Part shown: one piece after another, positions 1 through 64,000 of the stretch
Numbering within the stretch: the first letter of the stretch is position 1
Layout: the number at the start of each line of letters is the position of its first letter
From: Desulfomicrobium sp.
Lineage (GTDB): Bacteria > Desulfobacterota > Desulfovibrionia > Desulfovibrionales > Desulfomicrobiaceae
Reading direction: 5' to 3'
Assembly (NCBI GenBank): GCA_040768745.1
Contig: JAXGMI010000001.1
Location: 1,536,001 to 1,600,000, forward strand
Length of the DNA: 64,000 bases
Position numbers and translations under genes: made by a program
Notes under the pieces: model-generated
Told to the model about the DNA's origin: nothing
Databases searched by the model: none
What the model saw: the letters and a program-made list of their open reading frames with translations, nothing else

Positions 1-206
1 CGGATGGCGTCCTCGGCGCGGCGGTCAATGTCCGTGGTCACGTCGCCGGGGCTTTTGGTCCTGACCATGTCTCCCGTGAGTTCGGCCCGGCCCCGCACCA
101 GGATCGCGCAGGCTTCGCGCGCCGCGTCGAGGCAGGCCGCGAGGGCCGCGTCCAGATCGATCAACTCATCACTGCGTTTCGGGTCGGCGTTCATCTCGGC
201 GGCCAT
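1..206 (-). CDS. Inositol monophosphatase family protein, N-terminal part (runs off the window)
   Basis: Manual translation from ATG 206: MAAEMNADPKRSDELIDLDAALAACLDAAREACAILVRGRAELTGDMVRTKSPGDVTTDIDRRAEDAI. The K-x3-D-x-x-T-x-x-D-x3-E pattern is SuhB/IMPase-like. Starts right after the pyc stop. Confidence 0.75.
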   Translation of the reverse strand, partial: MAAEMNADPKRSDELIDLDAALAACLDAAREACAILVRGRAELTGDMVRTKSPGDVTTDIDRRAEDAI

Positions 207-207
207 G

Positions 208-3200
208 CTACACCTTCTGCCCGCACGCCGGGCAGAACCTGAAGTCGTCCCTGGTCACCGGCGCGGAGCAGGTCGGGCATTTGCGCGGCGCGGGCACGAG
301 CACGACCAGGAGTTCGCCTTCCTTGACCGGGACCATCTTCTTGTCCTCCTGGTAGTCGGCGAATTTGAGCACCCGCTCGACCATGCCGTCCACAGGGGCC
401 AGCACGGACTTTTCCTGCTTCATGATGGAGATGTTGAAGAGCTCCTCGCCCTTCCTGACCATGTCCCCGGGCTTGACATGCACGACCCACAGGTCCCCGC
501 TGGAAGGCGAGCCGACCTGGTACGGATCCCTCGTGTCGGCCATCTCCACGCCTGTCTCCGCATGTCCGGCCGCTTCGGCCACCTTGACCTGTTGACTGAA
601 GGATTCGGAGTCGAGGGTGTAGGAGACGAGGCTCATGCCGTGGTCGTCGGGCCGGGAGACGTGCTTCATGCTCAGCACGTGGTGCTTGCCTTTGCTGTCC
701 TTGAACATGATCTCGTCACCGGCCTTCAGACCCTCGAACCAGACATGCAGGGGCAGGCGGTTGCAGTCGCCATACCGGGCCACGAACTTGATGGTATTGA
801 GCGCATCGCCAGGGTGACTCAGGTACATGAGGAATTCCTCTTCCGTGGGCGTGCGGCCGATGTGCTCGGCCAGGCTCTGCTGCTCCTTGGCCACGTTCAC
901 CTCCGGCAGCGTCGCCAGGGGCGACGACTCGGTGCGGCGGGCAATGGCGGCCTTGTACTCCGGGCCGAAGGCCGATTCGTAGACCCATTCCGGCGGGAAA
1001 CCCAGGGGCAGGCGGCCAAACTTCCCCAGGAGGAGGTTGCGGAAGGCGTCGTTGGCATCCTGATAGATCTCCAGGCGCGCGGCCCGGATCTCGTCGGTCA
1101 GACTCGCTTCGGGCAAGGTGACGACCTGATCCAGGACGGACAGGAGCTTGCGCAGCCCACGCCGCCCGCCGCGCTTGTAGGCGCCGGTCACGGCCAGGAA
1201 GGCCGTGTTCCAAGTGATCTGCGAGCCCGGCGTGACGTCGTGGTAGCGCACGATCTTGCGGATGCCGGCCAGGAACTTGAGCATGTACGGCAAGAGGTGG
1301 ATGTAGCCCTGCTTCATGGCCCCTTCCTGGGACGAGGAGGTCGCGCCGCCGGGCATGCCGTGCTCGATGACGTCGTAGTCGATGCCCTGGAAGTAGGGGG
1401 CCGTGTAGCGGTCGTAGTAGGGCATGATCTGCTTCAGCACGAAGCCCGTGGTGCGGATCATGTCCTTGTTCAGGTTGGTCTTCAGGCCCAGTTCCTCGAT
1501 GTAGGCCGCCGTGGAGAGCACCTCGCCCTGGCCGTACCAGCGCACCGAGGCGCCGATGGCCGTGTCCACGATGTGCGCGCCGGCCTTGGCCGCCGCAGCC
1601 ACGGCGGGAACAAAGAGGCCGTCGGTGTAGTGGCGGTGATAGTGCAGGATCAGGTCGGGGTGGGCCTGGCGGATGGCCGTGACCAGTTCGGTCATGAAGA
1701 TCGGCGGGCATGACCCGGCCATGTCCTTGAGGCCCAGGATGAACGTCTTTTCCGCCGCGTCCTTGGAGCAGCCCAGGACCTGGGCGTTCATGTCTATGAT
1801 CTCCTGCACCACGCCGAGGTAGTGCGGCACGTCGAAGCCCTTGGCGAAGGACAGGGAGATGGCCGGTTCCCAGATGTTTTTGCTTGAAGCCAGGGCCATC
1901 TCGGCGAAGGGGCGCATGTTTTCGATGTGGTTCAGGAAATCGAAACAGCGCAACACGTCGTAGTGCTCGCAGATCATCTTGCCGGCGCGGCGCATGATGT
2001 TGCGCGGCAGGGGCTTGTAGCCGAGCACGTTGGTGGAACGGATGAGCAGCTGCTTCAGGGTCTTGGGCGCGAACTCGTTCCACTCGCGGGCTTCGGAGAA
2101 GGGGTAGGTCATGTTCGCGAGCATCGCCACGTGGAAATGCGCCCCGCCGCCGTTCTCCAGGGAGAAGAAGCCGCAGTTGTCCAGATAGGGGCCGATGATG
2201 CGGTCTTCGGCCAGCCGGAAACGGTTGCCCGAGTTGGACTGCGTGATGTCGCGGGCGGTGGTGTCCGTGAAATGGACGTGGCCGGAATCGCGAACGTACG
2301 ACAGGATCGCGTCGCGGTCGCCGCGCGGGTACGGGTAGTGGTAGTACTCGGGCTCGATGGCCGGCAGGGAAGGCTTGAAGGCGTCCATGCGCTTGCCTTC
2401 CCGCGTGCGGTACTCGCCGAGCTTGACGTGCGGGTTGTAGCCGTGGGCCGAGATCTCGGCCACCAGGCGCGACAGGCGCACCGCCTCGGACTCCTTGTCC
2501 ATGTAGTTCATGAGCTCCGGCGCGCTGGCCACGAACTTGGTGTCGTAGTCGCCGCTGCGGAAGCGCGGGTGGGCGATGATCTGCCGGTGGAACAGGATGG
2601 TCGTCTTGATGCCCCCGATGATGTATTCGCCCAAGGCCCGCTCCATGATGCCCAGGACCTTGTTCCACTGCGGGCCGTAGGCGATGAGCAGCGACGCTGC
2701 CGAGTCATACTGGGCCGGGAACTCGTAGCCGGCGCACACGCACGAGTCCACCCGCACGCCGGGTCCCCCCGGCGACATGTAGCGCGTGATGCGGCCCGCA
2801 TTGGGCGCGAAATTGTGCTGCGGGTCCTCGCAATTGACCCGGACCTGGATGGCGTGGCTCTTGGGCGTGCAGTTCTCGTCGGAGAGGCGCAGCTCGGCCC
2901 CGAAGGCCACGGCGATCTGTTCCTCCACCAGGTCGATGCCGTAGCGGCACTCGGTGATGCCATGTTCGACCTGCAGGCGGGTGTTGACCTCGATGAGGTA
3001 TGCCTCGCCCTTGGAATCCACGAGAAACTCCACCGTGCACAGGGAGTGGTAGCCCACGGCCTGCACCAGCTGGCGCGAGTAGGCCTTGAGCTGGTCGCGC
3101 AGCTCCTGGGTCATGCCCGTCCACGGGGACGGCGTGATCTCCACCAGCTTCTGGTGGTTACGCTGCACCGTGCAGTCGCGCTCGTCGAAGGCGAAGACGT

Positions 3201-3897
3201 TGCCGTACTTGTCGGCGATGACCTGGATCTCGATGTGCCGCACGGAGGTCAGCAGCCGTTCGACGTAGAGACGCGGATTGCCGAAGGACGCCTGGGCCAG
3301 GGTCGAGGCCTTGACGAAGGCGTCGGCCAGCTGGTCCTGGCTGAAAACTTCATAGATGCCGCGGCCACCCCCGCCGCCCTCGGCCTTGAGCATGACCGGC
3401 AGACCGATCTCCACCGCCACCTGCCTGGCCTCTTCCACGGACACGGCCCCTTCGGAACCCGGCACCACCGGAATGCCCAGCTTCTGGGCCAGGGTGCGGA
3501 CCTGCACCTTGTTGCCCAGCAGGCGCATGGCCTCGGACGTGGGGCCGATGAAGAGAATGCCGGCTTCGGCGCATTTGGACGGGAAGGAGTCATCCTCGGA
3601 GGCGAAGCCCCAGCCGGGGTGGATGGCCGCCACGCCTCTGGCCTTGGCCATGGCGATGATCTTGTCGATGTCGAGATAGGCCCGCGGGTTCTCCCCGAGA
3701 TGCAGAAGTTCCTGTGCACCGGCGGTGAAGGGCGCGGTCTTGTCCACGTCCGTGGCCGTGATCATGGGCACGGCCTGGAACACCTCCTTGATGGAACGGA
3801 CTATCCGTCTGGCCGGGATGCCGCGGTTGGCGACAAGGATCCTCTTGCCCCGGATGTCCCGGGACACTTCTTCAAAACTGCGGGGATTCTGATACAT
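208..3897 (-). CDS. pyc: Pyruvate carboxylase (BC, CT and biotin carrier domains, plus C-terminal double Zn-ribbon)
   Basis: 1229 aa. ILVANRG, HPGWGFASE, GGGGRG and RLQVEH (biotin carboxylase); RDITQS and LKDMAG (carboxyltransferase); IMKQE biotinylation site. Confidence 0.96.
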   Translation of the reverse strand: MYQNPRSFEEVSRDIRGKRILVANRGIPARRIVRSIKEVFQAVPMITATDVDKTAPFTAGAQELLHLGENPRAYLDIDKIIAMAKARGVAAIHPGWGFASEDDSFPSKCAEAGILFIGPTSEAMRLLGNKVQVRTLAQKLGIPVVPGSEGAVSVEEARQVAVEIGLPVMLKAEGGGGGRGIYEVFSQDQLADAFVKASTLAQASFGNPRLYVERLLTSVRHIEIQVIADKYGNVFAFDERDCTVQRNHQKLVEITPSPWTGMTQELRDQLKAYSRQLVQAVGYHSLCTVEFLVDSKGEAYLIEVNTRLQVEHGITECRYGIDLVEEQIAVAFGAELRLSDENCTPKSHAIQVRVNCEDPQHNFAPNAGRITRYMSPGGPGVRVDSCVCAGYEFPAQYDSAASLLIAYGPQWNKVLGIMERALGEYIIGGIKTTILFHRQIIAHPRFRSGDYDTKFVASAPELMNYMDKESEAVRLSRLVAEISAHGYNPHVKLGEYRTREGKRMDAFKPSLPAIEPEYYHYPYPRGDRDAILSYVRDSGHVHFTDTTARDITQSNSGNRFRLAEDRIIGPYLDNCGFFSLENGGGAHFHVAMLANMTYPFSEAREWNEFAPKTLKQLLIRSTNVLGYKPLPRNIMRRAGKMICEHYDVLRCFDFLNHIENMRPFAEMALASSKNIWEPAISLSFAKGFDVPHYLGVVQEIIDMNAQVLGCSKDAAEKTFILGLKDMAGSCPPIFMTELVTAIRQAHPDLILHYHRHYTDGLFVPAVAAAAKAGAHIVDTAIGASVRWYGQGEVLSTAAYIEELGLKTNLNKDMIRTTGFVLKQIMPYYDRYTAPYFQGIDYDVIEHGMPGGATSSSQEGAMKQGYIHLLPYMLKFLAGIRKIVRYHDVTPGSQITWNTAFLAVTGAYKRGGRRGLRKLLSVLDQVVTLPEASLTDEIRAARLEIYQDANDAFRNLLLGKFGRLPLGFPPEWVYESAFGPEYKAAIARRTESSPLATLPEVNVAKEQQSLAEHIGRTPTEEEFLMYLSHPGDALNTIKFVARYGDCNRLPLHVWFEGLKAGDEIMFKDSKGKHHVLSMKHVSRPDDHGMSLVSYTLDSESFSQQVKVAEAAGHAETGVEMADTRDPYQVGSPSSGDLWVVHVKPGDMVRKGEELFNISIMKQEKSVLAPVDGMVERVLKFADYQEDKKMVPVKEGELLVVLVPAPRKCPTCSAPVTRDDFRFCPACGQKV

Positions 3898-3987
3898 ATG
3901 ACACCACTTTGAGGTTGATCACGCAACAATATTTTGGAGGTTTAATCCAAATGCGTTGATTTTGTTAATTTAATAAATGCAATATAC

Positions 3988-4176
3988 GATCTCACTGCAA
4001 AAAATCGTCATTCCTTTGGAGAAGGGAATACCATTATGCTTTTTCAACTGTCTGAAAAGAGTGTCATTCACCCTCTCGGACAAAGCCCGTCTCCCCTGAC
4101 TGGCACACGTTCGCGGGCTTGTGCCCGACAGGATGAATGACACTCAGCCTTGTTTGCGACTTTTTGCAGTAACGTC
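3988..4176. repeat. REP/MITE-like nested palindromic element
   Basis: Imperfect 20-bp terminal inverted repeats (GATCTCACTGCAAAAAATCG 3988-4007 and CGACTTTTTGCAGTAACGTC 4157-4176). Internal hairpins at 4010-4029 and 4059-4145 (GAGTGTCATTCA...TGAATGACACTC). Confidence 0.6.
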
Positions 4177-4180
4177 AAAT

Positions 4181-4214
4181 AGGCTATGCTCCGAATATAT
4201 TCGGAGCATAGCCT
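4181..4214. terminator. Perfect 34-bp palindrome, probable terminator of the Ldh_2 gene
   Basis: AGGCTATGCTCCGAATA|TATTCGGAGCATAGCCT, about 70 bp downstream of the stop at 4283. Confidence 0.55.
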
Positions 4215-4282
4215 TGCAGATGTATCAATAATTACGTTTGAATTTTTGACCAGGAAAATAGCCGTAGATCTTGAAGGTCGAT

Positions 4283-5287
4283 TTAATATTTTCCGTCTGC
4301 CAAATTGTGTAATTTTTCATATAGACTATCAGGCAAATTCACACCTTGAATTCTGGACTTTGCCCTGGTTTCAAAGCGACGCACCCCCGGAATACGCGTG
4401 CCAGGTTGTTTCAAGATGAAGGTGCACAAAGCTTGAACCTGGTTTGCAAAAGACGCATTAAGACGCTGCACATCCAGAAGGAAAAAAGTCTGCCCTATTC
4501 CCGGAGCTGGGCCATCCGGATCAAAAAAGGAGCTGGCCTCATAACCGTAATTGGCGCCGTTGACCGTCGCAGCCAAAATTTCCACCATCATGGCCAATGC
4601 TGCGCCCTTAGCGTCTCCCATGGGTATCATAGATCCCTTGAGGGCGGCTTCTGGATCGGTGGTTGGTTTACCATCGGCGTCTACGGCCCAACCTTCGGGA
4701 ATGGACGTTTCACCCTTTTCTTTGGCGTTGACAATTTGTCCCCGCGCCACCTTGCTCAGCGCCATATCCACTACCAGGGGGTCAAAACTGCCTCGAGGAC
4801 AACCAAAGGCGATGGGATTCGTGCCAAACGTGGCCTTGTTTCCTTTCCAAGGCATCATGGCCGCCGGGGAATTCGTGAAGGCGAGCGCCAGAAGACCTTC
4901 ACGAGCCATGCTTTCCACCCAGTGTCCCATGCAGCCGCTGTGATGTGAACGCGTGACACCCAGCAGGGCCAGACCGTTAATCCTGGCAACAGTCAAGGTT
5001 TTTTGCAGGCCCTGCGCAATGGCCGGGAAGGCTAGTCCATGGCAAGCATCCACCCGCACCAGGGCCGGAGCGGGTTGGCTGACAACCGGAACGGCTTTGC
5101 TGTTTACTTTTCCAGAGCGTATTTGGTCAATATAGAACGGAACGCGCGAAAAACCATGTGAGGGAATGCCATCCAATTCAGCAAGTACCAAGGGATTAAC
5201 AACGTCGCGGGCCACGAAGTCCGCTAGGCCTGCGACAATAAAGATCTTGAAGCCCAGCTCACGCAACGCACATTCTTGTATAATCAT
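4283..5287 (-). CDS. Ldh_2 family (malate/L-sulfolactate dehydrogenase, ComC-like) oxidoreductase
   Basis: AELDGIPSHG, SHHSG, GTNPIAF, DMALSKVARG and KGAALAMMVEIL motifs. Confidence 0.88.
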   Translation of the reverse strand: MIIQECALRELGFKIFIVAGLADFVARDVVNPLVLAELDGIPSHGFSRVPFYIDQIRSGKVNSKAVPVVSQPAPALVRVDACHGLAFPAIAQGLQKTLTVARINGLALLGVTRSHHSGCMGHWVESMAREGLLALAFTNSPAAMMPWKGNKATFGTNPIAFGCPRGSFDPLVVDMALSKVARGQIVNAKEKGETSIPEGWAVDADGKPTTDPEAALKGSMIPMGDAKGAALAMMVEILAATVNGANYGYEASSFFDPDGPAPGIGQTFFLLDVQRLNASFANQVQALCTFILKQPGTRIPGVRRFETRAKSRIQGVNLPDSLYEKLHNLADGKY

Positions 5288-5485
5288 ACGCCATCCTAAG
5301 CATTTATTGTCTCAGCAAAATTACTCGGCGTTAATCTGTGCCGAAAAAAATCTCAACAGTTTCGCATTTCATTCTAAAAAAAACTTAAAAGATTTGTAAA
5401 AATTCTGAACGATCAAATATCAAGACATCTTCACTGAAATTTGTCTTCTTTATAAAACTATCAAAATAATCAATCAAATGAAAAA

Positions 5486-5529
5486 TAAAATTGACCTAAT
5501 GGATTATATCTCCAAATAGGTCAATTTTA
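5486..5529. terminator. 13-bp inverted repeat hairpin (possibly the original tctA terminator)
   Basis: TAAAATTGACCTA...TAGGTCAATTTTA. Confidence 0.4.
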
Positions 5530-5695
5530 ATACGATTCATAAAACAAAATATAAAGTTGTAAAATGATTCCATAATTAACTAGATAAATTCTATTCCAAA
5601 GAAGTCGATTACTCCTTATTAAAGGGTAAATTTAAAGTTAATACAAGTCAAAAAGCTGTATCGGTCTACGGTTTTTTGGACACGTTTTTGGTTAA

Positions 5696-6586
5696 TCAAG
5701 CCGCAACGTTCACGGCCTCTTTCTGGATGGCCCGCACCGCTGCCGGAGTCTTGTAGCCGTGGCGTCCAATGATCCATTCCCGGTTGTACGTCTCCTTGAA
5801 CTCCAAGAGGGCAAGTCGGAGTTCCTCGACCGTATCGAACCGCCGGACCCAGAGCAGGTTTTCCTTGAGCGTGCGCACGAACCTCTCGGCGATGCCGTTG
5901 CCTTGGGGTTCTCTGACGAAAGCAGGCGAACTCCGGATGCCCAGGAAGGAAACCTCCTCTTGAAACACACTGGAAACGTACTGGCTACCATTGTCATGTC
6001 GCAGGGTCAGGCCCTCTGCCACGGCGGGTCCAAAGGCTCCAAAGCTGTGGCGCACACCTTGGCGAATCGGCTCCAGGGCTTCAAAGCGCGTCCCGTACTT
6101 AGCGGCGTGGATGCCGACACACTCCAGAGAGCAGTGGTCCACGGCCAGGAAGATCGAAGCGTTGCCTTCCTGCATGGTCATCGTCGTGGTCATGTCCGTG
6201 CCCCACATCTCGTCCACCCGGGCAGTCTTGATCGTCCCGTCATGCGCCTTGGGGCCATGCGGCCTGCCGGGCTTGCGCACTGCGAGCAGGTTGTTCTCTC
6301 TCATGATCCGAAGCGTTCGCAGGGGGGACGTTCTGATGCCCTCAAAACGCAACCTGGCCCACACTTTCCGATAGCCTTCACCAGTAAAAGGGGAGTTCTG
6401 GATGCATGCCACGATGTGCCCGAACAACTCCCCATCACTGTGGAAGCCAATAGGGCCTCGGCGGCTTGGTGTGCCCTCATTCGCAACCTTGCGTGCATAA
6501 TGCGTGGACCTGGGGAGATTCCAGACCCGGCAAACCAGCACCAGCCCATACGTCTGACCAGTGGAGGGCGAGGTGGACCGGCTCAT
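5696..6586 (-). CDS. Transposase OrfB (DDE integrase core)
   Basis: WGTDMT, RHDNGSQY and PQGNGIAERFVRTLKE motifs. Confidence 0.92.
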   Translation of the reverse strand: MSRSTSPSTGQTYGLVLVCRVWNLPRSTHYARKVANEGTPSRRGPIGFHSDGELFGHIVACIQNSPFTGEGYRKVWARLRFEGIRTSPLRTLRIMRENNLLAVRKPGRPHGPKAHDGTIKTARVDEMWGTDMTTTMTMQEGNASIFLAVDHCSLECVGIHAAKYGTRFEALEPIRQGVRHSFGAFGPAVAEGLTLRHDNGSQYVSSVFQEEVSFLGIRSSPAFVREPQGNGIAERFVRTLKENLLWVRRFDTVEELRLALLEFKETYNREWIIGRHGYKTPAAVRAIQKEAVNVAA

Positions 6587-6972
6587 TTCCTCGACCTCCG
6601 CAACCCCAAAGGGTCTTTTGCCTCCATCATTCGGATCTTCTCGCGGAGCAGTTCTATCTCCATGGTCTGCTCGCCGATTTTCTCATTGAGGCGCTTGTAT
6701 TCGGCCTCCTCCGCCGGAGAGCGTTTTTTGAGACTATCCGCGCCACCGGCCAGAAAGGCATCTCTCCATTGTGAGAGCGTGGCAGCCGTCACGCCGAGTT
6801 CCCGACTGAGCGTTTCGATGTCTTCACCACGCAGAAGCCGGAGGACGGCCTCGGTCTTGTGCTGTGCCCAGAATCGCTTGGGAGTTGCCTTCGTCTCCCC
6901 GGTTCCAGTCGGCCTACGGCCTCCCTCCACCGGGGAGACGGCTGAAATATCCTTGTCGCTTTGTTTGCTCAT
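6583..6972 (-). CDS. Transposase OrfA (HTH)
   Basis: KTEAVLRLLRGEDIETLSRELGVTAATLSQWR helix-turn-helix. Overlaps OrfB by ATGA. Confidence 0.9.
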   Translation of the reverse strand: MSKQSDKDISAVSPVEGGRRPTGTGETKATPKRFWAQHKTEAVLRLLRGEDIETLSRELGVTAATLSQWRDAFLAGGADSLKKRSPAEEAEYKRLNEKIGEQTMEIELLREKIRMMEAKDPLGLRRSRK

Positions 6973-7097
6973 GAATCACCTCATGGGGAGTCTCTCTACT
7001 CCCAATTTGGTGTCCAAGAAAACCCTATCCCAGAGGAAAGCGTTATAAGGATTGAGCTTAAAAAAAATTGATTCTCCAAAAGCGCACCCACTATCTG

Positions 7098-7843
7098 CTA
7101 TCCTTCTTGAGGTAGAGCTTTGTGTTTATAATTCATGTATATTGTGTATGCAATTGACGCAATCGCCAAAATAAAGAAAATCCATGAAATGATCGACTGG
7201 AAAAAAATGCTCAGTGATCCGTGAGAAATTAGAAGTGATCGTTGTAAATTATCTTCAAACAAAGGACCTAGAACAAAAGCCACAAGCAATGGAGCCTCAG
7301 GAAATTTTAAAACAGATAATATATACCCTAAAACACCCAAAAGTCCCATAACTACGACATCAAACATGCTGTTGTTAATAGAAAATGCCCCAAAACAGCA
7401 TATTAATAATATGGACGGAAATAAAATCTGTTTTGGAACAAGGGCTATTTTTGCGAAACTTTTAATGCAACCAATTCCTGTAACAAACATAAAAAGAGAG
7501 CTGATCATGATGCCGATGTATACTGCATATACTACAATGATATTTTCCTGAAAAAGCAAAGGTCCAGGCGTAAGATTATGCATCATGAACGCGCCTAGAA
7601 TCACAGCCGTGACCACATCGCCGGGAACACCAAGAGAAAGTAAAGGAATGAGTGTTGCGCCGGCGCATCCGTTATTGCCGGATTCTGCAGCGGCTATACC
7701 TTCAACTTCACCTTTGCCGAAATTGTCTTTCACGCGAGAAGACCGCTTGGCCTCGTTATACGACATGTAAGCGGCAGGCGCGCCTCCAATGCCAGGAATA
7801 GCGCCAAGAATGACGCCAATGATGCTGCCCCGAATGATGGTCT
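7098..7843 (-). pseudogene. tctA: TctA tripartite tricarboxylate transporter permease, C-terminal fragment truncated by IS1634
   Basis: GAIPGIGG, GIAAAESGNN and PLLSLGVPGD motifs. The 5' part is replaced by the IS end at 7844. Confidence 0.88.
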
Positions 7844-9719
7844 CCCAAGTTTGACAGCGGCCTGAGGCTAACATCTCGAAGTTATGACTTATATTGATTT
7901 TTGATATCCGATTTGTAGTACGTACAAAATAGACATAAACATTGCTATTCATGAATAATAATGCTACTCGTAGTTTATGTTTGTACGAATAGCCAAGCAG
8001 AAACGAGGCGACAAAGTCTACCGCCATCTTCAGATCGCGGAATCTTTCCGTGATCCCGAGAAAGGCGGATCTCCGCGCACACGCATCCTGGCTCATCTCG
8101 GCACTATCGAGAGTTTGGGCGAAGACCAGGTCGAGAGACTCATCGCTGGCTTCCAGAAAGCTCTCGGTCGAGACCCGGTTCAGACTGGACCGCCGCTCCT
8201 CACGTTTGCACGTGATTTCGGACATGTTCACGCGGTCAAACATCTCTGGGAAATCCTGGGACTCTCCAAAGCCCTGGCCCGTGCAGGAGTAAAGACCGGG
8301 GCCGGGATGGATTATGCTGAACTGATCAAGTTGCTGATCGTCAATCGACTCTGCGATCCGTGCTCCAAACTGGCGCTACTGGATTGGCTCGATGGCGTCT
8401 GGCTTTCTGGATTTGAGCAACACCGCCCGGCCTATCACCATCTCCTGCGCGCCATGGATAGATTGCTGGATGCGAAGGAAGCTTTGGAGCCCTTGATAGC
8501 CAAGCGCTTCATGCCCAAGGCGCATTGGGAAGGCGACCTGCTCTTCTATGACATCACTTCCACATGGTTCGACGGGGATCGATCGTTGGTGGAGGATGAC
8601 ATTCGGCGCTTCGGATACAGTCGCGATGGCCGGTTTGATCGGCGCCAAATCACCATCGGCGTGGTCATGGGCAAGGACGGCATACCGCTTTGCCACCATG
8701 TCTTTCCGGGGAACACCGTGGATAAGACCACTGTGGTTGAGGTGGTGAAGGATCTGAAGACTCGCTTCAAGCTACGCAGCGTGGTGTTTGTCGGGGACAG
8801 GGGAATGCTCTCGGACCAAAATCTCGAGACGTTGCTGGCCGAGGAATTCGGCTTCATCGTGGCGCATCCATTGCGTCGTGGAGAGGAGGCGCGGAGCGTG
8901 ATCGAGGCGTTGCGTCTTAAGATCTCGTTTAATGGGCAGGACGAGGAGATTGTCGAGGAAGTTCGCAGCGGGGTCCGGTTCGTTATGGCCTATTCTCCGA
9001 AGATCGCAGCCGAAACCAAGGCGAACCGCCAGGAGCGCCTTGCCAAGGCCGATGCCAAGATCCGGGAAATACTCGCCCCAAGGTCAGGCAAGGGACGCAA
9101 ACCAAGCCCACAGGGTCAATACGACCGCATCAGGGATTACCTGCGTGACAAGGGCTTGCTCTCATTGTTCCAAGTTGCGCTCACTCAGGATCAGGTCATC
9201 GTCAAGGCCCACAGGAAACGCAGGGCTTGGGAGGAAAAGATCGATGGCGTCTTGCTTCTCGAAACAACCGACATGGATGCACCATGCGCAGACATTATCA
9301 AACATTACAAAGAGCTTGCTGAAATTGAACGGGGATGGAGAGCGCTCAAAAGCACCTTGGAACTACGCCCTGTGTATCACTGGACTGAGGAGCGAATCAG
9401 GGCACATGTGTTTGTCTGCGTGATCGCATTGCAGTTAGAGCGCTGGATGCGCAACAAGCTCAAAGGAATGGCAGTGTCTGTGCCGACAGCCATCCGCCTT
9501 CTGCGTCAGATCAAGATGGGGGAGATCATGGTCGGAGAGGAGACGCTGATGACTCCTAGTCGCCCCACGGACGCGCAGAAAAAGATCCTGCGTGCTCTGG
9601 GAGTCCCGCCGATCCCGACCCGTGGAGAAAAAGGAAATGTAGTGTAAACTCCAACTAGCGCCGAAGCGATAATATCCTAATTTTAAACAAATAAGCTCGA
9701 TATTGCTGTCAAACTTGGG
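7844..9719 (+). mobile_element. IS1634 family insertion sequence
   Basis: Perfect 15-bp TIRs CCCAAGTTTGACAGC (7844-7858) and GCTGTCAAACTTGGG (9705-9719). No target-site duplication. Confidence 0.92.
7977..9647 (+). CDS. IS1634 family transposase
   Basis: YDITSTWF, FGYSRDGR, VGDRGM and IERGWRALKSTLELRPVYHW motifs. Confidence 0.93.
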   Translation: MFVRIAKQKRGDKVYRHLQIAESFRDPEKGGSPRTRILAHLGTIESLGEDQVERLIAGFQKALGRDPVQTGPPLLTFARDFGHVHAVKHLWEILGLSKALARAGVKTGAGMDYAELIKLLIVNRLCDPCSKLALLDWLDGVWLSGFEQHRPAYHHLLRAMDRLLDAKEALEPLIAKRFMPKAHWEGDLLFYDITSTWFDGDRSLVEDDIRRFGYSRDGRFDRRQITIGVVMGKDGIPLCHHVFPGNTVDKTTVVEVVKDLKTRFKLRSVVFVGDRGMLSDQNLETLLAEEFGFIVAHPLRRGEEARSVIEALRLKISFNGQDEEIVEEVRSGVRFVMAYSPKIAAETKANRQERLAKADAKIREILAPRSGKGRKPSPQGQYDRIRDYLRDKGLLSLFQVALTQDQVIVKAHRKRRAWEEKIDGVLLLETTDMDAPCADIIKHYKELAEIERGWRALKSTLELRPVYHWTEERIRAHVFVCVIALQLERWMRNKLKGMAVSVPTAIRLLRQIKMGEIMVGEETLMTPSRPTDAQKKILRALGVPPIPTRGEKGNVV

Positions 9720-9797
9720 TATTCCGCCATGTCGATGGACGAATTGCTTGAGCTGCCTCGCAAGAATCCCGTCAAAGGATTTATCGATGGCTTTTAA
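9720..9797 (+). pseudogene. 3' remnant of an upstream gene, probably the TRAP solute-binding protein DctP
   Basis: Reads YSAMSMDELLELPRKNPVKGFIDGF* directly after the IS TIR. Followed by a hairpin (9834-9863) and dctQM. Confidence 0.5.
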
Positions 9798-9880
9798 ATA
9801 GGACTAGTGAATATTAGCTAGCACTTAGTAATTTGGTTTGCCCGACTTTTGTCGGGCAAACTAGTTTTAGGAGTTATTTA

Positions 9881-10399
9881 ATGAATAATGATAATTTTTT
9901 CTTATTAAATCAAACGTCCAATATCGTGACGGCTTGCTCACAGTTCATGTTCAATTTAGGTGCTTTTGTTTTCTACCCTCTTATAATCTTGATAGTACTC
10001 ACTGACGTAGTACTTCGATATTTCTTAAACAGCCCTCTGCCATGGGGTGTTGAACTCTCTGGCTTACTGCTTATCGGTGCTTTCTTTGGACCAGCTCCTC
10101 AATGTGAAGAAGTCAAGGCTAATATATACCTTGATTTCCTCTATAATACTTTTTCAATACGTGGTAAGCACCTTGTTGATATTCTTGGCCAGTTCATCGG
10201 CTTGTTTTGGATCGGTATGCTCAGTGTTCGTACATTCATGGAAGTACCAGACATGATTTCTATGGGCGAGACAGGAATTCAATTTGAATATCCTCTCTGG
10301 CCGTTGCGATTTTTTCTTGGTTTAGTGACATCGATTTTAGCTCTGAGATTAGTTCTAAACATTTTCATTATAATGGGAAAAATCAAAAAAGGGGCATAA
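9881..10399 (+). CDS. dctQ: TRAP transporter small permease
   Basis: Four hydrophobic segments; DVVLRYFLNSPLPWGVELS motif; RBS AGGAG before ATG 9881. Confidence 0.88.
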   Translation: MNNDNFFLLNQTSNIVTACSQFMFNLGAFVFYPLIILIVLTDVVLRYFLNSPLPWGVELSGLLLIGAFFGPAPQCEEVKANIYLDFLYNTFSIRGKHLVDILGQFIGLFWIGMLSVRTFMEVPDMISMGETGIQFEYPLWPLRFFLGLVTSILALRLVLNIFIIMGKIKKGA

Positions 10400-10403
10400 T
10401 AAT

Positions 10404-11705
10404 ATGGACCTTGTTATCGTTGGTTATTCTGGTATGGCAATAATGCTGGTGCTTGTTTTCATCGGTGTTCCTCTTGCATATGCCATGGCAAGCGTTGCAA
10501 CAGTTGGCTTGATACTGACTATGGACCTGACTGCGGCATCAACTCAAAGCATGTTCATCGCCTGGGAACAAGGCCAAAGCTTTACACTGATGAGCATTCC
10601 ACTTTTCATCATGATGGGCACCTTGGCCAAAACGACGGGCCTCGTGTCGGATCTCTTTGACTCCGTAAGGAAATGGATGGGCTGGGTTCCAGGAGGATTG
10701 GCTGTGGCCGGTGTTACGGCTGCCGCCATTTTCGGTGCGGTTACTGGCTCCACCATGGCCTCTGTGGCCACCATGGGCTCCACGGTTATGCCCGAACTGG
10801 AAAAGTATAAATATGACGACAAGCTTTCCTCCGGTGCTATGTCTGCTGCGGGTGGATTGGCCGCACTTATCCCCCCCAGCGTGCTCGTCATTGTCTTCTG
10901 TGTTCTGACCGATCAGTCCATCGGAACGGGGTTTATCGCTTGTCTTGGACCCGGGCTACTGGTTACTGGTGTTTTTTGTACATACATAGTTATACGCTGC
11001 GCCATCAATCCTAAGCTCGGTCCTGTCGGTCCGACATACACTTTCATGGAAAGAATGAAGAGCTTAAAAGGGGTGCTGCCTGTAATCATCCTTTTTGTTA
11101 GCGTTATCGGAAGTATGTACGCCGGCATCGTTACTCCTACGGAAGCCGCAGCGGTGGGCGTGTTTGGCGTAATCGTGATCACGGCATGCATGCGACGTAT
11201 TACTTGGATCGCCCTCCGCGATGGCATGAAGGAAGCAGCGTTGCTCTCAACCTCCATTTTTCTGATTATCCTCGGTGGCTGGCTTATGTCCCGCTTTCTG
11301 GTAACCACGGGTACTACTCCCCATCTCGTGAACTTTTTTGTGGGGCTTGGCCTGTCGAAAACAACACTTTTGGCCAGCCTATTCGTCATGTTCCTCCTCC
11401 TGGGCTGCGCGCTTGAGCCCACTGCCATGCTCATTTTGACCATGCCACTGCTGTTCCCCATCACCGTCGCCTATGGGATTGATCCGGTCTGGTTCTGCGG
11501 TTTCGTGACAGTGATGATGGTTCTCGGAGGCATGACCCCTCCTGTGGGACTTAACGTATACGTGCTGCACAGTGTGGTTCCGCGTCTTCCCACATCGCTC
11601 ATCTTCCAGGGGGTGATGCCCTTTGTGGTACTGCACTGTTTTTCAGTGCTCATTATAATCCTATTTCCCGAAATTGTTACTTACCTTCCAAGCAAGATGA
11701 TGTAA
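10404..11705 (+). CDS. dctM: TRAP transporter large permease
   Basis: SIPLFIMMG, LIPPS, TPTEAAAVG and TPPVGLN motifs. Confidence 0.93.
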   Translation: MDLVIVGYSGMAIMLVLVFIGVPLAYAMASVATVGLILTMDLTAASTQSMFIAWEQGQSFTLMSIPLFIMMGTLAKTTGLVSDLFDSVRKWMGWVPGGLAVAGVTAAAIFGAVTGSTMASVATMGSTVMPELEKYKYDDKLSSGAMSAAGGLAALIPPSVLVIVFCVLTDQSIGTGFIACLGPGLLVTGVFCTYIVIRCAINPKLGPVGPTYTFMERMKSLKGVLPVIILFVSVIGSMYAGIVTPTEAAAVGVFGVIVITACMRRITWIALRDGMKEAALLSTSIFLIILGGWLMSRFLVTTGTTPHLVNFFVGLGLSKTTLLASLFVMFLLLGCALEPTAMLILTMPLLFPITVAYGIDPVWFCGFVTVMMVLGGMTPPVGLNVYVLHSVVPRLPTSLIFQGVMPFVVLHCFSVLIIILFPEIVTYLPSKMM

Positions 11706-11852
11706 AACTCTTAAGTTTTTAATTGTATTTAATAACAACCCCGAAAGTCGAGTTGTATTATAGTAAAAATCAAAGATTCCATGAACAACAAAACTTAATC
11801 TTGTTCATGGAAGCTTTGATCTAGTAGGTGAATATTACAATATCTTAACAAA

Positions 11853-12137
11853 TTACTGAACTTTTGCGATAGAGATCGCGCCTTTATCATTAATAAAGAT
11901 GCTAAAGAATTTTCCATGTGTGCCGAGGATAGCCTCCTCAGCGATGTAGGTGATGCCGTTGACTTCAACCTTGATATCATCGTCCTCGTTCATTTCGTCC
12001 AGGGACACGCCCAAGATGATGGAAGTATTTCAGCCACAACCGAGGGTGTAATTACGAATCCGTACACAAGGCATATCATCTTCAAGTAAAAGGCTTCTTA
12101 GCCTGTCTTCCGCATCTTTACTAATTTGTAAAAACAT
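11853..12137 (-). CDS. HesB/ErpA-related Fe-S insertion protein, putative selenoprotein (in-frame UGA at 12030-12032)
   Basis: Manual translation: MFLQISKDAEDRLRSLLLEDDMPCVRIRNYTLGCG*NTSIILGVSLDEMNEDDDIKVEVNGITYIAEEAILGTHGKFFSIFINDKGAISIAKVQ. RBS AAGGAG upstream. Confidence 0.78.
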
Positions 12138-12253
12138 AAACTAACTCCTTTTTTTGTGATTTATTTTTTAAACTATAGACACACTAATTTAAAGTCAATG
12201 TATTAGATAATTTTTTAAAAATTATTTTGTGATCAATATTTGAAGAAAAAAAA

Positions 12254-12725
12254 GTGTTTACAATAAATAAAATTCGAAAAATTTCTGAATTATATTATAA
12301 AAAAAAAATATGTATGTTCCGAAGCTGTTCTACAAGCTTTTCTTGATAGTTTTGAAACAACTTATGATAATACAATTGTGTCTTTATCATCTGGATTTGC
12401 AGGAGGAATTGGTCATTCTGGATGTGCATGTGGAGCAGTTCTAGGAGGAATTATGGCATTAGGGATTTTTTTTGGAAGAAAAAATCCAAAACAAAATTCT
12501 AATATTTTAGTTTTAGAATTAGCTAAAGAAATACACGACTCATTTCGTGCTCGACATGGATCTATATGCTGCTGTGTTTTGAATAAAAAAATCATTTCTG
12601 GAAGCGATGCACAGAAATCAGAGTGTCTTGTTCGGACGGGTGACGCCGTTGAAATAACACTTAGAATTTTGGAGCGCGAAATAATCAAAACAAAATCAAT
12701 TAATAAATTAATTTGTAAACTGTAG
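12254..12725 (+). CDS. C-GCAxxG-C-C family putative redox-active protein (apparent frameshift in A10 run at 12299-12308)
   Basis: YVCSEAV, GFAGGIG..GCACGAV.GG and HGSICC motifs. Confidence 0.8.
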
Positions 12726-13110
12726 AACGTCTTAACCCATTCTTTAGTTCGGAGACCTAGTTGATTAACATTTGGCTGAGCAGTGGTCGCCACCCATGGA
12801 AATATTTTAAAACGATCGTTGGACACTTTTGACTCCTGAGGTCATTGAGGTCTGAACCTCCGTATCAGTCAGTATCATCAAAAGCGGTGTTTCAGCGATA
12901 AACAGACTTAGGGCTTGCGTTCAATGAACGGACCAACTGCCTATCAGGGCTAAAGAGCGAATTGCGGACGGCGACGTCCAGGATATTTGCTCCGGATAAT
13001 TATGCCACTTCTGTTCGCCTGAAATCTTTCAAGTTTCAGGCCACTTCCAAAACGATAGAGGGTACTAGCTGCGGCTATTGAACTTTAATAATCCTCAAAA
13101 GGAGAACGAC

Positions 13111-13530
13111 ATGAAAATCTTGGCGGCTGTTGATGAGTCAGAATATTTGTCCTTGGTGTTGAAAAGAGCCTTTGAACTAGCGGCCAAAGACCGTGACGAG
13201 CTTTCAGTTATAACTGTGATCAACGTCTCTTTAGTTCATGCTTGCAAAGCAGAAGTGCCAAACATTCAGGAAATGCTGCGTGAAGGGGTGAATTACACCG
13301 TGAAGCAAATAGAGGCCCAGGCAGAGGCTGCTATGGTCAAAGTCAACATTGTTGTTGAGGAGAGTGTATCTCCTGCAGATGCAATCTGCAATTATGCAGA
13401 AAATAATAAAATTGATCTTATTGTAATCGGAAGTAAGGGAGCAAAAGAAATCCAACGTTTTTTTGTTGGTAGTGTGTCTCAAAAAGTTGTAGAATATGCT
13501 CCATGCTCTGTTCATGTTGTCAAAAAATAA
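13111..13530 (+). CDS. Universal stress protein (UspA family)
   Basis: MKILAAVDES, DLIVIGSKG and GSVSQKVV..APCSV motifs; RBS AGGAG. Confidence 0.92.
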   Translation: MKILAAVDESEYLSLVLKRAFELAAKDRDELSVITVINVSLVHACKAEVPNIQEMLREGVNYTVKQIEAQAEAAMVKVNIVVEESVSPADAICNYAENNKIDLIVIGSKGAKEIQRFFVGSVSQKVVEYAPCSVHVVKK

Positions 13531-13717
13531 TTAAAAACTCCGTCTACAATCTTTTTATATTTAGTAAGATTAAATTACAAAGATGGTAACGGAGTTTTAT
13601 ACGTATAAAATAATAAGTATTCAGTCATTTTTAAATTATTTATAAAAAATGGATTTTTTTGCAATTCTGATTATTCAAAACACAATGTTTTGTTTCAGAA
13701 TAAATTTATAGTTATTA

Positions 13718-15398
13718 CCTAAATCCGTGAAAAAGTTGCATTGAATATACAGTATTGAAACATTTTGCACTTGAAATAAATCAATGATACCGGCATATTG
13801 AGCTTGCTTTTCCTGAATGAGTTTTTGCACCTATTGGGTGCGGCAGGTGCCTGCAATGCTCATCACCGATATCAAGCGAAACGAAGGAAACAACATTGGT
13901 CATGTCGGCCTGGCCCTGATCGGCGAGATGGCCAGGGTTTGCGGACTGGATACACTGGTCGACCGCCTTGGGCCTGGAAAAGCTCCGCAAATCAAGGAGC
14001 GTGAAATTTTCCGCACATTGGTCGGCCTCATGTGCCAAGGCAAAACGGATTTCGACCATGTTCGTGAGTACTACGGCGACGATTTCTTCGCGACCAGCCT
14101 TGGCCTTGGACGCGTTCCTTCCGCCGAGATTTTGCGGCAACGGTTTCAGCGGATCGCCTTGGAAACTGACCTGGATGCCCAGTTGCCCCGCTGCTCGGTC
14201 GAACTGTGGAAGAAGACCGGAATGCAGCCAGAGCTCATTGAAATGACCAGGGACGACAACAAGAAAGAGCACTGGGTGCGCCTTGATATCGACGTCAGCA
14301 TTTTCGACAACGCCGACACCGAGAAGGAAGGTGCCAGCGCGACGTACGACAAGAGATTCGGCTTCGCTCCGATCTTTGCTCATCTTGGTGGCGGCTGGAT
14401 GGTCAACGGCAAGCTTCGTCCCGGATCGAGCCATTCCAGTTGCGAGGGCACGGATGAGTTCATCCTGGAGAGCCTCGGGTACGCCAAGTCCATGGTGGAT
14501 GTGAACGTTCTCGTGGTCGCCGACAGCGGATTTGACAGCAAGGAGCGTCTGGAGACGCTGTGCACGCAATCGCGCACCGGCTTCATCATCAAGCACAATC
14601 TGCGCAGGGAATCGGTGACCGGCTGGCTCGCCACGGCCAAGGAGCACGCGCCGAAAGTAGAGAATTTCACAACGTCCCGAGAAAAGGCCGGATCTACCGG
14701 GGCTTCGTGATGCGTGAGATCGGCAAGAAGAAAAGGGCGGTCCGCCAGATTTTCGAGGTCACGGAAGTGTTGAGCAAGGACGGTGTGTTCATGATGATTC
14801 CAGAGGTCCGCGTCTGCGTTTTGTGGACCAACCTGGAATTTGATGCCGACCAGGCTTTGAAGCTGTATCGCAAGCGGGGCACCAGCGAGCAGCATCACGG
14901 GGAATTCAAGACCGAGATGGACATGGAGCGCCTGCCGTCGGGCAAGTTTGCCGTGAATGCAACCTTTCTGCGCTTGGGCATGCTGGTCTACAACATGCTT
15001 CGGGTAGCCTCCGTGGACCTGGTTGTGGCTCGGATGCTGGGGCTGAAAAAAGCCAACCGCCGCAGGACCAAGACGGTCATGCGGAGCATGATGAGCATTT
15101 GCGCCCGGATCACCCGCCATGCACGCAACGTGATCCTGCATGTCTCCTGCCCGGAGCCATGGTTCAAGGTGGTCTCTGACCTGTTTTATCGTCTCAAGAC
15201 GGCATAACGAGATGGTCATTAGGCTGCATTCCTAGGAGTAGTGCGCCTCAAAACTGCAAAAAGTCGGATTTTTAAGGTTCTTGAAACAATAAATGGTCAT
15301 CAAATATGAATTGACTGATCAACGTTTGCCTATTTTTTAAAAAAATGACTCAAAATCTAAAGTGGACAGCTATGACAGCAGGTATCCACGGATTCAGG
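13718..15398 (+). mobile_element. IS1380 family insertion sequence
   Basis: Ends CCTAAATCCGTG (13718-13729) and CACGGATTCAGG (15387-15398), an 11/12 inverted match. Confidence 0.88.
13856..15207 (+). CDS. IS1380 transposase (apparent frameshift near 14686)
   Basis: LDIDVS, ADSGFD and YRKRGTSEQHHGEFK..LPSGKFAVN motifs, split over two ORFs. Confidence 0.88.
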
Positions 15399-15402
15399 TA
15401 GT

Positions 15403-16345
15403 ATGATTTACAGCGGGCTATCCTTATCATTAGAATTTTTTACAGAATCCAAGCCGCTTTTACAGGATTATATACCAGACGTTATGGGTCAAGCAGCTTT
15501 CGGTCTGGTCGGAGAAGGTTCGGAATGTTTTGGATTCGACGATGAGATTTCCCGGGATCATGACTGGGGGGCCGCTTTTTGCTTATGGCTTCCCAGGGAA
15601 AAGCTTCGCTCTTGCAAAGAAAGGATTGAATCAGCGCTGTCCAAACTACCTGGAACTTTCAAGGGTTATTCCGTTCGCATTCACCCAAATGAGCGTATGG
15701 GACGGGTTGGCCCCATAGCGATTGAAGATTTTTACGCGCGCTTCGTAGGCATGGAACGCCCCCCAGAAACTTGGCAGGAGTGGCGCAGCATTCCAGAGCA
15801 TGCATTGGCCGCCTGTACAAACGGTGAAGTTTTTCAAGACGGAACAGGGGCGTTCACCGCTTTCCGACATGCGCTACTCCGGTACTATCCGGAAGACATA
15901 CGAAGGAAAAAATCGCCTCCAGATGCATGATCATGGCCCAAGCTGGCCAATACAATTTGCCTCGCAGCCTTCAACGACAAGAGGCCGGCTCGGCCATGCT
16001 AGCTGCAGCCCGTTTTTCCGAGGCGGCGTTGTCTATGGCCTTCCTACTGAACTGTCGCTACATGCCATTTTATAAGTGGGCTTGCCCGCGGCTAACCGCC
16101 TGCCAATTTTGGGTAAAAAAACTGCACAAGCAGTAAACCTGCTAGCCACATGCTCTTTCGCCTCAAAATCAGATACGCCCCGCATGATAAATGCAGTTGA
16201 GAGCCTGTGCGCCGCTGTTAGTGCCCAGTTGCGGGAAGAAGGGTTGACGGATGTGAAAAACGACTGGTTGTGGGCTCTTGGCCCTTCCATTCAGATGGGC
16301 ATTCACGAGCAGCATTTGCGATGCATAGACGTGATGCAAGATTGA
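15403..16345 (+). CDS. DUF4037 domain protein (nucleotidyltransferase-like), apparent frameshifts near 15910 and 16080
   Basis: GLVGEGSECFGFDDEISRDHDWG, TNGEVF and Y.PFYKW motifs across three ORF pieces. Confidence 0.8.
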
Positions 16346-16429
16346 AACTTTAGCAAAATAACTGCTTAAATATTCCTTTCATACAGGAAAATTTTAAATT
16401 ATTATTTATAATATTCAAAGGGATATAAA

Positions 16430-17047
16430 ATGAATGATATTATATCAAATATTATTGATATTGAATTTTCCATGTTCAATAAAACAAAAAACAAAGGAGG
16501 TAGTGCTCCTTGCCAACATGATTATAAAACTTTTTATATTATGCGCTGTAGTCAATTTAAAACATGGAATGAAAAATTACTGAAAAGTTATTTTCAAGAT
16601 TTACAAGATGCTATTATTGAAAATCGAAATATAGTTACTGAAAAATATGCATTTATGATGGAATCTACCTGTCCAGATGAATATTTGGAAATTGCACATT
16701 TTTTGCCTGAAATTACAAAAGAAACTGATGAAAAGATTTCGGAAATCGTTAAAATAAACATAGAATGGGAGAGGGAAATCGACACGAACTTTCCTGTATT
16801 TCGATCTCATGGGCGGCCGCTCACCAGGGCGAAAGACACGCCCTACACAACTTCCGTTGAAACATATCTCAGGGGAGAATTGAAATCATACTCAGCTACT
16901 ACAATTTCATTGTATCATTCCTTTGTGCTTTCATGTAAGGAATCCGGGCGAAATCTCGCACGGGAAAATGCGGACTTTATTGCCCAAGCTTATGGCTACA
17001 GCTCCCTTGAAGCAGCCGAAAACACCCTCAGGAAAGCCGAAGCCTAG
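16430..17047 (+). CDS. DUF4125 family protein
   Basis: GGSAPCQ, FYIMRCSQF, EKYAFMM and TSVETYLRGELKSYS motifs. Confidence 0.85.
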   Translation: MNDIISNIIDIEFSMFNKTKNKGGSAPCQHDYKTFYIMRCSQFKTWNEKLLKSYFQDLQDAIIENRNIVTEKYAFMMESTCPDEYLEIAHFLPEITKETDEKISEIVKINIEWEREIDTNFPVFRSHGRPLTRAKDTPYTTSVETYLRGELKSYSATTISLYHSFVLSCKESGRNLARENADFIAQAYGYSSLEAAENTLRKAEA

Positions 17048-17515
17048 ACAGGCCGCCAGATATGGTGAAAGTTGTATAAATTTGTGAGAATACTCTTCTG
17101 ATATTGCAGTAGGAATATGTTTCGCCTGTGCGCTGCCGGTTACTGTTGACAGGGCGGCATTTCCATCCCATCATAATTGTTGTCAATCTGGCACTGATTT
17201 TCGTCTATCTGACCACAAAAACCACCAGACAGCGTGAACGTCATGGTCATGGGCGACCATCAGAGGCGGCTGCCCTGACCAGGGCCATCTGACAAATGCG
17301 GCGGTATGTGAACGATACCGCAGGACAAAGTGGGGCATGTTTTCAACTTGCCTGTCTGCAGCAGTCAATGTCATGAAAGCCGTGGGCTGCCGCTTCCCGC
17401 GTACCGAGAGGGAGGCCGGAGCCCGCGATGAAGAATGGTCCATTTCGCGAGGCGGCCTGGGCAGTCTGCCAGCCCTGCCCGCCGCGTACAACACCTCGGT
17501 GATCCCGGAAAAGGA

Positions 17516-19444
17516 ATGCAAAGACGATCGATAAGACGAATTGTCCTGGTCCTGGCCCTGATTCTGGGCCTGGCCAGCGTGACCTGGGCCGCGGCCCAGG
17601 ACGACTACCAGCGGGGCGTCTCGTCGTTCAAGTCCTTGCTGGCAAACGAGAAAAGGGCCGGCCTGCGGTCAGAATGGCAGGCCGTGCAGAAGTATTTCGA
17701 AAAGTCTCTGGCTGCCCAACCAAAAGGGGGGAACGCTGCGAAATGCCTCTATTTCATGGGCCGGGTGCATGAAGAGCTGGGCCGCAGGTCCTATCTGAAC
17801 GCGGATCGCAGGAATGCGTTGACCATGTTCGAGAGGATCCTGGCGGAATACCCCAAACATGACTGGGCCGATGACGCCCTTTTCCGCAAGGGCGTGGTCC
17901 TGCAGGAGCAGCTCAAGGATCAGGCCAAGGCCGAGGCGGCCTTCAGGGCGGTTGTTTCTTCCTATCCCAACGGGGACATGGCTGGGGAGGCCAAGGCCCG
18001 CCTGAAGACTCTGGGCGGAGGCGTCCCGGCCGTGACCGTTCAGCCTGCACCGGCTCCGCCCAGACAGCAGGCTGATTCCAAACAGGCACAAACCGGGCGA
18101 GCCAGCTCGAAGGTGGCCGCCAGTCGGACAAAGACCAGCAAGGGCGCCCTGCTGCAAGGCATCCGGAACTGGTCCAGCAGCGAGTACACGCGCGTGGTCC
18201 TGGATCTGAACCAAGATGTGGACTATGACCGCAAGCTGCTGGAAAGGGCGAACAATGGCGCCAAACAGCTGCAGATCAACCTGAGGGGCGTTGAAATCGT
18301 CCAGGATGTCCAGCCCTCCCGGACGGTCGGGGACGGAATTCTCTCCCAGATTCAGGTCGGGCCGGATCAAGCCGGTGGCGCCTTGGTCACCCTCGACCTC
18401 ACGCAGATGGACCGGTACCGCGCGTTCACCCTGCCGGATCCGTACAGGGTGGTCATTGACGTCTATGCCGCGGACTGCGTGGCAGCGCCCAAGGCCCAGG
18501 AACCGCAGACGCATCAGTCCGGGGATGTGGATCATGTCCAGGCTGCCCTGAGTGAATTGCGGGACAAACGGGAGGACACCCGAAAAGAGGACTCCCAGGC
18601 CAAAGCAGAGCCCAAGCCTGTGCCCTCCCCGGCAAAAGGCCCCACCGCCACGGCGCAGGTCCCAGATCAGCCGCCCACGCCCCCGCAGAAGGTGGCTGTC
18701 AGCAACAAGCAGAAAAAATACGCCTGCTCCCTGGTCGAGCAACTGGGGCTCAAGGTCCGCACCATCATGATCGATCCTGGCCATGGCGGGAGAGACCCCG
18801 GGGCCACAGCCAACGGGATCGAGGAAAAGGACATCAACCTGCGCGCCGCCAAGATCATGGGCAAAATGCTCCAGGATCAGGGCTTCGAGGTGCACTACAC
18901 CCGCACCAAAGACAAGTTCATTCCGCTGGAGGAGCGCACCGCCATGGCCAATGCCAAAAACGCGGACCTCTTCATTTCCCTGCATTGCAACTCCTACAAG
19001 GACGCAAGTATCCGAGGGCTCGAAGTCTACTACCTGAACCTGGCCACCGATGCCCAGGCTGTGCGCGTGGCGGCCCGCGAAAACGGGGTTTCGGCAAAGA
19101 AGATCAGTGACATGCAGTTCATCCTTTCTGATTTGATGCTCAATTCCAAGATCAACGAATCCCGGCAGATGGCGGCCCTGGTCCAGCAGGAGGCCGAGCA
19201 AGCCCTGCGGCCCAGGTATGCATTCAAGAGTCTGGGTTCCAAAGGGGCCTTTTTCTATGTTTTGACCGGGGCGCGCATGCCCTCCATCCTCGTGGAGCTC
19301 GGATATCTGACCAATCCTGCCGAGGCGGGGAACCTGAACTCCGATGCCTATCTCTCCACCCTGGCCCGTGGCCTGGTCGGCGGCGTGATGGCCTACAAGA
19401 AGAAGCTGGAGCGATTTGCCCTGAACGATTCAGGAAGATCCTGA
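17516..19444 (+). CDS. N-acetylmuramoyl-L-alanine amidase (signal peptide, TPR, AMIN and Amidase_3 domains)
   Basis: IDPGHGGRDPGA, EKDINL, FISLHCN and PSILVELGY motifs. Confidence 0.93.
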   Translation: MQRRSIRRIVLVLALILGLASVTWAAAQDDYQRGVSSFKSLLANEKRAGLRSEWQAVQKYFEKSLAAQPKGGNAAKCLYFMGRVHEELGRRSYLNADRRNALTMFERILAEYPKHDWADDALFRKGVVLQEQLKDQAKAEAAFRAVVSSYPNGDMAGEAKARLKTLGGGVPAVTVQPAPAPPRQQADSKQAQTGRASSKVAASRTKTSKGALLQGIRNWSSSEYTRVVLDLNQDVDYDRKLLERANNGAKQLQINLRGVEIVQDVQPSRTVGDGILSQIQVGPDQAGGALVTLDLTQMDRYRAFTLPDPYRVVIDVYAADCVAAPKAQEPQTHQSGDVDHVQAALSELRDKREDTRKEDSQAKAEPKPVPSPAKGPTATAQVPDQPPTPPQKVAVSNKQKKYACSLVEQLGLKVRTIMIDPGHGGRDPGATANGIEEKDINLRAAKIMGKMLQDQGFEVHYTRTKDKFIPLEERTAMANAKNADLFISLHCNSYKDASIRGLEVYYLNLATDAQAVRVAARENGVSAKKISDMQFILSDLMLNSKINESRQMAALVQQEAEQALRPRYAFKSLGSKGAFFYVLTGARMPSILVELGYLTNPAEAGNLNSDAYLSTLARGLVGGVMAYKKKLERFALNDSGRS

Positions 19445-19465
19445 ACCAGCGTTCTGCCATGCTGC

Positions 19466-19502
19466 CCCTGCCCCATCCTTGGGGCAGGGTTTTCCTTTTT
19501 TT
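19466..19502 (+). terminator. Rho-independent terminator
   Basis: CCCTGCCCCA-TCCT-TGGGGCAGGG followed by a T-rich tail. Confidence 0.75.
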
Positions 19503-19531
19503 CACCCTTCAATGCGTTGGAGTCTGGCGTC

Positions 19532-20217
19532 ATGGTTTTCCCTCTCGGTTCCGTCATCAATGCCCTGGCCATCCTGGTGGGAGGGGCGCTCGGCCTGCTG
19601 CTGCATGGAAGACTTCCGGAGAAAATGCGTCTGGTGGTGTTTCAGGGGCTGGGCCTGTGTGTTCTGGTCATCGGCATGCAGATGGCCCTGCAGGGGAAAA
19701 ACACGCTCCTGGTGGTCCTCAGCGTTCTGATCGGCGGGATCGTGGGTGAGCTTTGCGATCTGGAGGACCGGTTTGCCGGCCTGGCGGGACGGTTGAAGGG
19801 GCTGATCAAGTCCAGCAACACCCGCTTCGTGGAGGGGATGGTCAATGCGTCCCTGATCTATTGCATCGGGGCCATGGCCATCCTTGGCTCCTTTGACGAG
19901 GGCATCCGGGGCGACCACTCCATCCTGTTCACCAAGGCTTTGCTGGACGGGTTTGCGTCCATCGCCCTGGCTTCGACCTACGGGTCCGGGGTGCTTTTTC
20001 GGCCCTGCCCGTGCTGCTCTATCAGGGGCTTTTGACGGTATTCGCGGGGTCCTTCCAGTCATACTTCTCAGACTACCTCATCGCCCAGCTGACTGCCACG
20101 GGCGGCACGCTCATCCTGGGCATCGGCATCAACCTGCTGGGGCTGACGGTCATCCGTCTTTCCAGCCTTCTTCCCAGTCTGGTGGTCATCGTCATTCTCT
20201 CGGCCCTGCCCGTCTGA
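19532..20217 (+). CDS. DUF554 family membrane protein (apparent frameshift near 19995-20000)
   Basis: GSVINALAILVGG, ASLIYCIGAMAILGS, KALLDG and YQG motifs. Confidence 0.85.
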
Positions 20218-20226
20218 CTGACGCTT

Positions 20227-20667
20227 TTAGGATGTGGGTACAGGGCGCTCTGCAAGTGTTTCGGGCAGTCCGGCCACGAAGTCCCGGATTTCGTCCCTGA
20301 CCCGGCGGTAGACGGTCAGGATCTCGGCCTCGTCCGTCATGCCGGCGCACAGGCCCGGTGGGTCGTCGAAGCCGCGGTGCACCCGGCGAGTCTGGCCCGG
20401 AAAGAAGGGGCAGGTCTCGCTGGCGTGCCCGCACAGCGTGACCACCACGTCGAACTCCAGGCCCGGCAGGTCGTCCAGGGTCTTGGACGAGTGGCCGGAC
20501 ATGTCCACTCCCGCCTCCTCCATCACACGCACGGCGTAGGGGTTCATGCCGTGGCGCGCGATGCCGGCCGAACTGGCCTCGATCTCGCCCCGTTTCAAAT
20601 GTCTGGCCCAGCCCTCGGCCATCTGGCTGCGGCAGGAGTTGCCCGTGCACAGGAACAGGATCTTCAT
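20227..20667 (-). CDS. arsC: Thioredoxin-dependent arsenate reductase (LMW-PTP fold)
   Basis: [24 protein letters not shown] and DDP motifs; ATG overlaps the acr3 stop. Confidence 0.93.
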
Positions 20668-21770
20668 GCGCTCCCTCCGGGTTTGACCCGCATGTGGCAG
20701 ACGCCCTGCAATGTGGCCACGGCGTGGGGAAAGTATTTTTCCTTGAAGCGCAGGGCCACGCCCACCAGGGCGATGAGCACCGGCACTTCGACGAGAGGCC
20801 CGATGACGGCGGCGAAAGCCTGGCCCGAGTTGATGCCGAAGACCGCGATGGCCACGGCAATGGCCAGCTCGAAGTTGTTGGAGGCCGCCGTGAAGCTCAA
20901 GGTCGTGGACTGCTCGTAGGTCGCTCCGGCCCTGGCCGAGAGGTAGAAGGAGACCAGGAACATGACCAGGAAGTAGATCGTCAGGGGGATGGCCACCCGC
21001 ACCACGTCCAGGGGCAGCTGTACGATGTACTCGCCCTTGAGGGAGAACATGACCAGGATAGTGAAGAGCAGAAAGATGAGCGTGAAGGGGCTGATCTTCG
21101 GGATGAAGATCTTCTCGTACCAGTCCCTGCCCTTGGTCTTCAGGCCCACGAAGCGGGTGATCATGCCGCCCAGGAAGGGGATGCCCAGGTAGATGAACAC
21201 GCTCTTGGCGATCTGGCCCATGGAGATGTCCACCTCCATGCCGGTCAGACCGAACCAGCCGGGCAGAATGGTGATGAAGACCCATGCGTAGACCGAGAAG
21301 AAAAGGACCTGGAAGATGGAGTTGAAGGCCACCAGGCCCGCGCAGTACTCGGTGTCGCCCTTGGCCAGGTCGTTCCAGACGATGACCATGGCGATGCAGC
21401 GGGCCAGGCCGATGAGGATCAGGCCGACCATGTATTCCGGGTAGCCGGACAGCAGGGCGATGGCGGCCAACAGGAACATGAGGATGGGCCCGATGACCCA
21501 GTTCTGGACCAGGGACAGGGCCAGGACGCGGCCGCTGCGGAAGACGTGGCCGAGCTCCTCGTATTTCACCTTGGCCAGTGGCGGGTACATCATGATGATG
21601 AGGCCGATGGCGATGGGGATGTTGGTGGTCCCGACCTGGAAGGCATTGATGACATCCTTCACGCCGGGGGCCAGGTAGCCAAGCCCCACGCCGACGAACA
21701 TGGCCAGGAAGATCCACAGGGTCAGGTTGCGGTCCAGGAAGGAGAGTTTGCGGATGACGGATTCGGTCAT
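20664..21770 (-). CDS. acr3: ACR3 family arsenite efflux transporter
   Basis: [27 protein letters not shown] and GPLVEVP motifs. Confidence 0.95.
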
Positions 21771-21790
21771 GGGGTTCTCTTTATGGGGGA

Positions 21791-22138
21791 TCAGTCACAG
21801 GACTGTGACGGTTTGACGGCGAGATAGGCGAAATAGCGTTGGTCGTCCTCCCGGCAGACGTCGTGCATGGGCAGCTCCTCCTTGAGGATGCCCGCGATGC
21901 GCGCCTGGAGGGACGGAACCGTATCCAGGAGGAGGTAGTGCATCCACTTCCCGCTGCGGCGGGCCTTGACCCATCCCGCGTTCTTCAGGGAGGACAGATG
22001 CCTGGAGACGGTTGACTGCGGGATTTGCAGGGCTTCCGTCAGGTCGCAGACGCACAGCTCGCCGTGGCGGAGCAATGCGATGATGCGCAGACGGGTGGGG
22101 TCGGACAGGGCTTTCAGGATTTCGGCGGTTCTTTCCAT
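21791..22138 (-). CDS. arsR: ArsR/SmtB family repressor
   Basis: [18 protein letters not shown] and QSTVSRHL motifs. Confidence 0.92.
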
Positions 22139-22146
22139 GTCGGGAC

Positions 22147-22173
22147 ACATATTCGGATAGGCGGATATGTCAA
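22147..22173 (-). promoter_or_regulatory. Putative ArsR operator overlapping a sigma70 promoter
   Basis: Inverted repeat ACATATTCG-N6-CGGATATGT; TTGACA on the minus strand at 22173-22168. Confidence 0.6.
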
Positions 22174-22311
22174 GAGCCGAAATCCTCTTGTGCCCTGCCG
22201 GGCTCTGGGCGTAGTTCTGCAAAGGGAAAAATATCCATGCGTCGGGAATCGGACGCGGGTGGCGCTTGCCGCCGGTCCACCTCCATTCCCAGGCGCGACG
22301 AGGAAGGGGTC

Positions 22312-23214
22312 ATGAACGAGGTCTGGTTTGCCCTGGGTTTGACCGCTTTCGCCGGCCTGGCGACGGGTATCGGCAGCATCATCGCCTTCACGGCCAAGCT
22401 GTCGAGCTACCGCTTTTTGTCCGTGGCCACGGGCTTTTCGGCAGGGGTGATGCTCTACGTCTCCTTCGTCGAGATTTTCTTCAAGGGCCAGGCATCCCTG
22501 GTCCAGCATTACGGCGATCCGGCCGGGCATTGGGTCAACGCGGCCGCGTTTTTCGGCGGGATGCTCCTGATCGGCCTCATCGACAATCTGATCCCCGAAG
22601 AGACCAACCCCCACGAGATACCGTCCGAGGCCGAGTCGGACATGCTGCACGGCAAAAGCGCGTCTGTCTGGGACATCGGCAAGAATGCCGCGTGTCCCAA
22701 GACGGCCGGGAAAATGGTCAAGCCAGGGCCGGGGCATGAAAAAAAGCTGCTGCGCATGGGCCTTTTCACCGCCCTGGCCATCGGCATCCACAATTTTCCC
22801 GAGGGTCTGGCCACCTTCCTGGCCGCCCTGCATGACCCCAGCCTGGGCATCGCCATTGCCGTGGCCATCGCCCTGCACAACATCCCCGAGGGGGTCAGCG
22901 TGGCCGTGCCCATCTATTACGCCACGGGCAAGCGGCGCACGGCCTTTTACTATTCCCTGCTGAGCGGCCTGGCCGAACCCATCGGGGCGGGCGTTGCCTA
23001 TCTGGGCATCCTTTTTTTTGCCGGCGGACCGGGCGGGGTGCTGCCGCCGCAGCTCATGGGTATCCTCTTCGGCGGGGTGGCCGGAATCATGGTCTACATC
23101 AGCCTCGACGAACTCCTGCCCACCAGCCGGGCCTATGGCCAAGGCCACGACAGCCTCTTCGGCCTGGTGGGCGGCATGGTGGTCATGGCTCTGAGCCTGC
23201 TTTTGATGAAGTAG
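22312..23214 (+). CDS. zupT: ZIP family zinc transporter ZupT
   Basis: [27 protein letters not shown] and SLDELLP motifs. Confidence 0.93.
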
Positions 23215-23216
23215 TT

Positions 23217-23921
23217 TCAGACGGGCAGGAAAGGGCGGGCCATGAAATAGAGTCCCATGGCTCCGATGAAACCGCCCGCCATGCGGCGAAAAGCCGTGCC
23301 GCCGCGTTGCCAGGAGGCATTGGCCATCAGGCGGCGGACCAGGGCCGTGGAGCTGCCGGCGACCACGATGGGGATGCAATGCCCCAGACCGAACAGGACG
23401 ATGAGCAGGATGCCGGTCATGACCTTTTCCTGCACCGTGATGACGGCCAGGATGGGCGCGATGAACCCGAAGGTGCAGGAGCCCGACAGGATGCCGTAGG
23501 CCAGGCCGAGCACGAAAGCCCCACCCATGCCGCGCAGCTTGAAGCGGCCCATGAGGCTCCCGCCCAGGGAGCATTTGGCCACACCGAGCATGTCCAAGGC
23601 CACCCACAGCAGGATCAGGCCCACGACGATGGTCCAGTACGGTCCCGCATCGCCGAGCATGCGGCCAAGCAGGGCGCAGACCACGCCGATGACCGCGATG
23701 GTCAGGAACAGCCCGGTCGTGAACAGGCCAGCATAGAGTGCGGCCTGTCTGCCTTCCACCAATTTGTCCTGCCCCGCCACATAGCCGACGATGAGGGGGA
23801 TGGAGGCCAGATGGCAGGGGCTGAAGAGCACGCTGACCACGCCCCACAAAAAGCAGCCCAGGGCCGCAAGCCCCGCACCGGACCCCATCCACTGGTTGAT
23901 GAGGATCAGGAACTGGTCCAT
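23217..23921 (-). CDS. CcdA/DsbD-type thiol-disulfide transmembrane protein
   Basis: FSPCHLASIP and GSCTFGF conserved Cys in a multi-TM protein. Confidence 0.88.
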   Translation of the reverse strand: MDQFLILINQWMGSGAGLAALGCFLWGVVSVLFSPCHLASIPLIVGYVAGQDKLVEGRQAALYAGLFTTGLFLTIAVIGVVCALLGRMLGDAGPYWTIVVGLILLWVALDMLGVAKCSLGGSLMGRFKLRGMGGAFVLGLAYGILSGSCTFGFIAPILAVITVQEKVMTGILLIVLFGLGHCIPIVVAGSSTALVRRLMANASWQRGGTAFRRMAGGFIGAMGLYFMARPFLPV

Positions 23922-23925
23922 GCGG

Positions 23926-24312
23926 TTACTCCACGCCCAGCTTGGTCAGCACCTTGATGATGGATTCCTTGTCGAAATATCCCTCGTGGCGCATGACCTC
24001 CGTGCCGTCCTTGTCGTAGAAGATCTGGGTCGGGATGGCCCGGATGTCGAACTTTTCGGATTCCTTTGGGTTTTTCCAGACGTCGATGAAGACGATGCCG
24101 GCCCTGCCTTCGTATTCTTCGGACAGGGACTCGATGACCGGGATCATCATCTTGCACGGGATGCAGGCTTTTGCGCCGATGTCGACCATGGTGACCATGC
24201 CCTTGAGGGGCACTTCCTGGGGATCGCCGGAGATGAGCGGAGACGGGGCGGCAAGCGCCTGGCTGGCGGAAGCGAGGAAGAGGAAGGCGAGGAGAAGACG
24301 AAGGAATTTCAT
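23926..24312 (-). CDS. Exported thioredoxin family protein
   Basis: Signal peptide MKFLRLLLAFLFLASASQALA; CIPC and IPTQIFYD motifs. Confidence 0.88.
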   Translation of the reverse strand: MKFLRLLLAFLFLASASQALAAPSPLISGDPQEVPLKGMVTMVDIGAKACIPCKMMIPVIESLSEEYEGRAGIVFIDVWKNPKESEKFDIRAIPTQIFYDKDGTEVMRHEGYFDKESIIKVLTKLGVE

Positions 24313-24443
24313 GGGAACCTCGGTTACAGGTCGGTTTTGCGAAGGAATTGCGGATTCAAGGCAACATTCGTTCCCGTGCGAGGTCCGTGGCGATGCGGCT
24401 CCCGGGGCCGGTGCGCTGGGAAGTGCATCGCCGCGGGGGTGCG

Positions 24444-24679
24444 TCATGCCTTCAGCCAGGCAACCACATCGGCCTTCTTTGGCACCTTGCCCATGACTTT
24501 GACCGTGCCGTCCACAGCCACGGCCGGGGTGGTGAACACGCCGAACTTGGCGATCTCGGTGAAGTCGCTGACCTTCTCCAGGCTGGCCTCCACACCGGAT
24601 TCGGCGATGGCCGCCTCGACGATCTTGAATGTTTCCGTGCACTTGGGGCAACCTGGGCCCATGACGTGAACTTTTTCAT
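24444..24679 (-). CDS. Small redox-active disulfide protein (MTH895-like thioredoxin), apparent frameshift in A-run near the start
   Basis: GPGCPKC and TPAVAVDG motifs; RBS GGAG before ATG 24679. Confidence 0.85.
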
Positions 24680-24726
24680 GACTGCTCCATAGATGTTGAA
24701 TGATGAATTGGCGAAACGGCCAAGAA

Positions 24727-25041
24727 TCAGCCCAGCCGGTCTCGGGCCGTGAGCACCGAATCCAGGCAGTGGAAGAAATTCAGCACGCAGGGTACGCGCA
24801 GCCGGTAGTAGACCTGCTTGCCCCGCTTCTCGTCCTCCACGATGCCCGCGTCCTTCAGCAGCGCGAGATGCTTGGAGACCGTGGACAGGTCGCACCCCGC
24901 CAAGTCCCGCAGGTCGCAGACGCAACGCTCGCCGCGCGACAACTCCTCGATCATCATGAGGCGGGTCGGATGGGCCAGGGACTTCATGACCTTGGCGCGG
25001 GCCTCGAAATCGGTTTTGGCGGTGGGGATGGGGAAGAGCAT
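24727..25041 (-). CDS. ArsR/SmtB family transcriptional regulator
   Basis: KSLAHPTRL, ERCVCDL and STVSKHL motifs. Confidence 0.9.
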   Translation of the reverse strand: MLFPIPTAKTDFEARAKVMKSLAHPTRLMMIEELSRGERCVCDLRDLAGCDLSTVSKHLALLKDAGIVEDEKRGKQVYYRLRVPCVLNFFHCLDSVLTARDRLG

Positions 25042-25115
25042 GGTTGTCCTCGCGTATTTATTTGGCTATATGGCCAAGCGTTCTGCGGGTCAAACTTTTA
25101 CCTGGATGGGGATGC

Positions 25116-26417
25116 ATGAACTGGAGAGAAGAGTGGAAGCCGCTGGCCGTCATCGCGACCATATTCCTGGCCTGTTTCTATCTGCCCGTGGGCACGCAAC
25201 GCTTTGACAGTGCCATCCTCGAAGCGTTTCACCTCGTCAAGTGGTATGCAAGAGAGCACGTGCTACTGTGCCTGATCCCGGCCTTCTTCATCGCCGGGGC
25301 CATCTCGGTCTTCGTCAGCCAGGGTTCGGTCATGAAGTACCTGGGGGCCAAGGCCAACAAGGTCCTGGCCTACGGCGTGGCCTCGGTCTCGGGCACCATC
25401 CTGGCCGTATGCTCCTGCACGGTGCTGCCGCTCTTCGCAGGTATCTGGCGAATGGGAGCAGGACTTGGTCCGGCATGTGCGTTCCTCTATTCCGGCCCGG
25501 CCATCAACGTGCTGGCCATCGTCATGACGGCCCGCGTCTTAGGTCCGGAATTAGGTATGGCTCGCGCTGTGGGGGCCATCTCTTTCAGTGTGATCATTGG
25601 TGCCCTTATGCACATCATTTTCCGCAAAGAAGAAGCGGGGAGAACTGAAATACAGATGGCCCAGATTGAGGAAGACGTGAAACGCCCCCTGTGGCAGAAC
25701 GCCCTGTACTTCGCTTCCATGGTCGGCATCCTGGTTTTCGCCAACTGGGGCAAACCACAGACGGATTACGGGTTGTGGGCCGTCATTTTCGGAGCCAAGT
25801 GGGTCGTGACGTCCGTCTTCGCCGCAGCCCTGGGCGCCATGCTCGTAGGCTGGTTCGGCGTACGGACCTGGAAGGTCGGTGTCGCGGCCGTTCCCGTCAT
25901 CATTCTTGCGCTCATTTTTTCCGAGCAGCCCCTGCTGGCCTTCACGGCCGGAGTCATCGGCCTGTCCGTCTTCACCAGCACCGACGAAGGCGAGGTCGGG
26001 GACTGGTTTTCCTCGTCCTGGGGATTCGCCAAGCAGATCCTGCCGCTGCTGCTCTTCGGCGTGCTCATCGCCGGCGCACTCCTGGGCCGCGTGGGGTATG
26101 AGGGCCTCATCCCGTCGGAATGGGTGGCCAAGGCCGTGGGCGGCAATTCATTCATGGCCAACTTCTTCGCCTCCTTCGCCGGGGCCTTCATGTATTTTGC
26201 CACCCTGACCGAGGTGCCCATTGTTCAGGGCCTCATCGGCGCGGGCATGGGCAAGGGCCCGGCCCTGGCCCTGCTTCTGGCCGGCCCGGCGCTGAGCCTT
26301 CCGAACATGCTGGTCATCAACAGCATCATGGGTGCGAGGAAGACTGTCGTCTTTGTCGGCCTGGTCATCGTCATGGCCACCGTTTCGGGCCTTTTTTACG
26401 GAGCGGTGTGGGGGTAA
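25116..26417 (+). CDS. DUF318/ArsP family permease
   Basis: LAVCSCTVLPLF, FLYSGPAIN, FMYFATLTEVP and GPALSLPN motifs. Confidence 0.9.
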   Translation: MNWREEWKPLAVIATIFLACFYLPVGTQRFDSAILEAFHLVKWYAREHVLLCLIPAFFIAGAISVFVSQGSVMKYLGAKANKVLAYGVASVSGTILAVCSCTVLPLFAGIWRMGAGLGPACAFLYSGPAINVLAIVMTARVLGPELGMARAVGAISFSVIIGALMHIIFRKEEAGRTEIQMAQIEEDVKRPLWQNALYFASMVGILVFANWGKPQTDYGLWAVIFGAKWVVTSVFAAALGAMLVGWFGVRTWKVGVAAVPVIILALIFSEQPLLAFTAGVIGLSVFTSTDEGEVGDWFSSSWGFAKQILPLLLFGVLIAGALLGRVGYEGLIPSEWVAKAVGGNSFMANFFASFAGAFMYFATLTEVPIVQGLIGAGMGKGPALALLLAGPALSLPNMLVINSIMGARKTVVFVGLVIVMATVSGLFYGAVWG

Positions 26418-26546
26418 TTCGGCAGGGTTCCAGGGATCATGGCATACGTGCAGAATCTGGTTTCTGGTTGTGAGCCGGGGGATGTTCTTCAGGACAGCAT
26501 CACGCCTTCGTGAGGATGTGTACGGACCAGGCCCCAGATGGGTGCG

Positions 26547-27782
26547 TCACCCGTTGGGCAGAATGGCCTGGGAGCAGTCCTGTTGCAGGCAGAACGTGCC
26601 GAGGAGGCCGTCGTCAAGAACACTGCCATGAAGGGAGGACTTCAAGGTCGAGATTTCTTCAGGCAGATAGCGTCCGTACATCTTGATGGGTATTTCCGGG
26701 ATGGAGACTGTCGGCGACGCTGCGAGGGTGAGCAGATATTCGATCAGATACGCTGCGTTTTGGCCGAGGGGCCCGGAATACCGCTGTCTCTGCCGCAGCC
26801 GCAGCACCCTGAGTTCATGCAGGGAGCGTCCGAATTCCGACTCCATGAGTTCTTCAGGGGTGGTCAGGATGAGCTCAAGCCGGATAGAGGGCGCGCCGTC
26901 GCCTACATAACGGCCAATATTGTTTCGAATATCGCTGGGGTTGAGTCCGCGTTTCCGCGCGATGTCCCAGTCCAGGTCCCTCAGACGGGCCGTCACCACA
27001 TCCGCCGATGGCAGGCTGATGTCCAGCAGCAGGTTGACCGCGTTGTAGTCTCCGCTGTGCCGTTCAATTTCCACCACAGTCATCCCTGGTTCGTCGCCCA
27101 GAATTGCCGGCAGGCGGTCAAGGGTCGCCTGCGGGGCAATGATCTTGAAGCCGAGAATATCGTTGATGGTCAGATCGGCAGGGTCAATGCGAATGGTCTT
27201 GTCCATGAAGCTCCGGGCAACGGCATCTTCGGCTTCGATAAAATCGTGCTGCATGGTTGCCTCGGAACTGACAAAAGTGTCCAGGGCCACCCCTGCTGCG
27301 GCAGCCCGCTGAGTGGCGAGCTGGCGGGCCTTGGACTGAATTTCCTTGAAAAGGGCTTCGACCAGACGGAAGGACACCTTTTCGGCAATGCGGGTCAGCC
27401 GCTTGATGCGGCCGATGGCCACCAGGCGGGCCGCACTGTCGGTAATGACGGTGGCGTCGATGGGCAGATAAGGGAAAAAATACGTTGGGTTTTTGAGAAA
27501 ATGCCCGGCCAGTTCATCCGTGCGGGAATTCCGAACAGGGAGGCAGGAGATGATGCGCTCACGGAGTTCATGCTTGAGGCGCACCCGCTCCATCTGCAGG
27601 GGATGGCCCATGAATTCCGACAGAAATTGAAGAATCCGTTCCATGACGATGGCCGAGATGGCGCTTTCGTACACAAATATGCGAGTTATCTTCTCCCCAT
27701 CGTCTGGATGGAAGTCGTCGTTCATCCATCGCAGGGTCAGGTCGAAGAGTTCATTCCGGTGGGTCATGGCTGTCAGATACAT
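26547..27782 (-). CDS. Hypothetical protein with divergent RelA/SpoT synthetase-like (nucleotidyltransferase) motifs
   Basis: GRIKRLTRIAEK, INDILGFKII, HSGDYNAVN and LELILTT..E.EFG...H occur in the order of the RSH synthetase motifs. Confidence 0.6.
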   Translation of the reverse strand: MYLTAMTHRNELFDLTLRWMNDDFHPDDGEKITRIFVYESAISAIVMERILQFLSEFMGHPLQMERVRLKHELRERIISCLPVRNSRTDELAGHFLKNPTYFFPYLPIDATVITDSAARLVAIGRIKRLTRIAEKVSFRLVEALFKEIQSKARQLATQRAAAAGVALDTFVSSEATMQHDFIEAEDAVARSFMDKTIRIDPADLTINDILGFKIIAPQATLDRLPAILGDEPGMTVVEIERHSGDYNAVNLLLDISLPSADVVTARLRDLDWDIARKRGLNPSDIRNNIGRYVGDGAPSIRLELILTTPEELMESEFGRSLHELRVLRLRQRQRYSGPLGQNAAYLIEYLLTLAASPTVSIPEIPIKMYGRYLPEEISTLKSSLHGSVLDDGLLGTFCLQQDCSQAILPNG

Positions 27783-27872
27783 GGCTTCCTGTTCTCTTCA
27801 CCGGCTGCAGAGTTTTTTCCGCACGGCGTTCCGTATCCGATGCCCGCAGCAGGGCAGGCGCAATGCAGAAGT

Positions 27873-29219
27873 CTACAGCCGCGGCAGGTACCGTTCCAGC
27901 TCGTAATTCGTGACCTGCGAACGGTATTGGTCCCATTCCACGCGTTTGTTGTCCAGGAACTTGCTGAAGATATGCCCGCCCAGGGCTTCGCGGACCAGGG
28001 TGCTGCCTTCCATGGCCTCCAGGGCACGCTCCAGGCTGCCAGGCAGACTGTCGATGCCGCGATCCCGACGCTGGCTGGCGGTCATCGTGTAGATGTCCTC
28101 TTCCACGGGAGCCGTCAGGGCGTAGTTGTCCTCAATACCCTTGAGACCGGCTGCGAGCATGCAGGCAAAGGCCAGGTAGGGATTGCAGGCCGGATCCGGG
28201 GAGCGCAATTCCACGCGGGTGGCCGCTTCCTTGCCAGGCTTGTACATGGGCACACGGACCAAAGTGGAGCGGTTGCGCCTGGCCCAGGCGATGTTGGTCG
28301 GGGCCTCGAAGCCAGGCACCAAGCGCTTGTAGGAATTGACCCACTGGTTGGTCACGGCGGTGAATTCCTTGCAGTGGCTGAGCAGTCCGGCAATGTAGGA
28401 CTTGGCCTCGCGGCTCAGCTGGTGTTCCCCGTCGGCATCGTAGAAGAGGTTGCGGCCGTTCTTGAACAGGGACTGGTGCACATGCATGCCGCTGCCATTC
28501 TCGCCATACAGGGGTTTGGGCATGAAGGTCGCGTAGCAGCCGTTCTGGCGGGCGATCTCCTTGACCACCACCCGATAAGTGATGGCTGTGTCGGCCATTC
28601 TGAGGGCGTCGGCATAGCGCAGAGCCAGCTCGTGCTGGCTGGGCGCGACCTCATGGTGGCCATACTCCACGTGGACACCCATGGAACGCAAGCAGGAAAT
28701 GATTTCGCGGCGGATTTCCCCGGCCAGGTCCAGCGGGGGCGCGTCGAAATACCCACCAGGGTCCAAGGGTTTGGGAGAGGCTGCGCTTTCGAACAGAAAG
28801 AATTCCAATTCTGGTCCGACATAGAAGGAGTACCCTTTGGATGCGGCGGCCTGCAGGTTCCGCTTCAGGCAATGGCGGCTATCGCCGGCAAAGGGGGCCC
28901 CGCTTGGTTCCAGGATGTCGCAGAACATGCGGGCCATGGGGGCGGCAGTGGGTTTCCATGTCACAAGCTGGAACGTGGCCGGGTCAGGCACGGCAATCAT
29001 GTCACTTTCTTCAATTCTGCAAAAGCCCTCCAGGGATGATCCATCAAAACCCATGCCCTCTTCGAAGGCGGCTTCCAACTCGCCAGGCAGGACCTGGAAA
29101 CTCTTCAGGGTTCCAAGCACATCCACAAACCAGAACTGGACCAGCTCTATCTTGTGTTCGCGCACGGCCTTCACCACATCGTCGGAATTCTTGCAGTTGA
29201 AAATGGGAAAATCTGGCAT
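27873..29219 (-). CDS. glnA: Glutamine synthetase type I
   Basis: FDGSS, GPELEFF, HHEVAPSQHE, FMPKP..GENGSGMH and ELRSPDP motifs. Confidence 0.96.
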   Translation of the reverse strand: MPDFPIFNCKNSDDVVKAVREHKIELVQFWFVDVLGTLKSFQVLPGELEAAFEEGMGFDGSSLEGFCRIEESDMIAVPDPATFQLVTWKPTAAPMARMFCDILEPSGAPFAGDSRHCLKRNLQAAASKGYSFYVGPELEFFLFESAASPKPLDPGGYFDAPPLDLAGEIRREIISCLRSMGVHVEYGHHEVAPSQHELALRYADALRMADTAITYRVVVKEIARQNGCYATFMPKPLYGENGSGMHVHQSLFKNGRNLFYDADGEHQLSREAKSYIAGLLSHCKEFTAVTNQWVNSYKRLVPGFEAPTNIAWARRNRSTLVRVPMYKPGKEAATRVELRSPDPACNPYLAFACMLAAGLKGIEDNYALTAPVEEDIYTMTASQRRDRGIDSLPGSLERALEAMEGSTLVREALGGHIFSKFLDNKRVEWDQYRSQVTNYELERYLPRL

Positions 29220-29350
29220 GACTGTCCTCCACAGGGGCGATGTTTTTTTACTTTGCTACCAAAGTGAAGGGCGGTTGTCTTGTTGGTGGACGTGATTTGC
29301 AAAATTGGAAATTTGCTGTGCGCATGGGCCGAACAGGGTGGAGGAAACGT

Positions 29351-30205
29351 TCAAAGGGGGAAGGCCCGGATCCCCGCCTTAGGATTCTTCTGCCAACCAG
29401 ATCTGAAGAGAGCCAAGTCATCCCTGCCGGCCGCAGGCCAGCAGGAAATCCTCCACGCCGCTCCACGGCGGCCCATGCCCTCGCGATCCAGCAGGTTGAT
29501 GATGTGGCTGCCGACCACGGCCACGTCGGCCAGACCGGAAAGCATTCGCACGTGCTCCGGCCTGGAGATACCGAATCCAGCGGCGATGGGCAAACCGGCC
29601 TTGTTTTTCAGATTGCGCACATAATCCACCCCGGCTTGGCCAATGCTGGACCCGGCGCCGGTGATGCCGACCTTGAGCGTCGTGTACAGGAGGCCCGAGG
29701 CGCGGCGTAAAACCGCGTCCAGCCGCGGACCCACGGTGTCCGGCGAGATGACCATGACAGGGTGCAGACCGTGCTGGCGTGCGGCGCCTGCATAATCCCC
29801 GTCCGTTTCGTCCCAGGGCAGGTCCGGCAGGATGACGCCGCTGGCCCCGCTGGCCGCAGCCTGGTGCAGGAATCGCTCCATGCCCATGGCAAAGGGGATG
29901 TTGGCGTAGGTCATGAACATGAATCCGACATCAGGCAACTCGCTGGACAGCGCCGAGCACAGCTCGAAGCAATGCCCGGGCGTGATGCCGACATCAAGTG
30001 CCGCCTGGTTGGCGCGCATGATGGTCGGGCCGTCGGCCAGGGGGTCGGTGAAGGGGATCTGGATCTCCATGAGGCGCACCCCGCAACGGGCCATGAGCCG
30101 GATCAGCTCGGCGTTGACCTCCAGGCTCGGGTAGCCGGCGACCACGTGGGTCATCAGCTGGATGCCCCCGGCGCCTTTGAGCGCTCTGTCGATTCTATTT
30201 TCCAT
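29351..30205 (-). CDS. trpA: Tryptophan synthase alpha (C-terminus probably frameshifted; true stop may be near 29418)
   Basis: [18 protein letters not shown] and AGFGIS motifs. Confidence 0.93.
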
Positions 30206-31433
30206 GACGCACCTCGCTTTCCAGAAAGGAGATCCAGTTTTCGCGGTCCAGCTCCATGGCCGTGATGAAGATGTCCTTGTCCCCGCGCCCCGAGATGTTG
30301 ACGACCATGATCTCGCCCCTGGGCAGCGTCGGGGCCAGCTCCATGGCCCGGGCCACGGCGTGGGACGATTCCAGGGCCGGGATAATGCCCTCCAGCCGGG
30401 TCAGCCGCCTGAAGGCGTCCAGGGCCTGCACGTCGGTGATGGCTGCGAACTCGACCATCTTCTGGTCATAGAGCCAGGCCAGCTCCGGACCCACTCCCGC
30501 GTAGTCGAGGCCGGCCGAGACCGAGTGTGTGTTCTGCAACTGGCCGCTGTCGTCCTGCAGGAAATAGCTCTTGTAGCCCTGCACGATGCCGACCTTGGGC
30601 GTGGAGCCGAAGCGGGCCGCGTTGTCGCCGGGGTTGAGGCCGCGTCCGCCGGCCTCGGCCCCGTGAAAGCGGATCCCTCTTTCCTCCAGGAACGGATGGA
30701 AGAGGCCGATGGAGTTGGATCCCCCGCCCACACAGGCCACGAGATGGTCGGGCAGCCGTCCCTCGCGCTCCAGGATCTGGGCGCGCACCTCGCGGCCGAT
30801 GACGGACTGGAAGTCGCGGACCATGACCGGGTAAGGGAACGGTCCCAGGGCCGAGCCCAGGATGTAGTGCGTGTCCCGCAGGTTCTGGATCCAGTATTTG
30901 AGGGTGGCGTTGACGGCGTCCTTGAGGGTCCTGGTGCCATCGGTGACAGGCACGACCTCGGCGCCCAGGAGCTTCATGGCGTACACGTTGGGGTACTGGC
31001 GGCGCACGTCCACCTCGCCCATGAAGATCGTGCACCCCATCCCGAAACGGGCGGCCACCGTGGCTGACGCCAGGCCATGCTGGCCCGCACCGGTTTCGGC
31101 AATGACCTTGGTCTTGCCCAGGCGTTTGGCCAGCAGGCCCTGCCCCAGGGCGTTGTTGATCTTGTGAGCGCCAGTGTGGGCCAATCCTTCGAGCTTCAGA
31201 TAGATCTTGCATCCGCCCAGTTCGCGGGTCAGGTTTTCGGCAAAATACAGGGGGGTGGGCCGGCCACAGTAATTCTGGTACAGGTCGGCCAGCTCGGCCA
31301 CAAATCCGGGATCGTTTTTGTACTTCAGGTAGCCCTGTTCCAGTTCTTCCAGGGCCGGGACCAGCATTTCCGGCACATAACGGCCGCCGTAGGGACCGAA
31401 ATGACGAGGGAGCATGTCGGATATTCTGCTCAT
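30195..31433 (-). CDS. trpB: Tryptophan synthase beta
   Basis: [23 protein letters not shown] and SAGLDY motifs. Confidence 0.97.
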
Positions 31434-32044
31434 GGATTTCCTCTCAGTATGGTCACGGCGCGGCGGATTTTATCGTGATCCTTGATTCCAGGCGCGCTTT
31501 CCACGCCGGAATTGAGGTCGAAACCACCCGCGCCGGTGGTTTTCATGGTTTCCAGGTTGTGGGGGCCGAGCCCTCCGGCCAGGTACCAGGTGTGGGGGCA
31601 CTGCAGACGTCTCAGGCCTGCGGGGTCCAGGCTCGAGCCATGGCCGCCGCCGGAGGTGCCGCTGTCCAGGAGGATGGCCCGGCAGACCGGTGAGAACATC
31701 CGCATTTTGGCCAGCAACTGACCGGTGGTTTCGTATCGCTGAGGCCACATGGCCCGGATAATGCGTTCCGGCCCCAGGGCCCGACATTGGTCCACGGTGT
31801 GCCCCCCATGAAGCTGGAGCAGGTCGAGGCCGGCCTCCAGGGCGATGGACTGGATCTCGCCCACGTCCTGACGCACGAAGACCCCGACCTTGAGGGCGCG
31901 CCTCGGCTTTTGGGCCGCAGCCCAGGCCGGAGTGACATTGCGGGGGCTCGGCCCGTGAAAGATGAAACCCAGCAGGTCAATGCCCAGTTCGTCACAGAAA
32001 GCCACATCCTCGGGGCGGGTCATGCCGCAGACCTTGATGATCAT
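31430..32044 (-). CDS. trpF: Phosphoribosylanthranilate isomerase
   Basis: IKVCG, QLHG, LAGGL and DLNSGVE motifs. Confidence 0.93.
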
Positions 32045-32813
32045 GACGCCTCCCCAGTCAGACCGGCCAATCCATGACCGGGGTCGGGGTTTTTCATCAA
32101 CGCCGTGCCGACGAGGAGGCCGTCCAGGCCGGCGGATTTGAGTTCCCGGACGTGTGCGGGGGTGGAGATGCCGCTGGCTCCGATCCAGATTTCACCTTCC
32201 TCCTTGCGGCGCACCAGGGTCAGGCAGCGGTTGAGGTCTGTTTGCAGCGTATCCAGGTCGCGGTTGTTGACCTGGATGATGGAGCTCTTGATCTCCTTGG
32301 CCCGGTCCAAATCCCTTTCGTCGAACACTTCCACCACCGGCTCCAGCCCCAGTTCCAGGCACCGGGCGTGCAGTCCGGCCAGTTCATCCTGGGTCCGGAA
32401 CATGCGCACGATGAGCAGGATGGCCGAGGCCGGCGTGGCAGCGGTGGCCTCCACCTGCAGGGGATGGAGGATGAAATCCTTGCGCAACAACGGCAGGCCG
32501 ATATGCCCGGTCTCTGTCAGATGGTCGAGCCTGCCCTTGAAGTAACGGGTTTCGGTCAGGATGGACAAAGCGCAGGCCCCGGCCCTGGCGTAGCCCTCAC
32601 ACGTCTCCCGGGGTGGGGCCCCAAGGTTGATGTCCCCTTTGGACGGGGAGGCCGCTTGTATTCAGCGATGATCCCGCTGGATCCTGACCTGGTCAGGGCC
32701 GAGCCAAAGCCAGGCCTGGCCCCAGCCCATGGCGTGCATACATGCCCTGAGGCCTGCAAGCGCATCAGATCGGCGATCTCTTCAGTCTTGGCTTGGCGGA
32801 ACAGGTCAAGCAT
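32041..32813 (-). CDS. trpC: Indole-3-glycerol phosphate synthase (apparent frameshifts)
   Basis: IIAEYKR in the 5' piece; SILTE, LRKDFI and VNNRDL in the 3' piece. Confidence 0.88.
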
Positions 32814-33807
32814 GGCTCACTCCGCGTGACATCCCCCGGCTCACGTGTGCCCTGGCCTCGTTCATGGCCGCGTGCAGGGAAAGATGGTCTTCCAGCAGGT
32901 GCAGGGCCAATCCCAGGTTCAGGGCGACCATGTCCTTGAGGGGTTGGGATCCACGACCTGAAAGGACTTCCCTTTGGCGTTGGAGGGCCTCGCCCCTGCT
33001 CGGACAACTCAGGTCCTGGGCGGAGCATGCGGCCATGCCGAATTCGTCGGGGTCAAGGTGGGCTTCGCGGACGCTGCCGTGTTCCACGAAGAGGATCCGT
33101 CCGGGTCCGCAAGGGGTCAGTTCGTCGAATCCTCCCGCTCCATGGACAATGGCTGCCCGATCCAAGCCCTGTCGTGTGGCCAGGACCCTGCCCATCATGG
33201 GGGCGAAACGGAAGTCCGGCACGCCCAGAATCTGATGAGTGGGCAAGGCCGGGTTCAGAAGAGGCCCCATGAGGTTGAATATGGTCCGGATGCCGAGCTG
33301 CTGGCGGATGGGCCCGACGTGCCGGAAGGCAGGGTGGAAGTGCGGGGCGAAGAGGAAGACGAAGTTGCGCTTGGCCAGTTCGACTTTGGCCGCTTCGGGG
33401 TCCGAAACCAGGGGATAGCCCAGGTCCTCGACGACATCGGCGCTGCCACATGTGCTCGATACGGCCCGGTTGCCGTGTTTGACCACCTGATATCCCCTGT
33501 CCGCCAGGAAGAAGGAGACGGCCGTGGAGCAGTTGAAGCTGTGCCGACAGTCCCCGCCGGTTCCGCAGGTGTCGATGCGTTTTCCTGAAAGGCCGGTGAT
33601 GAGTCGGGCGTGGCTCAGCGCCGCCTCCACGGCGGCCGAGAGTTCGTCGGCGGTTTCGCCCTTGGCCCGCAAGCCCAGCAGAAACGCACCGGCCTGTACG
33701 GGGGACACTTCCCCAGCCATGAAAAGGTCGAAGACTTCCTTGGCTTGATGGGCGGACAGGTCAGCGCCCGTGGACAGATGCTCGAGGATATGACTGATGG
33801 TGTTCAT
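32806..33807 (-). CDS. trpD: Anthranilate phosphoribosyltransferase
   Basis: DTCGTGGD, KHGNR and RTIFNLMGPL.NP motifs. Confidence 0.95.
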   Translation of the reverse strand: MNTISHILEHLSTGADLSAHQAKEVFDLFMAGEVSPVQAGAFLLGLRAKGETADELSAAVEAALSHARLITGLSGKRIDTCGTGGDCRHSFNCSTAVSFFLADRGYQVVKHGNRAVSSTCGSADVVEDLGYPLVSDPEAAKVELAKRNFVFLFAPHFHPAFRHVGPIRQQLGIRTIFNLMGPLLNPALPTHQILGVPDFRFAPMMGRVLATRQGLDRAAIVHGAGGFDELTPCGPGRILFVEHGSVREAHLDPDEFGMAACSAQDLSCPSRGEALQRQREVLSGRGSQPLKDMVALNLGLALHLLEDHLSLHAAMNEARAHVSRGMSRGVSHA

Positions 33808-33810
33808 GGT

Positions 33811-34398
33811 TCACTCCTGCGCTGTGGCGCACATGTTGATGAAGTTGCGGAGCAGCATGGGGCCTTCTGGTGTCAGGACCGACTCCGGATGAAACTGCAC
33901 CCCCAGCCATGGCCGGTCTTTGAAGGCCAATGCCATGACCTCGCCGCCATCTGCCCGGGCCGTGATGTCGAAAGGCAGATCCGTTCGGCCTTCCTCGTGC
34001 ACGGCCAGGGAATGGTAGCGGCCGACCTGCATGGGGTTGGGCAGACCGGCAAAAAGGCCAGTTCCGCTGTGGTGGATGTCCGATGTTTTGCCGTGCATGA
34101 TTCGCCGGGCCGAGCCCACGGTGACGCCACTGTGGTGCGAGAGGGTCTGGTGTCCCAGGCAGACGCCCAGGACGGGCACGGTGCGCGGCACCAGGTCCAG
34201 AAACCGCAGGCAAAGACCGGTGTTCCGCGGATGGCTCGGGCCGGGTGAGAGGATGACGCCGCGCAAGGCACTGTCTGCAGCCAGATCCAGAATTTCCGGT
34301 TCGTTGTTACGAAGCACGCAGGGATGTGCGCCCAAAGTCTGGAAAACCTGAACCAGGTTGAAAGTAAACGAGTCAAAGTTGTCGATCAGTAAAATCAT
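33811..34398 (-). CDS. trpG: Anthranilate synthase component II
   Basis: IDNFDSFTFN, GVCLGHQ, RYHSL and QFHPES motifs. Confidence 0.95.
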   Translation of the reverse strand: MILLIDNFDSFTFNLVQVFQTLGAHPCVLRNNEPEILDLAADSALRGVILSPGPSHPRNTGLCLRFLDLVPRTVPVLGVCLGHQTLSHHSGVTVGSARRIMHGKTSDIHHSGTGLFAGLPNPMQVGRYHSLAVHEEGRTDLPFDITARADGGEVMALAFKDRPWLGVQFHPESVLTPEGPMLLRNFINMCATAQE

Positions 34399-35784
34399 CG
34401 CCGCCTCCCGTGCTGGTGATGGCCTTCAGATGGCCCGGGCCTTGTTGTGACATTCCTGCCATTCTTTTTCCGGATCTGAATCAAAGACGAGCCCGCGCAC
34501 CTGCCTGCCAATGGATCTGTCCGTCTTCGACCCACAGGGAGCGGATGGTGATGCCTGTGTCCAGATTGACCTGCCCCTGATCCAGTCCGATCCAGCCGAT
34601 GCCCCCGGCATAGGGCCCCCGGTCGAGCTGCTCCTCGTCGGCAATAATCTGCATGGCCCTGATCTTGGGCGCGCCAGAGACGGTCCCCGCCGGGAACCCG
34701 GCCTTCAATACGTCCATGGCGTCCAGGCCGTGGTCCAGTCTGGCCGAGAGATATGAGGTCAGATGCATGACGTGGGAGAAGCGTTCAACCTGCATGTATC
34801 TGTCCACGTGCACGGTGCCGGGAGCGGCGATGCGGCCCAGGTCGTTGCGGCCCAGGTCCACGAGCATGACGTGCTCGGCCCGCTCCTTTTCGTCGGCCTG
34901 CAGATCCTCGGCCAGTACCTGGTCCTCGGCCTCGGTGGCCCCGCGTACACGGGTTCCGGCAATGGGCCGCAATGCAGCAGTCCGTCCTCGCAGCGGATGA
35001 GCAGCTCAGGTGAGGAGCCCATGATCGTCAGGTTCTCGAAGGCCATGAAAAAGGTGTAGGGAGAGGGGTTGATCTGTCGCAGTCGACGGTAGAGTTCGAA
35101 GGGGGAGCCGGAGAACGGAGCGGAAAAACGGGTGGATAAAACAACCTGGATGGCTTCACCCTGGGTGATAAGATCCTTGGCAATGTGAACGCGGCGCAGG
35201 AATTCATCACGGTCCGGGGTACTGGTGATGGCTCCGACCACGGCAGGGGCAAGGGTGCGTGGCCGCTGGCAGCCGTTCAGGTTGGGGGTTGAGTCCAGCG
35301 TCAGGTAGCAGCAACGGTGGTGCAGGTGATCGAAGAGGATGACCTTGCCGGGCAGGACCATGACGGAACGGCCACCTTCAGGTGGGAGTCTGTCGGCCAT
35401 GGCCGGCTCGAAGATTCCGGCCATGTTGTACGCCAAGTACCCGCAAATGCTGCGGGTCATGGCCGGGAGCTTGCCCAGATTCTGAGGCCCGGTGACCGTC
35501 AAGGCCCCCATGCAGGCGCGCAGGCCGGGGATGTAGTCCTGTCCGCTGAATGCCATGAGAGCGTGCAGTCGGGGGTCGTAGCTCTGCACGTCGAGTTTAC
35601 CGCCCCGGCAGGACAGAATCAGTCTGTAATCCCAGCCGATGAGACTATATCGACCCAGACGGCCGTCCACTTCGGTACTTTCGAGCAGAAAGCCCTGCTT
35701 GTCGCGCACGAGGGTCAGGTACAGGGAGATGGGGGTCTGGGTGTCCGCCGGGAGCCAGGTTCCTTGTTGGGGTAAGGTGATCAT
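34373..35784 (-). CDS. trpE: Anthranilate synthase component I (apparent frameshifts near 34975, 34497 and 34428)
   Basis: FLLES...GRYS, QVVLS, NPSPY, SSPE, KERAEH.MLVDLGRND and GTVSGAPK motifs across ORF pieces. Confidence 0.9.
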
Positions 35785-35817
35785 GGTGTCTCCATCATCG
35801 TCGTCGCATTATGGAAT

Positions 35818-35853
35818 AAAAAAGGCCGGATCCTGCAGGAGGATCCGGCCTTT
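35818..35853 (-). terminator. Intrinsic terminator between tyrA and trpE (attenuator)
   Basis: Minus strand AAAGGCCGGATCCT-CCTGC-AGGATCCGGCCTTTTTT. Confidence 0.85.
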
Positions 35854-35893
35854 CTCGCCTTTTTTTACCGTACCGAGACGGCAGCGCATGCCG

Positions 35894-36672
35894 TCAGGAA
35901 GCGGGTCCCCCTGCGTCATGCTTCGTGCGCCACCACCACAGAGCCTTCTGGCTCAGCAGTTCCAGATCGCCGCCCGCGGCAACGTTCAAATACGACCGGA
36001 ACATGCGCACCGCCTCAAGGCTGTGGGGGTTGGCCTCGAACATGGTGGTGAAGAGTGACGCATCCTCGGTGATCATCTTCGTGGCCGCCTCCACGCGCCG
36101 ACCGAACGAGGGCGTGAAGAACCGCTCGATTCCGGTTTCCAGGGGGAAGCGCAAAGGTAGGCGACGGTGGTCACGAAGTTGAGTCCTTGAATATAGGCCA
36201 TGGCACGGTCATGCTCATCGGCCGTTGTGGTGAAGGGTGCAAAGCCCAGGTTGCGGAAGCAGTCCGATATATTATCGGTCGCTTCATGTCCACGCCCTTG
36301 AGTTACGGCAATTCGCAGCTCCGCGTCAAGGGTGGAGGGGCCAAAAAGCGGGTGGGTGCCGACCACGGGCGTGGTGGTGGCGGCGAGCATCTCATGCAGA
36401 GGCTGGACCTTGACCGAGCAGATGTCGGCCAGGATCGTTGTTGCAGAGAGGAACGGGGCGACGGCCCCGACCACCTCGCGCATGGCTTTGATGGGCACGC
36501 AAAGCAGGACCAGAGAAGCGCCGTGAACTGCTTGCGACAAGGATTCCGGGTCGAGGGGCTGGTTGACTTCGGAGACGGGGTATCCTGCGTTCTGGAAGGC
36601 GCGTACGAACCGGGCCCCCATCTGGCCCCTGGCCCCGATGACCACGACGGGCGACGCCGGACTAAGTTTCAT
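35894..36672 (-). CDS. tyrA: Prephenate/arogenate dehydrogenase with WWW C-terminal tail (apparent frameshift in C-run near 36145)
   Basis: IGARGQMG, DICSVK, GTHPLFGP and EHDRAMAYIQGL motifs; ends ...LWWWRTKHDAGGPAS*. Confidence 0.9.
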
Positions 36673-38004
36673 GCGAGTCCTCCAATCCGTTGCCGAGGCG
36701 CACGAGGGACCAGGCGTCCCAGAATCCGGGGAAGGATTTGCTCACACAGTCCGGGTTGTCCAGATGCACACCGATTCCCTTCAGTTCCAGGAGGGAAAGG
36801 CTCATGGCCATGCGGTGGTCGCCATAGGTGCAAAGATTGACGCTGCAAGGTTGAAGGTTGCCGTCTCCACGAATGAGCATACCATCGGGGCGGGCCTCAA
36901 TATACACTCCGGCTTTGGACAGTTCCGTGACCGGCCCCTGAATCCGGTCGCATTCCTTCAAGGTCAGATGCGCGGCCCCGGAAATGACGGTTTCGCCATG
37001 GGCAAAAGCGGCCACGACGGCCACGGTGGGTACGATATCGGGGCAGGAACTCATGTCGATGTCCGCGCCCTGGAGGTTGGAGGGAAAAACTGTGACCGCT
37101 TCGTCCTGCCATTCGATCCGGGCCCCCATGCGGGAGAGGATATCCAGCATGACGCGGTCGCCCTGGGCCGAATCACGGTGCAGACCGGTGATCTGGACCG
37201 GAGTTGAGCCCAGTGCCCCGGCGGCCAGGAAATAGGATGCGTTGGACCAATCCCCTTCCACGCGCATGTTTCGGGCCCGGTAGGGAGCCGGGTCCACGAC
37301 AAGGCGAAGGTTTTCCGGGGCGAGGCCTGCGGCATCGGCGTGACTGCAGGAATGCCATGCATGACCTGTGCGGCGTTCCACAGCCGCAGGCACCCCAAAG
37401 CGGGCCATGGAATCCAGTGTCAGGGCCACATAGGGCCAGGAGGCCGCGTCTTTTCCCCGAGGCCGAATGAGCGTCCTGGTCTTGGCCAAGGGGGCCGCCA
37501 AAAGCAGGCCCGAAAGATACTGGCTGCTCTGCTCCAGATTGATGCTCACTTCGCCGCCATGGAGGCCTGGGCTGTCCAGGACCAGGGGCGGGTATCCCTT
37601 TTTTCTTCAAATACGATGTCGACGCCCTGCAGGGTGAGGGCGTCGGTCAGGTGGGCCATGGGACGATCATGCATGCGTCCCTCCCCGTGGATGCGATAGC
37701 GGCCGGGGATGGCCGCAGCCACGGCGGCCATGAGTCTGCACGTGGTGCCCGACTCCCCGACGTTCATGGAGATGAGTTCCGGGGTGGACGGGCGAGGCAG
37801 GTCGATGCCGCGGACAAAGAGCTTGCCGTCCACAGGCTCGATGGTTGCTCCCAGAAGACGCAGACAGTCCGTGGTTCGTGCCAGGTCCTGGCTGTTCAGC
37901 ACGTTTTCCAGCAGGGACACGCCGTTGGACAGAGCCGCACAGATCAGGGCCCGGTGGGAGAGGGATTTGGAGGAAGGGGCAGGAACGCGGACGGCTGTTT
38001 TCAT
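36662..38004 (-). CDS. aroA: EPSP synthase (apparent frameshift near 37550-37600)
   Basis: PSSKSLSHR, GESGTT, SSQYLSG, KECDR, DHRMAM and KSFPGF motifs. Confidence 0.9.
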
Positions 38005-39113
38005 GTTTGTTCCTGCGGCACGCCGTTCCCGTAAAGCTGCGGCCCGGAGGGATAGCTGCCCAGAACGCGCATGGTATGGCAGAGTTTGGTCAGGTTGTGC
38101 ATGGTGCTTTCATACTGTTCCTGGGACAGGTCGCTTTCCACGTCCATGAAGAAGACGTATTTCCATTTTTCCCCCTTGAGTGGGCGGGACTCCAGCTTGG
38201 TCAAATTGAGCCCTTGGGCGGCCAGCAGGTTGAGGATCGCGGCCAGGGCCCCAGGGCGGTCCGCAGTGGTGAAGAGCAGCGAGGTCTTGTCCCTGCTGCT
38301 GCCGACTGTCGGAGTGGGACCGATGACCAGGAATCTGGTCCAGTTGTCCGGCAGATCCTGGATGTCCAGGGCCACGGCCTTCAGCGCGTAGCGTTCCACC
38401 AGACGCGGGTGCCCGATGGCGGCAGCGCCTTGGCCCTCTCGCTCGGCCTGCATTGCGGCGGCAGCCGTGCTGTCCGCTGGGATGACAGCGGCCTGCGGAA
38501 CGTTGTTCCGCAGCCACCCCGAGCACTGGGCCAGGGCCTGGGGATGGGAATACACCCTGCGCACCGTGGACAGATCGCTGTTTCTGGACAGGAGCGCATG
38601 GCTGATGCGGCTGAAGAGTTCGGCATGGATGTAGACGTTGTACTGCAGAAAAAGGTCCAGGCTCTGGCCGACGCTGCCTTGCAGGGAGTTTTCCAGGGGG
38701 ATGACCCCCAGATCGGCTTTGCGCGATGCCACGTTCAAAAAGACGTCGTGCAAGGTCTGGCAGGGCGCAAAGTCCATGGACTGGCCCAGGTATTCCAGGG
38801 CCGCCTGGTGGGTGAAGGTCCCCTCGGGCCCGAGGTAAGCCACGATCTGGGGCTGCTGCAGGCGCCGGGAGGAAGAGAGGATTTCGCGGTAAATGGCCCG
38901 CAGGTGGTCCTCCGGCAGGATTCCAGGGCTGATGGAGGCCAGGCGGTTCAATACCTCTTTTTCCCGGAAGGGTTTGAAGACCACATCCAGTGATTCGGAT
39001 TTGATCTGACCGACCTCGCGACTCAGGCCCGCCCTCTTGTTCAGAATCTCGACGATGCGGTCGTCCAGTTCGTCGATCTGTTCCCGGATCTCTGTCAGGC
39101 GTGCGCTGTTCAT
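38001..39113 (-). CDS. pheA: Chorismate mutase/prephenate dehydratase
   Basis: REQIDELD..., YLGPEGT, PLENSLQG, SHPQALAQC, TRF and ESRP motifs. Confidence 0.95.
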   Translation of the reverse strand: MNSARLTEIREQIDELDDRIVEILNKRAGLSREVGQIKSESLDVVFKPFREKEVLNRLASISPGILPEDHLRAIYREILSSSRRLQQPQIVAYLGPEGTFTHQAALEYLGQSMDFAPCQTLHDVFLNVASRKADLGVIPLENSLQGSVGQSLDLFLQYNVYIHAELFSRISHALLSRNSDLSTVRRVYSHPQALAQCSGWLRNNVPQAAVIPADSTAAAAMQAEREGQGAAAIGHPRLVERYALKAVALDIQDLPDNWTRFLVIGPTPTVGSSRDKTSLLFTTADRPGALAAILNLLAAQGLNLTKLESRPLKGEKWKYVFFMDVESDLSQEQYESTMHNLTKLCHTMRVLGSYPSGPQLYGNGVPQEQT

Positions 39114-39115
39114 GA

Positions 39116-40084
39116 CTATTCCTTGATGTCCTCGGTGATGCGCATGCCGAAGTGGCGGCCGGCCTGATCCATGCGGCAGAGGACAGCGTCTCCGGGGTGC
39201 AGATCGACCACGCTGACAGGACAGCCATCGGGCCGGACCAGACGGATGGTCTCGGCGTTCTGCAGGAAGATGGAGCCCCTCCTGCCACCACACTCAGCCT
39301 CGATGAGCAGCATGGGCCGAACTTCCACTTTGCAGCGGCCGACTGTGGCCAGGGTGGTGGATCCGTCCGCGGCCACAATGAGCACTTCCGAGCCGGTGTC
39401 CAACTCGTCGAGATAGGAGGTTTTGTCCCCCGGCATGGCCGTGTAGGCGTGCACTGCGCCAGCATTGATGCGGAAGGGGCGCGGAGCGACGTAGGGGTTG
39501 GATTCTGTTTCAGCGTTGATGAGAAAAGTGAATGCGCTGGAGTTGCCGACCAGCATTCCTTGCCCGGACTGCAGACGGCTCATGGTGTCCACACAGACCC
39601 GGTGCCCCAGTCCTGCCGGTCTGACGGTGGTGATGTTTGCAGTGCCCAGGTCAAGAACTCCCTGGCTGAGCTTGAGTTCGCGGACGATGGATTTCAGATC
39701 GCCCACGGCCTGGGGCAGGACGACAAGGGTTTTGACCCCGCGCTCGAGGATGCCGGCGGCAAGTCTGGCCCGGTCAAGGCTGTCCACTTCCACAGCCAGG
39801 TTGTCGGACTGGGCCAGGATGTTCTCCACCGGAATGATTTCCCAGCCTTCCTTCAGAATAACGCGCTTGCCCTGGGACAGGAGATGTACGGCCACCTCCT
39901 CGTCGGGTTTGCCGGCCAGATGGACAAAGCACTGATCCTCTGCGGAAAGGACAGGAATTTTGCTCAAGGCCCGCACCGATTCCTCCCGCCCGAGTTCCAC
40001 GATGATCCCGTCCACCCCGGATTCCAGGGCCAGGGTGACGTGACCCTTGTCATAGGGGACAGCGTAAAAGAATACGTTCGTCAT
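39116..40084 (-). CDS. 3-dehydroquinate synthase II (archaeal type, AroB')
   Basis: GHRVCVDT, PRPFRINAGAVHAY, LQNAETIRL and GRHFG motifs. Confidence 0.92.
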   Translation of the reverse strand: MTNVFFYAVPYDKGHVTLALESGVDGIIVELGREESVRALSKIPVLSAEDQCFVHLAGKPDEEVAVHLLSQGKRVILKEGWEIIPVENILAQSDNLAVEVDSLDRARLAAGILERGVKTLVVLPQAVGDLKSIVRELKLSQGVLDLGTANITTVRPAGLGHRVCVDTMSRLQSGQGMLVGNSSAFTFLINAETESNPYVAPRPFRINAGAVHAYTAMPGDKTSYLDELDTGSEVLIVAADGSTTLATVGRCKVEVRPMLLIEAECGGRRGSIFLQNAETIRLVRPDGCPVSVVDLHPGDAVLCRMDQAGRHFGMRITEDIKE

Positions 40085-40097
40085 GATCGATCCGGCC

Positions 40098-40904
40098 TCA
40101 GAGTTTGGGTTCTTCGAGCAGGGCCAGGGCTTGGTCCACGGTGTAGTCCATGTGTACGACGGCATGCAGGGCCTGCACCAGGCGCGTGGGGTCCTTTGCC
40201 TGAAAGATGTTGCGGCCCATGGACAGCCCAGCACCACCCGAGGATATGGAATCGTGCGCCATCTGCAGGATATCGCGGGGCGAATCCATGCGGGGGCCGC
40301 CAGCGATGACAACGGGCACACAACACCCTTCGGTGACCGTGGCAAAGGACTCCGGGTCTCCGGTGTAGACGACCTTGATCACGTCCGCTCCCAGCTCTTC
40401 AGCGAGGCGTGCGCAGTGGGCCACAGTGGCGGGATCCCATTCTGATTTGACCTTGGGCCCACGGGCGTAGACCATGGCGAGGAGCGGCATGCCCCATTCG
40501 TCGCATTTGGAAACCACCTTCCCCATGTCCCGCAGCATGTCCCTTTCGGATTCGTCGCCAAGATTGAGATGGATTGACACAGCATCAGCACCGAGCTTGA
40601 TCCCGTCCTCAACGCTGCCGACCAGGATCTTGGCGTTGGGAAAGGGGGACAGTGTGGTGCTGGCCGAAAGATGGATGATCAGACCCACATCACGGCCGTG
40701 CCCGCGGTGTGCACATCGGGGCAAGCCCTTGTGCATCAGGACGGCATTGGCCCCGCCCTCGGCCACCTTGTTCACAGTGTCGCGCATGTCCACCAGGCCG
40801 GCAATGGGGCCGACCGTGGTGCCGTGATCAAGAGGGACGATGATGCTTCTGCCCGTGTTGCGGTTGAAAATCCTTTCCAGTCGAACGCTTTTTCCCATGT
40901 TCAT
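40098..40904 (-). CDS. 2-amino-3,7-dideoxy-D-threo-hept-6-ulosonate synthase (DhnA-type aldolase, AroA')
   Basis: IVPLDHG, MVYARG, ELGADVIK, AGGP and GRNIFQ motifs; adjacent to DHQ synthase II. Confidence 0.9.
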   Translation of the reverse strand: MNMGKSVRLERIFNRNTGRSIIVPLDHGTTVGPIAGLVDMRDTVNKVAEGGANAVLMHKGLPRCAHRGHGRDVGLIIHLSASTTLSPFPNAKILVGSVEDGIKLGADAVSIHLNLGDESERDMLRDMGKVVSKCDEWGMPLLAMVYARGPKVKSEWDPATVAHCARLAEELGADVIKVVYTGDPESFATVTEGCCVPVVIAGGPRMDSPRDILQMAHDSISSGGAGLSMGRNIFQAKDPTRLVQALHAVVHMDYTVDQALALLEEPKL

Positions 40905-40944
40905 GGTGTCCTCCGGTTGTGGCCGGGGCTCCGGCGGCGCGTAT

Positions 40945-40980
40945 AAAAAAGGGCCGCCGGCGTGTCGCCTGCGGCCCTTT
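40945..40980 (-). terminator. Attenuator terminator of the aromatic super-operon
   Basis: Minus strand AAAGGGCCGCAGGCG-ACA-CGCCGGCGGCCCTTTTTT. Confidence 0.85.
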
Positions 40981-41007
40981 GGTTGGTTTGCTCTGCGTGA
41001 AAATCGG

Positions 41008-41094
41008 CTAAAGCTGTACCTCCAGACCACAGGCTCTGTTAAAATAGAAGTACCAAAAAAAGTAGAGGCTGTGGGTGGAGGTGACGTTCGCCAT
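41008..41094 (-). CDS. Aromatic amino acid attenuation leader peptide (28 aa)
   Basis: Manual translation: MANVTSTHSLYFFWYFYFNRACGLEVQL*. Confidence 0.88.
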   Translation of the reverse strand: MANVTSTHSLYFFWYFYFNRACGLEVQL

Positions 41095-41104
41095 AGTGAT
41101 TGAG

Positions 41105-41134
41105 GCATTACTCAGTTTGGGAAGTAGGTGTCAA
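41105..41134 (-). promoter_or_regulatory. Putative sigma70 promoter of the leader and super-operon
   Basis: TTGACA at 41134-41129, then AGTAAT after a 16-nt spacer. Confidence 0.55.
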
Positions 41135-41281
41135 GGGTTTTTTGTGACCCCTGGTCATTTTTTCGACCGCCAGGTTCGGGTGTGGTTCAGCTCTTCGAGA
41201 AGGCATTTTCACATTGATGCACCGCCCAATCAAGGATAAGAAAAAGGCCATCTATTTGCAAAGGACCGAGGAGAAGGTTGC

Positions 41282-41785
41282 ATGGCCGTCACGAAGGGAT
41301 TGCCGCGCGTCGTCCGTAAGCTTTGTCTGTGGTGCCAGGGACAGAGTTGGAGATTGGTCAAGGAATGCCCTCAATCGGGTTGTCCTCTGCATACCTGTCG
41401 GTTGGGAGGGGATGGCGACGGGCAGTTGCTGGGTTGTTTGCAGGCCTTTTGTCTGGACTGCGCCGGAAGCCAGGAGGCGGTGGAGGCCTGTACGGCCGAT
41501 CTGCCTATGGGAGGCCAATGTCCCTGTCCTGCACACCCTTTCAGGAGCCTTTTTTTTCAGACCGCAGAAGCCCAGGCGGTCATCCAGCAGGTCAGAAAGC
41601 TGCCTGGTCTCGGAATTCCAGCAGAATCCAAAGAGACCGAGGCCGGTGGTGTGTGTCAGAGGGAAGGCCGAGAAGGAGCATCCGGGCCGGGGCTTCCAGA
41701 GGTCTCGCTGCACTCGGAAGGGGTCTGCCTGCGCGTGGGTTCAACCGTCAATGCGTGCCGGGCACCCGAAGCCCTTGATATCTGA
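41282..41785 (+). CDS. Hypothetical Cys-rich protein with a duplicated CxxC..C..CPxH module
   Basis: CLWCQG...ECP..CPLH and CLDCAG...AC...CP.H; RBS GAGGAG. Confidence 0.6.
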   Translation: MAVTKGLPRVVRKLCLWCQGQSWRLVKECPQSGCPLHTCRLGGDGDGQLLGCLQAFCLDCAGSQEAVEACTADLPMGGQCPCPAHPFRSLFFQTAEAQAVIQQVRKLPGLGIPAESKETEAGGVCQREGREGASGPGLPEVSLHSEGVCLRVGSTVNACRAPEALDI

Positions 41786-41859
41786 GTTGAAAAAGATAGA
41801 TTCGACCTGCTCCGGCTGACTTCCCGAGCAGGAGAGAGCTGCGAGACCGGGTTGAACAA

Positions 41860-42050
41860 TTACAAAGCGCGGAGCAACTCTGCGCCTTTCAGGACCAGGG
41901 AATGAACAGTTTGGACCATGGCGAGAATGATGTCCCAGTAATGGTTGGCCAGGAAGAGCAGGGAAAGAACGGTGAGAAAAAAAGGACGGACCAGACCCAG
42001 TGAATGATGGTTTCGAGAATGCGCAACAGCAGTCGTGGCTTGGGAGTCAT
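41860..42050 (-). CDS. Small membrane protein (apparent frameshift in T-run near 41977-41983)
   Basis: RBS GAGGA; MTPKPRLLLRILETIIHWVWSVLFF continuing LTVLSLLFLANHYWDIILAMV... if one T is added. Confidence 0.45.
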
Positions 42051-42079
42051 GGATGTCCTCGTTGTGGTTGGATGCAGCG

Positions 42080-42295
42080 TCAGCGTTTTTTATGTCGAGA
42101 GGTTTCCCCCCGGCGAAGAGGGTCTGACCAGATATTCCTGACCATCCAGAAGACAGCGTAGCCTGCCGCTGCGAGCAGAAAGAAGCGTGGGAAAAAGATG
42201 CACACCAGAATCCCTGCCGTCAGGAACAAGGGAGGAATCTCCAGAGATTTGAGCAAGCTATGGGCCTGTCGGAAAATATTTTTGAATTGATCCAT
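42080..42295 (-). CDS. Small membrane protein
   Basis: 71 aa with a long hydrophobic core and a basic tail. Confidence 0.55.
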   Translation of the reverse strand: MDQFKNIFRQAHSLLKSLEIPPLFLTAGILVCIFFPRFFLLAAAGYAVFWMVRNIWSDPLRRGETSRHKKR

Positions 42296-42413
42296 TGCCC
42301 TGCACCAAGTTGAATATAAATCGTATTATGCGCAATCCCACTGAAAGTAAACGCGAAAACTTATTTCAGGAGTTTGCTGCCAGACGACTCATCTTCCAGA
42401 ATCAGGAAAATCA

Positions 42414-43808
42414 ATGACGCAAGCGAGTCGCTCCGGGCCAAGTTTCGACCTGTCCAACCTTGAAATGCTTTTTGCTGGTCATGCACCCCGCTTGGCACAC
42501 ATGCGCGATGCATCGTCCTTTGCTGCCGATCTTGCGGCCTGCAGCTTTATGCCCATGGAGCAATCCGAACTCCTGGTCCGTTCGGCCCTGTTGCATGACC
42601 TGGGATACGCACCTTCCCTGCGCCGGTACGGCTTCCACCCCCTGGACGGAGCCTTGTTTCTGGAAAGTCAAGACGAACATCCGTGGGTGATCGAAGGGGT
42701 ACTGCGCCATTCCGGTGCGGACCGCAGGGCTTCGCTTCTGCCCGAAGTTGCCGAGCAGTATGCCATGCGTCCTGTGGCCGTGGGCGCAGCCTGGTTGGTT
42801 CGTGCCGTGACCATGGCGGACTGGCGCGCGGCCGGAATCGGCGGTCGGGTGTCCTTTGGGCAGCGATTGCGGGACATTGTTGACCGCAATCCCGACAACC
42901 CAGGGAAAGTGCGCAGGGCCGAGGCCATGGTCGCCGAGGTGCGGGGATGGTTTCTGGACTGGGTCAAAACCACGAATCGAGCCCGTCCCCTGCCCTGGGT
43001 TTTTTGTGACGTGGATCACACCCTTATCTGTCCGGGTGATCCCCTTTCCGCGGGGAATCGCACTTCCATCAAGGCGTATGTTGCGGCTGGAGGGCGCTTT
43101 TCCCTGGCCTCAGGCAAACATCCCAAAAGCGTTGCATCCCTGTCCCGCGACCTGGGCCTTGAGTCGGCCCAGGTCGCTGCCAACGGCACCTGCGTTTTCA
43201 AAGGGGGTGTGATCACGGTCCTAGCCCATCTTGGAGATGCGGCCATGTCGCTGGTCGCCAGGCTCAAGGCCCTGGGGCTGCCCGTGGCCCTGTACCGAGA
43301 ACAAGGCATTGAGGCCTGCTGCAACTGGGAAGACTGCCTTGACGAGCTTTTTGTGCGCTATGGCGAGATCCGTGCCGAGCGGAAACGGGGGTCAGGGCCG
43401 GTGCTCAAGATTCTGTGCGTGGCCCATAGCGCCGACCAGGAACTGGAGAGAGATCTTCGAAGGCTGGCCGTGTCGCTGGAGGTCGAGGTCTGCCGCAGCG
43501 ACACGCGTTTCATGGAGTTCTTACCTACTGCCGGAACCAAGGGTCATGCCGTGCGCTTTGTGACGCAGCATGAGGATTGGCCTGTTCTGCACACCCTGGC
43601 CCTGGGAGATACTGAAAACGATGCAGCCATGTTTGCCCAGTGCGGGGGCTGCGCCGCAGTGGCCAATGCCACGGGGCAGGCCCTTTTGGGGGCGGATTGG
43701 GTCATCCCGGAATGCGCGGCTGACGGAGTGGGACGGGTGCTCGATGTCGTTCGCCAGGGCGGGGGATGGGGTGGCTTGGCCCTAAGCCTGCAGGTGGAAG
43801 GGCTGTAA
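42414..43808 (+). CDS. HD phosphohydrolase / Cof-type HAD hydrolase fusion
   Basis: N-terminal RLAH..LLHDLGY..FHPLDGA..H..D; C-terminal DVDHTL, ASGK, KG and GDTEND motifs. Confidence 0.82.
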   Translation: MTQASRSGPSFDLSNLEMLFAGHAPRLAHMRDASSFAADLAACSFMPMEQSELLVRSALLHDLGYAPSLRRYGFHPLDGALFLESQDEHPWVIEGVLRHSGADRRASLLPEVAEQYAMRPVAVGAAWLVRAVTMADWRAAGIGGRVSFGQRLRDIVDRNPDNPGKVRRAEAMVAEVRGWFLDWVKTTNRARPLPWVFCDVDHTLICPGDPLSAGNRTSIKAYVAAGGRFSLASGKHPKSVASLSRDLGLESAQVAANGTCVFKGGVITVLAHLGDAAMSLVARLKALGLPVALYREQGIEACCNWEDCLDELFVRYGEIRAERKRGSGPVLKILCVAHSADQELERDLRRLAVSLEVEVCRSDTRFMEFLPTAGTKGHAVRFVTQHEDWPVLHTLALGDTENDAAMFAQCGGCAAVANATGQALLGADWVIPECAADGVGRVLDVVRQGGGWGGLALSLQVEGL

Positions 43809-43868
43809 CTCCCATCCGGATCATATTCCTCCCAGCACACGACGATCCCATTCCAGACTGCTCTGAAA

Positions 43869-45031
43869 TCAGGTCAGGGACACGAGGGCCTGGCAAAGAA
43901 GATGCGGGTCAATAATGCCTGTGCCGGGCTTGGTCAGCGGGGTTTTGATGACCTGGAGCCCGAGGGCCGACAGGTCGTGTTCAGGATTTTTTGTTCCGGC
44001 ATAGGTTATGGCCGGGTCGATCAGGACGAGGTTGAGCACATCTTCCGGGGTGATACGTTCAGGAGCATCTGCCCGCAGATGTCGGAGAAGTGTGTGGACT
44101 TGACCGGGGAGTGAGAGGCCGGTGCACTCCGGATCAGGCAGGGTGTTGGGGATGAAGACCTTGGGGCACGGTGTCTCACTTACTGCCTGGCCCACGCCAG
44201 CCGGGAGCAGGTTCGCGATCACAGAACTGAAAAAGCTGCCGAACGGGTAGCAAATAAGATCTGCGCTCAGGATGGCAGTGCGGACCTTGTCACCGATGGC
44301 CGGAAGTACCATGCAGTTTTTTTTGTCGTGTCCACCAGGAACAGATCCTCAATCGGCTGTGTGATTGGCGGGACTTCCTTGCCGGTCATAAGATGCTGGC
44401 CCACAAGGTGTGTTCCGTCTTTCAGCACGGCCATGAGCTGCAGGTCTGCGTTGAGGAGGTTGCGGACTTCCCCGCGGACCTGTACCAACTTGGAGTAGAT
44501 GGAAACGATGGGGTCAAGGTGCCTTCCGCTGTTCAGATAGCCGGCGGTGAGGATGAGGTTGCCGACACTGGCTCCGCGCAGATCAAAGTCGGGGCCGGCG
44601 GCATTGTCGAAGATGTGCAGGTGATGCCGGATTATTCTGGCCATGGAGTCGGGTACCCGAGTCATCAGGGGATGGCTGCCGCACGCCAGGGCGATCAATT
44701 CGCATCGCAGCTCTTCAGGGGTTGCAGTTTTGGGCAGACGGTAGGCAACAATTTCGAATATTTCGGGAAATCCGTACAGGGACCGATCCGCCAGGGCCAT
44801 GAGCCGATTGCGCAAGTCGCCGACAGAGGGCATTTTGAAGTAACGCCGCAGCACTGCCGAGCTTCCCCCGGAGTCAAAAGGAGTGACCATGTGGATGGAG
44901 TTGTGCGTGTAGTTGATAAGGGTCTGGCTCGTTTCCCGCAGGGCAGTTCCGCCAGAGAAAAAGAGGATTCGGGGTCCAAGGAAAGGACTGCGCTGGGCTT
45001 TGGCCACGCGGGTCGGATCCGGGACAGTCAT
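43869..45031 (-). CDS. YvcK/CofD-like protein (GAK-system CofD-like type), apparent frameshift in A-run near 44316-44324
   Basis: FFSGGTAL, TPFDSGGSS, GDLRNRLMALAD, GASVGN and YPFGSFFSS motifs. Confidence 0.85.
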
Positions 45032-45213
45032 TTCCCTGGTCAGGGGGAGGATTTTCTGGTCACGGGCTTTCCATCAGGGTGAGACACCTCCTCGCGAGCA
45101 TCTTTTGATTGCAATCGACAGCGGCGCGGCCGGCATCATATCAAACCCTTGCGACAATCAAGACAAACGCACAGAGTTCACGGTTCAATCCATGCAAACA
45201 GCTCCCATTCTTC

Positions 45214-45801
45214 TTATTGATGAGGTAGGGAAGGGTCGTCAAGCTCATCCTGCTCATGTGTGGCTGCGTTGCGGATTGTGGTTACAATTCGGTGCAGCTG
45301 ATCCGCGGAGATCAGGCGTTGGGAATGAAGCCAATGGAATTTCTGTATTTCTTCTTCAGGGTCGTTGGCAAAGTTGATCCTGCCGTACCAATCCATAAGC
45401 TGTTTTTTGCGACGCTCCCTGATTTCATGTATGACGACTTCAAACTGTCTGTCATGGAGCAGCGCGATTTCTCCAGCGTCGGAATCGAGATAGGTTATGG
45501 AGGTTTTGGCCAGGGCATGCAGGACAAGGCAAACGGGGCCGGGCAGGAGAAAGATGAGGCCAAACAGGTCTGCGTGGCTCAAGGCGTAAAGACAGTGCGC
45601 CACTCCCCAAAAAAGAAGCACAATGCCACCGTGAAAGAGGGCGCTGTTTCTTTCCACCGATACCCGAGGATCCATGCCAATGGATCCATAGGGGACTTCA
45701 AGCGAGTGCATCCCGTAGGCATCGGAGCGGCTGTATTTGAGGGTGTCCAGCTCGAATTCGAAGCAGACAACGTTGGTGAAACGTCGTTGGGTGATGTGCA
45801 T
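45214..45801 (-). CDS. Hypothetical membrane protein (2 TM)
   Basis: 195-aa ORF with two hydrophobic segments. Confidence 0.6.
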   Translation of the reverse strand: MHITQRRFTNVVCFEFELDTLKYSRSDAYGMHSLEVPYGSIGMDPRVSVERNSALFHGGIVLLFWGVAHCLYALSHADLFGLIFLLPGPVCLVLHALAKTSITYLDSDAGEIALLHDRQFEVVIHEIRERRKKQLMDWYGRINFANDPEEEIQKFHWLHSQRLISADQLHRIVTTIRNAATHEQDELDDPSLPHQ

Positions 45802-45964
45802 GCGGTCAGTCCTGTTCGACGCCTGTGGATGCAGTGAGGTAGGGGGAAAAATCGTTGTTCCTCAAGGTGAGAGCCTCCCTCAATGCCAAGGGCCGGCAAG
45901 GGGGAGTCATGCTCTGTGCGAGGCCAAAGAAGAAAGCCACCCACAAGGGCGGCTTGTCGCATCC

Positions 45965-46040
45965 TGGTGCCGGGGGACAGAATTGAACTGCCGACACGGG
46001 GATTTTCAGTCCCCTGCTCTACCGACTGAGCTACCCCGGC
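45965..46040 (-). tRNA. tRNA-Phe(GAA)
   Basis: GCCGGGGTAGCTCAGTCGGTAGAGCAGGGGACTGAAAATCCCCGTGTCGGCAGTTCAATTCTGTCCCCCGGCACCA. Confidence 0.97.
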
Positions 46041-46179
46041 TTGAAGAAAGCAATCCCTAGGAAAAGGGGTGGATTTGGCAAGGGAAATCTGATCTGCACA
46101 CTTGCAGCATTGCCATGGATTGATGCGGCACGTCAGATAGGCAGAACAATAAAGGCCCGAAACTGGGCCTTGGGTATCC

Positions 46180-46255
46180 TGGTGCCGGGGGACAGAATTG
46201 AACTGCCGACACGGGGATTTTCAGTCCCCTGCTCTACCGACTGAGCTACCCCGGC
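46180..46255 (-). tRNA. tRNA-Phe(GAA), identical second copy
   Basis: Same 76-nt sequence as 45965-46040. Confidence 0.97.
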
Positions 46256-46343
46256 AACGTGGGGTGAAATGGGCTTTTAAGGAAAGGTCAGAGGCTTGGC
46301 AAGGAGAAATTTCGATCCTGCCTCTTGAGCTGTGGGCTGAAGC

Positions 46344-47095
46344 CTAGACACAACCTCGCTCGCCGCGAATCGTGCCCTCCTGGCCGTGCCCACCACCAAG
46401 ATACGCCCGCTGAACCTGCGCATTGGAGAGAAGATTGGCCGCGGTGTCCGCGAGGACGATTCTGCCGACCTCCATGACATAGCCGCGGTCGGCCAATTTC
46501 AGGGCCGCCTTGGCATTCTGCTCCACCAGGATGACCGTGACCCCGGTTTTGTTGATTTCCTTCACAGTCTCGAAGATGGATTTGACCAGAATAGGGGCCA
46601 GACCCAGACTCGGCTCGTCCAGGAGCAGAATCGTGGGATTGGCCATGAGGGCCCGACCGATGGCCAGCATTTGCTGCTCCCCCCGCTGAGGGTGCCGGCC
46701 AGCTGCTTGCGCCGCTCTTCAAGGCGGGGAAAGAGTTCGTAGATCCACCGTCTGCTCTTCACTATGCGATCCGTGTTGGAGGATGTGAACGCGCCGAGCA
46801 TCAGGTTCTCCTCCACGGTCAGAGTGGAAAAGACTCGGCGGCCCTCGGGGCTCTGGGTGATTTTGAGTTTCACGATCTCATGAGCCGGGAGCTTGTGCAG
46901 TGGAATATCTTGGAAAAGAATTTTCCCGCCGGTGATGTGTACCAGGCCGCTGATGGCATTCAGGGTGGTTGATTTCCCTGCACCGTTGGCGCCAAGGATG
47001 GTTACGATTTCGCCTTCGCGTACTTCCAGATTGATGCCGTGCAGGGCTTCGACGTTGCCGTAGTTGACGTGCAGATTTTCAATGGCAAGCAGCAT
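46344..47095 (-). CDS. livF: Branched-chain amino acid ABC ATPase LivF (apparent frameshift in G-run near 46679-46684)
   Basis: GANGAGKST, LSGG and LLLDEPSLGLAP motifs. Confidence 0.9.
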
Positions 47096-47106
47096 TGCAG
47101 ATCCTG

Positions 47107-47871
47107 TTAATTGGAATCAGAACCGAGATATGCTTCGATGACCCGGGGATTGGCCTGAATCTCGGCCGGCGTTCCTTCGGCTATTTTCGCCCCGTGTTCG
47201 AGCACCACCAGGGAAGAGCAGACACGCATGACCAAGCTCATGTCGTGTTCGATGAGGAGCACGGTGATGCCACGATGCTGGATCCCCCGGATGAGTTGGA
47301 TCAGGTCCTGAGTCTCCTGGTCGTTCATTCCGCCTGCCGGCTCATCCAGGACGATAAGCTTGGGCTTGGTGGCCAGGGCGCGTGCGATTTCGAGCAGCCG
47401 CTGGTTGCCGTAGGAAAGATTTTTGGCCTTGTTCCGCCATTCATGAGCCAGCCCAACGAACTCAAGTTCGGCATTGGCTTGACGCAGAGCCTCCTCTTCC
47501 TCCCGGCGCTGGGCCGGTGTGCGGAGCATGGCGGCCAGGGCCCCGGAGCGCATCCGGCAATGACATCCAGCGAGTACGTTTTCCAGCACGCTCATGTTCT
47601 GAAAGAGGCGGATGGTCTGGAATGTGCGCGCGATACCCTGCTCGACGATAGCATGGGTCGGCATCCCGCCCAGGCTTTTGTTGTCAAAGAGAATCGTCCC
47701 TGTGTTGGGTTCGTAGTTGCCGGTGATGAGGTTGAAGACCGTGGTCTTTCCCGCTCCGTTGGGGCCTATGAGGCCCACGATGGACCCTTCTTCCACTTCG
47801 AAGGAAACTTCGTTGACGGCCATGAGACCGCCGAAGCTTTTACTCAGATTGTCCACTGCCAGGAGGTTCAA
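47107..47871 (-). CDS. livG: Branched-chain amino acid ABC ATPase LivG (TTG start)
   Basis: GPNGAGKTT, RTFQ, LSYG, LDEPAGG and EHDM motifs; GGAGG RBS. Confidence 0.92.
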   Translation of the reverse strand: MNLLAVDNLSKSFGGLMAVNEVSFEVEEGSIVGLIGPNGAGKTTVFNLITGNYEPNTGTILFDNKSLGGMPTHAIVEQGIARTFQTIRLFQNMSVLENVLAGCHCRMRSGALAAMLRTPAQRREEEEALRQANAELEFVGLAHEWRNKAKNLSYGNQRLLEIARALATKPKLIVLDEPAGGMNDQETQDLIQLIRGIQHRGITVLLIEHDMSLVMRVCSSLVVLEHGAKIAEGTPAEIQANPRVIEAYLGSDSN

Positions 47872-48823
47872 TTGGCACCTCCTGAGGACAGTCGTGCGGG
47901 GATGCGGTAATTTTTTGGGCTTGGCGGAAGGAGTCCCTGATTGCGGAAGATCATCATCAGCACCATGGCGGCACCGAAAACGAGCATGCGGTATTCGGCG
48001 AATCCGCGGAACAGCTCCGGCAGGCCCACCAGGAGGAACGCTCCGAGAATGACTCCGGGAATACTGCCCGAACCGCCGAGGATGACGATGGTGAAAAGGA
48101 TGACCGATTCCGCAAAGGAGAAGGATTCCGGGGCGATGATGGTCATCTTGGATGCATAGATAGTTCCGCACATGCCCGCCCAAACCGCGCCGATGACGAA
48201 AGCTACCAGTTTGTGGTGTGCGACGTTGATACCGCTGCCTCCGGCAGCCACCTCGTCCTCTTTGATGAACAGGAGGGCCCGTCCAAAGCGGGAATGTTCA
48301 AGCCGCATCAGCAGGAAGATCGTCAGGGCGGCAAATCCCCAGATCAGGTAAAAGAACTGGTCGGGCTTGGCGATCTTGAATCCGAACACAGAGGGTCGGC
48401 TGATGCCGAAAATACCGTTGGCTCCACCGGTGATGTCAAAAACGTTGTTGATCAGGGCGATGCGTACGATTTCGACGATGCCGATGGTCACGATGAGAAG
48501 ATAGTCGCCACGAAGGTGGATGATGGGCCGGGCCACGATGAGTGCAAATGTCCCGGCCAGCAGGCCGGACAGAGGCATCAGCCAAAGGATGGGGACGCCA
48601 TATGCGGTGTTCAGGATGGCGGCAGTGTACGCCCCGACAGCGTAAAAGGCGGCATGGCCCATGTGAAAAGACCGGCGTGGCCGAGGATGACGTTCAGGCT
48701 CAGTGCGAGGATGGTGTAAAGACCCACGTTGTTGAACACGTCCGTCCAGTAGGCATTGAGAAAGAGGGGACAGACCGCCATGACCCCGGCAAATGCGCCG
48801 TACATGAGAAAATTTTTATTCAT
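47868..48823 (-). CDS. livM: Branched-chain amino acid ABC permease LivM (apparent frameshift near 48665)
   Basis: GHAAFYAVGAY, LRGDYL..VT and ILGGSGS motifs. Confidence 0.9.
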
Positions 48824-49726
48824 ACCTTTTTCCGCCACCCTTTCGCCCAGCAGGCCTGTGGGCCGGACAATGAGGATCAGGATCAGGACACAAAATGCTA
48901 TGGCGTCCTTCCATGCGATGGAGATGTAGGCAGCGCCGAGGGCTTCGATGACACCCAGAAGTAACCCGCCCACCATGGCCCCGGGAATATTGCCGATTCC
49001 ACCGAGGATTGCGGCGGTAAAGGCCTTGAGGCCGTAAATCCAACCCATGCTGAAGTTGATCTGACCGTAGTAGAGACCGACCATGAGGCCGGCTGCGCCG
49101 CCGAGGGCCGGACCAATGCAGAAGACCAGCATGATGACCCGGTCTACGTTGATGCCCATCAGCCTGGCCGCACCCTGATCAATGGCTGCGGCCCGAATGG
49201 CCGTGCCGATTTTGGTTTTCTGGATGAAGAAGTACAGTGCGGCCATGAGGGTCAGAGAGGTCAGGAACATGATGATCCGGATGACGGGTATGTCCAGGCC
49301 AAAAAGAGTGACGGCGGCCTTGGGCAGGATGTCGTGCGGGTAGACCAGGAATTTAGGACTGTAGACAGCCATGATCGCGTTCTGAAAGAAGATGGAGGCT
49401 CCCAAAGCCGAAACCACGGCGGAGAGCCGCGGCGAGTTGCGGAGTGGTTTATAGGCCACCCGCTCCAGCAACGCCCCGATGATTGCCACGAGGATCATGA
49501 CCATGGTGGCCAGCAGGAGCACTGCTCCCAGTGCCCCGATCTTGTCCGACAGGCCGAAGGAGACCAACAGGGTGAGGCCGAGATAGGCCCCGATGGTGAA
49601 AAGGTCACCATGGGCGAAGTTGATGAGTTTCATGACCCCGTAGACCATGGTGTAGCCCAGGGCGATCAGGGCGTAGATGCCGCCGACAGCCAAACCGTTG
49701 GTCAGCTGTTGAAAAAATTCTTCCAT
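48820..49726 (-). CDS. livH: Branched-chain amino acid ABC permease LivH (apparent +1 error at the 3' end)
   Basis: ALGYTMVYG..LINFAHG and KAFTAAILGGIG motifs. Confidence 0.92.
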
Positions 49727-49758
49727 ACGTGTGTCACTGAGGCAATGTGTTGCAAGAA

Positions 49759-49789
49759 AGAGGCTCCTTTGGAGCGCAAAGGAGCCTCT
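49759..49789 (-). terminator. Intercistronic hairpin after livK
   Basis: AGAGGCTCCTTTG / CAAAGGAGCCTCT, 13-bp stem. Confidence 0.6.
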
Positions 49790-49806
49790 GGCTTAGTGTT
49801 ACGGGA

Positions 49807-50937
49807 TCAGGGCTGCAGGACAAAGGCGCCAGCAGGGTCAACCTTGTACACACGGTACAGGTCACCCACGCGGTCGCCCTTTTGGTTGAAAGAGATCTTG
49901 CCGGTCAGGCCGGAAAAATCCTTCAGTTGGGTCCGCAGATAGGCGGCAAGTTTTTCACCGGAGGTTTCCTTGGTCTTGGCGATGGCTTCGGCGATGACGC
50001 GATAGGCGTCACCAGCCAGCACTGCCCAGACAGAGCCGGGCGCATTGCCATGGGCTGCTTTGTACGAGGTCATGAATGCCTTGGCTTCTGCAGTGTCCAG
50101 ATCGGCAGGTACTGGGGGGCTGAGGAACATGTACCCTGCGGCGGCTTGGTTGCCGGCAATTTTGACCAAGTCGGGATTGTTGGTGGCGTCCCCACCCATC
50201 ATGGGCACATTCCAGCCCATGTCCATTTTTTGGCGCAGCAACATGCCGGCTTCGGGATAGTATCCAGTGAAGAAGATGACTTCAGGGGCCGCGGATTTCA
50301 TTTTGGTCAGGATGGCGTTGTAATCACGTTCTCCCGGGGTCAGCGCATCATAGAAGGCGATGGTCTTGCCGCTTTTTTCGAGCAAGGCCTTGGCTTCGTC
50401 AGCAAGGCCTTTGGCATAGGATGTATTGTCGTGCAGGATGGCGATCTTCTTGAAACCAAGGGCGTCCAGGGTCTTGGCAGCGACCATGCCCTGCTCGTCG
50501 TCGCGGGGACAGGTGCGGAAAAAGAGGGGCAGACCCTTCTCGGACAGGCGGATGGCGGTGGAGCCTGTGGCAACCTGCAGGATGCCTGATTCGGCATAGA
50601 TATTCTGAGAGGCTTCCGTCACAGAGGATCCATAGGTGCCGATGACAGCGGAAATGCCTTTGGTGGTCAGGCGGGTGGCGGCCAGGGCGGCTTGGCGTGG
50701 ATCACCACCATCATCTTCGATGACCAGTTCGACTTGGGCTCCCCCAATGCCTCCGGCCTTGTTGGTCTCGGCCGCGAGCAGTTCGACGATTTGTTTCATG
50801 TCCTGTCCTTCGCTGGCCCAGGAGCCGGTCAGGGGGCACATGAGGCCGATGCGGATGGATTTGGCCCAAGAAGTCCCAATGGCCAAGAAGACCATGAGCA
50901 TGGTTAGACATCCAAGCGTGTACATTTTCCTCGTCAT
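49807..50937 (-). CDS. livK: Branched-chain amino acid ABC substrate-binding protein
   Basis: Signal peptide; PLTG, FRTCPRDDEQG and G.ISFN.KGD motifs; RBS AGGAGG. Confidence 0.9.
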   Translation of the reverse strand: MTRKMYTLGCLTMLMVFLAIGTSWAKSIRIGLMCPLTGSWASEGQDMKQIVELLAAETNKAGGIGGAQVELVIEDDGGDPRQAALAATRLTTKGISAVIGTYGSSVTEASQNIYAESGILQVATGSTAIRLSEKGLPLFFRTCPRDDEQGMVAAKTLDALGFKKIAILHDNTSYAKGLADEAKALLEKSGKTIAFYDALTPGERDYNAILTKMKSAAPEVIFFTGYYPEAGMLLRQKMDMGWNVPMMGGDATNNPDLVKIAGNQAAAGYMFLSPPVPADLDTAEAKAFMTSYKAAHGNAPGSVWAVLAGDAYRVIAEAIAKTKETSGEKLAAYLRTQLKDFSGLTGKISFNQKGDRVGDLYRVYKVDPAGAFVLQP

Positions 50938-51401
50938 GAAAAAGCCTCCTTCAGGTTGCAATGCCTACGGGTTTGCCAACTGCGAATCCGTTATTGGTGA
51001 AACAGGAAAACCGGGGAGATCCAGGAATACTCTTTTGGGGGTTCATCAGTATCCAGAAGAGCTTACTGCCGCAAAGTCGCTATGAAATCAATTTTTTCAA
51101 TGCGTATAAAATTAGCTGGTCAGCAGGCTGTATAAGGGTTTGCTGGATGACTGGGAGATTTAGATGAGAACCATGGCTGTGACCTGCCGCGACAGGGCGC
51201 GTTTGACCGAAGCTGGCCTTCAAACATCTGGGCGCGGCAGGTGGGGAGCATGAAGGGAAAACAGCTCGATGACACGATGCACTTGTATGTATAAACTTTC
51301 GACGTGATGCCCCTCACATGGTCACGCTGGAGATTCCGGGACACGTCATCTGCAAACAGGACAAGGCTTACCGGAATTTACAGGTAAGCCTTTGATATTA
51401 A

Positions 51402-51448
51402 TGGCCCGCCCTGCATGATTCGAACATGCGACCAACGGATTCGAAGTC
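51402..51448 (-). repeat. att site (duplicated 3' half of tRNA-Arg)
   Basis: TGGCCCGCCCTGCATGATTCGAACATGCGACCAACGGATTCGAAGTC. Confidence 0.92.
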
Positions 51449-51565
51449 GGAATTTAGGGCTTCACGGACTTTCATTAAAAAACACAGATTGATTGACAGT
51501 TCAAGGTGTTGGGCATAGTTTGGCTTCACAGTCAATCACGCAAAATGCCCTGCCTTCATCTTTTT

Positions 51566-51586
51566 TTGGGGGACAGGTGGGGGACA
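51566..51586 (+). repeat. 21-bp direct repeat, also at 60512-60532; putative integrase arm-type sites
   Basis: TTGGGGGACAGGTGGGGGACA, perfect at both ends of the element. Confidence 0.7.
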
Positions 51587-51645
51587 GATTTTAGGGCTTT
51601 TTCGATCAACGGAATTTTTGAAAAGCCGATGTCACGGGGGTGGGT

Positions 51646-52932
51646 ATGGCTTGCAACTGGATACAAGCTGAAGAAGGCATCCGATACCGGGAGCACGCTA
51701 CCCGGCTTCATGGCTCGACCAGCCCAGACCGCTATTATGTAATTCGCTACCGAGTTGATGAAGTTGATCCGGCCACGGGCAAGACCAGGCGAGTCAGGAA
51801 GGAAGAGCCTATCGGGTGGGAGTCGCAAAACGAACAGCGGGACCACAAGGGGCGGAAAATATCCATGATGGACGTGGCCCGGAAGACCCTTGCCGCGTTG
51901 AAAGAAGCGCATAGGACCGGCCAGGGTCCGGCAACGATCGAAGAAACACGATTGCGGGCAGCCCAGGCCAAAGCCGAAGCCAAAGCCCATGCAAGCCTTG
52001 AGTCCGCCAAAAACATCACGCTCCGGGATTACTGGCCGGAATATCTGAAGGCCGCCAAGCTGAAAAAAAGGCCCAAGTCCTGGCAGGCGGAAGACGGTTA
52101 CTTTCGGAACTGGATCGATGAACTTCTAGGCCATATTCCCATGCGGGAAATCGGGCTTGTCCAGTGGGACGGGCTTATGGCCGCCCTGACCGACGCCGGG
52201 CTTGCTCCGCGAACCCGTCAATATGTTGCCCTGACCCTTCGGCAATGTCTGGATCATGCTTTCATGCGGAAGCTGATTCCAGAAGCCCCGCCAAGGGCAA
52301 AGCATGTTGGCGCGACCTTGAAGCCGGACAGCAACCGCCGGACCCGGACCCTTTCCAATCAGGAACTTCAAGCGATCCTGACCGCCCTGGCCGAACGCGA
52401 CCAGTGCGCCTACAATATCACGCTTTTTTGTGCCCTGACCGGGTGCAGGTTTGGCGAAGCCGCCGCCTTGCAATGGCAGGACGTTGACCTTGGCCGGGGT
52501 GAATGTACTTTCAGAGACACAAAAAACGGCCAGGATAGGACCATTCCCTTGCCGGATTCGTTGGTGGAATTTGTGCGCGGGCTAGGAACTGGCAAGGGCC
52601 TTGTTTTTCCCAACGGAAACGGCACGCAGTACAGGCAGACCCCGACGCCGTTTAGGGATGCCGTGGACACCTTGGGGCTGAACGAAGGCCGGGACAAGCG
52701 GGACCGGGTTGTTTTTCATAGCCTGCGCCATTCAGCAGCAACAAGGCTTGCCCAAGTGAATACGCCGCTTCCGGATCTAATGGCGTTGTGTGGCTGGAAG
52801 ACCGCAAGCATGGCGCTTCGGTATGCCCATTCAAACGACGCTGGACGCCGCCGGGCAATGGCCGCGTTGGAATCCATGACCCAGGTGGAAGCGCCCAAGG
52901 TGGTGGATCTTTTCGGGGGTGGCAAAAAGTAA
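51646..52932 (+). CDS. Tyrosine recombinase/integrase
   Basis: TGCRFGE, TKNG, HSLRH and RYAH catalytic residues. Confidence 0.95.
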   Translation: MACNWIQAEEGIRYREHATRLHGSTSPDRYYVIRYRVDEVDPATGKTRRVRKEEPIGWESQNEQRDHKGRKISMMDVARKTLAALKEAHRTGQGPATIEETRLRAAQAKAEAKAHASLESAKNITLRDYWPEYLKAAKLKKRPKSWQAEDGYFRNWIDELLGHIPMREIGLVQWDGLMAALTDAGLAPRTRQYVALTLRQCLDHAFMRKLIPEAPPRAKHVGATLKPDSNRRTRTLSNQELQAILTALAERDQCAYNITLFCALTGCRFGEAAALQWQDVDLGRGECTFRDTKNGQDRTIPLPDSLVEFVRGLGTGKGLVFPNGNGTQYRQTPTPFRDAVDTLGLNEGRDKRDRVVFHSLRHSAATRLAQVNTPLPDLMALCGWKTASMALRYAHSNDAGRRRAMAALESMTQVEAPKVVDLFGGGKK

Positions 52933-53059
52933 CATTTTGTCACGTTTTGTCGCATTTTTCAGGGCCTAGGGTCGGACTTGCTACCCGACCCGAAAAGCGC
53001 ATGACCTGCCCCGGTTGCGCCGGGCCCTGGATTCACTACCGGGGCGAAGGGGCAGCGAT

Positions 53060-53920
53060 ATGGGCTTTTTGAAGTCAATTTCCGAGATCAAAAGAGAACC
53101 GCTTGATCTGAAAGAAGCGCTTGAGCGCGTGGCATATTCCCATAAAGAAATAGGAAAATACGAATTTGAAGCAAATACTATATTAAGAAAGAACGAATAT
53201 GATTTTTTGAACATTAAGCATGTACGTCTTGAAGAAGTTTTTCCATCATTATTTGGCTTTGATTACGATCAATACTATATTCTTCGCAATATATCAAAGA
53301 TACAAGAAAATTATGACAGCATTGTTCAGAGTGCAGAAAAAGAGATAAAAGAAATACCAAAAGAACTTCCAGACTATGCAAAAAAAGAGTTACGCGAAAT
53401 GTATGAAAAAACCATAGCTGAATATAAGAGACAAGGAAGTTTATATTCTTCTGGTGGGTCAGTGCTTTGCAACAGGATCGATCACTTATTGGAATTATTC
53501 AGGCGGGCATATATTTCTGGCGACGTGACAATTTGCGGAGACTGGATTGCTCTTGATACGATAGTGGACGCGAAGGTTTTTTTTGAATGGGCGCAAAGAA
53601 ATGGATTCTACATCCCCGAAGAAGTATCTTGTTTTTTCGGAACTCCCGCCGCCACGATACAGTCCACCATGACCCCGACCGAACCGGGCAACGATCAGCA
53701 GGTGGAAGAAAAAGACCCGAAAAATTTTGCAGAACGCGAACTTGCCCAAGGGAAAGCCCCTGGCCAAGTCATGCTTGCCCTTGTCAAACTCTACGACGAT
53801 ATGCCGCAATGGAAGGCCGCCGGTCTTGCGTTGCGCCGCTCGGTTGTGGGGCTTGATCAGTTTGAAAGAGACAAGCTGAAAAGCCGATTTTATGACCGCA
53901 CAAAAAAATTCAGACAATAA
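53060..53920 (+). CDS. Hypothetical protein (AT-rich cargo)
   Basis: About 286-aa ORF whose 5' two-thirds is AT-rich; no motif recognised. Confidence 0.7.
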   Translation: MGFLKSISEIKREPLDLKEALERVAYSHKEIGKYEFEANTILRKNEYDFLNIKHVRLEEVFPSLFGFDYDQYYILRNISKIQENYDSIVQSAEKEIKEIPKELPDYAKKELREMYEKTIAEYKRQGSLYSSGGSVLCNRIDHLLELFRRAYISGDVTICGDWIALDTIVDAKVFFEWAQRNGFYIPEEVSCFFGTPAATIQSTMTPTEPGNDQQVEEKDPKNFAERELAQGKAPGQVMLALVKLYDDMPQWKAAGLALRRSVVGLDQFERDKLKSRFYDRTKKFRQ

Positions 53921-54149
53921 CGCGAAGCAGGACAAACCTGGCTTTTTTCTGGTGGGAACGGGGCCGGATTCGAATTTGGTTTTGCATCTGGCAAGAAGAC
54001 GAACAGCAAGGCCACAACCCAGAAGCCTAACCTCCGCCCCGTCGTGATTTTTATTGCCCTTCGCCAGACGCGCGACGGCATGACAACATTTCTTGCTGAC
54101 CGGAAAGGCAACGCGTGGTAGAGGGACGGAAAAAAGGAGAAGTTTCAAG

Positions 54150-54677
54150 ATGCAAAAAATTACAAAGCTTGTTTTGATGGCCGTGGTATTTGTCTGTCTT
54201 GCCTGCGGGGTAGCACTTGCCGATGGATGGTATAAAACAACGTGGGGGATGAGCCCCGAGCAAGCGGAAGAGGCCATTGGCGAGAAACTTTCCCTGGCCT
54301 CGGTAACGTACGGAGATGAAACATACTCTCACAAACTGGGGCAGTTCAAAATCGGAAACTATGACTATGAGCCATTTCTTTCCTTTAGTGGCGGTTCTTT
54401 GAGGAAAGTCCATCTGAGATACAAAGGGGCAGGTGGTCCGGGGGCATATGCTGCCTTTTCTAGCACCAAAGACTTGCTAGTTGGGAAGTATGGCGCGCCA
54501 GTCGGATCAGAGAAGAGCAAGATGATGGGGGGCGGAGAGATCCGGACTGAAAAGTGGTTATCTGAGGACACGATGATCACGCTGAACTATTACAGCATGA
54601 GCTTGCCAGGTGGAGGCAGTTTCGGGGCGAACATCACCTACGAGCCAAGGATATCGGGGGGGAGCGACAAGCTGTAG
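54150..54677 (+). CDS. Exported hypothetical protein
   Basis: AGGAG RBS; signal peptide ending in ALA; WGMS motif; terminator hairpin at 54701-54733. Confidence 0.75.
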   Translation: MQKITKLVLMAVVFVCLACGVALADGWYKTTWGMSPEQAEEAIGEKLSLASVTYGDETYSHKLGQFKIGNYDYEPFLSFSGGSLRKVHLRYKGAGGPGAYAAFSSTKDLLVGKYGAPVGSEKSKMMGGGEIRTEKWLSEDTMITLNYYSMSLPGGGSFGANITYEPRISGGSDKL

Positions 54678-54888
54678 CGAAAAATCTCATTACGTCCCTC
54701 AGTCCCGCCCCGGCTCCCCAGGGCGGGATTTTTGCTTCCACTACCGGAAAATCCTAAAAACCTACCCAAAAACCTGCCCAAAAACCTGCCTGCCATCCTT
54801 AAAACCGGCCTACTGACCGTCCTACTTCTCGAATCATAACAGCCCTATACATTCACTGTGTTTCACGCAGCAGCGTGAAGGGGGCTTC

Positions 54889-55119
54889 ATGAACAAAGAC
54901 GAATTGAGAAAGCAGCTTTTGGAGATCATGCCGCCGGTGTTTGTTCGCCAGCAGGTGCGGGAACTGACCGGGGGCATGATTGACGGTCGAACCCTGGCAA
55001 ACAAGGACAGCGACGGGACCGGGCCGGGAGGCCGGGTCAAGATGGGCAAAACCAAGGTGGGCTACCTTCGGGAGCCCTTCATTGATTGGTTTCTGAATCG
55101 TTTGAACATTCAGGGTTAG
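54889..55119 (+). CDS. AlpA/excisionase-like winged-helix protein
   Basis: 76 aa; RTLAN.DS.GTGP..V.MG..KVGY....IDW pattern; lies upstream of the primase. Confidence 0.7.
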   Translation: MNKDELRKQLLEIMPPVFVRQQVRELTGGMIDGRTLANKDSDGTGPGGRVKMGKTKVGYLREPFIDWFLNRLNIQG

Positions 55120-55127
55120 GGGCAGCC

Positions 55128-55283
55128 ATGAAAATGGAAAAGCCCCACGGGGGCACGCAGGGCATTGGACAGGAGCTTGTGAAACGTTGCGTTTCTTGGT
55201 TGGAATGTTTCACGAAATGGGCAGTCGGTCAAGCCGAGTTGCTGATGCTGGCCGCGATCCTGGCCGGGGGGTTGCTGATATGA
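55128..55283 (+). CDS. Small hypothetical protein
   Basis: Fills the gap between the alpA-like gene and Prim-Pol, with ATGA overlap. Confidence 0.45.
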   Translation: MKMEKPHGGTQGIGQELVKRCVSWLECFTKWAVGQAELLMLAAILAGGLLI

Positions 55284-56218
55284 GCAGCCAGCAGATAGCC
55301 CAGGAAATTTTGAACGGGCTTTCCGAAGTGGGCCGGGCCGCCGTGGGATATACCCGCCGGGGGCTTCTGGTGTTTCCATGCCGGGAACGCACTACATACG
55401 GGCCGGACTTGGACAAGAACGGGAAGCCGAAGGAACATGCAGCCAAAAGCCCGTACACGCGCCACGGGTGCCACGACGCGACCACGGACGCGGGCCAGGT
55501 GGTCAGGTGGTGGAAGCAATACCCCGCCGCCGCCATAGGGCTACGGATGGGCACGGAGTCCGGGCTTTTCGTCGTGGACGTGGACACGAAGCACGGGGCC
55601 GGGGGGCTGGAATCATGGGCCGCATTGCAAGCGCAGTACGGGCCAGCGCCGAAGACGCGCACGGCAAGAACCGCTTCCGGTGGCCTTCACGTCTATTTCA
55701 AGCATCCTGGCCAGGGGAAGGCCGTCAAAACCGACGCCGGAAGGCTTGGGCCGGGGCTGGATCTTCGGGGCGACGGAAACGGCTATGTCCTGGCCCCGCC
55801 ATCCGCGATTGAGTCAGGGCGCTATACTTGGGAACATGACATTCCGACCGCCGAAGCGCCGGACTGGTTGCTTGAACTGGCCGTCAAAAAGCCCAGGCCG
55901 GAACATTCCATGCCCTGCCCAACGATCAGCGCCACATTATCGACCGCCTACGGACGGGCCGCCCTGGAAACAGAGTGCCGAGCCGTGGCCAGTGAGCCAG
56001 CAGGCAGCAGAAACGCCCGCCTGAACGAAGCCGCTTTTGCTTGTGGGCAGTTGGTGGGCGGTGGGGAACTGGTGGAGTCCGAAGCCCTGAACGCCTTGGA
56101 GCAGGCCGCCGCCGCTTGCGGGCTTGGCCATCACGAAGCGCAGCGCACTATCCAGTCAGGTTTTAGCGCGGGACTGGCCGAACCACGGCAGGCAGTCAGG
56201 GGGTGGAACCATGACTGA
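55280..56218 (+). CDS. Bifunctional DNA primase/polymerase (Prim-Pol, AEP)
   Basis: VFPC, VVDVD, TASGG.H.YF, DLRG..GYV.APPS and SRNARLN motifs. Confidence 0.9.
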   Translation: MSSQQIAQEILNGLSEVGRAAVGYTRRGLLVFPCRERTTYGPDLDKNGKPKEHAAKSPYTRHGCHDATTDAGQVVRWWKQYPAAAIGLRMGTESGLFVVDVDTKHGAGGLESWAALQAQYGPAPKTRTARTASGGLHVYFKHPGQGKAVKTDAGRLGPGLDLRGDGNGYVLAPPSAIESGRYTWEHDIPTAEAPDWLLELAVKKPRPEHSMPCPTISATLSTAYGRAALETECRAVASEPAGSRNARLNEAAFACGQLVGGGELVESEALNALEQAAAACGLGHHEAQRTIQSGFSAGLAEPRQAVRGWNHD

Positions 56219-58034
56219 TAACTTGCATTGTGCTGAAAACGGGTCGGGCCGGTCGGGTTGGTCGGGTCAGGCCACGGTTGACGCGGGTTTTATCGACCCG
56301 ACTACCGAAAAACCCAAGTCGGGTCGGTCGGGTCAAGTCGGGTCGGGTCAGGTCCGGTTGCCCAACGGCTACCACATGAACGCCGAAGGGCTTTGGTACG
56401 TCGAAGACCCGGAAAAGCCCCAAGAAAAAATCTGGTTGGGTCCGCTACTTCACTTCGCAGCCATGACCAGAAACGGCGATTCCGAAGCGTGGGGGCTTTA
56501 TCTTGGGTGGCGTGACCCGGACGGAAGGCCGCATTGGTGGGCCATGCCTTACGCCATGCTGAACGATACCCGGCAGGGGTGGCGGGCGGAACTTGCCGCC
56601 GGGGGCTGGATCGGTGCGACCAGCCAAAAGGCAAAGGCCCTGCTTGGGCAGCTATTGGCTTCCGTGGTGGTGCCGGATCGGGCGCGGTGCGTGAACCGGA
56701 CGGGGTGGCATGGGTCCGCTTTTGTCCTGCCTGACGCAGTGCTTGGCGAGTGCGAAGAACGCCTTGTGCCTCAAGCGACAATGGCCGCGAACCCATTCAC
56801 GCAGGCCGGAACCCTTGAAGACTGGAACGCGACCATAGGCGCGTGGGCCATGAAAAACCGCTTGCTCATGTTTGGGATCAGTGCCGCCTTGTCCGGCTTT
56901 TTGCTGGATCTGGCCGGGCTGGATTCCGGGGGCTTCCATTTCTGGGGGCACAGCAGCACGGGCAAGACCACGATAATGCGGGCCGCGTGGTCCGTTTGCG
57001 GTGCCCCTTCCGGGGTGCGGACATGGCGCAGCACGGCCAATGCCCTGGAAGCGATCAGCGCCCTACATAATGACGCCTGCTTGTGCCTGGATGAAATCGG
57101 GCAGGCTTCGGGGCGGGTGGTGTCGGAAGCCGCTTATTTGCTGGCCAATGGCCAAGGGAAAAGCCGGGCGCATGTTGACGGGTCAGCGCGGGCGCTCCGG
57201 GCTTGGCGGTGCGCGGTTCTCTCCAACGGTGAAATGACCCTTTCCGACAAGTTGCGCGAAGACGGCCAGCAGGTCAGGGCCGGGCAGGAAGTCCGCATTG
57301 TTGACCTTTCAGCGGACGCAGGCGCGGGCATGGGCGCATGGCAGGACTTGCACGGGTATGAAACGCCGGGCCGGTTTTCCGACGCGATCAAGGCCGCTTG
57401 CGCCGTCAATTACGGCACGTTGAGCCGGGCCTATATCGACGCCCTGACCCGCAGCCGTGGGGAACTGAATCTTGCCCAGGATCTTGCCGCCGTGGTGTCC
57501 GACTGGACGCCGCCGGGATCTTCCGGGCAGGTCCGCCGGGTGGTTGATCGTTTCGCATTGGCGGGGATTGCGGGGGAACTTGCGGTGGACTTCGGGCTTG
57601 TGCCGTGGGCCGAAGGTAAAGCCCTGGCCGCCGCCCGGCAATGTCTGGAATCATGGATTGAAGGCAGGGGCAGCACGGGCGATCAGGAAGACCGCCGGGC
57701 AGTTGATACGGTGCGGGCCTTCATTGCCCGCTACGGGTCAAGCCGCTTTCAGAATATCGACCCCGCAGCGCCTGAACGCATTTTGGACCGGGCCGGGTTC
57801 CGCCGGACCCTGAACGGGCTGGATCAGTTCCTTTTTACGTCTGACCAGTTCAAGGGGGTGTTGGGTGGGTTGAATCCGACCACGGCAGCCAAGGCATTGG
57901 ACCGGGCCGGGTTGCTCCATCGAAACGATGGGAAAAACCTGACTGTCAGGGTGCCGCTTCCGGATCTTGGCAAGGTGCGTGTCTATGCCGTGACCATGCC
58001 GGACGATGAAGGGGGCAGCCATGTTGAACATTGA
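56211..58034 (+). CDS. DUF927 domain P-loop helicase
   Basis: RTGWHG..FVLPD, G.SSTGKTT (Walker A), WRSTAN.LE, LDEIG and NG.GK.R motifs. Confidence 0.9.
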   Translation: MTDNLHCAENGSGRSGWSGQATVDAGFIDPTTEKPKSGRSGQVGSGQVRLPNGYHMNAEGLWYVEDPEKPQEKIWLGPLLHFAAMTRNGDSEAWGLYLGWRDPDGRPHWWAMPYAMLNDTRQGWRAELAAGGWIGATSQKAKALLGQLLASVVVPDRARCVNRTGWHGSAFVLPDAVLGECEERLVPQATMAANPFTQAGTLEDWNATIGAWAMKNRLLMFGISAALSGFLLDLAGLDSGGFHFWGHSSTGKTTIMRAAWSVCGAPSGVRTWRSTANALEAISALHNDACLCLDEIGQASGRVVSEAAYLLANGQGKSRAHVDGSARALRAWRCAVLSNGEMTLSDKLREDGQQVRAGQEVRIVDLSADAGAGMGAWQDLHGYETPGRFSDAIKAACAVNYGTLSRAYIDALTRSRGELNLAQDLAAVVSDWTPPGSSGQVRRVVDRFALAGIAGELAVDFGLVPWAEGKALAAARQCLESWIEGRGSTGDQEDRRAVDTVRAFIARYGSSRFQNIDPAAPERILDRAGFRRTLNGLDQFLFTSDQFKGVLGGLNPTTAAKALDRAGLLHRNDGKNLTVRVPLPDLGKVRVYAVTMPDDEGGSHVEH

Positions 58035-58410
58035 CCGCCTTCTGAAGCTGGCCAGCGGTGCCCAGGTGGAACCCGACCCGACCGACCCGACCCGACCCGA
58101 CCACGAAAAACGCAAGTCGGGTCAGCAAAACCTAGGTGAAACAAGGGCTAACCCGACCGACCCGACCGACCCGACCGAAAAAACAGCAGTTGCAACGAAA
58201 CAGGACGCCGGGGCCGAAAGGCCCTTGTCCTTGGAACCGCTACCGGGCCGCTACTGGCTGGACCCGGTGGATAATGGCTTTTTGCCCGCATACAAGACCA
58301 TGCTGGACCGCAAAGAGTGCCGGGGATGCCCGCAAGCCTGCCAACGGTGCCGGGCGCTCATGGCGGATCTGGAAACCTGCCTGCTTGGGCCGGAAGGGGG
58401 CGCGGCATGA
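58021..58410 (+). CDS. Hypothetical protein overlapping iteron-like repeats
   Basis: PTDPT repeats translated from GACCC repeats; Cys-rich C-terminus; overlaps both neighbours. Confidence 0.5.
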   Translation: MLNIDRLLKLASGAQVEPDPTDPTRPDHEKRKSGQQNLGETRANPTDPTDPTEKTAVATKQDAGAERPLSLEPLPGRYWLDPVDNGFLPAYKTMLDRKECRGCPQACQRCRALMADLETCLLGPEGGAA

Positions 58411-58763
58411 CGGCATGGTGCGAGTATTGCGGAAAGTCCTTTCGGCAGCGGTACGACTGGCAGAAACTTTGCCCCGCCTGTTACGGGCTTCGGCAAGACA
58501 ACGGGGGCGCGGACGCATGGATGCAAGTTATTGACCTGAAACGGGAGTTGCGATTCATGCAAATGCAGCTTGCATCCGCTCAACAGCAGGCAGCAAGCCA
58601 GCAGGCCGAACGGGGCTTGTTGGATCATATCCGGGCCAATCCGAAAGCGTGGCTCATGCTGGTGCATCCTGACCGCCACAACGGAAGACAGGCCGCAACG
58701 GACGCAACGCGGCTTGTTTTGGAAGTCCGGAACAGCAGGCGCGAAGGTGGGCTTTATGAGTGA
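58407..58763 (+). CDS. Zn-finger, coiled-coil and HPD (J-domain-like) protein
   Basis: CEYC...CPAC; LVHPDRHNG. Confidence 0.6.
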   Translation: MTAWCEYCGKSFRQRYDWQKLCPACYGLRQDNGGADAWMQVIDLKRELRFMQMQLASAQQQAASQQAERGLLDHIRANPKAWLMLVHPDRHNGRQAATDATRLVLEVRNSRREGGLYE

Positions 58764-58947
58764 GCCAATCCGCCCGCCCTGTCCAGAGTGCCGGGGGCAT
58801 GACGTGTTCAAGTTGCATGGGCCGGTGCATGTTGACCCGTGGCATTTTGAACAACGCTACCAGTGCAGGGGGTGCGAGTGCCGATTCATTGTTTGGTGGA
58901 GTGGCGAGTTTTTGCGGACATATCAGCGCAGGGGAAATCATGAGTAA
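58756..58947 (+). CDS. Small Zn-ribbon protein (Ogr/Delta-like spacing)
   Basis: CPEC...RYQCRGCECRF. Confidence 0.55.
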   Translation: MSEPIRPPCPECRGHDVFKLHGPVHVDPWHFEQRYQCRGCECRFIVWWSGEFLRTYQRRGNHE

Positions 58948-59221
58948 AGACCGACTAGAACAGGACGCGCTTTCAATCGATTTGGACGACTATCTGGACA
59001 TGGACGCGTTCGACTGGGGCAACGCCCTGGACCCTGTAAATATCGACTGGGGCGAAGGCTTTGACCCGGACGCGTTCGACTGGGGATTCAGCGCGGCGAT
59101 GCCTGAAAGAACAGGCGGGAAACAGGGAAAGGCGCTTGCTGTAAATACAGCGGAAAAACAGCAAAAAGCAGACTGGCCGGTGCTCGTGAAAACTCACGTT
59201 TTCAAACAAAGCAAACGCTAA
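58940..59221 (+). CDS. Small acidic protein with DWG repeats
   Basis: DAFDWG, NIDWG and DAFDWG; overlaps the upstream gene. Confidence 0.5.
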   Translation: MSKDRLEQDALSIDLDDYLDMDAFDWGNALDPVNIDWGEGFDPDAFDWGFSAAMPERTGGKQGKALAVNTAEKQQKADWPVLVKTHVFKQSKR

Positions 59222-59549
59222 AAAAGGCGGGGCGGGGGGGGGGCGGGTGCCGAGTGATGAGTTACCCCATGCAACGCGACAATGGGCCAGGGTGCAAACC
59301 TTGGCCTTTCTTTTTGCGTGGCGCTACGTGCCGGATACAACGAAAGGTCTGCAAGGTCGCGAGAGCAGCGATTGTTGACAAATGATGACATTCAAAGGGC
59401 GCAAACAATGGTGAGGTTTTGGGGAGGGTGCCGCGAAAAATGGCAAGGTTTCGATAAGGTTTTTCCGCGTTGACCTATTGAGAAAAGTTGAAACCGATAC
59501 CAAGGTTTTGCCAAAGTGCTGGGTGAAAAGATGCCCGGTTTGATGGGCG

Positions 59550-59882
59550 CTACGGCCAAGGCATTTTTTCAAATTCTTTTCGCACTACCGAACATGTGTC
59601 AGGAGATCTTCCTTCTGCTTGTGCCTGTGCGCTCATCTTCATCCCTTCTGAAAAAATCAGTATATACATGGATCGCTCTTTTCCAGTGAATGTTATGTCC
59701 ATCCATTTTGAAACTCGATTAACTTCAGATTTTGTGTCTATTCCGCATGCAATAGCTCGCCCTAAAATTATTGAATAGGTTGTCATTGTGTCAATATCAG
59801 ATTCAGACGCAGCAAAAGAATTAGTTCGTAATGAGATGGATATTATGGATAAAAAAAGTAAAAATAATATTTTATTCATCAT
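59550..59882 (-). CDS. Exported hypothetical protein
   Basis: Signal peptide-like N-terminus; two Cys; AT-rich. Confidence 0.65.
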   Translation of the reverse strand: MMNKILFLLFLSIISISLRTNSFAASESDIDTMTTYSIILGRAIACGIDTKSEVNRVSKWMDITFTGKERSMYILIFSEGMKMSAQAQAEGRSPDTCSVVRKEFEKMPWP

Positions 59883-60268
59883 TTGCTTTTCTCTAGTTCG
59901 AGCCTTTCAATTTCTTCGGTTATCATATGGCTTGGAAATTGTTTTTCGAGATCCCTCATGAATGTTCGCATGGTTGCGCTGGCCTTTGCTGCCCCGACCT
60001 TGTCTCCTTCTCTACCCAGTTTGTAGGCAAGATTTCGATAATATATCCAATCTTTGCAACGTTCTGTCAGATCCAGTTCATAGTCTGGATTCGGATTGTT
60101 CTTGCCAGGGTTGGTCACCACAAGTTCGCCGTTAACTGACTTCATAACGCGTACGTTATCGAGATTCGCAGATTGTGGCGCAGTTGCTTTCGGGTCATTT
60201 CCGCTAGTGTTGACCATAAGCCAAGCGGCGAAGAGAGCGCAAAAAATGAAGATGATCGTTATTTTCAT
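59879..60268 (-). CDS. Membrane-anchored or exported hypothetical protein
   Basis: N-terminal hydrophobic segment; ATGA overlap with the next gene. Confidence 0.65.
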   Translation of the reverse strand: MKITIIFIFCALFAAWLMVNTSGNDPKATAPQSANLDNVRVMKSVNGELVVTNPGKNNPNPDYELDLTERCKDWIYYRNLAYKLGREGDKVGAAKASATMRTFMRDLEKQFPSHMITEEIERLELEKSK

Positions 60269-60600
60269 GCCCTTATTCCTTTTTTGGGTTCTATGGCATG
60301 ATTTACGTCAAAGGTCAGCAAGAAATATTGTCAGGTAGATGTCACATTGTGAATTTGTGAAAGGGAGCCGAGTGAAAAGGGTGTCCTTGTCGCCTAGTCG
60401 GGCGGATCTGACCATGCCCGTGGGGTGCAGTTGCGGGGCGCGGAGCTGGTCGTGAAAAAGCGCAGGGATTGTCCGGGCGATAGGGGCGAAAAAGGGGCGT
60501 GAAACCTGTCCTTGGGGGACAGGTGGGGGACAAAATCGGGTGCGCTTCGAAAAAACAGGAAAGGGCCTAGCGTATTTCGCACGTAAGCCCTTGTTATTCC

Positions 60601-60677
60601 TGGCCCGCCCTGCATGACTCGAACATGCGGCCAACGGATTCGAAGTCCGCTACTCTATCCAGCTGAGCTAAGGGCGG
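60601..60677 (-). tRNA. tRNA-Arg(TCG), integration target
   Basis: CCGCCCTTAGCTCAGCTGGATAGAGTAGCGGACTTCGAATCCGTTGGCCGCATGTTCGAGTCATGCAGGGCGGGCCA. Confidence 0.95.
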
Positions 60678-60973
60678 AGTTGAAATGGTTAATGGTGTTT
60701 CTCGGGACCGTGTTCCTTGTTCAGAAAGAAGATGATGATTCCGATGATGCCCAGGCCAAGCCCAAGAATGAGTCCAGAAAACATGCGGTTTCCTCCTATG
60801 CGTATAATCTAATCAGCCTATATATGCAGGATCTTTCTTGACTTCAAGTTCTTTCCTTCACAAGAAAGAAAACAATGCCGCGCAACGGGGTGGTCTTTTT
60901 TGATCGATGCGGATATACAATGATGTGGTAAGATAATCAGCCATGAACAAAAAGGGTAAGGAGAGGCGAACGT

Positions 60974-62281
60974 ATGAAGACGTACAGGGTAGCTCTGTGT
61001 GCCTTGCTTTTGATGACCTGGAGTGGGGCACTTTGGGCCAAAGAGACGATGTCCATGAAGGATGCCGTGGAGACTGGCCTCAAGCAAAATCCCACCATCC
61101 TGGCTGCCCGCGAGGCACTGTACGCTTCAGATTATGCCGTCAAGGCCTCCAAGGCGGCGTTTGGCCCGGCCATGAGCACCAGATACGGGTATACACGGCT
61201 GGACGAGCGTCCGCAGTCCTTTGGGCAGACCGCTGGCACATTGGACAATTGGCAACTTCAATTCAACATCTATCAGCCACTGTTCACTGGATTTCAACTT
61301 TTGACCACGTATGAAAAATCGATACTTTTGAAGGAGCAGGTCGCTTCCCAAATCAATAACGCAGAGCTGCAGTTGATTGTGGCTATTCAAAACGTTTTTC
61401 TGCAATTACTCCAGGCCAGGGAGAATGTACGTTCAGCAGAAGATTCTCTGGCGAGGCTTCGTTCCCAGCTGAAGGTCAATACCGCTTTTTACGAGGTTGG
61501 GTTGCGCCCTAAGCTGGATATGCTCCAGGCGGAAGTTGACGTGGCAACTGCCGAGCAGCTCCTGGTTGTCGCGAAGAACAATGTGGACACATTGGGAGCC
61601 CAGCTCAATACTTTGCTCGGCAAAGACGTCAATGCCGATACCGAATATATCGGATCGCTGGGATACTATCCTCTTCCATTGACGCTTGAAGAATGCCTGC
61701 AAAAGGCAGCCATGTACCGGCCAGATTTAATCATTGCCAGGCAGTCCGTCATGCTGGCCGAAAAGGATGTCGTTCTCGCCAAGGCCGGCTATTATCCCCA
61801 GGTTGCCGCAGAGTTCAATTATTTCCGCGATGGGGAAGATCCATCCATGAAAGGTGGGGAGTATCATACGCCCAGCGAGTGGAACGCCCAGGTTGGCATG
61901 AACTGGAAATTCTTCGAATGGGGAAAGACCTATTATGGTCAGAAGCAGGCGGAAAAAAATGTGATCCGGTTGGGACAAGAGTATCAGAATCTTGAGAATC
62001 AAGTCTCCTTCGAGGTCAAAAAGAACTTCCTGCAGATCAAAGAGGCTGCGGAACGCATTGTCGCTGCAAAACAGGGGCTGATCGCTGCCAAGGAGAGTTA
62101 TCGTATGGCCGTAGCCAGATACGAAGCCCAGGTGGGCACCAACACGGATGTGCTTGATGCTCAATCAGCGCAAACAGCCAGCGAGGCGAGTCTCAACGGA
62201 GCACTGTCGGCCTATGGACGGGCTATTGCCGATCTGTACGGCTCCATGGGGCAAAAAAATCCGGAACTTCTCCCGCAGTAA
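60974..62281 (+). CDS. TolC family outer membrane protein
   Basis: Signal peptide; two outer-membrane efflux repeats (NP, QPLFTG, YEVG....D.L.A, YEAQVGT..DVLDA). Confidence 0.92.
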   Translation: MKTYRVALCALLLMTWSGALWAKETMSMKDAVETGLKQNPTILAAREALYASDYAVKASKAAFGPAMSTRYGYTRLDERPQSFGQTAGTLDNWQLQFNIYQPLFTGFQLLTTYEKSILLKEQVASQINNAELQLIVAIQNVFLQLLQARENVRSAEDSLARLRSQLKVNTAFYEVGLRPKLDMLQAEVDVATAEQLLVVAKNNVDTLGAQLNTLLGKDVNADTEYIGSLGYYPLPLTLEECLQKAAMYRPDLIIARQSVMLAEKDVVLAKAGYYPQVAAEFNYFRDGEDPSMKGGEYHTPSEWNAQVGMNWKFFEWGKTYYGQKQAEKNVIRLGQEYQNLENQVSFEVKKNFLQIKEAAERIVAAKQGLIAAKESYRMAVARYEAQVGTNTDVLDAQSAQTASEASLNGALSAYGRAIADLYGSMGQKNPELLPQ

Positions 62282-62306
62282 CATCTCCGAAGAGGCCCGG
62301 GTTGTT

Positions 62307-64000
62307 TCAGGATCCGGGCTTTTTCTTTCGTCTGGGCAGAGTGCATTTTTTCTCTGCGAGAACGGCTAACTCCGTCAGTCGTTCGTCCACAGCCGCGTAG
62401 ATCGATTTTAGAGAAAAACGTCCGTTCTTGAGCCGGACTCCGGCCTTCATGCCGGTCAGGATTTCCATGGCCTCTTCAATGGTGTCGACGGGATAGATGT
62501 GGAACAGTCCATCCTTTACGGCCTGGAGCACATTATCGCGCAGCACGAGATGAACGATGTTGTCCTGAGGCAGCAGCACGCCCTGCTTGCCAGTCAGGCC
62601 GCGGCGGCGGCAGACTTCAAAGAACCCTTCCACCTTGTGGGTCACCCCGCCCACGGCCATGATAGCCCCGGATTGCGAAATGGCGCCAGTGAAGGCCAGA
62701 TCAAGTCGGATGGGTACTCCGGAGAGGGCGGAGAGAAGGGCTGCCAGTTCCGCTCCGGACGCCGAATCTCCGTCCACATGTGCATAGCTCTGCTCGAAGC
62801 AAAGGCTGCCGGTCAGGACTAGAGGCTTTGAGCGGGCAAAGAGGTTCATGAAATAGCTTTTGAGAATCATCATGCCTTTTGTATGGATTGGGCCCCCGAG
62901 TTCGGCTTCCCTCTCCAGGTCCATGATCCCCCCATGCCCAACGCCGATAGTACAGGATATCTGGTGCGGCAGGCCCATCACATATTCGCCGACCTGGGTG
63001 ACGGAGAGTCCGTTGGCTACGCCAATGCCCTGGCCTTGGGTCCTGACTTTGATTGATCGGCGGTCGTATTCGCGCAGGAATTCTTCCTGGTAAAGATTCG
63101 TGCGATACTCCCTCTCGGCAAGGGCCTGTTTTACGATGGACGCGTCGATGATGCGTTTCCCGCATGATTGAGCAACAGCATTGGTCTCTATCATGATTTC
63201 CCGCAGGTGGGAGAAATGCAGGGACAGTCGTTCCCTGTCTTCGGCCATGCGGGTAGAGTAGTCGACCAGTTCTGCCAGCCCGTCCTTGATGAATGTGCGC
63301 AGCCCGCTTTCGCGGGCGATGCGGGCTAAAACCTGCGCATAACAGGCAATGGTTTCGGCTGTACGGTCGATTGTATCTTGGATGTGAGCCTTGAGCTTGA
63401 ATATTTTGCGAAATCGTTCGTCATGCATGTAGAGGATTTCATAGGTTTCATCGTCGCCAATCAGGATAACCTTGAGAGAAAGTGGAATTGGATCAGGGCT
63501 GATCGTCCGGGTGCGCAGGATGTCATAGTGATCGGTGGGATCTTCCAGCCGGGACTCCCGGGTACGCAGGCAGCGGAGAAGTCCTTCCCAGGATGTTGGA
63601 TGGCTCAAGAGATCCTCAACACGCAAAATGAGGTACCCTCCATTGGCCCGGTGTATGGCCCCGGCTTTGAGCAGGGAGAAGTCGGTATAGTAGGTGCCCC
63701 ACTCTGTCTCGCGTTCCACACAACCCAGAAGGTTAAAGAATCCTGGGGTGATTTCCTTGATCACCGGCGCTCCGACAGTGTCGGAGTTGTCCACGAAAAG
63801 GTTCACATCATAGCGTTGAAAAAAAGAATCTGAATGAGGCTCGCTCTGCTGGTCAGGGCCTCCCCGCTGGTCGCGCTCGGGCCTCCCCTGATACTGGGCA
63901 AGGTTGTCCAGGATGTCTTCCTTGAAATCATCGAAGTAGGCCTTGAGGTCTCTATTGTATGCAAATTTTTTGCGGATAGGAGTCAGAACCCTGTCTACTA
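62307..64000 (-). CDS. Lon-like (S16) AAA protease, partial (apparent frameshift in T-run near 63818-63825)
   Basis: KAGAIHRANGGYL, NGLSV, FEQSY..VDGDSAS (Ser) and GGV..K.EGFF (Lys) motifs. Confidence 0.9.
   Translation of the reverse strand, partial: VDRVLTPIRKKFAYNRDLKAYFDDFKEDILDNLAQYQGRPERDQRGGPDQQSEPHSDSFFQRYDVNLFVDNSDTVGAPVIKEITPGFFNLLGCVERETEWGTYYTDFSLLKAGAIHRANGGYLILRVEDLLSHPTSWEGLLRCLRTRESRLEDPTDHYDILRTRTISPDPIPLSLKVILIGDDETYEILYMHDERFRKIFKLKAHIQDTIDRTAETIACYAQVLARIARESGLRTFIKDGLAELVDYSTRMAEDRERLSLHFSHLREIMIETNAVAQSCGKRIIDASIVKQALAEREYRTNLYQEEFLREYDRRSIKVRTQGQGIGVANGLSVTQVGEYVMGLPHQISCTIGVGHGGIMDLEREAELGGPIHTKGMMILKSYFMNLFARSKPLVLTGSLCFEQSYAHVDGDSASGAELAALLSALSGVPIRLDLAFTGAISQSGAIMAVGGVTHKVEGFFEVCRRRGLTGKQGVLLPQDNIVHLVLRDNVLQAVKDGLFHIYPVDTIEEAMEILTGMKAGVRLKNGRFSLKSIYAAVDERLTELAVLAEKKCTLPRRKKKPGS

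What the first reader, a model, noticed from the sequence alone, without database searches (positions are those of the whole stretch)
35818..35938. Trp attenuator built into the C-terminus of an enzyme: the TyrA WWW tail acts as leader peptide for trpE
tyrA ends TGG-TGG-TGG (35938-35930) plus 11 codons. Fifteen nt after the last Trp codon, still inside the CDS, GCAGGGGGACCCG (35914-35902) can pair 12/13 with CGGATCCTCCTGC (35847-35835), the 5' arm and loop of a strong U-tailed terminator (35853-35818) about 35 nt before the trpE ATG. A ribosome stalled at WWW would leave this segment free to form the antiterminator. A ribosome running to the stop would cover it and allow termination. A 7-bp hairpin at the stop codon (35895-35877) could be the RNAP pause. 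This is classic attenuator geometry, but the sensor is a full-length metabolic enzyme rather than a dedicated leader ORF. I do not know of a characterised example, but could not check the literature.
Basis: partly seen in the sequence, partly recalled or inferred. Interest (0 to 1): 0.9.

Follow-up and report, generated by a model that had tools for sequence, protein, structure and literature searches.

The report
Enzyme tail acting as tryptophan sensor
In sulfate-reducing bacteria, the last codons of a working tyrosine-pathway enzyme gene appear to double as the tryptophan-sensing leader that decides whether the tryptophan genes behind it are transcribed, a job normally done by a dedicated mini-gene; this rests on sequence comparison, not yet on experiments.

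Summary
Confirmed and extended. All coordinates check. The tyrA frameshift is an assembly error: 4 of 4 laid runs carry the missing base. Of 190 tyrA 3' ends from the order, 181 were scorable: 104 have a U-tailed terminator, all before a trp gene (0 of 45 unlinked); 102 of the 104 carry 3-4 Trp codons. A purine box complementary to the terminator arm and loop sits a fixed distance after the last Trp, while the stop codon moves from +6 to +36; boxes pair best with their own terminators. The TyrA body is Trp-free in 93 of 102 attenuator loci versus 24 of 77 others. Where trpE is unlinked, the same Trp-box-terminator design sits in a stand-alone leader ORF (22 of 29 loci); one such leader is a decayed tyrA 3' end. 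Caveats: one Trp is structural, unlinked TyrAs often keep WWW, no protector hairpin is predicted, and nothing is tested experimentally. No description found in 10 literature searches; earlier notes of this scan report the same idea. New variant of trpL-type attenuation.

The parts
35894..36672 (-). tyrA, full-length prephenate dehydrogenase; one base missing in the assembly at the run 36142-36146
   Evidence: Pfam PDH_N; PDB 2pv7 match E 1.3e-24 for the intact relative L002; extra base in 4 of 4 runs
35930..35938 (-). three tandem Trp codons, the proposed stall site, in the last predicted helix of TyrA
   Evidence: helix 237-252 with block pLDDT 88-93 in the model of relative L002
35902..35914 (-). 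purine box, 5' strand of the antiterminator, inside the tyrA coding sequence
   Evidence: duplex -20.6 kcal/mol; position conserved
35894..35896 (-). tyrA stop codon, +33 from the last Trp; +6 to +36 in all 104 terminator loci
35877..35895 (-). 7-bp hairpin, candidate pause; stem kept and loop variable in the genus, not universal in the order
35835..35847 (-). 3' strand of the antiterminator = upper 5' arm and loop of the terminator
35818..35853 (-). intrinsic terminator with U6 tail
   Evidence: -24.8 kcal/mol; 94.5% of cells paired, 9 of 10 pairs with double changes in 60 sequences
35790..35793 (-). GGAG, putative ribosome-binding site of trpE
   Evidence: read from sequence
29351..35784 (-). 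trpE-trpG-trpD-trpC-trpF-trpB-trpA, the gated genes
   Evidence: ORFs; trpE, trpG, trpD by Pfam; trpC, F, B, A named from recall of the translations and gene order, not scanned
36662..41108 (-). upstream part of the supraoperon: aldolase (aroA'), DHQS II (aroB'), aroQ-pheA, aroA; aroA stop overlaps the tyrA start
   Evidence: same gene order given for D. vulgaris in PMC1173090

Best explanation
A ribosome-dependent, Trp-sensing transcription attenuator inside the aro-phe-tyr-trp supraoperon, with the 3' end of the functional tyrA gene serving as leader. Shown from sequence: intact tyrA ending in WWW, a purine box at a fixed distance, a complementary U-tailed terminator, trp genes behind. Inferred: with plenty of charged tRNA-Trp the ribosome following RNA polymerase runs to the tyrA stop and covers the box while the terminator is made, so transcription stops before trpE. 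With little, it stalls at WWW, its footprint ends short of the box, the box captures the terminator's 5' arm and loop as they emerge, and the trp genes are transcribed. The five upstream genes are transcribed either way. Antitermination must be kinetic, because the finished terminator wins at equilibrium.
For: Terminator only where a trp gene follows: 104 of 136 linked, 0 of 45 unlinked; 3-4 Trp in 102 of 104. Best 14-nt complement of the terminator arm, scanning from -240 to the terminator, starts at +8..+22 in 92 of 104; stop always +6..+36. Swap test on 39 genus representatives: cognate -21.3 vs non-cognate -16.2 kcal/mol, 0 of 100000 permutations. C-G/U-A double changes within genera g5, g7, g13, g30. 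Folding with a footprint: 5 or more box:arm pairs in 102 of 103 loci with a stall, 1 of 103 with the ribosome at the stop. TyrA body Trp-free in 93 of 102 attenuator loci vs 12 of 32 and 12 of 45 others; genera with any body Trp 8 of 38 vs 14 of 18 and 13 of 18, with Cys, Met, His, Tyr, Phe counts not depleted in this way. Same design in stand-alone Trp leader ORFs before unlinked trpE, 22 of 29. No WWW and no trp neighbour in 20 outgroup loci. D. hydrothermalis RNA-seq lists trpE, trpG, trpD as down at 10 vs 0.1 MPa while tyrA and upstream genes are not listed for that contrast (PMC4162548 Table 1).
Against: No experiment. Middle Trp invariant and third position aromatic in unlinked TyrAs; 27 of 45 unlinked keep WWW. 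12 linked WWW loci have no called terminator (L108 has a weak-tailed one). Antiterminator register is soft in the plain alignment: 71.8% paired, covariation 0.271, but 0.280 when slid by -1, and purine/pyrimidine runs pair easily; several boxes rank their own arm only 12th to 26th of 39. Antiterminator predicted without any ribosome in 86 of 103 loci, so any lag of the ribosome could give readthrough. Genomes are related, so the counts overstate independence; 130 of the 190 loci were picked from the top hits of a query that contains WWW. In PMC4162548 trpC and trpF are not listed at 10 MPa either, 'not listed' is not 'unchanged', and I did not fetch that strain's junction.
Confidence: 0.85

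Rival explanations
1. A general coupling sensor like rph-pyrE: readthrough depends on how closely the ribosome follows polymerase over the tyrA end (nucleotide supply, general starvation), and Trp codons matter little.
For: Box:arm pairing is the predicted default without a ribosome, 86 of 103; precedent of a full-length gene's stop position controlling an attenuator (PMC2784333 passages).
Against: Trp run at fixed distance in 102 of 104; Trp depletion of the TyrA body only in attenuator loci; stand-alone leaders keep Trp codons though their other residues vary freely. In pyrE a close ribosome relieves termination; here it would cause it.
Confidence: 0.08
2. A constitutive, leaky terminator that sets trp gene dosage; WWW is structural and the box is a by-product of Gly/Glu codons.
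For: Middle Trp invariant; Trp-Phe or Tyr-Phe at the aligned site in several outgroup TyrAs; 27 of 45 unlinked TyrAs keep WWW.
Against: The box is kept at the same offset when it lies beyond the stop codon (stop at +6 to +15 in 16 loci); cognate pairing beats swapped pairing; design reappears in short leader ORFs.
Confidence: 0.04
3. The terminator/antiterminator switch is real but set by a trans factor (RNA-binding protein or small RNA), not by ribosome stalling.
For: No 1:2 protector predicted; conserved GCCGC/GCGGC stem sequence could be a binding site.
Against: Geometry is fixed to in-frame Trp codons; no Rfam element at gathering score in the window junction or 7 loci. A TRAP-like protein was not searched for.
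Confidence: 0.03

Closest known systems
E. coli trpL ribosome-mediated attenuator (Rfam RF00513; described in PMC4615214, passages seen)
   Same: Tandem Trp codons near the end of a translated ORF, antiterminator competing with a U-tailed terminator before trpE, about 10-nt ribosome footprint deciding the outcome.
   Different: Sensor is a 259-aa enzyme, not a 14-aa peptide; the site is inside an operon; no predicted 1:2 hairpin with the Trp codons; no RF00513 match.
E. coli rph-pyrE intercistronic attenuator (PMC2784333, passages seen)
   Same: Translation of a full-length upstream gene controls an attenuator between two cistrons; stop-codon position matters.
   Different: Signal is pyrimidine/UTP supply, not an amino-acid codon run; a ribosome near the terminator relieves termination there, here it is predicted to cause it via an antiterminator box.
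Chlamydia trachomatis YtgCR WWW motif (PMC7755916, abstract and passages seen)
   Same: WWW inside a full-length functional protein senses Trp and ends up controlling trp genes; shown experimentally.
   Different: Stalling there causes termination and acts in trans through loss of a repressor; here stalling is predicted to prevent termination in cis through a paired RNA switch.
Putative attenuator of the D. vulgaris supraoperon (PMC1173090 Table 7 and passages)
   Same: [quoted passage not shown]
   Different: That table marks an attenuator only ahead of the first gene, none between tyrA and the trp genes.

Membership tests
trpL-type ribosome-mediated attenuator | tandem Trp codons in a translated ORF upstream of trp genes | tested here: met
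trpL-type ribosome-mediated attenuator | dedicated short leader peptide at the operon's 5' end | tested here: not met
   ORF is the 259-aa TyrA, fifth gene of the operon; met by the stand-alone versions in other genera
trpL-type ribosome-mediated attenuator | intrinsic terminator before the first trp gene | tested here: met
   (prediction and covariation)
trpL-type ribosome-mediated attenuator | antiterminator mutually exclusive with the terminator | tested here: met
   alignment-based register only weakly resolved
trpL-type ribosome-mediated attenuator | stall leaves the antiterminator strand free, ribosome at the stop covers it | tested here: met
   102 of 103 vs 1 of 103 in footprint folding; footprint size assumed
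trpL-type ribosome-mediated attenuator | first (1:2) hairpin pairing the Trp-codon segment with the antiterminator strand | tested here: not met
   both segments are G-rich; antiterminator predicted without ribosome in 86 of 103
trpL-type ribosome-mediated attenuator | polymerase pause that synchronises the ribosome | tested here: inconclusive
   hairpin in 19 of 19 genus loci, 48 of 103 overall; pausing not measurable
trpL-type ribosome-mediated attenuator | readthrough responds to charged tRNA-Trp | not testable with these tools
   needs reporter or Term-seq data
Rfam RF00513 Trp_leader | covariance-model match at gathering score | tested here: not met
   no RF00513 among 9 sub-threshold matches in the window junction; 0 matches in 7 loci
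rph-pyrE type coupling attenuator | full-length upstream gene whose translation controls an intercistronic terminator | tested here: met
rph-pyrE type coupling attenuator | nucleotide-sensitive polymerase pausing; close ribosome blocks the terminator | tested here: not met
   terminator starts at +40..+78 (L167 aside), downstream of the stop in the loci listed, and the ribosome covers the box rather than the terminator in most loci; pausing itself not tested

The most novel reading that the evidence does not exclude
The enzyme-embedded form is ancestral in Desulfovibrionales, arose by turning a structural Trp-aromatic pair of TyrA's last helix into a Trp run and purging other Trp codons, and repeatedly gave birth to ordinary trpL-like leaders when trpE moved away with a copy of the tyrA 3' end (snapshot: G011, L191). 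In addition, stalling before TyrA's last helix is finished would throttle TyrA output just as trp genes switch on, so one codon run steers chorismate between the Tyr and Trp branches.
Probability: 0.35. Interest if true: 0.9.

Novelty: new variant of a known kind. Interest (0 to 1): 0.8.

Why it matters
It would show that a functional enzyme's coding sequence can be the amino-acid sensor of a cis attenuator, letting a supraoperon regulate its distal branch with no leader ORF, promoter or repressor. Searches that look for short leader ORFs would miss such elements, so others may exist at gene junctions. The order holds embedded, lost, stand-alone and intermediate forms, which makes the origin of leader peptides directly testable. 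It also offers a mechanism for trp control in a group with no Rfam Trp leader match here.

Tried and rejected
Rfam: nothing at gathering score. Sigma-70 scan: no promoter-like site between tyrA and trpE; it also missed the terminator. RNA runs X15 and X16 are contigs of one study: both have a contig ending at 35939 and the listed pieces leave the attenuator uncovered, but contigs cannot show ends or levels and 13 pieces were not shown, so this is not used as evidence. TyrA tree (84 rows, quick method, careful search unfinished, long outgroup branches): terminator state needs 13 changes, root unreliable, direction of evolution not resolved. A local box-to-stop hairpin wins in some foldings of the window but not when the transcript ends just after the terminator loop, and its outer part varies in the genus, so it was not accepted as a protector. 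L167 was called a terminator locus but lacks the design and was dropped afterwards (103 loci). Dropped before counting: 5 loci (contig end or frameshift) and 4 with no Trp run. L220 dropped (starts inside trpE). In one search the ORF picked for L303 is probably not the TyrA end. The 'ribosome at stop' figure was biased by a window limit and was redone. Literature: 10 searches found no description; PMC5343134, PMC6524683 and PMC3766115 passages gave nothing on this element; supplements of PMC4162548 held 871 characters and no gene rows. Subscription papers, including comparative attenuator surveys I recall from the Gelfand, Lyubetsky and Merino groups, and bioRxiv supplements were not seen and may bear on novelty.

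Full report
Observation. The genes form the aroA'-aroB'-pheA-aroA-tyrA-trpEGDCFBA supraoperon (trpC, F, B, A named from recall). No sigma-70-like promoter was found between tyrA and trpE. The genus is Desulfomicrobium: a same-genus TyrA (L002) is identical to that of a record so named.

The frameshift. The window has a 5-base run where a relative has 6. All 4 laid runs carry the extra base behind 36141, and four other single-base differences in aroA and trpE are likewise corrected in the runs that cover them. tyrA is intact and the tail is its true end.

Survey. 363 of 401 genomes of the order matched the tyrA tail. I fetched 190 loci: 130 from top hits (biased towards WWW) and 60 chosen from low-scoring genera. 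After dropping 9, 181 remained: 104 trp-linked with terminator (95 W3, 7 W4, 2 W2; 39 genera, 7 families), 32 linked without (20 W2, 12 W3), 45 unlinked, none with a terminator by the same thresholds (11 W1, 7 W2, 27 W3). In 80 named loci, which overlap this set, 52 have the terminator, all linked and all W3-4, including records named Desulfonauticus, Desulfonatronum, Desulfobaculum, Desulfocurvus, Halodesulfovibrio, Nitratidesulfovibrio and Maridesulfovibrio; the Solidesulfovibrio and Fundidesulfovibrio records shown have W2 and none. Twenty outgroup loci from other families of the phylum have no WWW and no trp neighbour; several have Trp-Phe or Tyr-Phe at the aligned site.

RNA switch. The best complement of the terminator arm starts at +8..+22 from the last Trp in 92 of 104 loci, though the stop moves from +6 to +36 and the box may lie inside or outside the coding sequence. 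Cognate box-arm pairs beat swapped pairs (-21.3 vs -16.2; 0 of 100000 permutations) and shuffled boxes (34 of 39 at p<0.05). Double changes occur within four genera. On a plain 60-sequence alignment the terminator covaries strongly (0.472 vs 0.216 shuffled), the antiterminator modestly (71.8% paired, 9 of 9 pairs with double changes, 0.271 vs 0.224, but 0.280 when slid by -1). Footprint folding gives the antiterminator in 102 of 103 loci with a stalled ribosome, 1 of 103 with the ribosome at the stop, and 86 of 103 with none; in the window the finished terminator wins at equilibrium. So termination needs a ribosome sitting on the box, and antitermination is kinetic. These are predictions with an assumed footprint.

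Is Trp the signal? Against: the middle Trp is invariant in 27 of 27 TyrAs, lies in the last helix of a confident model, and many unlinked TyrAs keep WWW. For: the rest of TyrA is Trp-free in 93 of 102 attenuator loci but in only 12 of 32 and 12 of 45 others; at genus level 8 of 38 vs 14 of 18 and 13 of 18 have any body Trp (kin are not independent). And in 50 genomes searched (49 without a linked trp gene in their tyrA locus, plus G069), 39 had a trpE-query match and 39 a TrpA match; of the top 30 trpE loci 29 had upstream DNA. The script found a short ATG ORF with 2 or more clustered Trp before a U-tailed hairpin in 25 of 29, two more (L203, L213) are readable by eye, two have one Trp; 22 of 29 have the same purine box at +11..+20 and pyrimidine-rich loop. 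Their other residues vary freely, so Trp sensing is the simplest reading, and it carries over to the embedded form. G017 and G012, with no trpE or trpA match, have W2 and no terminator.

Evolution. In G011 the leader before trpE (L191) is a 66-codon decayed tyrA 3' end, 246 of 308 nt identical to the junction of relative L021, while the full tyrA elsewhere (L020) keeps WWW and box but has lost the terminator. This is a direct case of a leader derived from the enzyme tail. Whether all stand-alone leaders arose so is inference; the tree did not fix the root.

Expression data. PMC4162548 Table 1 (passages seen) lists trpE, trpG, trpD at about -2.7 log2 for 10 vs 0.1 MPa with tyrA and upstream genes unlisted, a break at the junction; weak, since trpC and trpF are unlisted too and that strain's junction was not fetched. 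The laid RNA contigs cannot show ends or levels.

Known systems. It works like E. coli trpL (PMC4615214 passages) but fails membership on the dedicated leader, the 1:2 hairpin and the Rfam model. rph-pyrE and Chlamydia YtgCR each share one trait. PMC1173090 marks an attenuator only at the head of this supraoperon. Ten searches of the open library found no description; subscription papers were not seen. Earlier notes of this scan hold the same idea for other genomes; they are not independent support.

Verdict. Real, order-wide, very probably a Trp attenuator with an enzyme as leader (0.85). New variant of a known kind; interest 0.8.

Noticed in passing
window 34428, 34495, 34972, 36141, 37598: Single-base assembly errors in trpE, tyrA and aroA; runs covering them show the corrected form. 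The split trpC near 32560 was outside the laid range.
   Followed up: yes
L191 (G011:C73), about 400-70 nt before trpE: Decayed tyrA 3' fragment serving as leader, preceded by a second terminator and a 29-codon ORF rich in Phe, Tyr, Cys with one Trp: possibly a tandem attenuator with another aromatic signal.
   Followed up: partly
L192, L193 (genus g15) and L200 (g58), upstream of trpE: Two Trp leader ORFs with two terminators in tandem.
   Followed up: partly
L194, L207, L210, L214, L215, L217, upstream of trpE: Trp leaders with a second terminator type lacking the pyrimidine-rich loop; antiterminator pairing differs.
   Followed up: no
L079 (G069): The tyrA attenuator gates a trpC-like gene directly; no close trpE match in that genome.
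   Followed up: partly
L053, L065, L067, L068, L082, L084, L104, L107, L114, L116, L170: WWW kept and trpE next, but no U-tailed terminator; some have GC-rich hairpins without tail, others overlap trpE. Possible translational control or loss.
   Followed up: no
L133, L135, L137-L139, L059, L086, L122, L165: tyrA abuts trpE (3-6 nt), W2 only, attenuator absent.
   Followed up: partly
window 35939: Contigs of both RNA runs (one study) end one base before the first Trp codon; not interpretable from contigs.
   Followed up: no
window 27873-29219 (-): A glutamine synthetase-like ORF (named from recall of the translation) directly follows trpA; glutamine is the amino donor of anthranilate synthase.
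   Followed up: no
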